Assembly (NCBI GenBank): GCA_045654425.1
Contig: JAZONJ010000152.1
Location: 1-27,574, forward strand
Direction of reading: 5' to 3'
Source of the DNA: Acutalibacteraceae bacterium
GTDB lineage: Bacteria > Bacillota > Clostridia > Oscillospirales > Acutalibacteraceae
Length of the DNA stretch: 27,574 bases
The notes under the pieces were generated by a model, which did not search any database, had not been told where the DNA came from, and worked only from the letters and a program-made list of their open reading frames with translations. Within the stretch, counting starts at the first letter, position 1; the number at the start of each line of letters is the position of its first letter. Made by a program: the position numbers and the translations under genes. Shown here in pieces: positions 1-27,574 of the stretch.

Positions 1-517
1 CGGCAAGATAAGTTTCAACCTCTTGTCTTGTAGAGTTAATGAGCGGACGGATAAATATATCCCTTACAGGCGGTATTCCACCAAGTCCCTTTATTCCGCT
101 TCCTCTTGCAAGATTGTATATTACAGTTTCAAGATTATCGCTTGCCGTATGGGCAAGAGCAACCAAACCTTTAGCATGTTTCTTTAAAAGCTCATAACGG
201 ATATTTCTCGCGCAAAGTTCTATGCTTTCTCTTCGTTTTTCCGCTTCAACTTTTATGTCTGCTTTCTCTATAACAAGCGGTATGCCAAGTTCTTCGCAAA
301 TTTTCTTTACAAAAATCTCATCTCGGTCAGCCTCATTGCCTCTCAGCATATGATTCAAATGAAATGCAGAAAGAGCGAAACCGAATTCATCTTTTAAAGC
401 ATTCAATATATATAAGAGGCATACCGAATCGGCTCCTCCCGAAAGAGCAACGCATATTTCTTTTGATTCAGAAGAAATTCCGAGTTTTATAAGGGTGTTT
501 CTAACATTTGCAACCAT
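1..517 (-). CDS. tilS: tRNA(Ile)-lysidine synthase, N-terminal part (runs off the window start)
   Basis: Manual translation from ATG at 517 gives MVANVRNTLIKLGISSESKEICVALSGGADSVCLLY... and later ALAHTASDNLETVIYNLARGSGIKGLGGIPPVRDIFIRPLI. These are the PP-loop SGGxDS and TilS AH...D..ET...RG motifs. The start abuts the dnaB stop (TAA-ATG). Not in the ORF track because it is truncated. Confidence 0.95.
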   Translation of the reverse strand, partial: MVANVRNTLIKLGISSESKEICVALSGGADSVCLLYILNALKDEFGFALSAFHLNHMLRGNEADRDEIFVKKICEELGIPLVIEKADIKVEAEKRRESIELCARNIRYELLKKHAKGLVALAHTASDNLETVIYNLARGSGIKGLGGIPPVRDIFIRPLINSTRQEVETYLA

Positions 518-1894
518 TTATCTGAACACATCCTGCGAAGCAAAACGGGTAAACTTACCGTCCCAATGCAGATCAACCGTTTCTACACTTCCGTGTCGGT
601 TCTTAGCAACAATGATTTCTGCCTTGTTCGGATCTCCTCTGTTTTCTTCGCCGTCTTTCTCGTTATCATAATAGGTTTCACGATAGATAAAAAGTACCTG
701 GTCTGCGTCCTGCTCGATAGAACCCGACTCACGAAGGTCGGAGAGAGCAGGCTTATGGCTCTTTCCTTTTGTTTCGGTTCCACGAGAAAGCTGAGCGCAG
801 CAAAGGACCGGGATTCTCAGTTCCTTTGCCATAGCTTTAAGCGAACCGGTTATCTCCTGAACCTGTTGCACACGGTTATCACTACGGCTTGTCGAAGTGA
901 TAAGTCCGAGGTAGTCTATGAGTACAAGGTCAACCTTTTTCATTCGTCTGAGCTTCGCCTTCATTTGCTGAACGGTAATTCCGGGAGTTTCATCCAAATA
1001 AAGGTTAGCCTCTCCGAGCATTCTTCCCGCCTGAGTCAGTCTTGTCCACTCATCAGGGGTAAGGTCACCCGTTCTGAGTTTCTGGCTTTCGATAGAAGCT
1101 TCATTCGAAAGAAGTCTTTGAGCCAACTGGTCTCTCGTCATTTCCAGAGAGAAGAAGCAAACTGTCTTTTTAGCATTTACAGCAACGTTTCTTGCAATAT
1201 TAAGTGCAAGTGATGTCTTACCCATACCGGGACGTGCACCGAGAATAATAAGGTCAGATTTATTAAGACCCGTCGTTACCTTATCAAGCGCAGAAATACC
1301 TGTCGGAATACCGATAAAATCATTTCTCGTATCGGGATTTGCAAGTTTCATCAGTCGGTCATAGGTCTCATCCTCAATAACTGACTTTATATGAGTCAAA
1401 CCTGATGTTTCTCTTCCCTGACGAATACTGTAAATTGTGCTTTCTGCATTCTCAAGAAGCTTAGTAGCATCTACAAGATTCTCATTTACGTCCTTTATTA
1501 TGCTTCCTGCAGCCTCAAGCAAGGAACGAGCAAAAAAACGTTCCTTTACAATTGCTGCATATGTCAGAATATTTGCAGGAATTACAAACATCTTTACAAG
1601 CTGAGTAAGGTATGATTTCCAACCCGCTTCATCGTATGTATTATCTGATTTAAGCTGTTCAAGAAGAGATACATAATCAATAGCATAACCGCCAAGCTCG
1701 ATCATCGCGCAAAGGGTTCTGTATATTACCCTGTGCTGAGGCAGATAAAAGTGCTCGGTATGAAGCTCTGTAACTACATCGTTGAGACTCTCGGGTTTTA
1801 TAAGCACCGATGCTAAAACCGCCTGCTCTGCTTCTGTAGAATACGGCAGATTAAGACCGGACGCGGTTGTAGCAAAATCAATTTCAGGACTCAT
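518..1894 (-). CDS. dnaB: Replicative DNA helicase
   Basis: 458 aa; N-terminal LPYSTEAEQAVL, Walker A GARPGMGKT, FSLEM, LIDYLGL, SDLRESGSIEQDAD, KNRHG; follows rplI. No intein-sized insertion. Confidence 0.98.
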   Translation of the reverse strand: MSPEIDFATTASGLNLPYSTEAEQAVLASVLIKPESLNDVVTELHTEHFYLPQHRVIYRTLCAMIELGGYAIDYVSLLEQLKSDNTYDEAGWKSYLTQLVKMFVIPANILTYAAIVKERFFARSLLEAAGSIIKDVNENLVDATKLLENAESTIYSIRQGRETSGLTHIKSVIEDETYDRLMKLANPDTRNDFIGIPTGISALDKVTTGLNKSDLIILGARPGMGKTSLALNIARNVAVNAKKTVCFFSLEMTRDQLAQRLLSNEASIESQKLRTGDLTPDEWTRLTQAGRMLGEANLYLDETPGITVQQMKAKLRRMKKVDLVLIDYLGLITSTSRSDNRVQQVQEITGSLKAMAKELRIPVLCCAQLSRGTETKGKSHKPALSDLRESGSIEQDADQVLFIYRETYYDNEKDGEENRGDPNKAEIIVAKNRHGSVETVDLHWDGKFTRFASQDVFR

Positions 1895-1917
1895 TTTAAA
1901 AGTTCCTCACTTTATCT

Positions 1918-2364
1918 TTATTCAGCAGATGAAACAACTACCGTAAAGGTTGCAGAAATATCTGTAAAAAGTTTTACTGTAGCTGTATATTCACCGAAGT
2001 TTTTAATATCTGCTACTGTAAGCTTTTTCTTGTCAATTTTAGTGCCAAGCATTTTGTTGAGCGCTTCTGCTACTTCCTTTGAAGTAACCGAACCAAAAAG
2101 TTTTCCGCTTGAACCTGCTTTTGCATGAAGTTCTACCTTTTTACCCTCGATAAGCGCGGCAGTAGCCTTTGCGGCAGCCTTTTCTTCCTCGTAATGATGG
2201 ATTTTCGCCTCTGCCTTGCTGTTAAACTCAGACATTGCAGCAGCATTTGCCTCTTTAGCTAAATTCTTCGGGAAAAGGAAATTTCTCGCATATCCGTCAG
2301 AAACGTTTACAAGTTCACCTTTTTTGCCGTGTCCCTTAACATCCTCTAATAAAATTACTTTCAT
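1918..2364 (-). CDS. rplI: 50S ribosomal protein L9
   Basis: [32 protein letters not shown] and GKLFGSVT motifs; 148 aa. Confidence 0.99.
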
Positions 2365-2387
2365 ATTTTATCACCTTTCTTCGTGTA

Positions 2388-3560
2388 TTACTTTAATTGA
2401 TCGGATTTATATTCATCAATAGCGCTTATAAGCAGTTTATAAGCCATATCAAAATCATCCGCTTTTATCTGACAGGCAGCCACCGTTTTGTGTCCCCCGC
2501 CTCCAAGCTTTTCGACTATTTTTTTAACATTCATATCGCCGTATGAGCGGGCAGAAATATTGATTCTGTCTCCCGAAGGGCAAAAAACAAAGGATGCTCT
2601 GACTCCGCTGATTCCGAGAAGTTCATCAGCCGCCTGAGCCGCACATACTCTCGCATACTGGTCGTTTATCTCACTTTTAGAAATCGCGCAATCATCATAA
2701 ATGTGTGCATCTGCAATAATTTCATACTTTCTCTTGCAAACATCAATAGTCTCAGAGAAAAGCTGTTTAACAGTTTTGGGGTCAGCCTTTTGCTGACGGA
2801 GATATGACGCTATCCTGAAGGTATCAGGTGCGGTATTCATAACAAAATTCTTTGTATCAAGCATTATGCCTGAGAAAAGTGCATTTGCTGCAACCTTTCC
2901 AATTTGTCTCGTGCTAAGCGTTTTTATTATAGCGGTACATATCTCACAGGCAGATGAAGCTGAGGTTTTAAGGAAACTGAGGTTTGCTCTTGAAGCAAAA
3001 TCTTCTGCTCTGAGATGATGGTCTATAATAACAACATGACCTGCTTTTTCGTAAGCTTCATAAAAATCCATAATCACGGGTCTGTGAGTATCGACAACTA
3101 TAAGTAAAGTATCTTCTCCGACAAGATACGGAACATCGGCTTCTCCAAAAAACTTGCAGTCGGGATCGCTAAAGCAAATCATATCTACAAGCGGTCTGCC
3201 GAGAGTGTTTTCTTTATTTAGAAGCATACTTACATCATATTTTGTTCTCAGATATGAATAAAGACCGTAAGAAGCTCCTATCGAGTCAAGATCGGAATAT
3301 TTATGCCCCATTATAACAATATTAGACGCTTTTTTACATAACTTATCGAGTTCTTTCGAAAAGCGTATCATTTTAAGGTCAAGAACACCTATGTTACAAA
3401 TAAGGTCGAGCGCTTTAAACAGCGTAATAAATACAACAGCACTCAGGATAACGACCGGAATTGCCAACCACAAATTTGTTAAAGCGGTAATTGCCGATAC
3501 AAATACGCAATACGCAACCAAAACCACAATCATTTTTGTTTTTAAAGTAAGTTTTTTCAC
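2388..3560 (-). CDS. Membrane-anchored DHH/DHHA1 phosphodiesterase (GdpP-like, without PAS/GGDEF)
   Basis: Two N-terminal hydrophobic segments, then GHKYSDLDS, VVDTH, IIDHH, GIMLDTKNF, ISARS and GGGGH motifs. GTG start with AAAGGAG RBS. Occupies the usual gdpP position before rplI-dnaB. Confidence 0.9.
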   Translation of the reverse strand: MKKLTLKTKMIVVLVAYCVFVSAITALTNLWLAIPVVILSAVVFITLFKALDLICNIGVLDLKMIRFSKELDKLCKKASNIVIMGHKYSDLDSIGASYGLYSYLRTKYDVSMLLNKENTLGRPLVDMICFSDPDCKFFGEADVPYLVGEDTLLIVVDTHRPVIMDFYEAYEKAGHVVIIDHHLRAEDFASRANLSFLKTSASSACEICTAIIKTLSTRQIGKVAANALFSGIMLDTKNFVMNTAPDTFRIASYLRQQKADPKTVKQLFSETIDVCKRKYEIIADAHIYDDCAISKSEINDQYARVCAAQAADELLGISGVRASFVFCPSGDRINISARSYGDMNVKKIVEKLGGGGHKTVAACQIKADDFDMAYKLLISAIDEYKSDQLK

Positions 3561-3585
3561 GGTCGTTCTCCTTTCTGTTTGAAAA

Positions 3586-5424
3586 TTAGATATCCATAAT
3601 GATCGGAAGAATCATCGGACTTCTTCTTGTGTTTTCATAGAGATAACGCGAAACTGAATCTCTGACTCTTGAACGAATAGTGTTATAGTCCCGTATATTC
3701 TGAATATAACATCTCTCAATAGCATCCTCAGCCACTTCTTTTATCTGATTCAAAAGCTCCTCGGATTCCTTAGCGTAAACAAAACCTCTTGTTACAATCT
3801 CGGGTCCCGAAACTACCTCGCGGGAAGCCGAATCCATTGTAAACGCAACTACAATTATACCGTGGTCAGAAAGATGCTTTCTATCTTTAAGCACTACCGC
3901 GCCGACATCTCCGACCCCAAGTCCATCGACAAGAACGCTTCCTGCTGTTACAGTCTCGGTCTTTTTAATTCCCTTTGAGCTAAGCTCAATAACCTCGCCG
4001 ATATTTGCCATAAGGATATTATCCTTGTCGATTCCGCTAGCCTTCGCAAGCATAGCGTGCTTATAAAGGTGCTTCTGCTCTCCGTGAACCGGGATAAAAT
4101 ACTTAGGCTTAACAAGCGAAAGCATCAGCTTCAGTTCTTCCTGACAAGCGTGTCCCGAAACGTGAACGTCGTACATTTTTTCGTAAACGACATCTGCTCC
4201 TCGCTTCATAAGCTCGTTTACAACCTTACCGACAAGCTTTTCATTACCGGGGATGGGGGTTGCTGAAATGATAATCATATCATTTGGAACTATATCAACG
4301 TTTCTGTGGTCATTATAAGCCATTCTGTGAAGTGCAGAAAGGGGTTCTCCCTGACTTCCCGTTGTGATAATAACAAGCTGTTCTGCCGGATATTTCTTTA
4401 TGCTTTCGATATCAATAAGAACATTTTCAGGAACATTCAGATATCCAAGCTCCGATGCGATTGAAACTACGTTCAGCATGCTTCTGCCCGAAACGGCAAC
4501 CTTTCGTTTGTAGCTTACCGCTGCATCAATAATCTGCTGTATACGGTGAATATTAGACGAGAAGGTTGCAACTATAATTCGGTTTTTGCCCGCTTTTCTG
4601 AACAGGGTCGCAAAGGATTCGCCAACAAGTTTTTCAGAAGCGGTGTATCCCGGACGCTCTGCGTTTGTAGAATCGGATAAGAGCGCCAATACGCCCTCAC
4701 TTCCGAGTTTTGCAAAACGGGAAAGGTCAATAACCTTATCATCAATCGGGGTAGTATCAATTTTGAAGTCTCCCGTCTGAATAACAGTTCCTGCCGAAGT
4801 TTTAATCGCAAATGCAACTGCATTTGGTATTGAATGATTTACATGGATGAATTCTATACTGAATTTACCGAGTGTTACAGTTTCTCCTGCATTTACGACA
4901 TTAAGCTTTGCGCCGCCAAGCAGCTTGTGTTCTTTTAGTTTACCTTCAATAAGACCAACCGTCAGTCGTGTCGCATATATAGGAACATTGATTTCTCTTA
5001 GTAAATACGGAATCGCTCCGATATGGTCTTCGTGTCCGTGGGTAACAAAAAGCCCGAGTATACGCTCTTTATTCTGAACAAGATAAGAAAAATCGGGGAT
5101 TACTATATCAATACCCGGCATCTCTTCGTCAGGAAAACTCATACCGCAATCAACAAGAATTATATCCTTTTCGTACTCATACACGGTTATATTCTTGCCG
5201 ATTTCGCCAAGTCCTCCAAGCGGTATTATGCGAAGAGGCGTTTTGTTCTTATTCGTTTTTTGCACAGGGTTCTTCTTATGGGGATTGCCTGTCTTTTTTG
5301 CATTTGTAGTCTTTTTGGGTGCTTTTTGACTTGTTTTAGTCTTCTCTTTTGCAGACTTATTCTGCTTATAGGTATTGGGCTTACCTGTTTTTTTAGTTTT
5401 CTTAGTGGTGTTGTCTGTTGACAT
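3586..5424 (-). CDS. rnj: Ribonuclease J
   Basis: LGGLGEIGKN, THGHEDHIG, HVNHSIP, TGDFKID, TGSQGEP, HVSGHA and PVHGE motifs. I moved the start to ATG 5424 (MSTDN...) because GGAGG lies just upstream; the ORF track starts at 5448. Confidence 0.97.
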   Translation of the reverse strand: MSTDNTTKKTKKTGKPNTYKQNKSAKEKTKTSQKAPKKTTNAKKTGNPHKKNPVQKTNKNKTPLRIIPLGGLGEIGKNITVYEYEKDIILVDCGMSFPDEEMPGIDIVIPDFSYLVQNKERILGLFVTHGHEDHIGAIPYLLREINVPIYATRLTVGLIEGKLKEHKLLGGAKLNVVNAGETVTLGKFSIEFIHVNHSIPNAVAFAIKTSAGTVIQTGDFKIDTTPIDDKVIDLSRFAKLGSEGVLALLSDSTNAERPGYTASEKLVGESFATLFRKAGKNRIIVATFSSNIHRIQQIIDAAVSYKRKVAVSGRSMLNVVSIASELGYLNVPENVLIDIESIKKYPAEQLVIITTGSQGEPLSALHRMAYNDHRNVDIVPNDMIIISATPIPGNEKLVGKVVNELMKRGADVVYEKMYDVHVSGHACQEELKLMLSLVKPKYFIPVHGEQKHLYKHAMLAKASGIDKDNILMANIGEVIELSSKGIKKTETVTAGSVLVDGLGVGDVGAVVLKDRKHLSDHGIIVVAFTMDSASREVVSGPEIVTRGFVYAKESEELLNQIKEVAEDAIERCYIQNIRDYNTIRSRVRDSVSRYLYENTRRSPMILPIIMDI

Positions 5425-5526
5425 TAAATATTTTTCCTCCAATAACAATATGAAATATGTATTTTATCCCAAACATATATTTAAAAAATGATTTTCAAAT
5501 AGAAATGCGTATAAATAATCAATATA

Positions 5527-5555
5527 ATTTTACTGTCAAATTACTTTATTGTCAA
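5527..5555 (-). promoter_or_regulatory. sigmaA-type promoter for the rnj operon
   Basis: Minus strand TTGACA (5555-5550), 17 bp, TAAAAT (5532-5527). Confidence 0.65.
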
Positions 5556-5611
5556 GTATTAGTATATAATAACATTATAGGACATAAAAACTTTTTATAA
5601 ACATTTACCTG

Positions 5612-5640
5612 TTGAAAAAAATCGGATTTTATGATAGAAT
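5612..5640 (+). promoter_or_regulatory. sigmaA-type promoter for degV
   Basis: TTGAAA, 17 bp, TAGAAT with a TGn extended -10, 23 bp upstream of the ATG. Confidence 0.7.
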
Positions 5641-5663
5641 TAATAAAAAATTATTAGGAGGCT

Positions 5664-6530
5664 ATGAATTTGGCAGACAAGAAAGTAATTATTACACGTG
5701 ACAGCACCAGCGACCTTCCGCCTGAAATTGTGGAAGCATTAAATATAAAAACCATTCCCCTCGTAGTAACCCTCGGTGATAAATCCTACAGAGACGGTGT
5801 AGATATCACGCCTGACGATATCTACAAATATCACGAAGAGCACGGTGTTCTGCCCAAAACTGCGGCAGCAAATATCGATGACCTTATAAATTTCTTCAAA
5901 CCTTTCGTTGACGAAGGCTATGCTATCGTGCATTTCACAATCAGTTCTTCAATGTCCTGCACATATCAAAACAGTTGTATCGCCGCAGAAGAATTTGAAG
6001 ACGTATATGTAGTAGATACTGCCAATCTTTCCACAGGTGAAGCACTGCTTATTATGAAGGCTGCGGAAATGATTAAGGAAGGTCTTTCTGCAAAGGAAGT
6101 ATATGATAAGGTTACCAATCTTATCCCGAATGTAGACGCATCTTTTGTTATCGACAGTCTCGAATATCTTCATAAGGGCGGCAGATGCTCTGCCATCGCT
6201 GCACTCGGTGCTAACCTGTTAAAGCTCAAGCCTTGTATTGAGGTTCATAACGGAAGCATGGGAGTCAGCAAAAAATATCGTGGTAAATATGCCGAGACTC
6301 TGAAACAGTATGTCTCCGAACGCCTTGAGAACATTTCATCCATCGACCTTTCTCGCATCTTCGTTACTCACGCAGGTTGCGACCCTGAAATAGTAGATCA
6401 GGTTGTAAATCAGGTTAAGGCTTCGGCACCTTTTGCAGAGGTTATCGTTTCTCGCGCAGGTTGTACGGTTTCTGCTCACTGCGGCGCTAATACTCTTGGT
6501 ATTCTCTATCTTAGAAAATCCGCAAAATAA
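5664..6530 (+). CDS. DegV family fatty-acid-binding protein (FakB-like)
   Basis: DSTSDLP, LPKTAA, ISSSMSCTY, VVDTANLS, SLEYLHKGGR and SAHCG motifs; AGGAGG RBS. Confidence 0.95.
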   Translation: MNLADKKVIITRDSTSDLPPEIVEALNIKTIPLVVTLGDKSYRDGVDITPDDIYKYHEEHGVLPKTAAANIDDLINFFKPFVDEGYAIVHFTISSSMSCTYQNSCIAAEEFEDVYVVDTANLSTGEALLIMKAAEMIKEGLSAKEVYDKVTNLIPNVDASFVIDSLEYLHKGGRCSAIAALGANLLKLKPCIEVHNGSMGVSKKYRGKYAETLKQYVSERLENISSIDLSRIFVTHAGCDPEIVDQVVNQVKASAPFAEVIVSRAGCTVSAHCGANTLGILYLRKSAK

Positions 6531-6562
6531 ACTGACATTTGTTCACTTTTCTGCATAATATA

Positions 6563-6690
6563 AGACAGGGAGCAAACGGATATCCGATCAATCGGCGATA
6601 GCCTGCAGTCCTGTCTACAAGATTACCGACAGTTAAAAGTCTCCCTTGAATATAAAAAAGCCATCCGAATTCGGATGGCTTTCGTTTTTT
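6563..6690 (+). ncRNA. Candidate structured small RNA of unknown family
   Basis: ORF-less intergenic stretch with a promoter-like element upstream (6532-6561), nested hairpins and a downstream terminator. I do not recognise the family. Confidence 0.35.
6654..6690. terminator. Bidirectional intrinsic terminator
   Basis: Perfect 26-bp palindrome AAAGCCATCCGAATTCGGATGGCTTT (6657-6682) with A/T tracts on both sides, between convergent genes. Confidence 0.85.
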
Positions 6691-7552
6691 ATTCTTCATC
6701 TTCGGGAAGTAATCTTTTGTCGTTAAAAACTCCCTCTTCGTCTTCATCGTCCTCAGGAACCTCTAGTCCAAGACTTCTGCGAAGTTCAATATCTGCATCG
6801 GGATTAGCCTCATAATAAGGATCAATCATCATCTTCTTTACAGACGGGAAAACACAAAACTGTATGAGCAGGTGCTTAAAGCCCGGGAAGAATAGAATAT
6901 TAAGCAGAACGATAACAACAACAGAAAGAATAAAAATTTCTGCGTTTGCTACACACAAAAGGCAAATTCCAACCGAGAGTGCATACCACAAAATCGATGC
7001 AAGTCCTGCAATAATATTGTTTTTCAGATTAATAAAGACAAAATAGAAAGAGTTTTTAATTATCTTTCCAATGGGTAGATTAAAGGTTATAAGAATAAGC
7101 CATACGTAGTATTTCATTACCGAAATAACGAAGAACACCGACAGCATAAGACCTGTTCCGATAATACTGAACCAACCGCCGAGAGTCTCCTGAAAATTAA
7201 AGTAATAAAGCACGCCGGACGCTACAACCATAGCGGTAATTACCACATTGATAATACCCATTACGAGAGCCTGTTTCCAGTTTTTCTTGATAGTCTCGAA
7301 AAAATCACTGATACCGAAAGAATGCTTGTCTCTAGCCATATTTCTTGCGATATTAGTCATTCCCGCGCTTCCAAGACCTGACGGTATAAGGAGAAGGTTA
7401 AAAAGACAATATACGATACCTGACGGCAAAAGACGCCAGATATTCCGAAACCAAGTCTCAAAGAAAACGAAAAACGTACGCTTTTTAGGAGCGTCCTTAC
7501 TAATGCCCGGACCGGGCTTGCTATAATTAAAAAATCCACCGAAAAGTCCCAT
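6689..7552 (-). CDS. YesL/DUF624-like integral membrane protein
   Basis: GPGISKDAP, FFETIKKNWKQAL and IIKNSFYF patterns; 4-5 hydrophobic helices; acidic tail. Overlaps the upstream gene by TAATG. Confidence 0.7.
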   Translation of the reverse strand: MGLFGGFFNYSKPGPGISKDAPKKRTFFVFFETWFRNIWRLLPSGIVYCLFNLLLIPSGLGSAGMTNIARNMARDKHSFGISDFFETIKKNWKQALVMGIINVVITAMVVASGVLYYFNFQETLGGWFSIIGTGLMLSVFFVISVMKYYVWLILITFNLPIGKIIKNSFYFVFINLKNNIIAGLASILWYALSVGICLLCVANAEIFILSVVVIVLLNILFFPGFKHLLIQFCVFPSVKKMMIDPYYEANPDADIELRRSLGLEVPEDDEDEEGVFNDKRLLPEDEE

Positions 7553-8154
7553 TATTTATCCCCTTTTTTCTTAAATACTACTCTTTCAAAAAGATTTATC
7601 CTCTTATATCCGAGAGTGTAGCAAGCATGACAGATTAGTGGTACTAAAAATACCGTAAGTGAAGCCGCCGCAATGCTCAGCCAACTCATATTTGAAGTAT
7701 TAATATTACCACCGAAGATTAACTGATGATAAGCAAATAAATGGTAATTCGTAAAATTAAAGAAAACTGTTGACCATCTGCCAACTATTCCAAGCTTTCC
7801 GAGAATAAGAACAATATAGCTTACAAGAGCAAAAACAGCGGGAACTATTCCTAATTTCAGTCCCTTATACTTATCATATTCAATTCTTCCGAACTGAACC
7901 TTATTTGCATCCGAGTCTCCTATGTAAAAAAGTTTTCCGTTGATGAAAAGAACAAGTGTACCGAGAGAACAAAAAGCGCTAAGTATAAGCATAACGACAT
8001 ATCCCGCGCCCGTTACATTGTCGCCGCTCTCTGAAATTGCAGCAAAAATCATATACAAAGAAACCGTTACAATTAGCGACATGGTTATACAAACAAGATA
8101 TTTCACAAGCAAAGAAAAGCTTGTTTTCAGCATTTGTTTATCCAAAAAATCCAC
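7552..8154 (-). CDS. Hypothetical integral membrane protein (about 4 TM)
   Basis: 200-aa ORF with several hydrophobic helices. RBS spacing (AAGAGGTGG) suggests the real start may be TTG at 8145. Confidence 0.75.
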   Translation of the reverse strand: MDFLDKQMLKTSFSLLVKYLVCITMSLIVTVSLYMIFAAISESGDNVTGAGYVVMLILSAFCSLGTLVLFINGKLFYIGDSDANKVQFGRIEYDKYKGLKLGIVPAVFALVSYIVLILGKLGIVGRWSTVFFNFTNYHLFAYHQLIFGGNINTSNMSWLSIAAASLTVFLVPLICHACYTLGYKRINLFERVVFKKKGDK

Positions 8155-8179
8155 CTCTTAAAACTTTACATTACATTTG

Positions 8180-8208
8180 ATTATATAATAATATAATAGA
8201 AAAAGCAA
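8180..8208 (-). promoter_or_regulatory. sigmaA-type promoter for the two membrane-protein genes
   Basis: Minus strand TTGCTT (8208-8203), 17 bp, TATAAT (8185-8180). Confidence 0.65.
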
Positions 8209-8236
8209 GCACCGAATAGATGCTCGCCCTAAAGAT

Positions 8237-8521
8237 TTACAAAATATTCAAAACTAAAACCAATCCGCCAAATGCCACGAAAAGCATTGCCGAAAGAACA
8301 ATAAGCAATTTAATGTTCTTGTTTTTTGCTTTACCCGAAGATAAAAAATCGGTGTTCCCGACATCTGAACTCAACAAATCTATATACTTTTCAGCCTCGG
8401 CATAAAGCCTTTTTTGCGATGTGTGGCTTTGCTCCGGATTTACAAAAAGTATCGCCCGTTCAAAATACCCGTGGTCTGTACAATTAATTTCTATTACAGT
8501 TTTGTTTACGCCTTTTAACAT
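8237..8521 (-). CDS. Small hypothetical protein with a C-terminal TM anchor
   Basis: 94 aa, MLKGVNKTVIEINCTDHGYFERAILFV...; AGGAG RBS 7 nt upstream; hydrophobic C-terminus. Confidence 0.75.
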   Translation of the reverse strand: MLKGVNKTVIEINCTDHGYFERAILFVNPEQSHTSQKRLYAEAEKYIDLLSSDVGNTDFLSSGKAKNKNIKLLIVLSAMLFVAFGGLVLVLNIL

Positions 8522-8558
8522 AAAAATACTCCTGACTCAGTTGTTCAGGAGTATTTTT
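8522..8558 (-). terminator. 14-bp inverted repeat (terminator-like hairpin containing the RBS of the 94-aa gene)
   Basis: AAAAATACTCCTGA, 9 nt, TCAGGAGTATTTTT; the 3' arm on the minus strand carries AGGAG and runs directly into the ATG. Confidence 0.6.
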
Positions 8559-8581
8559 GGCAAAAAATGTATTAATTATTC
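8552..8581 (-). promoter_or_regulatory. Possible forespore (sigmaF/sigmaG-type) promoter
   Basis: Minus strand GAATA, 15 bp, GCCAAAAATA, close to the B. subtilis sigmaF consensus GYATA-15-GGnnAnAnT. AT-rich matches arise easily by chance. Confidence 0.35.
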
Positions 8582-8586
8582 AAAGA

Positions 8587-9282
8587 CTAATCCAAAACCT
8601 CAGTATCACCTGTTAAAAAGGCTATTGTACGCTCAACAGAATCTTTAGAATTGCCCCAATCGGCATTTTCACCCGAATTTCTGTAATCGTACATTCTGCA
8701 ATAATGGTCAAGGTCGTCCTGCAAGCCTTTAAGGGTGGCAGTAGCCTTTTCCTCTAAGGTTTTTACGAAGTCGTCGCCCCAACGCTTCATATTCTTTCGG
8801 TTTGCTCCATTCACAAGCATTGCGTAATGATTAAAGCAATAATAATCCTGATTCCCGAAAAGTTCTCTGAACTCACGATCATTTTCATAGGTACGATAAA
8901 TGGTATCAAGCATGCGTTCAAAACCCCAATTTATCTTTTCACAGACAAAACACGAGTCCATAAGTTCACTAGCTCTTGACGCTCTCTTTGCCGAAGACAC
9001 CAAAAAGCCTGCTTCGGTAACATTTTTTCTAACCTCTGCGGTATGTGTCTGAAGCATAAGCGCTAATGACAGTCTTCCGCGCATTTTAAGCATTCTCTTG
9101 AAATGCTTCCCGCAAAATCCGACCTCATTTGTCGCAATTCTTACATCAGGCTCCATCATAGCGGCTCCCATTATGTATTCAAGTATCCTTTTTTCAACCG
9201 TATCATACATTCGGCATATAGGACACCCGTCGTTTTCTTCAAAGGCGTCACTTATAGGTATTGTGCAAATATCTTCTCTCAT
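8587..9282 (-). CDS. DUF6062-like conserved protein with two CxxC...CxxH modules
   Basis: CPIC...MMEPDVR...GFCGKH and CFVC...YCFNH; C-terminal YDYRN...W. Family name from recollection. Confidence 0.7.
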   Translation of the reverse strand: MREDICTIPISDAFEENDGCPICRMYDTVEKRILEYIMGAAMMEPDVRIATNEVGFCGKHFKRMLKMRGRLSLALMLQTHTAEVRKNVTEAGFLVSSAKRASRASELMDSCFVCEKINWGFERMLDTIYRTYENDREFRELFGNQDYYCFNHYAMLVNGANRKNMKRWGDDFVKTLEEKATATLKGLQDDLDHYCRMYDYRNSGENADWGNSKDSVERTIAFLTGDTEVLD

Positions 9283-9284
9283 GG

Positions 9285-10130
9285 TTATTCTCCAATTTCT
9301 AATTTTGTCATTCTGGCATAGTGGAAGAGATACTGTTGTGCTATTCCGGCGTAAGGCTCGGCAAAATCTGGCAAAGCTCCGTCAAAAAGATTTGCCAAAA
9401 CCCTTTTAATCCATACATCTTTCGGTAAGACATCCACATGACCCATGCCAAAAAGCAAAACACAATCCGCAACCTTCTCACCTACACCGTATATCTTAAC
9501 AAGTTCGGCTCTGGCTTCGTCGCTTTTTAGTTTTGAAATCTTTTCAAGGTCAATCTCTCCCGAAGCGACCTTTTTTGCTGCATCAAGTATATATTTTGCT
9601 CTGAAACCCGACCTCAGCGGAGCTAAGTCCTCTAACGTAAGAGAGGCTATTTTCTCGGCAGATGGAAATGTGTAAAAACCACTTTCAAGTCTTTCTCCAA
9701 AGCTTTCACAAAGTCTCTCGATTATTCCCTTTATCCTCGGAATATTGTTATTCTGCGAAATTATAAAAGAGCAAAGGCACTCCCAAGGCTCCTGACGAAG
9801 CACTCTTATTCCCCCTGCAAACTCCGAAGCCTTTTTAAGGTTTTCATTTTTGCTGATAACTTTTTTAATGTAACTATAATCTCGGTCAAAATCAAAATAA
9901 TCTTTCCAGATTTTCTCGAACTCCGAAGAAGCGGTATTATAGAATGTGAGTTTGTTTCCCTCTTGTCGTATCTTCTTATATTTTCCGAAGGCTACACCCT
10001 CAAAACATCCGTCATCGGTAGCTTTCCATCTAAAAGCCTGACCGCAATCAAGAGTATCCTCTAGACTGAAAATATCTCCATCTAAAACTACCTCAATATT
10101 ATCACTTACCTGAAATACCGAGAGTCTCAT
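9285..10130 (-). CDS. ogg: 8-oxoguanine DNA glycosylase/AP lyase
   Basis: TLDCGQAFRW, GIRVLRQEPWECLCSFIISQNNNIPRIK, HhH YGVGEKVADC, PKDVW and AQQYLF motifs. Confidence 0.95.
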   Translation of the reverse strand: MRLSVFQVSDNIEVVLDGDIFSLEDTLDCGQAFRWKATDDGCFEGVAFGKYKKIRQEGNKLTFYNTASSEFEKIWKDYFDFDRDYSYIKKVISKNENLKKASEFAGGIRVLRQEPWECLCSFIISQNNNIPRIKGIIERLCESFGERLESGFYTFPSAEKIASLTLEDLAPLRSGFRAKYILDAAKKVASGEIDLEKISKLKSDEARAELVKIYGVGEKVADCVLLFGMGHVDVLPKDVWIKRVLANLFDGALPDFAEPYAGIAQQYLFHYARMTKLEIGE

Positions 10131-11305
10131 AATTTTCTCGCCTCAATATAGAAGCGCTTGTCGTCAGCGTGACCCATTGAAAAGGTTTTTCTGGGTAAAG
10201 AGCCATCTGCTGCTACCGCGCTGAAAAGCTCACTCTTTTTCATTCCGTCAAAGATAAATCCAACGGTATTCTCTTTTTCGCAAAGCTTTTTGGTGTCTTC
10301 AACACCGTGAATATAGTCGATTTTTACCTCAGGATTTTTGCTGAGATAATCGTCAAGGAAAGCCTGCAAAGTACCGACTGGAAGCTCGGCGGTAGGAGTT
10401 GCAAATATCGTTTCAGATCCCTCACAAGTCACCACCTCGAACGCATGACCGCACTTATCGGTAAAGCCTACAGCCTTTTCGAATTCAGATAAAAGATGTG
10501 TTTTGTCACAGTTAAACATAACGCGGTATATCGGTTCAAACTCGATTGCCTCATCGTAAATATTAACAATCTCAACAAGTGCGTAGCGGTTTTGCTCTGT
10601 GGGATTCAGACGATAACATTCCTTTGCTGTTGCAAGAGAATGGTTTCCGTCACCTACAGCGTATAAGAATCCGTTATCGACAAGGTTTTCGAGCGCAGAA
10701 TTTACCTTTTCGCAGTCCTCTCCCGAAACCTTGTAACCCTCGATATGTCCACCCTTTTGCATAAGTGCAAAATCGTATATTTTGCAAAGTTCGTTTTTCT
10801 TCGAAGAAAGATATCCGAGAACTTTATTTTCAGGGTCATTTATAAACACCATTACATGCGGAATCTCAAGAGGTGCTCCCTTACGAATTGCAACTCTTGG
10901 CGGAATTCTTTCGGCAACAGTCTGCTCGGTTGCTCTGCAAAGAGCGGTACTGCCGGCATTATAATCATATTCTTCAAGGTCAATCATACCAACAACACCA
11001 CGGCGGATATGGCCGCCTGTAATCTCTCTTTCTACATAAACGAAAGAATCTCCATAGAGCTCAAAAACATCTGATTCAAGATACTCTTTCATCGATGCGT
11101 TGATTTTTTCAACTCTTTGCTCAGTCTCTTCAAGATAAATTTCGGGAAGAATGATATTAAGAGCAGACGGAGAGTCTCCGACAGTTTTCTCAACCTCTTG
11201 CCAATACTCATTATCCGAAGTATATTGATCGCAGGCTATAACAGCCCATTTTTCATAGTCTTTTTTGGGCAAAAGTATGTTTGCAGGATATAAATATTTT
11301 TTCAT
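10127..11305 (-). CDS. DUF1015 family protein
   Basis: KWAVIACDQYTS, RATEQTVAERIPPR, YAVGDGNHSLATAK, DYIHG and LPRKTFSMG motifs. ATGA overlap with ogg. Confidence 0.85.
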   Translation of the reverse strand: MKKYLYPANILLPKKDYEKWAVIACDQYTSDNEYWQEVEKTVGDSPSALNIILPEIYLEETEQRVEKINASMKEYLESDVFELYGDSFVYVEREITGGHIRRGVVGMIDLEEYDYNAGSTALCRATEQTVAERIPPRVAIRKGAPLEIPHVMVFINDPENKVLGYLSSKKNELCKIYDFALMQKGGHIEGYKVSGEDCEKVNSALENLVDNGFLYAVGDGNHSLATAKECYRLNPTEQNRYALVEIVNIYDEAIEFEPIYRVMFNCDKTHLLSEFEKAVGFTDKCGHAFEVVTCEGSETIFATPTAELPVGTLQAFLDDYLSKNPEVKIDYIHGVEDTKKLCEKENTVGFIFDGMKKSELFSAVAADGSLPRKTFSMGHADDKRFYIEARKL

Positions 11306-11323
11306 AAATAATCACCGTTTTCT

Positions 11324-11352
11324 ATTGTAACAAAAAACTCCCTGCATTTCAA
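11324..11352 (-). promoter_or_regulatory. sigmaA-type promoter for the DUF1015-ogg-DUF6062 operon
   Basis: Minus strand TTGAAA (11352-11347), 17 bp, TACAAT (11329-11324) with TGn extension. Confidence 0.6.
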
Positions 11353-11365
11353 TCGGGAGTTTTTT
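11332..11365. terminator. Terminator-like inverted repeat overlapping the promoter
   Basis: AAAAAACTCCC, 12 nt, GGGAGTTTTTT. Confidence 0.6.
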
Positions 11366-11415
11366 AAAATGCAGAATTCAAAATGCAAAGTGCAGAATTA
11401 AGGTGTGCTTCGCAC
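11366..11415. repeat. Degenerate heptamer array followed by a small GC hairpin
   Basis: AAATGCA-GAATTCA-AAATGCA-AAGTGCA-GAATTAA, then GGTGTGCTTCGCACA (TGTGC/GCACA stem). Confidence 0.55.
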
Positions 11416-11461
11416 AAATATATAAAAACTACCAAATAGATCAGATTTTGAGTTGGAATCG

Positions 11462-11570
11462 TTTTCTCCGAAGCGAAGATGTATCATCCAATATACTAAA
11501 TATTGAAAATTTTATGCAGAAATTCTTTTCTCCGCCCGAAGATGTATCGTGTATACCTCGAAGGGCGGAA
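11462..11570. repeat. Two degenerate copies of a ~35-bp motif about 63 bp apart
   Basis: TTTTCTCCG..CGAAGATGTATC...TATAC at 11462-11496 and 11526-11556. The second copy lies inside a TCCGCCC/GGGCGGA hairpin (11531-11569). Confidence 0.65.
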
Positions 11571-11578
11571 AAAGGATT

Positions 11579-11613
11579 AAAAAAGAACCTGCGGTAAACC
11601 GTAGGTTCTTTTT
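11579..11613. terminator. Bidirectional intrinsic terminator downstream of rny
   Basis: AAAAAAGAACCTGCGG-TAAA-CCGTAGGTTCTTTTT. Confidence 0.8.
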
Positions 11614-11631
11614 GTTCTGCTTAAAATTTTC

Positions 11632-13188
11632 TTATTTAGCGAAGTCGACAGCGCGGTTTTCGCGTATAACATTGACTTTAATTTGACCGGGATATTCAAG
11701 CTCATTCTCAATCTTGTTTGCGATATCACGAGCAATAAGTACCATCTGGTCGTCGCTGATAACCTCGGGCTTAACAACGATTCTGACCTCACGACCTGCC
11801 TGAATAGCGAAAGATGTTTCAACGCCATTGAAGGAATTGGCGATTTCCTCAAGTTTTTCAAGACGTTTAATGTAGCTTTCGATATTCTCACGGCGTGCTC
11901 CGGGTCTGGCAGCCGAAATAGCATCTGCAGCCTGAACTATAAAGGCTATTATTGTCTTAGCCTCTACCTCACCATGATGAGCATGGATAGCGTGAATAAT
12001 CTCTTCGTTTTCCTTATACTTCTTGGCTACTTCAACACCGAGCTGAATATGAGTTCCCTCTTGCTCGTGGTCAAGCGCCTTACCGATATCGTGGAGAAGT
12101 CCTGCACGCTTAGCCATGGTAACATCAACGCCAAGTTCTGCAGCAATAATACCAGAAAGGTGGCAAACCTCTAAAGAATGGTTCAGAACGTTCTGACCAT
12201 AGCTTGTACGATAATAGAGTTTACCGAGAAGCTTAACAAGTTCGGGATTGAGGTTATGTATGCCTGTTTCAAGCATAGCACGCTCACCCTCACGCTTGAT
12301 GGTGTTGTTAACGTCATTCTGAGCCTTAGTAACCATCTCTTCAATTCTTGCAGGATGGATTCTTCCGTCTGTAATGAGCTTTTCAAGAGCGATTCTTGCA
12401 ACCTCACGTCTGATGGGGTCAAAGCTCGAAACAGTAATTGCTTCGGGAGTATCGTCAATTATGAGGTCAACACCTGTAGCAGTTTCAAGGGCTCTGATGT
12501 TTCTACCTTCACGGCCGATAATTCTTCCCTTCATTTCATCACTCGGAAGCGGAACTACCGATACGGTTACCTCAGAAGAATGGTCAGCAGCACAGCGCTG
12601 AATAGCGCGGGCAAGAATCTCTCTTGCGATATTTTCCTGCTCATCAATTGTCTTCTGCTCATAATCCTTTACCTTAAGTGCTTTCGCATGGGTAAGCTCA
12701 TCGTCAAGTAACGACAGAAGATAATCCTTAGCCTGTTCCTTTGAATAACCGGAAATACGCTCAAGCATCTCAAGCTGACTGCGTTTAATCTGCTCGGTCT
12801 CTTCAATTTTTGCCTCAACATCTTTTACACGCTGAGCAAGTTTTTCTTCCTTCTGCTCAAGGTTGTCTATTTTCTTGTCAAGGGTCTCTTCCTTCTGCTG
12901 AAGTCTGCGTTCCTGACGCTGAACCTCGCTTCTGCGTTCACGCAGGTCTCTTTCGGTTTCCTGACGAAGCTGATGAACTTCTTCCTTAGCTTCAATCAAG
13001 ACTTCTTTTTTCTTTGCTTCGGCATTTTTGATAGCGTCGCTGAGAATTCTTCTTGATTCTTCTTCGGCAGAGCCAATTGCCTTTTCGGCTTTATTCTTTC
13101 TTACAGCCGAACCGACGAAGAAAAACACAAGTGAAAATGCCACTGCGACGATGCCTAAAATTACATAATATAAAATTCCTTCGGGCAT
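11632..13188 (-). CDS. rny: Ribonuclease Y
   Basis: N-terminal TM, coiled coil, KH domain ([13 protein letters not shown]), HD domain (LNHSLEV...LLHDIGK), [11 protein letters not shown]; AAGGAGGTG RBS. Confidence 0.98.
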
Positions 13189-13360
13189 GTAATATGCACC
13201 TCCTTATATATTAAACTGCATTTAGTTTTACGAGGCTGCAGTTTTTTGGCCTCGGTAAAAATTGGATGTTTTTTAAAAACTCCGCCCGCCAAAGCGGAAT
13301 AGACTAAAAAACTGTGGACCGCAAAATTTGACAAAAAATGCCAAATACTACTCTCCCACA
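13189..13360 (-). promoter_or_regulatory. Long (~170 nt) structured 5' leader of rny, including a predicted H-type pseudoknot
   Basis: Lies between the predicted promoter and the ATG. Complementary segments CGAGGC/GCCTCG and AAACTGCA/TGCAGTTT are interleaved. Confidence 0.55.
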
Positions 13361-13366
13361 ATAGAT

Positions 13367-13395
13367 ATAATACCACTATATTTATTGTCTGTCAA
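13367..13395 (-). promoter_or_regulatory. sigmaA-type promoter for rny
   Basis: Minus strand TTGACA (13395-13390), 17 bp, TATTAT (13372-13367) with TGn extension. Confidence 0.75.
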
Positions 13396-13416
13396 GAAAT
13401 ACTATTACAATAAATA

Positions 13417-13440
13417 GTGGCAGGTTGTGTAACCTGCCGC
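13417..13440 (-). terminator. Hairpin downstream of the AraC gene
   Basis: GGCAGGTT-4-AACCTGCC 8-bp stem right after the stop codon, with a weak T-rich tail. Confidence 0.55.
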
Positions 13441-13445
13441 TTCTT

Positions 13446-14267
13446 TCATTTATTGTTTGGATGCTTGCTTGATGGCGCTTCGCCGAAGTTTTTAATATAT
13501 GCTCTGTAAAAGGTTGAGTAATCACCAAACCCACATTCAGCATAGATAGCGGTTGGCTTTGCTCCGTCATTTATAAGACGTCTTGCCATTACAAGTCTTT
13601 TTATCGTAACATACTGTCCCATTGTCGTTCCTGTCGCTTTTTTGAAGATTCTGCAAAGCTGAGGCTTGCTTATATAAAACTTGTCGCAAATTTCATTAAG
13701 GGTAAGTTTTTCGGAGATATGTTTATTCACATATCGTATTATTTTATACTCAAGGCTTTCGCTCTGCTCCTGATTTGCCGCAGTATCCGAGAATACTTTC
13801 GATATTTCATTAAGAAGCAAAAATAAATTTGACACAACATTTAAACGGTCATTAAGACCCGGTGTCATCATATTTTCTATGCAAACCTTATGTATTTCAT
13901 CTTTAAAACGGAAGTTTTTATAAAGATTCAGTTTTCCGGCTTTTCTCTCAAAAAGAGGTCTGAGCAGAGTTCTGTCGGGGTCAATGGAATCGAAAATGCT
14001 AATATCAAAGTTGATAACGGCTCTTTCATAAGGGTAATTATTATCGACAGTAGTATAATGAGACTCCGCAGGTCGGATAAAGAGTATATCTCCGCGTTCG
14101 GGGACATATTCTGTTCCTTCAACATGAAAAACCGTTTTTCCGGCAATAAAATAAAGAATCTCTGCCGTTTCGTGAGTATGCATATAATGTCGTGCAACTT
14201 CAAATTTTTCATTTCGAGGCATTGTTGCACGGACTTTATCATCACAATAAGAAAAATTAATAGCCAT
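13446..14267 (-). CDS. AraC/XylS family transcriptional regulator (cupin sensor + double HTH)
   Basis: HYMHTHETAEILYF cupin motif; ISKPQLCRIFKKATG and CGFGDYSTFYRAY HTH motifs; divergent from the sugar operon. Confidence 0.95.
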   Translation of the reverse strand: MAINFSYCDDKVRATMPRNEKFEVARHYMHTHETAEILYFIAGKTVFHVEGTEYVPERGDILFIRPAESHYTTVDNNYPYERAVINFDISIFDSIDPDRTLLRPLFERKAGKLNLYKNFRFKDEIHKVCIENMMTPGLNDRLNVVSNLFLLLNEISKVFSDTAANQEQSESLEYKIIRYVNKHISEKLTLNEICDKFYISKPQLCRIFKKATGTTMGQYVTIKRLVMARRLINDGAKPTAIYAECGFGDYSTFYRAYIKNFGEAPSSKHPNNK

Positions 14268-14308
14268 TATTTCGCCCCCTTTTTCTGCATTGTAGCACGC
14301 TCGGATAA

Positions 14309-14368
14309 TTTTTGCAATCTTTTTTGCGAATTTTTGTAATTGTATTGCAAATATAAAAAAGGTACATT
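14309..14368 (+). promoter_or_regulatory. Phased TTG(C/T)NA repeats (candidate AraC half-sites) and promoter
   Basis: TTGCAA 14312, TTGCGA 14324, TTGTAA 14334, TTGCAA 14345 (spacing 10-12 bp). Possible TTGTAT-17-TACATT at 14340-14368. Confidence 0.4.
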
Positions 14369-14388
14369 ATATATGGAGGTATATTGCT

Positions 14389-15234
14389 ATGTCATTAAAC
14401 GGTTTTAAATTAGCAGCTTTTGCAGATGAAAGCGACAACAAATTTTCAGGTCAGTTAGATGCGCTTGTTCGAAATGGACTTGACGCTCTCGAAATGAGAA
14501 ATGTTGACGGAAAAAATGTTGTAGCTCTCACCGCAGAAGAGGCTAAAGAATATAAAAAACATCTATCCGACAAAGGTTTATCGGTATGGTCTATCGGTTC
14601 TCCGCTCGGAAAAATTAAGATTACAGACGATTTTGCACCCCACCTTGATTCATTTAAATCAGGCATGGAGATCGGAGGCGTTCTCGGTGCAGAGGCTTGC
14701 AGAATGTTCAGTTTTTATATGCCTGACGGTGAAAATCCTAACGACTATAAAAACGAGGTTATCGACCGACTTGGCAAATTCACTGAGATCGCAAAGGAAT
14801 ATAATATTGTCCTTTGCCATGAGAATGAAAAAGGAATTTACGGAGATATTCCCGAGCGTTGTCTCGAAATACATAAGGCTCTTCCCTCTCTCAAAGCGGT
14901 TTTCGACCCCGCGAATTTTGTTCAGTGTGGTGTTAACACCCTTGAGGCTTGGGATATGCTGAAAGATTATGTATATTACCTACATATAAAAGACTCGAAA
15001 GCTGACGGTGCTATCGTTCCTGCAGGCGTCGGCGACGGTAATGTCAAAAAGATAATTAAGCTTTATAAAGATATGGGCGGTAAGGTGCTGACTCTAGAGC
15101 CGCATCTGTTTGAATTTGACGGGCTGGGCGCCCTTGAAAAAGAAGGGAATACGAGTGAAGTCGGCGGATATAATTTCGCTACAGCCGAAGAGGCTTTCGA
15201 TTATGCCGTCACAGCGCTTAAAAATATTATTTAG
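14389..15234 (+). CDS. Sugar phosphate isomerase/epimerase family protein (xylose-isomerase-like TIM barrel)
   Basis: AFADE N-terminal motif; metal-ligand pattern HENE, FDPAN, HIKD, LEPH; GGAGG RBS. Confidence 0.9.
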   Translation: MSLNGFKLAAFADESDNKFSGQLDALVRNGLDALEMRNVDGKNVVALTAEEAKEYKKHLSDKGLSVWSIGSPLGKIKITDDFAPHLDSFKSGMEIGGVLGAEACRMFSFYMPDGENPNDYKNEVIDRLGKFTEIAKEYNIVLCHENEKGIYGDIPERCLEIHKALPSLKAVFDPANFVQCGVNTLEAWDMLKDYVYYLHIKDSKADGAIVPAGVGDGNVKKIIKLYKDMGGKVLTLEPHLFEFDGLGALEKEGNTSEVGGYNFATAEEAFDYAVTALKNII

Positions 15235-15249
15235 AGGAGAGAAAAATCC

Positions 15250-15990
15250 ATGAAACTCGGAGCACAACTTTATACATTAAGAGAATTTACAAAGAACCCG
15301 GAACAGTTTAGCGAAACTCTCAAAAAAGTAGCAGATATAGGTTATACCGAAGTTCAGGTTTCGGGCACCTGTGATTACGAAGCAGAGTGGCTCAAAACAG
15401 AGCTTGACAAAAACGGACTTTCTTGTGTTATAACACACTTTAAGCCCGACAGAGTTGTTGCCGACCCTGCCGAAGTGGTTAACTTTCACAAGGTGTTTAA
15501 CTGTAACAGAGTCGGAATAGGATTTTTCGACCTACACAATAAACCCGTTGAAGAACTTTGCGATACTATTCTCTGCAAAGCTCCCGAAATTAAAGCGGCC
15601 GGCGGAAAGCTTTACTACCATAACCACGCAGTTGAATTCAAAAAGGTAGACGGCAAGAGAAACATAGACTATATTCTTGAAAGATTTTCACCTGACGAGC
15701 TCGGTATTATAATGGATACATACTGGGTTCAAAAGGGCGGTGCAGATCCTATCGAATGGCTTTATAAACTCGAAGGCAGAGTTGACGCTATTCATTATAA
15801 GGATATGTTCTGGAACGGAGACATGGCTCCCATCGGTGAAGGTAATATGAATTTTGAAGGAATTATCGCCGCTTCCGAAAAGGTTGGAGTCGAACACATT
15901 CTTGTTGAACAGGACAACTGTAACGGCGAGGATCCGTTTGATTGTTTAACACGTAGCTATAGATATCTGACCTCACTCGGTCTTAAATAA
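15250..15990 (+). CDS. Sugar phosphate isomerase/epimerase family protein (xylose-isomerase-like TIM barrel)
   Basis: GAQLYTLR, YYHNHAVEF, MDTYWVQKGG, IHYKD, IGEG and VEQD motifs. Confidence 0.9.
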   Translation: MKLGAQLYTLREFTKNPEQFSETLKKVADIGYTEVQVSGTCDYEAEWLKTELDKNGLSCVITHFKPDRVVADPAEVVNFHKVFNCNRVGIGFFDLHNKPVEELCDTILCKAPEIKAAGGKLYYHNHAVEFKKVDGKRNIDYILERFSPDELGIIMDTYWVQKGGADPIEWLYKLEGRVDAIHYKDMFWNGDMAPIGEGNMNFEGIIAASEKVGVEHILVEQDNCNGEDPFDCLTRSYRYLTSLGLK

Positions 15991-16002
15991 AGGAGATACA
16001 CA

Positions 16003-17172
16003 ATGGAAAAGATTCGTTTAGGTATAATCGGTATCGGAAACATGGGTGCGATTCACTGCAACCACATTTTAAGCGGAAAGTGCCCCGAAATTGAGCTTGT
16101 TGCAGTTGCAGACGTAAAGGAAAGCAGAAGAGAATGGGCAAAGGGAAATCTGCCCGAAAGCGTTGCTGTTTTTGCAACCGCTGAGGAGATGCTTGATTCG
16201 GGCTTTATCAACGGATGTATTGTTGCTGTTCCCCACTATGACCACCCGAAATATGCAATGGAGTGTATGAAGCGGGATATTCACGTTATGGTTGAAAAGC
16301 CTGCGGGTGTGTATACCAAACAGGTCAGAGAAATGAACGAGGAAGCTAAGAAACATAACGCCGCTTTCGGTATGATGTTCAACCAACGCGCTACCGATGT
16401 CTACATAAAGGTTCACGAGCTTGTTCATTCGGGTAAATACGGTCAGATTCGCCGTACAAACTGGATTATTACAAACTGGTACCGTCCTCAGGCTTATTAT
16501 GATTCAGGCGATTGGAGAGCAACCTGGTCGGGAGAAGGCGGTGGCGTTCTTCTTAACCAGTGTCCTCATCAGCTCGACCTCTGGCAGTGGATATGCGGTA
16601 TGCCCGTTAAGGTAATGGCAAAAATCAAATATGGTCAGTGGCACGACATTGAGGTTGATGACGATGTTACGGCTTTTGTTGAATATGAAAATGGTGCTAC
16701 CGGTGTGTTCGTTACCACAACAGGTGACGGAAACGGTTCTAACCGTCTCGAAATTCAGATGGATAAATGTCAGATTATCGTTGACGGAAATGATATAAAG
16801 ATGATAGAATATGATATAAGTGAGCCTGAACACTCAAAGACAAATACAAATCCGTTCGGACCTGTTCCGAAGCACGAGGTCGAGGTTACTCACGAAGGTC
16901 GCGCACCCCATCATCCTGCCGTTCTTAACGCTTGGGCAGACCATATTCTCCACGGCGGTAAGATGATTGCAGAGGGATACGAAGGAATTAACGGACTTAC
17001 ACTTTCTAACGCTATGCACCTTTCCTCATGGCTTGATAAGGAAATTACGCTTCCCCTTGATGAAGACCTTTACTACGAAGAGCTTATGAAGAGGGTTGCA
17101 ACCTCACGTCGCAAGACTAACGTAAAGGAAGTCGTCGCAAACGCAGCAGATACCTTCAGCGGCTCAAAATAA
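16003..17172 (+). CDS. Gfo/Idh/MocA family NAD-dependent oxidoreductase
   Basis: GIIGIGNMG, VPHYDH, VEKP and WRATWSGEGGGVLLNQCPHQLD motifs. Confidence 0.93.
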   Translation: MEKIRLGIIGIGNMGAIHCNHILSGKCPEIELVAVADVKESRREWAKGNLPESVAVFATAEEMLDSGFINGCIVAVPHYDHPKYAMECMKRDIHVMVEKPAGVYTKQVREMNEEAKKHNAAFGMMFNQRATDVYIKVHELVHSGKYGQIRRTNWIITNWYRPQAYYDSGDWRATWSGEGGGVLLNQCPHQLDLWQWICGMPVKVMAKIKYGQWHDIEVDDDVTAFVEYENGATGVFVTTTGDGNGSNRLEIQMDKCQIIVDGNDIKMIEYDISEPEHSKTNTNPFGPVPKHEVEVTHEGRAPHHPAVLNAWADHILHGGKMIAEGYEGINGLTLSNAMHLSSWLDKEITLPLDEDLYYEELMKRVATSRRKTNVKEVVANAADTFSGSK

Positions 17173-17198
17173 AAGATTTCTCAAATAGGAGCATATAT

Positions 17199-18371
17199 AT
17201 GGACTCTGTAAAAGTCGGTATAATCGGTGTTGGTAATATCGGTTCTGCCCATGTAAAATGTATTTCAGATGGCAAGGTTGACGGTATGATACTTTCAGCC
17301 CTTTGTGATATTAATCCGGAAAAGAAAGTCTCCCTTACAGAGGCTTATCCCGACATTCCCTTTTTCTCCGATTATAAGGAACTCTTAAAATCGGGTATTA
17401 TTGATGCTGTTATTGTATCTACACCGCACAAGTTTCATGTTGATATAGCTAAAGAAGCCCTGTCCGCAGGGCTTCATGTGCTTGTCGAAAAACCTGTTGA
17501 TATAACCGTTTCAAAAGCAAAAGAGATAAATCTTTTAGCATCCAAAACCAACAAGGTTTTCGCAATCATGTTTAATCAGCGTACAAATGCTCTCTTTTCA
17601 AAAGCCCGTGAAATCGTTAAAAGCGGCGCTCTCGGCGAGCTTAAACGCTCGGTCTGGATAATAACTAATTGGTACCGCACACAACGCTACTACGATTCGG
17701 GAGATTGGCGAGCAACCTGGTCAGGCGAGGGTGGCGGTGTGCTTCTCAATCAGGCTCCTCATCAGCTTGACCTATGGCAATGGATATGTGGTATGCCGGT
17801 AGAGATTTCCGCTATGTGTGATATAGCAAAATACCACCGCATTGAAGTTGAGGATGACGTTACCATAACTGCAAGATATGCTAACGGTGCAACAGGCGTT
17901 TTCATAACCTCAACCGGAGAATACCCAGGTACCAACCGACTTGAAATTTCGGGTGACAAAGGTAAAATCGTATTAGAAAACGGCACTCTCAAATGGTGGC
18001 GACTTAAAGACTGCGAACGCGAAATTTGTTTCAGTTCGGACTCTAATTCTCCGAAAATTGAAACCGAGTATCTCGAATTTGAAGAAAATGCTCCAGAATC
18101 TGCTCACAGAGGCATCCTTCAGAATTTTGCAAATGCCATTCTTTTAGGAGAACCTCTTCTTTCGCCCGGAACAGACGGTATATATGAACTTTCAATTTCT
18201 AATGCCGCCTACCTTTCGGCTTATAAAAAAGCTCCTGTTACCCTACCCATTGACACAAATGAATTCGATAGGTTTTTAAAGAAAAAAATCAGAGAATCCG
18301 AAGAAAAAACAACCACTCGTACCACTAACGAAAACGATGAGTATTCTTCTCGTTGGAAGGTTAAATGGTGA
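17199..18371 (+). CDS. Gfo/Idh/MocA family NAD-dependent oxidoreductase (paralog of the preceding gene)
   Basis: GIIGVGNIG, TPHKFH, VEKP and WRATWSGEGGGVLLNQAPHQLD motifs. Confidence 0.93.
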   Translation: MDSVKVGIIGVGNIGSAHVKCISDGKVDGMILSALCDINPEKKVSLTEAYPDIPFFSDYKELLKSGIIDAVIVSTPHKFHVDIAKEALSAGLHVLVEKPVDITVSKAKEINLLASKTNKVFAIMFNQRTNALFSKAREIVKSGALGELKRSVWIITNWYRTQRYYDSGDWRATWSGEGGGVLLNQAPHQLDLWQWICGMPVEISAMCDIAKYHRIEVEDDVTITARYANGATGVFITSTGEYPGTNRLEISGDKGKIVLENGTLKWWRLKDCEREICFSSDSNSPKIETEYLEFEENAPESAHRGILQNFANAILLGEPLLSPGTDGIYELSISNAAYLSAYKKAPVTLPIDTNEFDRFLKKKIRESEEKTTTRTTNENDEYSSRWKVKW

Positions 18372-18375
18372 TTTT

Positions 18376-19989
18376 ATGAAAACTGTTAAAATCTCAAAAT
18401 GCGAAAATATACTTAAAGAAATAAACAGTGCAATAAATAATGATACCGAAATTCTTATTGAGCCTAACATATACCATATCCATCAGAATGAATGTGCCGT
18501 TAAAACCTACAATATAACAAACTCCACACCACAGCGTAACGCAGATAAATTCGGTATACCTTATGACCATCATCTTATGATAAGCGTGGATGGCAAAAAG
18601 AATGTTGTTATTGACGGACAGGGCTCAAAATTCATCTGTCACGGAAAAATGACACCGTTTTCCACCTTTAATTCGGAAAACATAACCTTCAAAAATATTA
18701 CTGTTGATTATGCAGACCCTACCGTTATGGAAATGGAAGTGCTCGAAATCGGCGATGGTTATTCGGTTGTTAAGGTTCATCCTGATTCAAAATACCGCAT
18801 CGAAAACGGAAACATCACATGGTATGGCGAAAATTTTGAGTTCTATGATACAAAGCATTATTATCACATCTATCATCCTGCCGATGACTGTATGAGAAAG
18901 CACGGTTTTAGCCCCATGGCAGATGAAACGGCAAGATACGAAGACCTTGGCGACCGAAAGGTTAAAATCTCATACCAAAATGAAAATTATAATCCCTATA
19001 ACTTTATAGTGGGTGGTATTGCCCAACTTCGTGATGGTGTGCGTGATGAATGCGGTTCTTTCTTTGGTTGGAGTAAAGATATCACAGTAAATAACGTTAC
19101 CATGCACTTTATGCATGGTCTAGGCTTCGTTTCTCAGTGTAGCGAAAACATTACCCTAAATCACGTTACCTGCGCACCCGACCCTGAAAGCGGACGAATC
19201 TGTTCCTGCTTCGCCGACGGAAGCCAGTTTTCAAACTGCCGCGGTCAAATAAACATAACAAATTGTGTTTTCAGAGGTCTACACGATGACCCCGTCAACA
19301 TTCACGGTACATATCTTAAAATAGTTGAATCAAAGGGAAATGAGATTGTTGCAAAATTCATTCAGCCCGACTCTTTCAATTTTAATATCTTCCGTGACGG
19401 CGATACTATTGAATCGCGTGACCCCGAATATATGCTCAAAAAAGGTGAAGCAAAAGTCTTATCAAGCGAGCTGATTGACCCATATCATATAAAAGTTGTC
19501 CTTGACAGAGATGCGTCTGATTTCACCATAGGTAGAGTTATTGAAAATCTTTCGGCTAATCCCGATGTTTATATTGCAGGATGTCATTCAAGCCGAGTTA
19601 CAACAAAGGGATTTTTAACAGGCACCAGAGGTAAGGTTCTTATCGAAAACAATACCTTTGTCAACTTCCGAAGACCTTGTGTGTTGCTCGCTTGCGATAC
19701 ACAAAGTTGGTACGAATCAGGTCCTGTTAACGATGTTACAATCAGAAACAACTTTCACATTAACTGCACCGAACAAAACATATATATTATAAAACCTGAA
19801 AACACTAAGTTTTCAGATAATGAATTTGTAAACCACAACATTCTTATTGAAAACAACCGTGCCGAAGGCTCACAGAACAGTTGGCTTTACGCTAAGAGCA
19901 CCGACAATCTTATCTTTAGAAACAATGTTTCGGGATTTGAACCTCTACCACCCGAGCTTATTAACTGCGGAAAAGTAATATACGAATAG
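18376..19989 (+). CDS. GH110-like right-handed beta-helix glycosidase (alpha-1,3-galactosidase family), no signal peptide
   Basis: VVIDGQGSKFICHG, NITFKNITVDY, GRICSCFADGSQFSNCRG...GLHDDPVNIHGTYL and WYESG match the GH110 pattern. I placed the start at ATG 18376 (MKTVK), just after the upstream stop; the ORF track starts at 18337. Confidence 0.8.
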   Translation: MKTVKISKCENILKEINSAINNDTEILIEPNIYHIHQNECAVKTYNITNSTPQRNADKFGIPYDHHLMISVDGKKNVVIDGQGSKFICHGKMTPFSTFNSENITFKNITVDYADPTVMEMEVLEIGDGYSVVKVHPDSKYRIENGNITWYGENFEFYDTKHYYHIYHPADDCMRKHGFSPMADETARYEDLGDRKVKISYQNENYNPYNFIVGGIAQLRDGVRDECGSFFGWSKDITVNNVTMHFMHGLGFVSQCSENITLNHVTCAPDPESGRICSCFADGSQFSNCRGQINITNCVFRGLHDDPVNIHGTYLKIVESKGNEIVAKFIQPDSFNFNIFRDGDTIESRDPEYMLKKGEAKVLSSELIDPYHIKVVLDRDASDFTIGRVIENLSANPDVYIAGCHSSRVTTKGFLTGTRGKVLIENNTFVNFRRPCVLLACDTQSWYESGPVNDVTIRNNFHINCTEQNIYIIKPENTKFSDNEFVNHNILIENNRAEGSQNSWLYAKSTDNLIFRNNVSGFEPLPPELINCGKVIYE

Positions 19990-19997
19990 TTTATAAG

Positions 19998-20028
19998 AAC
20001 GCCCTTTTACTATAAGGGGCGTTTTTTT
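19998..20028 (+). terminator. Intrinsic terminator of the sugar operon
   Basis: AACGCCC...GGGCGTT stem followed by a T tract. Confidence 0.85.
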
Positions 20029-20060
20029 ATGAACTTTTTTCTTTTCTTTCACATTTTCTC

Positions 20061-20089
20061 TTGCATTAAGACGCAAAATATATTATTAT
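20061..20089 (+). promoter_or_regulatory. sigmaA-type promoter for the aminotransferase
   Basis: TTGCAT, 17 bp, TATTAT. Confidence 0.65.
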
Positions 20090-20121
20090 AAAGTGTAATA
20101 TTTTAATTTGGAGGATTATAG

Positions 20122-21402
20122 ATGTCTGACTATCGTTCCATGGGACTGGAGGCTCTATCTGCAGAGTTTGAAAAAGTAAAAACAGAATACGAAAAAATCA
20201 AGGCTTCAGGCCTTACCCTTGATATGACCAGAGGAAAACCGGGTTTTGACCAGCTTGACCTTTCCGAAGGATTACTTACTAACGTAGGTGGCGACAAGGG
20301 ATATATCGCTATGAAGGGTACCGACTGTCGTAACTATGGTGGACTTGACGGACTCGATGAGCTTAAAGAACTTTTTGGAAATATACTTGGAATCAATTGG
20401 GAAAATGTCATTTGCGGAGGCAACTCTTCTCTCAATATGATGTTCGATACAATTACTCAGGGTATGGTTTCGGGATTTGGAGAAGGACCTTGGCTCAGTC
20501 AGGGTAAAATCAAATTCATCTGTCCCGCTCCCGGATATGACCGCCATTTCGGTATATGCGAATATTACGGAATTGAAATGATTCCCGTTAAATATCTTTC
20601 CGATGGTCCTGATATGGACGCTGTTGAAGAACTTGTAAAAGACCCCACCGTTAAAGGTATGTGGTGCGTTCCGAAGTATTCCAACCCCACCGGTATCACC
20701 TATTCTGACGCAGTTGTGAAGCGTATTGCCGCTCTCAAGCCTGCCGCAAAGGATTTCAGAATAATGTGGGACAACGCCTATGTTATTCACGATCTTTATG
20801 AAAACGGTGATAAGCTTCTCGGAATTTATGAAGAGTGTAAGAAAAACGGTAACGAAGACATTGTTATCATGTTTACTTCAACTTCAAAGATTTCTTTCCC
20901 CGGTGCCGGAATTGCTGTTGAAGCCGCAAGTGATAATAACATGCGCTTCTTAAAATCAAGAATGACAATTCAGACTATCGGACCTAATAAACTCAATCAG
21001 CTTTGTCATGCAAGAATGTTCCCGAACACTGAGGCTCTTCTAGCTCATATGAAAAAACATGCGGATGTTTTAAGACCGAAATTTGAGGCTTGCCTTGAAA
21101 GCTTCGACCGTGAGCTTGCCGGCAAAGGTATTGCCGAATGGACTAAGCCTCTCGGCGGTTATTTCATTAGCATGATGGTAATGAATGGTTGCGCTAAGCG
21201 TGTCGGAGAGCTCTGCTCGGCAGCAGGACTCAGCATCACAAAGCCCGGCGCTACCTATCCCTACGGAAAAGACCCCGATGACAGCAATATCAGAATTGCT
21301 CCGTCTTATCCGAGTGCTGCAGATATGGCAAAAGCCGCTGATGTACTCTCGGTAGCAGTAAAATATGCCGCGTTGGAGAAGCTTTTAAACGACAAAAAAT
21401 AA
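20122..21402 (+). CDS. PLP-dependent aminotransferase (class I/II; actinobacterial-type aspartate aminotransferase-like)
   Basis: LDMTRGKP, RNYGGLDG, PGYDRHF, VPKYSNPTG, WDNAY, STSKISFPG (PLP lysine), GGYFIS and NIRIAPS motifs. Confidence 0.9.
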   Translation: MSDYRSMGLEALSAEFEKVKTEYEKIKASGLTLDMTRGKPGFDQLDLSEGLLTNVGGDKGYIAMKGTDCRNYGGLDGLDELKELFGNILGINWENVICGGNSSLNMMFDTITQGMVSGFGEGPWLSQGKIKFICPAPGYDRHFGICEYYGIEMIPVKYLSDGPDMDAVEELVKDPTVKGMWCVPKYSNPTGITYSDAVVKRIAALKPAAKDFRIMWDNAYVIHDLYENGDKLLGIYEECKKNGNEDIVIMFTSTSKISFPGAGIAVEAASDNNMRFLKSRMTIQTIGPNKLNQLCHARMFPNTEALLAHMKKHADVLRPKFEACLESFDRELAGKGIAEWTKPLGGYFISMMVMNGCAKRVGELCSAAGLSITKPGATYPYGKDPDDSNIRIAPSYPSAADMAKAADVLSVAVKYAALEKLLNDKK

Positions 21403-21408
21403 AACCCT

Positions 21409-21437
21409 TTGACATTATGTAATATTAATCATATAAT
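21409..21437 (+). promoter_or_regulatory. Consensus sigmaA promoter for secDF
   Basis: TTGACA, 17 bp, TATAAT. Confidence 0.85.
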
Positions 21438-21469
21438 ATATTTTACAAATACTTTTTGGAGGACCTGCT

Positions 21470-22852
21470 ATGAAAGCAAAAAAGACAGGTAAGTGGGTAT
21501 TTCCCTTTCTTCTCATTTTAATACTCCTTCTTACCTATACATCATTCTTCGGCATAGAGAACTACTATGGCGATGCACGCGAAATAACCTTTAAGGGCGC
21601 TAAAGATATCCGTTGGGGTATCGATATACGCGGCGGTGTTGAAGCTGTGTACTCTCCCGATAAGAATGTCGATGACATAACCAAGCAAGATATGGATGCT
21701 GCTAAGGCAATCATCGAAACCCGTCTCGTCAACAACAACATTACCGACTATGAGGTTTTTGCTGATATGAACAACAATCAGATTGTTGTCCGATTCCCTT
21801 GGTCAAGTGATGCTACACAGTTTGATGCAGACGCAGCTTACAAGGAAATTGAAGGCCTTGGCGAAACCGCTCTTCTCACCTTCCGTGAGGGAACCGCTGC
21901 TGACGGCACATTAATCCTTGAAGGTAAAGATGTTGCTGAGGCTTATGAAAATATTGACCCCGAAACCGGCGCTAATATCGTTTCACTTGAGTTTACCGCT
22001 GCAGGTAAATCAAAATTTGCCGAAGCTACTGCAAAGCTTGTCGGAAAACAGATTTCTATCTGGATGGACGATGCAATGATTTCTGCTCCAACCGTTAAGA
22101 CCGCCATTACTGATGGCGCTTGCTACATAGACGGTATGGCAAATGCAGAAGAAGCAAAAGAGCTTGCGGACAAGATTATGGCAGGTTCACTTCCCTTTGC
22201 ATTAACCGCTGACAACGATAAAACTCAGATTGTTTCTCCGACCCTCGGTTCTGACGCTCTCAGAGTTATGCTTATCGCAGGTTCTATCGCGTTCGGCGTT
22301 ATCTGCATTCTTATGATTGCTCTCTATAGACTCCCCGGTGTTATCGCAAGCATTTCTCTCCTTGGACAGCTTGCTTGTATGATAGCTTGTATCTCGGGCT
22401 ATTTCGCAGGTACAAACAGCTTCACACTTACAATCCCTGGTATTGCAGGTATCATCCTTTCAATCGGTGTCGGTGTTGACGCTAACGTTATTGCGGCCGA
22501 GCGTATCAAGGAAGAGTTCAAAAACGGCAAGACCATTGACGCCTCCATTAATGCAGGTTATAAAAACTCAGTCAGCGCTATTATCGACGGTAACGTAACT
22601 ATCGTTATTGTTGCTCTCGTTCTTATGGGTGCATTCGGTTCGACAGATTCTATCTTAGGTAAAATCTTTGCTCCCTTAATGTCCCTCTTCGGTGCTACAA
22701 TCACAGGTTCGATCTACTCCTTCGGTTACACACTTCTCCTCGGTGTTATCTTCAATCTCCTCCTCGGAGTACTCTGCTCTAAGTGGATGATGAAGAGCAT
22801 CTCCAGATATAAGTTCTTTAGAAAGCCTGTTTTATTCGGAGGTGCAAAATAA
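21470..22852 (+). CDS. secD: Protein translocase subunit SecD
   Basis: WGIDIRGG, VSPTLG, GIAGIILSIGVGVDANVI..ERIKEE and AIIDGNVT motifs. Confidence 0.95.
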   Translation: MKAKKTGKWVFPFLLILILLLTYTSFFGIENYYGDAREITFKGAKDIRWGIDIRGGVEAVYSPDKNVDDITKQDMDAAKAIIETRLVNNNITDYEVFADMNNNQIVVRFPWSSDATQFDADAAYKEIEGLGETALLTFREGTAADGTLILEGKDVAEAYENIDPETGANIVSLEFTAAGKSKFAEATAKLVGKQISIWMDDAMISAPTVKTAITDGACYIDGMANAEEAKELADKIMAGSLPFALTADNDKTQIVSPTLGSDALRVMLIAGSIAFGVICILMIALYRLPGVIASISLLGQLACMIACISGYFAGTNSFTLTIPGIAGIILSIGVGVDANVIAAERIKEEFKNGKTIDASINAGYKNSVSAIIDGNVTIVIVALVLMGAFGSTDSILGKIFAPLMSLFGATITGSIYSFGYTLLLGVIFNLLLGVLCSKWMMKSISRYKFFRKPVLFGGAK

Positions 22853-23781
22853 TGTTTAAGAATATTGATTTTAATAAAGCATTTAAATTTGTTCTTATAG
22901 GTTATGCTGTTTTCTTCGTAATCGGCATTATCTTCACTGTAATCTGGGGTGGAGTAAACCTTTCTATCGACTTTAAGGGTGGTACAAGAGTTTCCTACTC
23001 CTATGAAGGCGATGTTGATTTTAACGATGTGCAGAGCAAGGTTCAAGCCGCTATTGGCAAGGATGTTATAATCAGCGAAAACGTTGGTCTTTCGGGCGAT
23101 TCCAAAACACTTATCGTAACCCTCGTCGGTGACGAATCTCTCTCGACAGACTCTCAGCAGAAAATCGAAGAGACTCTTACAAAGACTTATCCTGACAACA
23201 AGTTCGCATTTGAAGAATCAAAGTCGGTAAGTCCCTCTCTTGCAGGCGCTTTCTTCCTTAAGTGTCTTGTAGCAGTTCTTATTGCAGGCGCACTCGTTAC
23301 GGTATATGTTGGTATCCGTTTCAGAAAGATTGGTGGCGTTTCGGCAGCAGTTACCGCTTTTGCGGCTCTCTTCCTTGACGTATTTACAGCATTTTTCGCC
23401 TGTGCAATCTTCAATCTTCCCATTGATATGAACTTTGTCGCAGTTCTTCTTACAATTCTTGGTTACTCGCTTAACGATACCATCGTTATTTACGACCGTA
23501 TTCGTGAGGATAAAACCCTCTACCACAAGCTTTCAACAGCCGATCTCGTTAACGGCGCTGTTAATAAGGTAAAATCTCGTACCTTTATTACAACTGTTAC
23601 CACCTTCCTCGCTGTTGTCATGATCATCGTGGTTGCTGAGTTCTTTGGACTCTCTTCACTCAGAAGCTTCGCAATCCCGATGGCAATCGGTCTTATCTCG
23701 GGTTGTATCTCTTCCCTCTTTATTTCGGCTCCTCTCTGGGTCCTCTGGAAGAACTACTCAGATAAAAAAGCAAAGAACTAA
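22852..23781 (+). CDS. secF: Protein translocase subunit SecF
   Basis: SIDFKGGT, GYSLNDTIVIYDRIRE and SRTFITT motifs; TAATG overlap with secD. Confidence 0.95.
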   Translation: MFKNIDFNKAFKFVLIGYAVFFVIGIIFTVIWGGVNLSIDFKGGTRVSYSYEGDVDFNDVQSKVQAAIGKDVIISENVGLSGDSKTLIVTLVGDESLSTDSQQKIEETLTKTYPDNKFAFEESKSVSPSLAGAFFLKCLVAVLIAGALVTVYVGIRFRKIGGVSAAVTAFAALFLDVFTAFFACAIFNLPIDMNFVAVLLTILGYSLNDTIVIYDRIREDKTLYHKLSTADLVNGAVNKVKSRTFITTVTTFLAVVMIIVVAEFFGLSSLRSFAIPMAIGLISGCISSLFISAPLWVLWKNYSDKKAKN

Positions 23782-23789
23782 TAAAACAC

Positions 23790-23823
23790 AAAACAGCCGC
23801 TCGAAGCGGCTGTTTTATTTTTT
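23790..23823 (+). terminator. Intrinsic terminator after secF
   Basis: AAAACAGCCGCT-CGA-AGCGGCTGTTTT plus a T tract. Confidence 0.85.
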
Positions 23824-23837
23824 GTATATTCTTATAT

Positions 23838-23872
23838 AAAAAATCATCCTGACGGTAATCAGGATGATTTTT
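23838..23872 (-). terminator. Intrinsic terminator after the PqqD-like gene
   Basis: AAAAATCATCCTGA-6-TCAGGATGATTTTT, 14-bp stem. Confidence 0.85.
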
Positions 23873-23874
23873 AG

Positions 23875-24141
23875 TTATTCTTCAACTAGTCCTGCTTCGC
23901 GAAGCTTCGAAACAAAATTTGCGATTGTGTTTTCCGCCTGCTCACGAGTAGCGTCATATTCATCAAGAAACTTCTTGACAATTTCTTCAATGGTTGTATC
24001 AACCTTCAGACACTCGAGTATAAACGCAGCGCTCTCGTTCATTGTGAGCATTCCGTCAAATCCGACCTTAGCTCCGTCAACTGCAATAGCGACCGACTTA
24101 TCAGCAACATTTTTTACTATAAAATCAACTTTTAACTTCAT
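23875..24141 (-). CDS. Stand-alone PqqD family protein (RRE-like winged helix)
   Basis: 88 aa from ATG 24141 (RBS AGGGAG); GMLTMNESAAFILECL...EIVKKFLDEYDATREQAENTIANFVSKLREAGLV is the PqqD pattern. Confidence 0.8.
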   Translation of the reverse strand: MKLKVDFIVKNVADKSVAIAVDGAKVGFDGMLTMNESAAFILECLKVDTTIEEIVKKFLDEYDATREQAENTIANFVSKLREAGLVEE

Positions 24142-24166
24142 AGATTTCTCCCTATTTAAAATCATT

Positions 24167-24241
24167 TGGCACCCCCTGCGAGAATCGAACTCACAACTGC
24201 CCCTTAGGAGGGGGCTGTTATATCCATTTAACTAAGGAGGC
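24167..24241 (-). tRNA. tRNA-Arg (anticodon CCU)
   Basis: GCCTCCT acceptor arm, D arm GTTAAATGGATATAAC, anticodon arm GCCCC-CT CCT AA-GGGGC, T arm GTGAG TTCGATT CTCGC, encoded CCA; 75 nt. Confidence 0.97.
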
Positions 24242-24263
24242 GTATACGCAAAGTTGCTTTGTA

Positions 24264-24292
24264 ATTATACCCTAACGAAATAATTTTGTCAA
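24264..24292 (-). promoter_or_regulatory. Consensus sigmaA promoter for the tRNA
   Basis: Minus strand TTGACA (24292-24287), 17 bp, TATAAT (24269-24264). Confidence 0.85.
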
Positions 24293-24435
24293 TTATCAAT
24301 CAGCAAAAGATACCATTATATATTCACATTATATAAAATAAAGTGCCGTAAATGGCATAAAAAGCATTTGAGGACTCCAATTACAAACGCTTTGTAATAT
24401 TAATTAGCTTTTTTGCGCAAAATTTCAAATAATAA

Positions 24436-24464
24436 TTGACATTAACGTGCGTTTATAATATAAT
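24436..24464 (+). promoter_or_regulatory. Consensus sigmaA promoter for the third oxidoreductase
   Basis: TTGACA, 17 bp, TATAAT. Confidence 0.85.
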
Positions 24465-24521
24465 CTACGTGTAGCAACAAGCAAATTAGTTGCGATTATG
24501 TAAATAACGGAGGAATTATCA

Positions 24522-25562
24522 ATGGAAAAGAAATTACGCATTGGTGTTATTGGCGCAGGTTCGTTCTGCAGATGGCATCTTGACGGTATCAACAACTCGA
24601 AGCACGCCCAGGCCGTTGTCGTTTGTGACATCGATATTGAGAAGGCAAAACTCAGAGCATCAGAGTACGGTGTACCTGAGTATTGCAGCGATTACAAAGA
24701 GCTTCTTGCTCGCGATGATATCGACGCCGTAACCCTTCCCCTTCCCGATCAGGAGCACTGCGTTGTTGCTTGCGACGCTCTCAGAGCCGGCAAGCACGTT
24801 CTTTGCGAAAAGCCCATGGCTCTTAATCTCGATGAGTGCAAGGAAATGGTAAGAGTAGCAAGAGAAACCGGCAAACAACTTATGGTTGGTCAGATTGGTC
24901 GTTATACTCCTTCTTTCTTAAAGGCTAAGGAGCTTCTTGAATCCGGAGCTATCGGTGACCTCTTCTTTATTGAATCTGAATACGCACACGACTATTCCAG
25001 AATCCCCGGTTCTACATACGGCGATAATACAATACCCTGGAGAAAGACTCCCGAACGTGAGCCTATCCTTGGTGGCGGCTGCCACGCACTCGACCTTATC
25101 AGAATGATTGCAGGCGATCCCGAAGAGGTATTCTCATTTGCTAACAATATGAGTCTTACAGATTGGCCTATTCACGATACCTCTATTTCTGTTATGAAAT
25201 TCCCGAACGGCGTTATCGGTAAGGTGTTCAACTCCCACGGTTGTAAGAGAGAATATACAATGCGTTCTTTACTTTACGGCACCAAGGGCACGATTATCTT
25301 TGATAACACCTCTTCTACAATAACTCTTTACAAGGAAAATATGATTGAGGGAATGGATACAAGAACTCTTCCTGTTACAATTCCTGTAACCGTTAACAAC
25401 CACAATTTTGCCGCAGAGGTTGAAGATTTTGCATCTGCAATACTCGAGGGCAGAACCGTAATTACCGATGGAGTTTCAGGTGCAAAGACCGTTTCTCTCG
25501 GTGTTGCGATCATTGAATCCTTCACAACAGGCAAGCCTGTAACTGTTGACTACGATATTTAA
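24522..25562 (+). CDS. Gfo/Idh/MocA family oxidoreductase (monocistronic)
   Basis: GVIGAG, LPDQEH, LCEKPM, MVGQ and GGGCHALD motifs; GGAGG RBS. Confidence 0.93.
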   Translation: MEKKLRIGVIGAGSFCRWHLDGINNSKHAQAVVVCDIDIEKAKLRASEYGVPEYCSDYKELLARDDIDAVTLPLPDQEHCVVACDALRAGKHVLCEKPMALNLDECKEMVRVARETGKQLMVGQIGRYTPSFLKAKELLESGAIGDLFFIESEYAHDYSRIPGSTYGDNTIPWRKTPEREPILGGGCHALDLIRMIAGDPEEVFSFANNMSLTDWPIHDTSISVMKFPNGVIGKVFNSHGCKREYTMRSLLYGTKGTIIFDNTSSTITLYKENMIEGMDTRTLPVTIPVTVNNHNFAAEVEDFASAILEGRTVITDGVSGAKTVSLGVAIIESFTTGKPVTVDYDI

Positions 25563-25580
25563 AAATTTATCTCTCCTTAT

Positions 25581-25628
25581 AAAAAGAAAGCGCGGTTTGT
25601 GTTCTGCACCGCGCTTTCTTCCTTTTTA
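25581..25628. terminator. Bidirectional intrinsic terminator
   Basis: AAGAAAGCGCGGT-11-ACCGCGCTTTCTT between convergent genes. Confidence 0.8.
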
Positions 25629-27368
25629 TTCATGAAGTGTTATTTTCTTTTCATTTTCAGTTGCGAGGACATCGAAAATTATTATTTCGTTTTTGCCCTT
25701 CTTTATAAGAGGAGCAGGCAGAAACAGATAGTTTTCATCGAGTTCGGTTGTCCAATGTCTTCCGAGATTAAATCCGTTCACAAAAACATTTCCTCTGAAA
25801 AAGCCCTCGAAATGAACAATTGTATCCTGTGGATTTTCAGCATCAAACTTAAACTTATAAAAAGCGGGAGCGTTCGCCTCGGCTTTGCCATTAAAATTAT
25901 CGGGCAAAACGTCAAGCGGTAAAGAGTAAACCTTGAAGTTGTTAATAAACTTTCTGTGGGTTAATTCCTTATCAATTATCCATATATCTCCCACAAGGCC
26001 CTTGTGGTCAAGCATATTCAGTCCATAGTTTACTCTGCCAAGGTTTTCAACAACTATCTGAACCTTGTGATAACCCTTAATATCAATATCAAAACTCTTT
26101 TCATCATCGTGACGGAAAATGCTCTTTAAATACTCACCGTCTACATATATATGAGCCGCATCGTGTATCTCAGGCAGATTCACAGTTGTACCCTTATCCT
26201 CTGCGAAGATTTCGGTTTCATATATAATATAGCCATAACCCTGGTCATAAGACTCCATAGGTAAAACTGTCGGAGATTTATGAGATTTTAGATTTAATCC
26301 GCTACCTTTAAGTGAACATTCGCCAACAAAAGAGGCTTTATATTCAGCAAATTTAGTATCTGTAGCGGTATTTTCGGGAGTAATACCCATTATTTCACAG
26401 ATAACTTTTTGCTCTGCATAATATTTTTCGGTACGTCTGCCGTACTCATCAAGCGGAGCATCAACATCATACCAATTTTTATGAACTCCAAATTTTTTGA
26501 GGGGACAGATTCCGCCATTCATAAATCCAAAAGAGGTTCCGCCGTGGAACATATAGAGATTCACAAGCTCACTATGAGTAAGTGACGAGCGTACAGATTC
26601 GGCAACCTCATCTATATTGCGACGAACCCTCGCCTCATTCCAATGGTTCTGCCATCCGTCCCAAAGCTCCATTACCGCCGAAGGCTGATTGTTTCTAAAT
26701 GCCTTCAGTCTTTTCGCTGCGCCTTCACCGTCAAGTCGGTAATTAACCGAACACAGCACATCAGGCAAGGTTCCGCCTTCAAGGAAGAATTCATAATCTC
26801 CGTCAGAGGTTATAAAAGGACAGTCTATTCCCTCGTCCTCGTAAATCTTTTTTATAGCGCGAAGGTAGTCCTTATCGTTGCCGTAGCTTCCGTATTCATT
26901 TTCAATCTGCACAAAAATAACATTGCCGCCATTTGTGATAAGCAGAGGCTTTAAAAGCCGAGCTACTTTCTGAAGATACGGCGTGCATTTTTCCATATAA
27001 GTGGTGTTGCTGCATCGAAGCTTTAAATCAGGATATTTAAGCAACCACCAAGGATGTCCGCCAAACTCCCATTCCGAACAGATAAACGGACCGGGTCTGA
27101 CTATTGCATAAAGACCGAGCTCGTCGGCTAATTTCAAGAATTTGACAAAATCGAGCATTCCTGAAAAGTCAAACTCACCTTCTCTTTTTTCGTGAAGATT
27201 CCAGCAGATATAGGTCTCGACACAGTTGCAACCGCATTCTTTGAGTTTTAAAAGTCGGTCATACCAATATTCAGGCATAATGCGGAAATAATGCATTGCA
27301 CCCGAGACGATTTTAGTTGGTTTACCGTCGACATAAAAATTCTTTTCATCCCAAGTTACTGCGCTCAT
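25626..27368 (-). CDS. GH35 beta-galactosidase-like glycosidase, no signal peptide
   Basis: SGAMHYFR, VETYICWNLHE, VRPGPFICSEWEFGG, QIENEYG (acid/base), MELWDGW (nucleophile), YMFHGGT and VENLGRVNYG motifs; GAGG RBS. Confidence 0.93.
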   Translation of the reverse strand: MSAVTWDEKNFYVDGKPTKIVSGAMHYFRIMPEYWYDRLLKLKECGCNCVETYICWNLHEKREGEFDFSGMLDFVKFLKLADELGLYAIVRPGPFICSEWEFGGHPWWLLKYPDLKLRCSNTTYMEKCTPYLQKVARLLKPLLITNGGNVIFVQIENEYGSYGNDKDYLRAIKKIYEDEGIDCPFITSDGDYEFFLEGGTLPDVLCSVNYRLDGEGAAKRLKAFRNNQPSAVMELWDGWQNHWNEARVRRNIDEVAESVRSSLTHSELVNLYMFHGGTSFGFMNGGICPLKKFGVHKNWYDVDAPLDEYGRRTEKYYAEQKVICEIMGITPENTATDTKFAEYKASFVGECSLKGSGLNLKSHKSPTVLPMESYDQGYGYIIYETEIFAEDKGTTVNLPEIHDAAHIYVDGEYLKSIFRHDDEKSFDIDIKGYHKVQIVVENLGRVNYGLNMLDHKGLVGDIWIIDKELTHRKFINNFKVYSLPLDVLPDNFNGKAEANAPAFYKFKFDAENPQDTIVHFEGFFRGNVFVNGFNLGRHWTTELDENYLFLPAPLIKKGKNEIIIFDVLATENEKKITLHE

Positions 27369-27472
27369 AACAATACCTCTTATTTTGTATTTATACTAAA
27401 ATTATATCAATTACTAATATAGTAATAAATGTTAGAAACACACCATTTTTTGTAAAAAACGTTATATAAGTA

Positions 27473-27501
27473 TTAATATCACAATAGTTTAATGCTGTCA
27501 A
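27473..27501 (-). promoter_or_regulatory. Possible promoter for the GH35 gene
   Basis: Minus strand TTGACA, 17 bp, TATTAA with TGn; imperfect -10. Confidence 0.4.
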
Positions 27502-27537
27502 TAAAAAACATCCGTATCGCATTTTGCGATACGGATG
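27501..27537 (-). terminator. Intrinsic terminator of an upstream minus-strand gene outside the window
   Basis: CATCCGTATCGC-5-GCGATACGGATG 12-bp stem followed by TTTTTT on the minus strand. Confidence 0.8.
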
Positions 27538-27574
27538 AAATTTTAGGATTAATATCCAACCTTTTCCCAACACT

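Follow-up and report, generated by a model that had tools for sequence, protein, structure and literature searches.

GUS beta-glucuronidases are generally regarded as the enzymes with which gut bacteria strip glucuronic acid from hormones, drugs and components of the diet. A GUS-independent route is represented by the P2B11-type pathway, so far known from one metagenomic fosmid, in which a gut-bacterial gene cluster performs non-Koshland cleavage of glucuronides via a 3-keto intermediate (Nasseri, Withers et al., bioRxiv 10.1101/2024.03.25.586180). The P2B11 enzymes cleave both alpha- and beta-glucuronides, depend on Mn or Co, require no added NAD, and act slowly on 6-phosphate, 6-sulfate and sulfoquinovoside substrates (bioRxiv 10.1101/2024.03.25.586180). 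Among the papers searched, nothing on a 3-keto-glucuronide pathway turned up beyond this 2024 preprint.

A locus related to P2B11 was analyzed in a 27,574-nucleotide stretch of DNA (hereafter the window) from an Acutalibacteraceae bacterium (assembly GCA_045654425.1, contig JAZONJ010000152.1). Its features are as follows:

13446..14267, minus strand: AraC-family regulator with a cupin ligand domain and HTH, divergent to the operon (Pfam HTH_18, HTH_AraC, AraC_binding)
14268..14388, no strand: divergent control region, including the ribosome-binding site (GGAGG) of XI-fold A
14389..15234, plus strand: XI-fold A (XI-A), AP_endonuc_2, 281 aa (Pfam E 1.5e-18)
15250..15990, plus strand: XI-fold B (XI-B), AP_endonuc_2, 246 aa (Pfam and PDB matches)
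16003..17172, plus strand: Gfo1, GFO_IDH_MocA oxidoreductase (Pfam and 8TDI match)
17199..18371, plus strand: Gfo2, GFO_IDH_MocA oxidoreductase (Pfam and 8TDI match)
18376..19989, plus strand: GH110, 537 aa (a longer reading frame opens at 18337)
19996..20027, plus strand: intrinsic terminator at the operon end (GC-rich hairpin 20002-20018, then TTTTTTT)

The five plus-strand genes form one AraC-associated operon, with successive intergenic gaps of 15, 12, 26 and 4 nt, and since this arrangement recurs in at least seven diverged lineages, it is not due to chance. The original prediction of a single transcription unit bounded by a promoter and a terminator is thus borne out for the gene layout, the tight spacing and the terminator; the 121-nt region between araC and XI-A contains only weak matches to the sigma-70 consensus, and the operon promoter is placed there by position. 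A further terminator hairpin (13419-13438) lies beyond the araC stop codon. As originally stated, no transporter, kinase or DUF1080 gene occurs within 13446-19989. The two XI-fold proteins are unrelated by sequence, and Gfo1 and Gfo2 are paralogues with 42% identity. No RNA data set was listed as holding the operon; the only DNA data sets listed for it are small-share ones from gut metagenomes.

Both oxidoreductases closely match 8TDI, the crystal structure of the P2B11 glucuronide-3-dehydrogenase, with E values of 2.2e-96 for Gfo1 (residues 1-367 aligned) and 3.5e-99 for Gfo2 (residues 1-371 aligned), and the runner-up PDB match reaches only 1e-26 to 1e-31. The P2B11 active-site residues N147, W179, R181, Y185, N205 and H209 (paper numbering, equal to the chain index plus 10) are all identical in the two proteins, which share the motifs FNQR, NWYRxQxYY and LNQxPHQ; in Gfo1 these were recorded as FNQR, NWYRPxxYY and NQxPHQ. 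Of the operon genes, Gfo1 is the best conserved, with 95-97% amino acid identity in the related loci L006 and L008, far above the 69-73% found there for Gfo2. Gut Clostridia genomes contain more than 580 stretches with a relative of Gfo2 at 57-75% identity, and Gfo2 may serve as a second or recycling dehydrogenase. Taken together, Gfo2 and GH110 show 69-75% amino acid identity to L006 and L008 versus 95-97% for Gfo1. Unequal constraint appears to fit this pattern better than a recombination breakpoint, because nucleotide identity falls gradually along the profile (Gfo1, 84-88%; rny, 84%; Gfo2, 68-73%; GH110, 70-75%; aspAT, 78-79%).

XI-B matches, over its full length, 8TCD and 8TCS (E 4e-22) and AtOGE 8BVK (E 8e-18). 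Its residues H124, D156, H182 and E220 align to the AtOGE Mn ligands H132, D163, H189 and E233, and H126 aligns to the catalytic base H134, so that alignment places XI-B with the beta-eliminases (3-keto-glycoside 1,2-lyases) represented by AtOGE, AL1 and BT1. XI-A has weak PDB matches (Art22, AsbF), and an Atlas look-up returned only clusters annotated as 'sugar phosphate isomerase/epimerase'. The cassette begins with this gene in 42 loci, and by analogy XI-A may correspond to one of the P2B11 'Iso' proteins and work as a lyase/hydratase. Given the 8TDI matches of both Gfo proteins and the retained ligands and catalytic His of XI-B, the redox/lyase core is assigned as a Gram-positive homologue of the P2B11 glucuronide-cleaving cluster. 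The kinship of these enzymes with 8TDI, AtOGE and AL1 agrees with the original prediction of redox/elimination enzymes of the 3-keto-glycoside kind; its proposal that they constitute a new pathway does not hold for the four-gene core, which has a characterized homologue and is found elsewhere within glucuronate operons. C-glycoside cleavage of the DgpA/B/C type was also considered and rejected: DgpA structures match Gfo1 and Gfo2 only at E 1e-6 to 1e-15, and no DgpB or DgpC chain is among the PDB matches of XI-A or XI-B. The NCBIfam models BT_2158 and BT_2159 score 25-60 bits versus cut-offs of 650-750.

The cassette occurs with the same gene order in 42 other gut-Clostridia loci, and 35 related cassette loci carry an AraC homologue in the same divergent position. 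In 25 of the 42, uxuA, uxuB or uxaC lies directly upstream on the same strand (uxuA in 21, D-mannonate oxidoreductase in 21, scoring 416 bits where the cut-off is 281, and uxaC in 10). An 82%-identical relative (L093) has kdgK, uxuB and uxuA 3.5 kb away. In the genome of the window itself, uxaC is present outside the operon; a search of this MAG gave no uxuA, uxuB or kdgK, an absence that is uninformative at 63% completeness. More broadly, 114 of 301 sampled Acutalibacteraceae genomes contain a close Gfo homologue, a count that takes in other subfamilies. In one cassette locus (L090), another exo-glycosidase, GH78, is appended.

On balance, the locus is probably, though by no means certainly, an AraC-associated glucuronide operon of the P2B11 type ('oxidise, eliminate, hydrate, reduce') to which a cytoplasmic GH110 has been added; for the Acutalibacteraceae organism of the window, glucuronide specificity is suggested by analogy. 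Following the P2B11 scheme, a Gfo protein with tightly bound NAD would oxidize C3 of the glucuronide, and a Mn/Co-dependent XI-fold lyase would eliminate the aglycone, with XI-B in this role and XI-A as a second lyase/hydratase. The glycal would then be hydrated and the resulting 3-keto-uronate reduced back, and free glucuronate would enter the UxaC/UxuB/UxuA route. GH110 may trim alpha-Gal off the same imported oligosaccharide.

Pfam yields only a sub-threshold match to the GLAA-B barrel for the last gene. However, its product aligns with AgaBb at E 1e-66 and with four other GH110 structures at E 1e-36 to 1e-44. The AlphaFold 2 model from an alignment-based run (pLDDT 95.8; a single-sequence AlphaFold model with pLDDT 37.9 was set aside) predicts a right-handed beta-helix with two inserted beta-barrels, and all of the first 15 Foldseek ranks are GH110 chains (TM 0.81-0.90), with the next fold below 0.4; every solved GH110 is matched at TM 0.85-0.90. 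Homologue alignment and a GGTGA Shine-Dalgarno sequence indicate ATG 18376 as the true start, and the resulting N-terminus, unlike that of most GH110s, has no hydrophobic stretch or signal peptide. Residues D281, D304 and D305 correspond to AgaBb D328, D351 and D352 (base candidates D328/D352, general acid D351) and are invariant or nearly so in a 69-sequence alignment, while R223, N308, W445 and E447 correspond to the conserved -1 subsite residues R270, N355, W509 and E511. Sequence and model together identify a genuine, cytoplasmic member of the GH110 family, consistent with the GH110-like character originally proposed for the last gene.

This protein shares at most 41% identity with any family member outside its own subfamily, a small and lineage-specific one of which it represents clade I, the operon-linked clade; other paralogues adjoin LOR and transglutaminase-core genes. 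In the +1 subsite, K411 replaces AgaBb R475. Lys is present in all nine clade I sequences, whereas 21 of 22 paralogues have Arg, as do all ten other GH110s, a difference that appears to bear on aglycone specificity and not on family membership. The substitutions specific to clade I (S405, T409, K411, V429, F431 and H461) cluster in the +1 region, and the enzyme is probably an exo-alpha-galactosidase whose aglycone (+1) site is altered.

Only 4 nt separate the Gfo2 stop codon from the start of GH110, and this junction is at most 7 nt or overlapping in every clade I member, so the gene is almost certainly co-transcribed with the cassette according to prediction. The pairing is kept in at least seven diverged lineages, down to 72% amino acid identity. 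Elsewhere, the conservation of GH110 with the cluster implied by the original prediction is largely lacking: none of the 34 other cassette loci with enough downstream DNA carries GH110, and no further GH110-Gfo adjacency was found in 300 genomes of the family. Comparison among relatives marks GH110 as a recent add-on behind Gfo2, confined to a narrow Acutalibacteraceae clade. A functional link with the cassette is possible, because the pairing persists across these lineages and the +1 subsite is remodelled; within the clade that keeps both, GH110 may trim alpha-Gal ahead of the redox set. No glycan requiring both activities was identified.

Several other readings need to be weighed against the added-GH110 glucuronide operon, and the main one concerns whether GH110 belongs to the pathway at all. 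It could be a functionally unrelated passenger, with the gap between rny and aspAT serving as a variable insertion site and co-transcription implying no common substrate. Three states of this locus are seen in relatives with 92-93% RNase Y identity: some carry the cassette with GH110, L012 has the cassette without GH110, and L010 has a GH110 without the cassette, its copy being a paralogue from a different subclade. The neighborhood of LOR and transglutaminase-core genes is the usual context of the GH110 subfamily, two genomes (G301 and G302) possess the subfamily and lack the cassette, and the 34 cassette loci without GH110 point the same way. On the other hand, the 4-nt junction before GH110 is too short to contain either a promoter or a terminator, the gene is kept in all of the clade I lineages (at least seven), its clade-specific +1 changes suggest adaptation after recruitment, and the GH78 gene of L090 is likewise an exo-glycosidase appended to the cassette. 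A passenger is rather unlikely, though far from fanciful. At the opposite extreme, GH110 may act as a gatekeeper on a uronic-acid oligosaccharide, stripping off an alpha-1,3-Gal that caps either its non-reducing end or O-3 and thereby exposing the C3-OH for the 3-dehydrogenase; such a substrate could be a fragment of a microbial exopolysaccharide or an oligosaccharide from dietary arabinogalactan or gum. We regard this as improbable. If true, a classical inverting glycosidase and redox-elimination would be obligately coupled on one substrate.

The remaining alternatives place the substrate outside glucuronides. Inositol catabolism likewise uses Gfo and XI folds, and the original prediction had envisaged a new pathway in which GH110 frees alpha-Gal and the redox/lyase set takes the remaining glycoside, a cyclitol (from galactinol, for instance) or the freed sugar, with no uronic acids involved. 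The operon structure and weak matches to IolG and IolE are compatible with such a scheme, but these scores lie far under the NCBIfam equivalog cut-offs (IolG, 86 and 130 bits versus 355; IolE, 43.5 versus 290), in line with the original expectation that the enzymes are not of the ordinary inositol type, and an inositol reading was rejected. Moreover, the closest structures are a glucuronide 3-dehydrogenase and 3-keto-glycoside lyases, and orthologous cassettes lie in uxuA/uxuB/uxaC operons, not in iol or alpha-galactoside operons, which leaves this pathway very little probability. A shift of the cassette to another C6-anionic glycoside (galacturonide, 6-phospho- or 6-sulfo-glycoside, or sulfoquinovoside), with GH110 removing its alpha-Gal decoration, has an even slighter chance. 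P2B11 itself slowly accepts 6-phosphate, 6-sulfate and sulfoquinovoside substrates, the uxu genes lie outside the operon in the clade with GH110, and Gfo2 is fast-evolving (69-75% amino acid identity versus 95-97% for Gfo1). Against these points, neither Gfo protein has changed in its active-site residues, and the close relative L093 keeps uxuA, uxuB and kdgK within 3.5 kb.

Returning to the preferred reading of a P2B11-type glucuronide operon with an added GH110, its implications extend beyond the window. P2B11-homologous cassettes are common in Oscillospirales-type gut Clostridia, usually AraC-regulated and inside glucuronate operons, and these contexts supply the physiological setting and the regulator missing from the original P2B11 report. 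The locus also reveals an uncharacterized intracellular GH110 subfamily, and the combination of cassette and GH110 offers a test case for cooperation between classical and redox-elimination glycosidases on one substrate.

Compared with known systems, the window most resembles P2B11 in its Gram-positive gut origin, its two Gfo/Idh/MocA and two XI-fold proteins, and the lack of DUF1080 and transporter genes. It differs in gene order (Iso-Iso-Oxido-Oxido, whereas P2B11 has Iso-Oxido-Oxido-Iso), in its divergent AraC gene (P2B11 was reported without a nearby regulator), and in the translational coupling of GH110 to the last oxidoreductase. No more than roughly half of the residues are shared with P2B11-Oxido1, and short peptides specific to Oxido1 were absent from all fetched loci, so the P2B11 source lineage is not among them; with no near-identical locus, substrate specificity could differ from that of P2B11. 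Relative to the hexuronate (Ashwell) operons uxaC-uxuA-uxuB-kdgK, to which the cassette belongs, with an AraC regulator of the same type, in 25 of the 42 loci, the window has no hexuronate genes in its operon, and uxaC alone was found elsewhere in the incomplete MAG. Bacteroides BT2156-2160, Alistipes AL1-4 and AtOGE (8BVK, 8TCD, 8TCS, 8TCT) share with XI-B the fold, Mn ligands and catalytic His, and the BT2156-2160 and AL1-4 systems follow the same logic of oxidation, elimination, hydration and reduction; unlike the window, these two systems are periplasmic, have neutral glucosides as substrates, and rely on a DUF1080 alpha-lyase/hydratase. Finally, AgaBb (8YK1-3), AmGH110 (8PVS), PdGH110B (7JW4) and PpaGal (9I4F) have the same beta-helix and barrels, Asp triad and -1 residues as the GH110 of the window, which, in contrast to them, has no signal peptide, anchoring or carbohydrate-binding modules and belongs to an intracellular operon.

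The window derives from a metagenome-assembled genome (MAG) of 1.13 Mb that is 63% complete, and the relatives compared with it are Acutalibacteraceae or gut Clostridia. Six genes sit between rny and an aspartate aminotransferase/secD/secF block:

11632-13188, minus strand, rny, left flank of the six-gene stretch
13446-14267, minus strand, AraC-family gene, divergent
14389-15234, plus strand, xylose-isomerase (XI)-fold A (XI-A), first plus-strand gene
15250-15990, plus strand, XI-fold B (XI-B), second plus-strand gene
16003-17172, plus strand, Gfo1, third plus-strand gene
17199-18371, plus strand, Gfo2, fourth plus-strand gene
18376-19989, plus strand, GH110-like gene, fifth plus-strand gene
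about 19996-20027, GC-rich hairpin with a T-run, closing the transcription unit
20122-23781, plus strand, aspartate aminotransferase/secD/secF block, right flank

The five plus-strand genes are separated by 15, 12, 26 and 4 nt, and no convincing candidate for an internal terminator was seen within the operon. Because homologues begin at the same Met and GGTGA precedes it, the ATG at 18376, 4 nt past the Gfo2 stop codon, is the most likely GH110 start. Tight packing, the closing hairpin and the lack of a convincing internal terminator therefore confirm the original prediction of an AraC gene with a five-gene transcription unit.

For both oxidoreductases, which share 42% identity, one structure stands out as a relative: 8TDI, the dehydrogenase ("P2B11 glucuronide-3-dehydrogenase") of a described gut cluster, P2B11, that cleaves glucuronides via a 3-keto intermediate (E = 2e-96 and 3.5e-99), with remaining Gfo/Idh/MocA structures at 1e-31 or worse. 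Six active-site residues named in the P2B11 paper (N147, W179, R181, Y185, N205 and H209) are identical in Gfo1 and Gfo2. The operon had been proposed to encode a new glycoside catabolic pathway; its four-gene core (XI-A, XI-B, Gfo1 and Gfo2, hereafter the cassette) instead matches P2B11. Assignments of the redox/lyase genes to inositol catabolism and to C-glycoside deglycosylation were rejected on account of scores that were too low. In XI-B, H124, D156, H182 and E220 align with the Mn ligands of AtOGE, a 3-keto-glycoside beta-eliminase, and H126 with its catalytic His134. The other XI-fold protein, XI-A, is of a distinct type, and none of the structural matches found for it was informative.

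A genome scan with Gfo2 as query returned more than 580 related stretches, from which 80 loci were fetched for comparison. Among those outside the window's clade, 42 share its gene order of XI-A, Gfo1 and Gfo2, with XI-B present in 33, and a divergent AraC gene is common. Recurrent neighbours include UxuA, UxaC and an SDR scoring above cut-off as D-mannonate oxidoreductase. Of the 42 loci, 25 have one or more of uxuA, uxuB and uxaC immediately ahead of the cassette in the same orientation (uxuA in 21, uxuB in 21, uxaC in 10), which provides independent evidence for a cassette that delivers glucuronate. In the window's genome, uxaC is on another contig, and uxuA, uxuB and kdgK were not found, an absence that means little in a MAG of this completeness.

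In several loci (L090 298-9890, L042, L070, L019 and L020), the operon is complete and reads (AraC) uxaC-uxuA-uxuB-XIA-XIB-Gfo-Gfo. A GH78-type alpha-L-rhamnosidase gene directly follows the operon in L090, an arrangement reminiscent of the Rha-alpha1,4-GlcA caps that gum arabic bears. Just past secDF, the window encodes a third Gfo/Idh/MocA oxidoreductase (24522-25562, plus strand; 346 aa, IolG-like, below cut-off) and a GH35 beta-galactosidase (25626-27368, minus strand), which together with GH110 hint at the use of galactan or arabinogalactan oligosaccharides. At the matching position, 3.5 kb past the operon, kdgK, uxuB and uxuA take their place in L093, a relative with 82% identity. The same dehydrogenase family also occurs in a differing context, as single Gfo2-like genes (~60% identity) without XI-fold partners downstream of genes for an M20 peptidase and a PGA_cap (CapA-like) protein (L068, L071, L074 5514-9176 and L048). 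In several genomes of the family, Gfo homologues (48-53% identity) lie inside open frames of 670-770 aa that may represent a dehydrogenase fused to another domain (e.g., G086:C7:36298-37428, G276:C2, G134:C17 and G237:C14).

The GH110 protein matches all solved GH110s, with the alpha-1,3-galactosidase AgaBb at E = 1e-66 and the others at 1e-36 to 1e-44. Its predicted structure, built from a 69-sequence alignment (pLDDT 95.8), retrieved solely GH110 chains in Foldseek at TM 0.81-0.90, followed by matches below 0.4. The AgaBb general acid D351, the base candidates D328 and D352, and the -1 subsite residues R270, N355, W509 and E511 are conserved; contrary to most GH110 members, the protein has no signal peptide. 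It belongs to a sharply delimited subfamily, whose members are 46-85% identical to it, with all remaining GH110s at or below 41%; in the tree, the subfamily is supported at 100/100 and comprises three subclades.

This GH110 may feed the cassette, follow it or be a passenger. Conservation of GH110 with the cluster in other genomes, without which the original prediction would fall, was largely not observed: the 34 other cassette loci that extend 1.7 kb or more downstream all lack GH110, and across 300 sampled genomes of the family, the subfamily is found in the window's genome only and ordinary GH110s (≤36% identity) never share a neighbourhood with Gfo matches. The rny-aspAT gap (window 13189-20121) is a variable locus, with three states among relatives with 92-93% identity in RNase Y: cassette and GH110 (the window, L006, L008, L093, L097, L098 and the contig of a further relative, P0006), cassette only (L012), and GH110 only, of a different subclade (L010). 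Two genomes carry the subfamily without the cassette. The 34 loci, the three states and these two genomes argue against a general link and favour a passenger, whereas other features speak against one within clade I, the subclade tied to the cassette operon. There, the Gfo2-GH110 junction is tight or overlapping in every member despite divergence to 72% identity, K411 replaces the +1-site Arg in this clade alone, and that region also holds the clade-specific residues S405, T409, V429, F431 and H461. The appended GH78 of L090, standing in place of GH110, suggests that the cassette occasionally acquires an exo-glycosidase. Taken together, functional coupling of GH110 and the cassette is a tentative reading, at best evenly balanced and perhaps somewhat less probable than that.

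Two more GH110 paralogues lie in tandem on contig C23 of the window's genome, adjoining a LOR-domain gene, a transglutaminase-core gene and glgC/D/A, and LOR/transglutaminase surroundings of the subfamily recur in other genomes. At L005 (C23, 5640-10702), L007, L009, L011, L094, L095 and L096, a transglutaminase-core gene (product ~405-418 aa) consistently comes next after the subfamily paralogues, which frequently form tandem pairs, and overlaps or directly adjoins them; a LOR/scramblase-like gene often lies ahead of the paralogues, and DUF3792 sometimes comes after. The paralogues and the transglutaminase-core gene form a conserved module, for which a cytoplasmic deglycosylation role is conceivable because PNGases share the transglutaminase core.

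P2B11 was recovered on a fosmid from a Gram-positive gut bacterium and encodes a pair of oxidoreductases and a pair of "sugar phosphate isomerases" without a DUF1080 protein (bioRxiv 10.1101/2024.03.25.586180). Its four-protein set acts on alpha- and beta-glucuronides and, more slowly, on 6-phospho-glucosides, 6-sulfo-glucosides and sulfoquinovosides; Mn2+/Co2+ stimulate cleavage, added NAD(P)(H) is without effect, and Oxido1 is the key enzyme, with minor effects of Oxido2 (bioRxiv 10.1101/2024.03.25.586180). In the window, amino acid identity to L006 and L008 is 95-97% for Gfo1, 69-73% for Gfo2 and 73-75% for GH110, and nucleotide profiles against these loci reveal no clean recombination breakpoint in 16003-19989. 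By these comparisons Gfo1 appears far more constrained than Gfo2, a contrast that parallels Oxido1 and Oxido2 and makes them candidate counterparts. By transfer from P2B11, AL and BT biochemistry, a Gfo enzyme with bound NAD would oxidise C3, the XI-fold lyases would perform metal-dependent 1,2-elimination, and hydration, reduction of the 3-keto-uronate and hexuronate catabolism would follow. The four-gene core is probably a further member of a recently described, already known system type, and the new element in the operon is the cytoplasmic GH110 appended to it.
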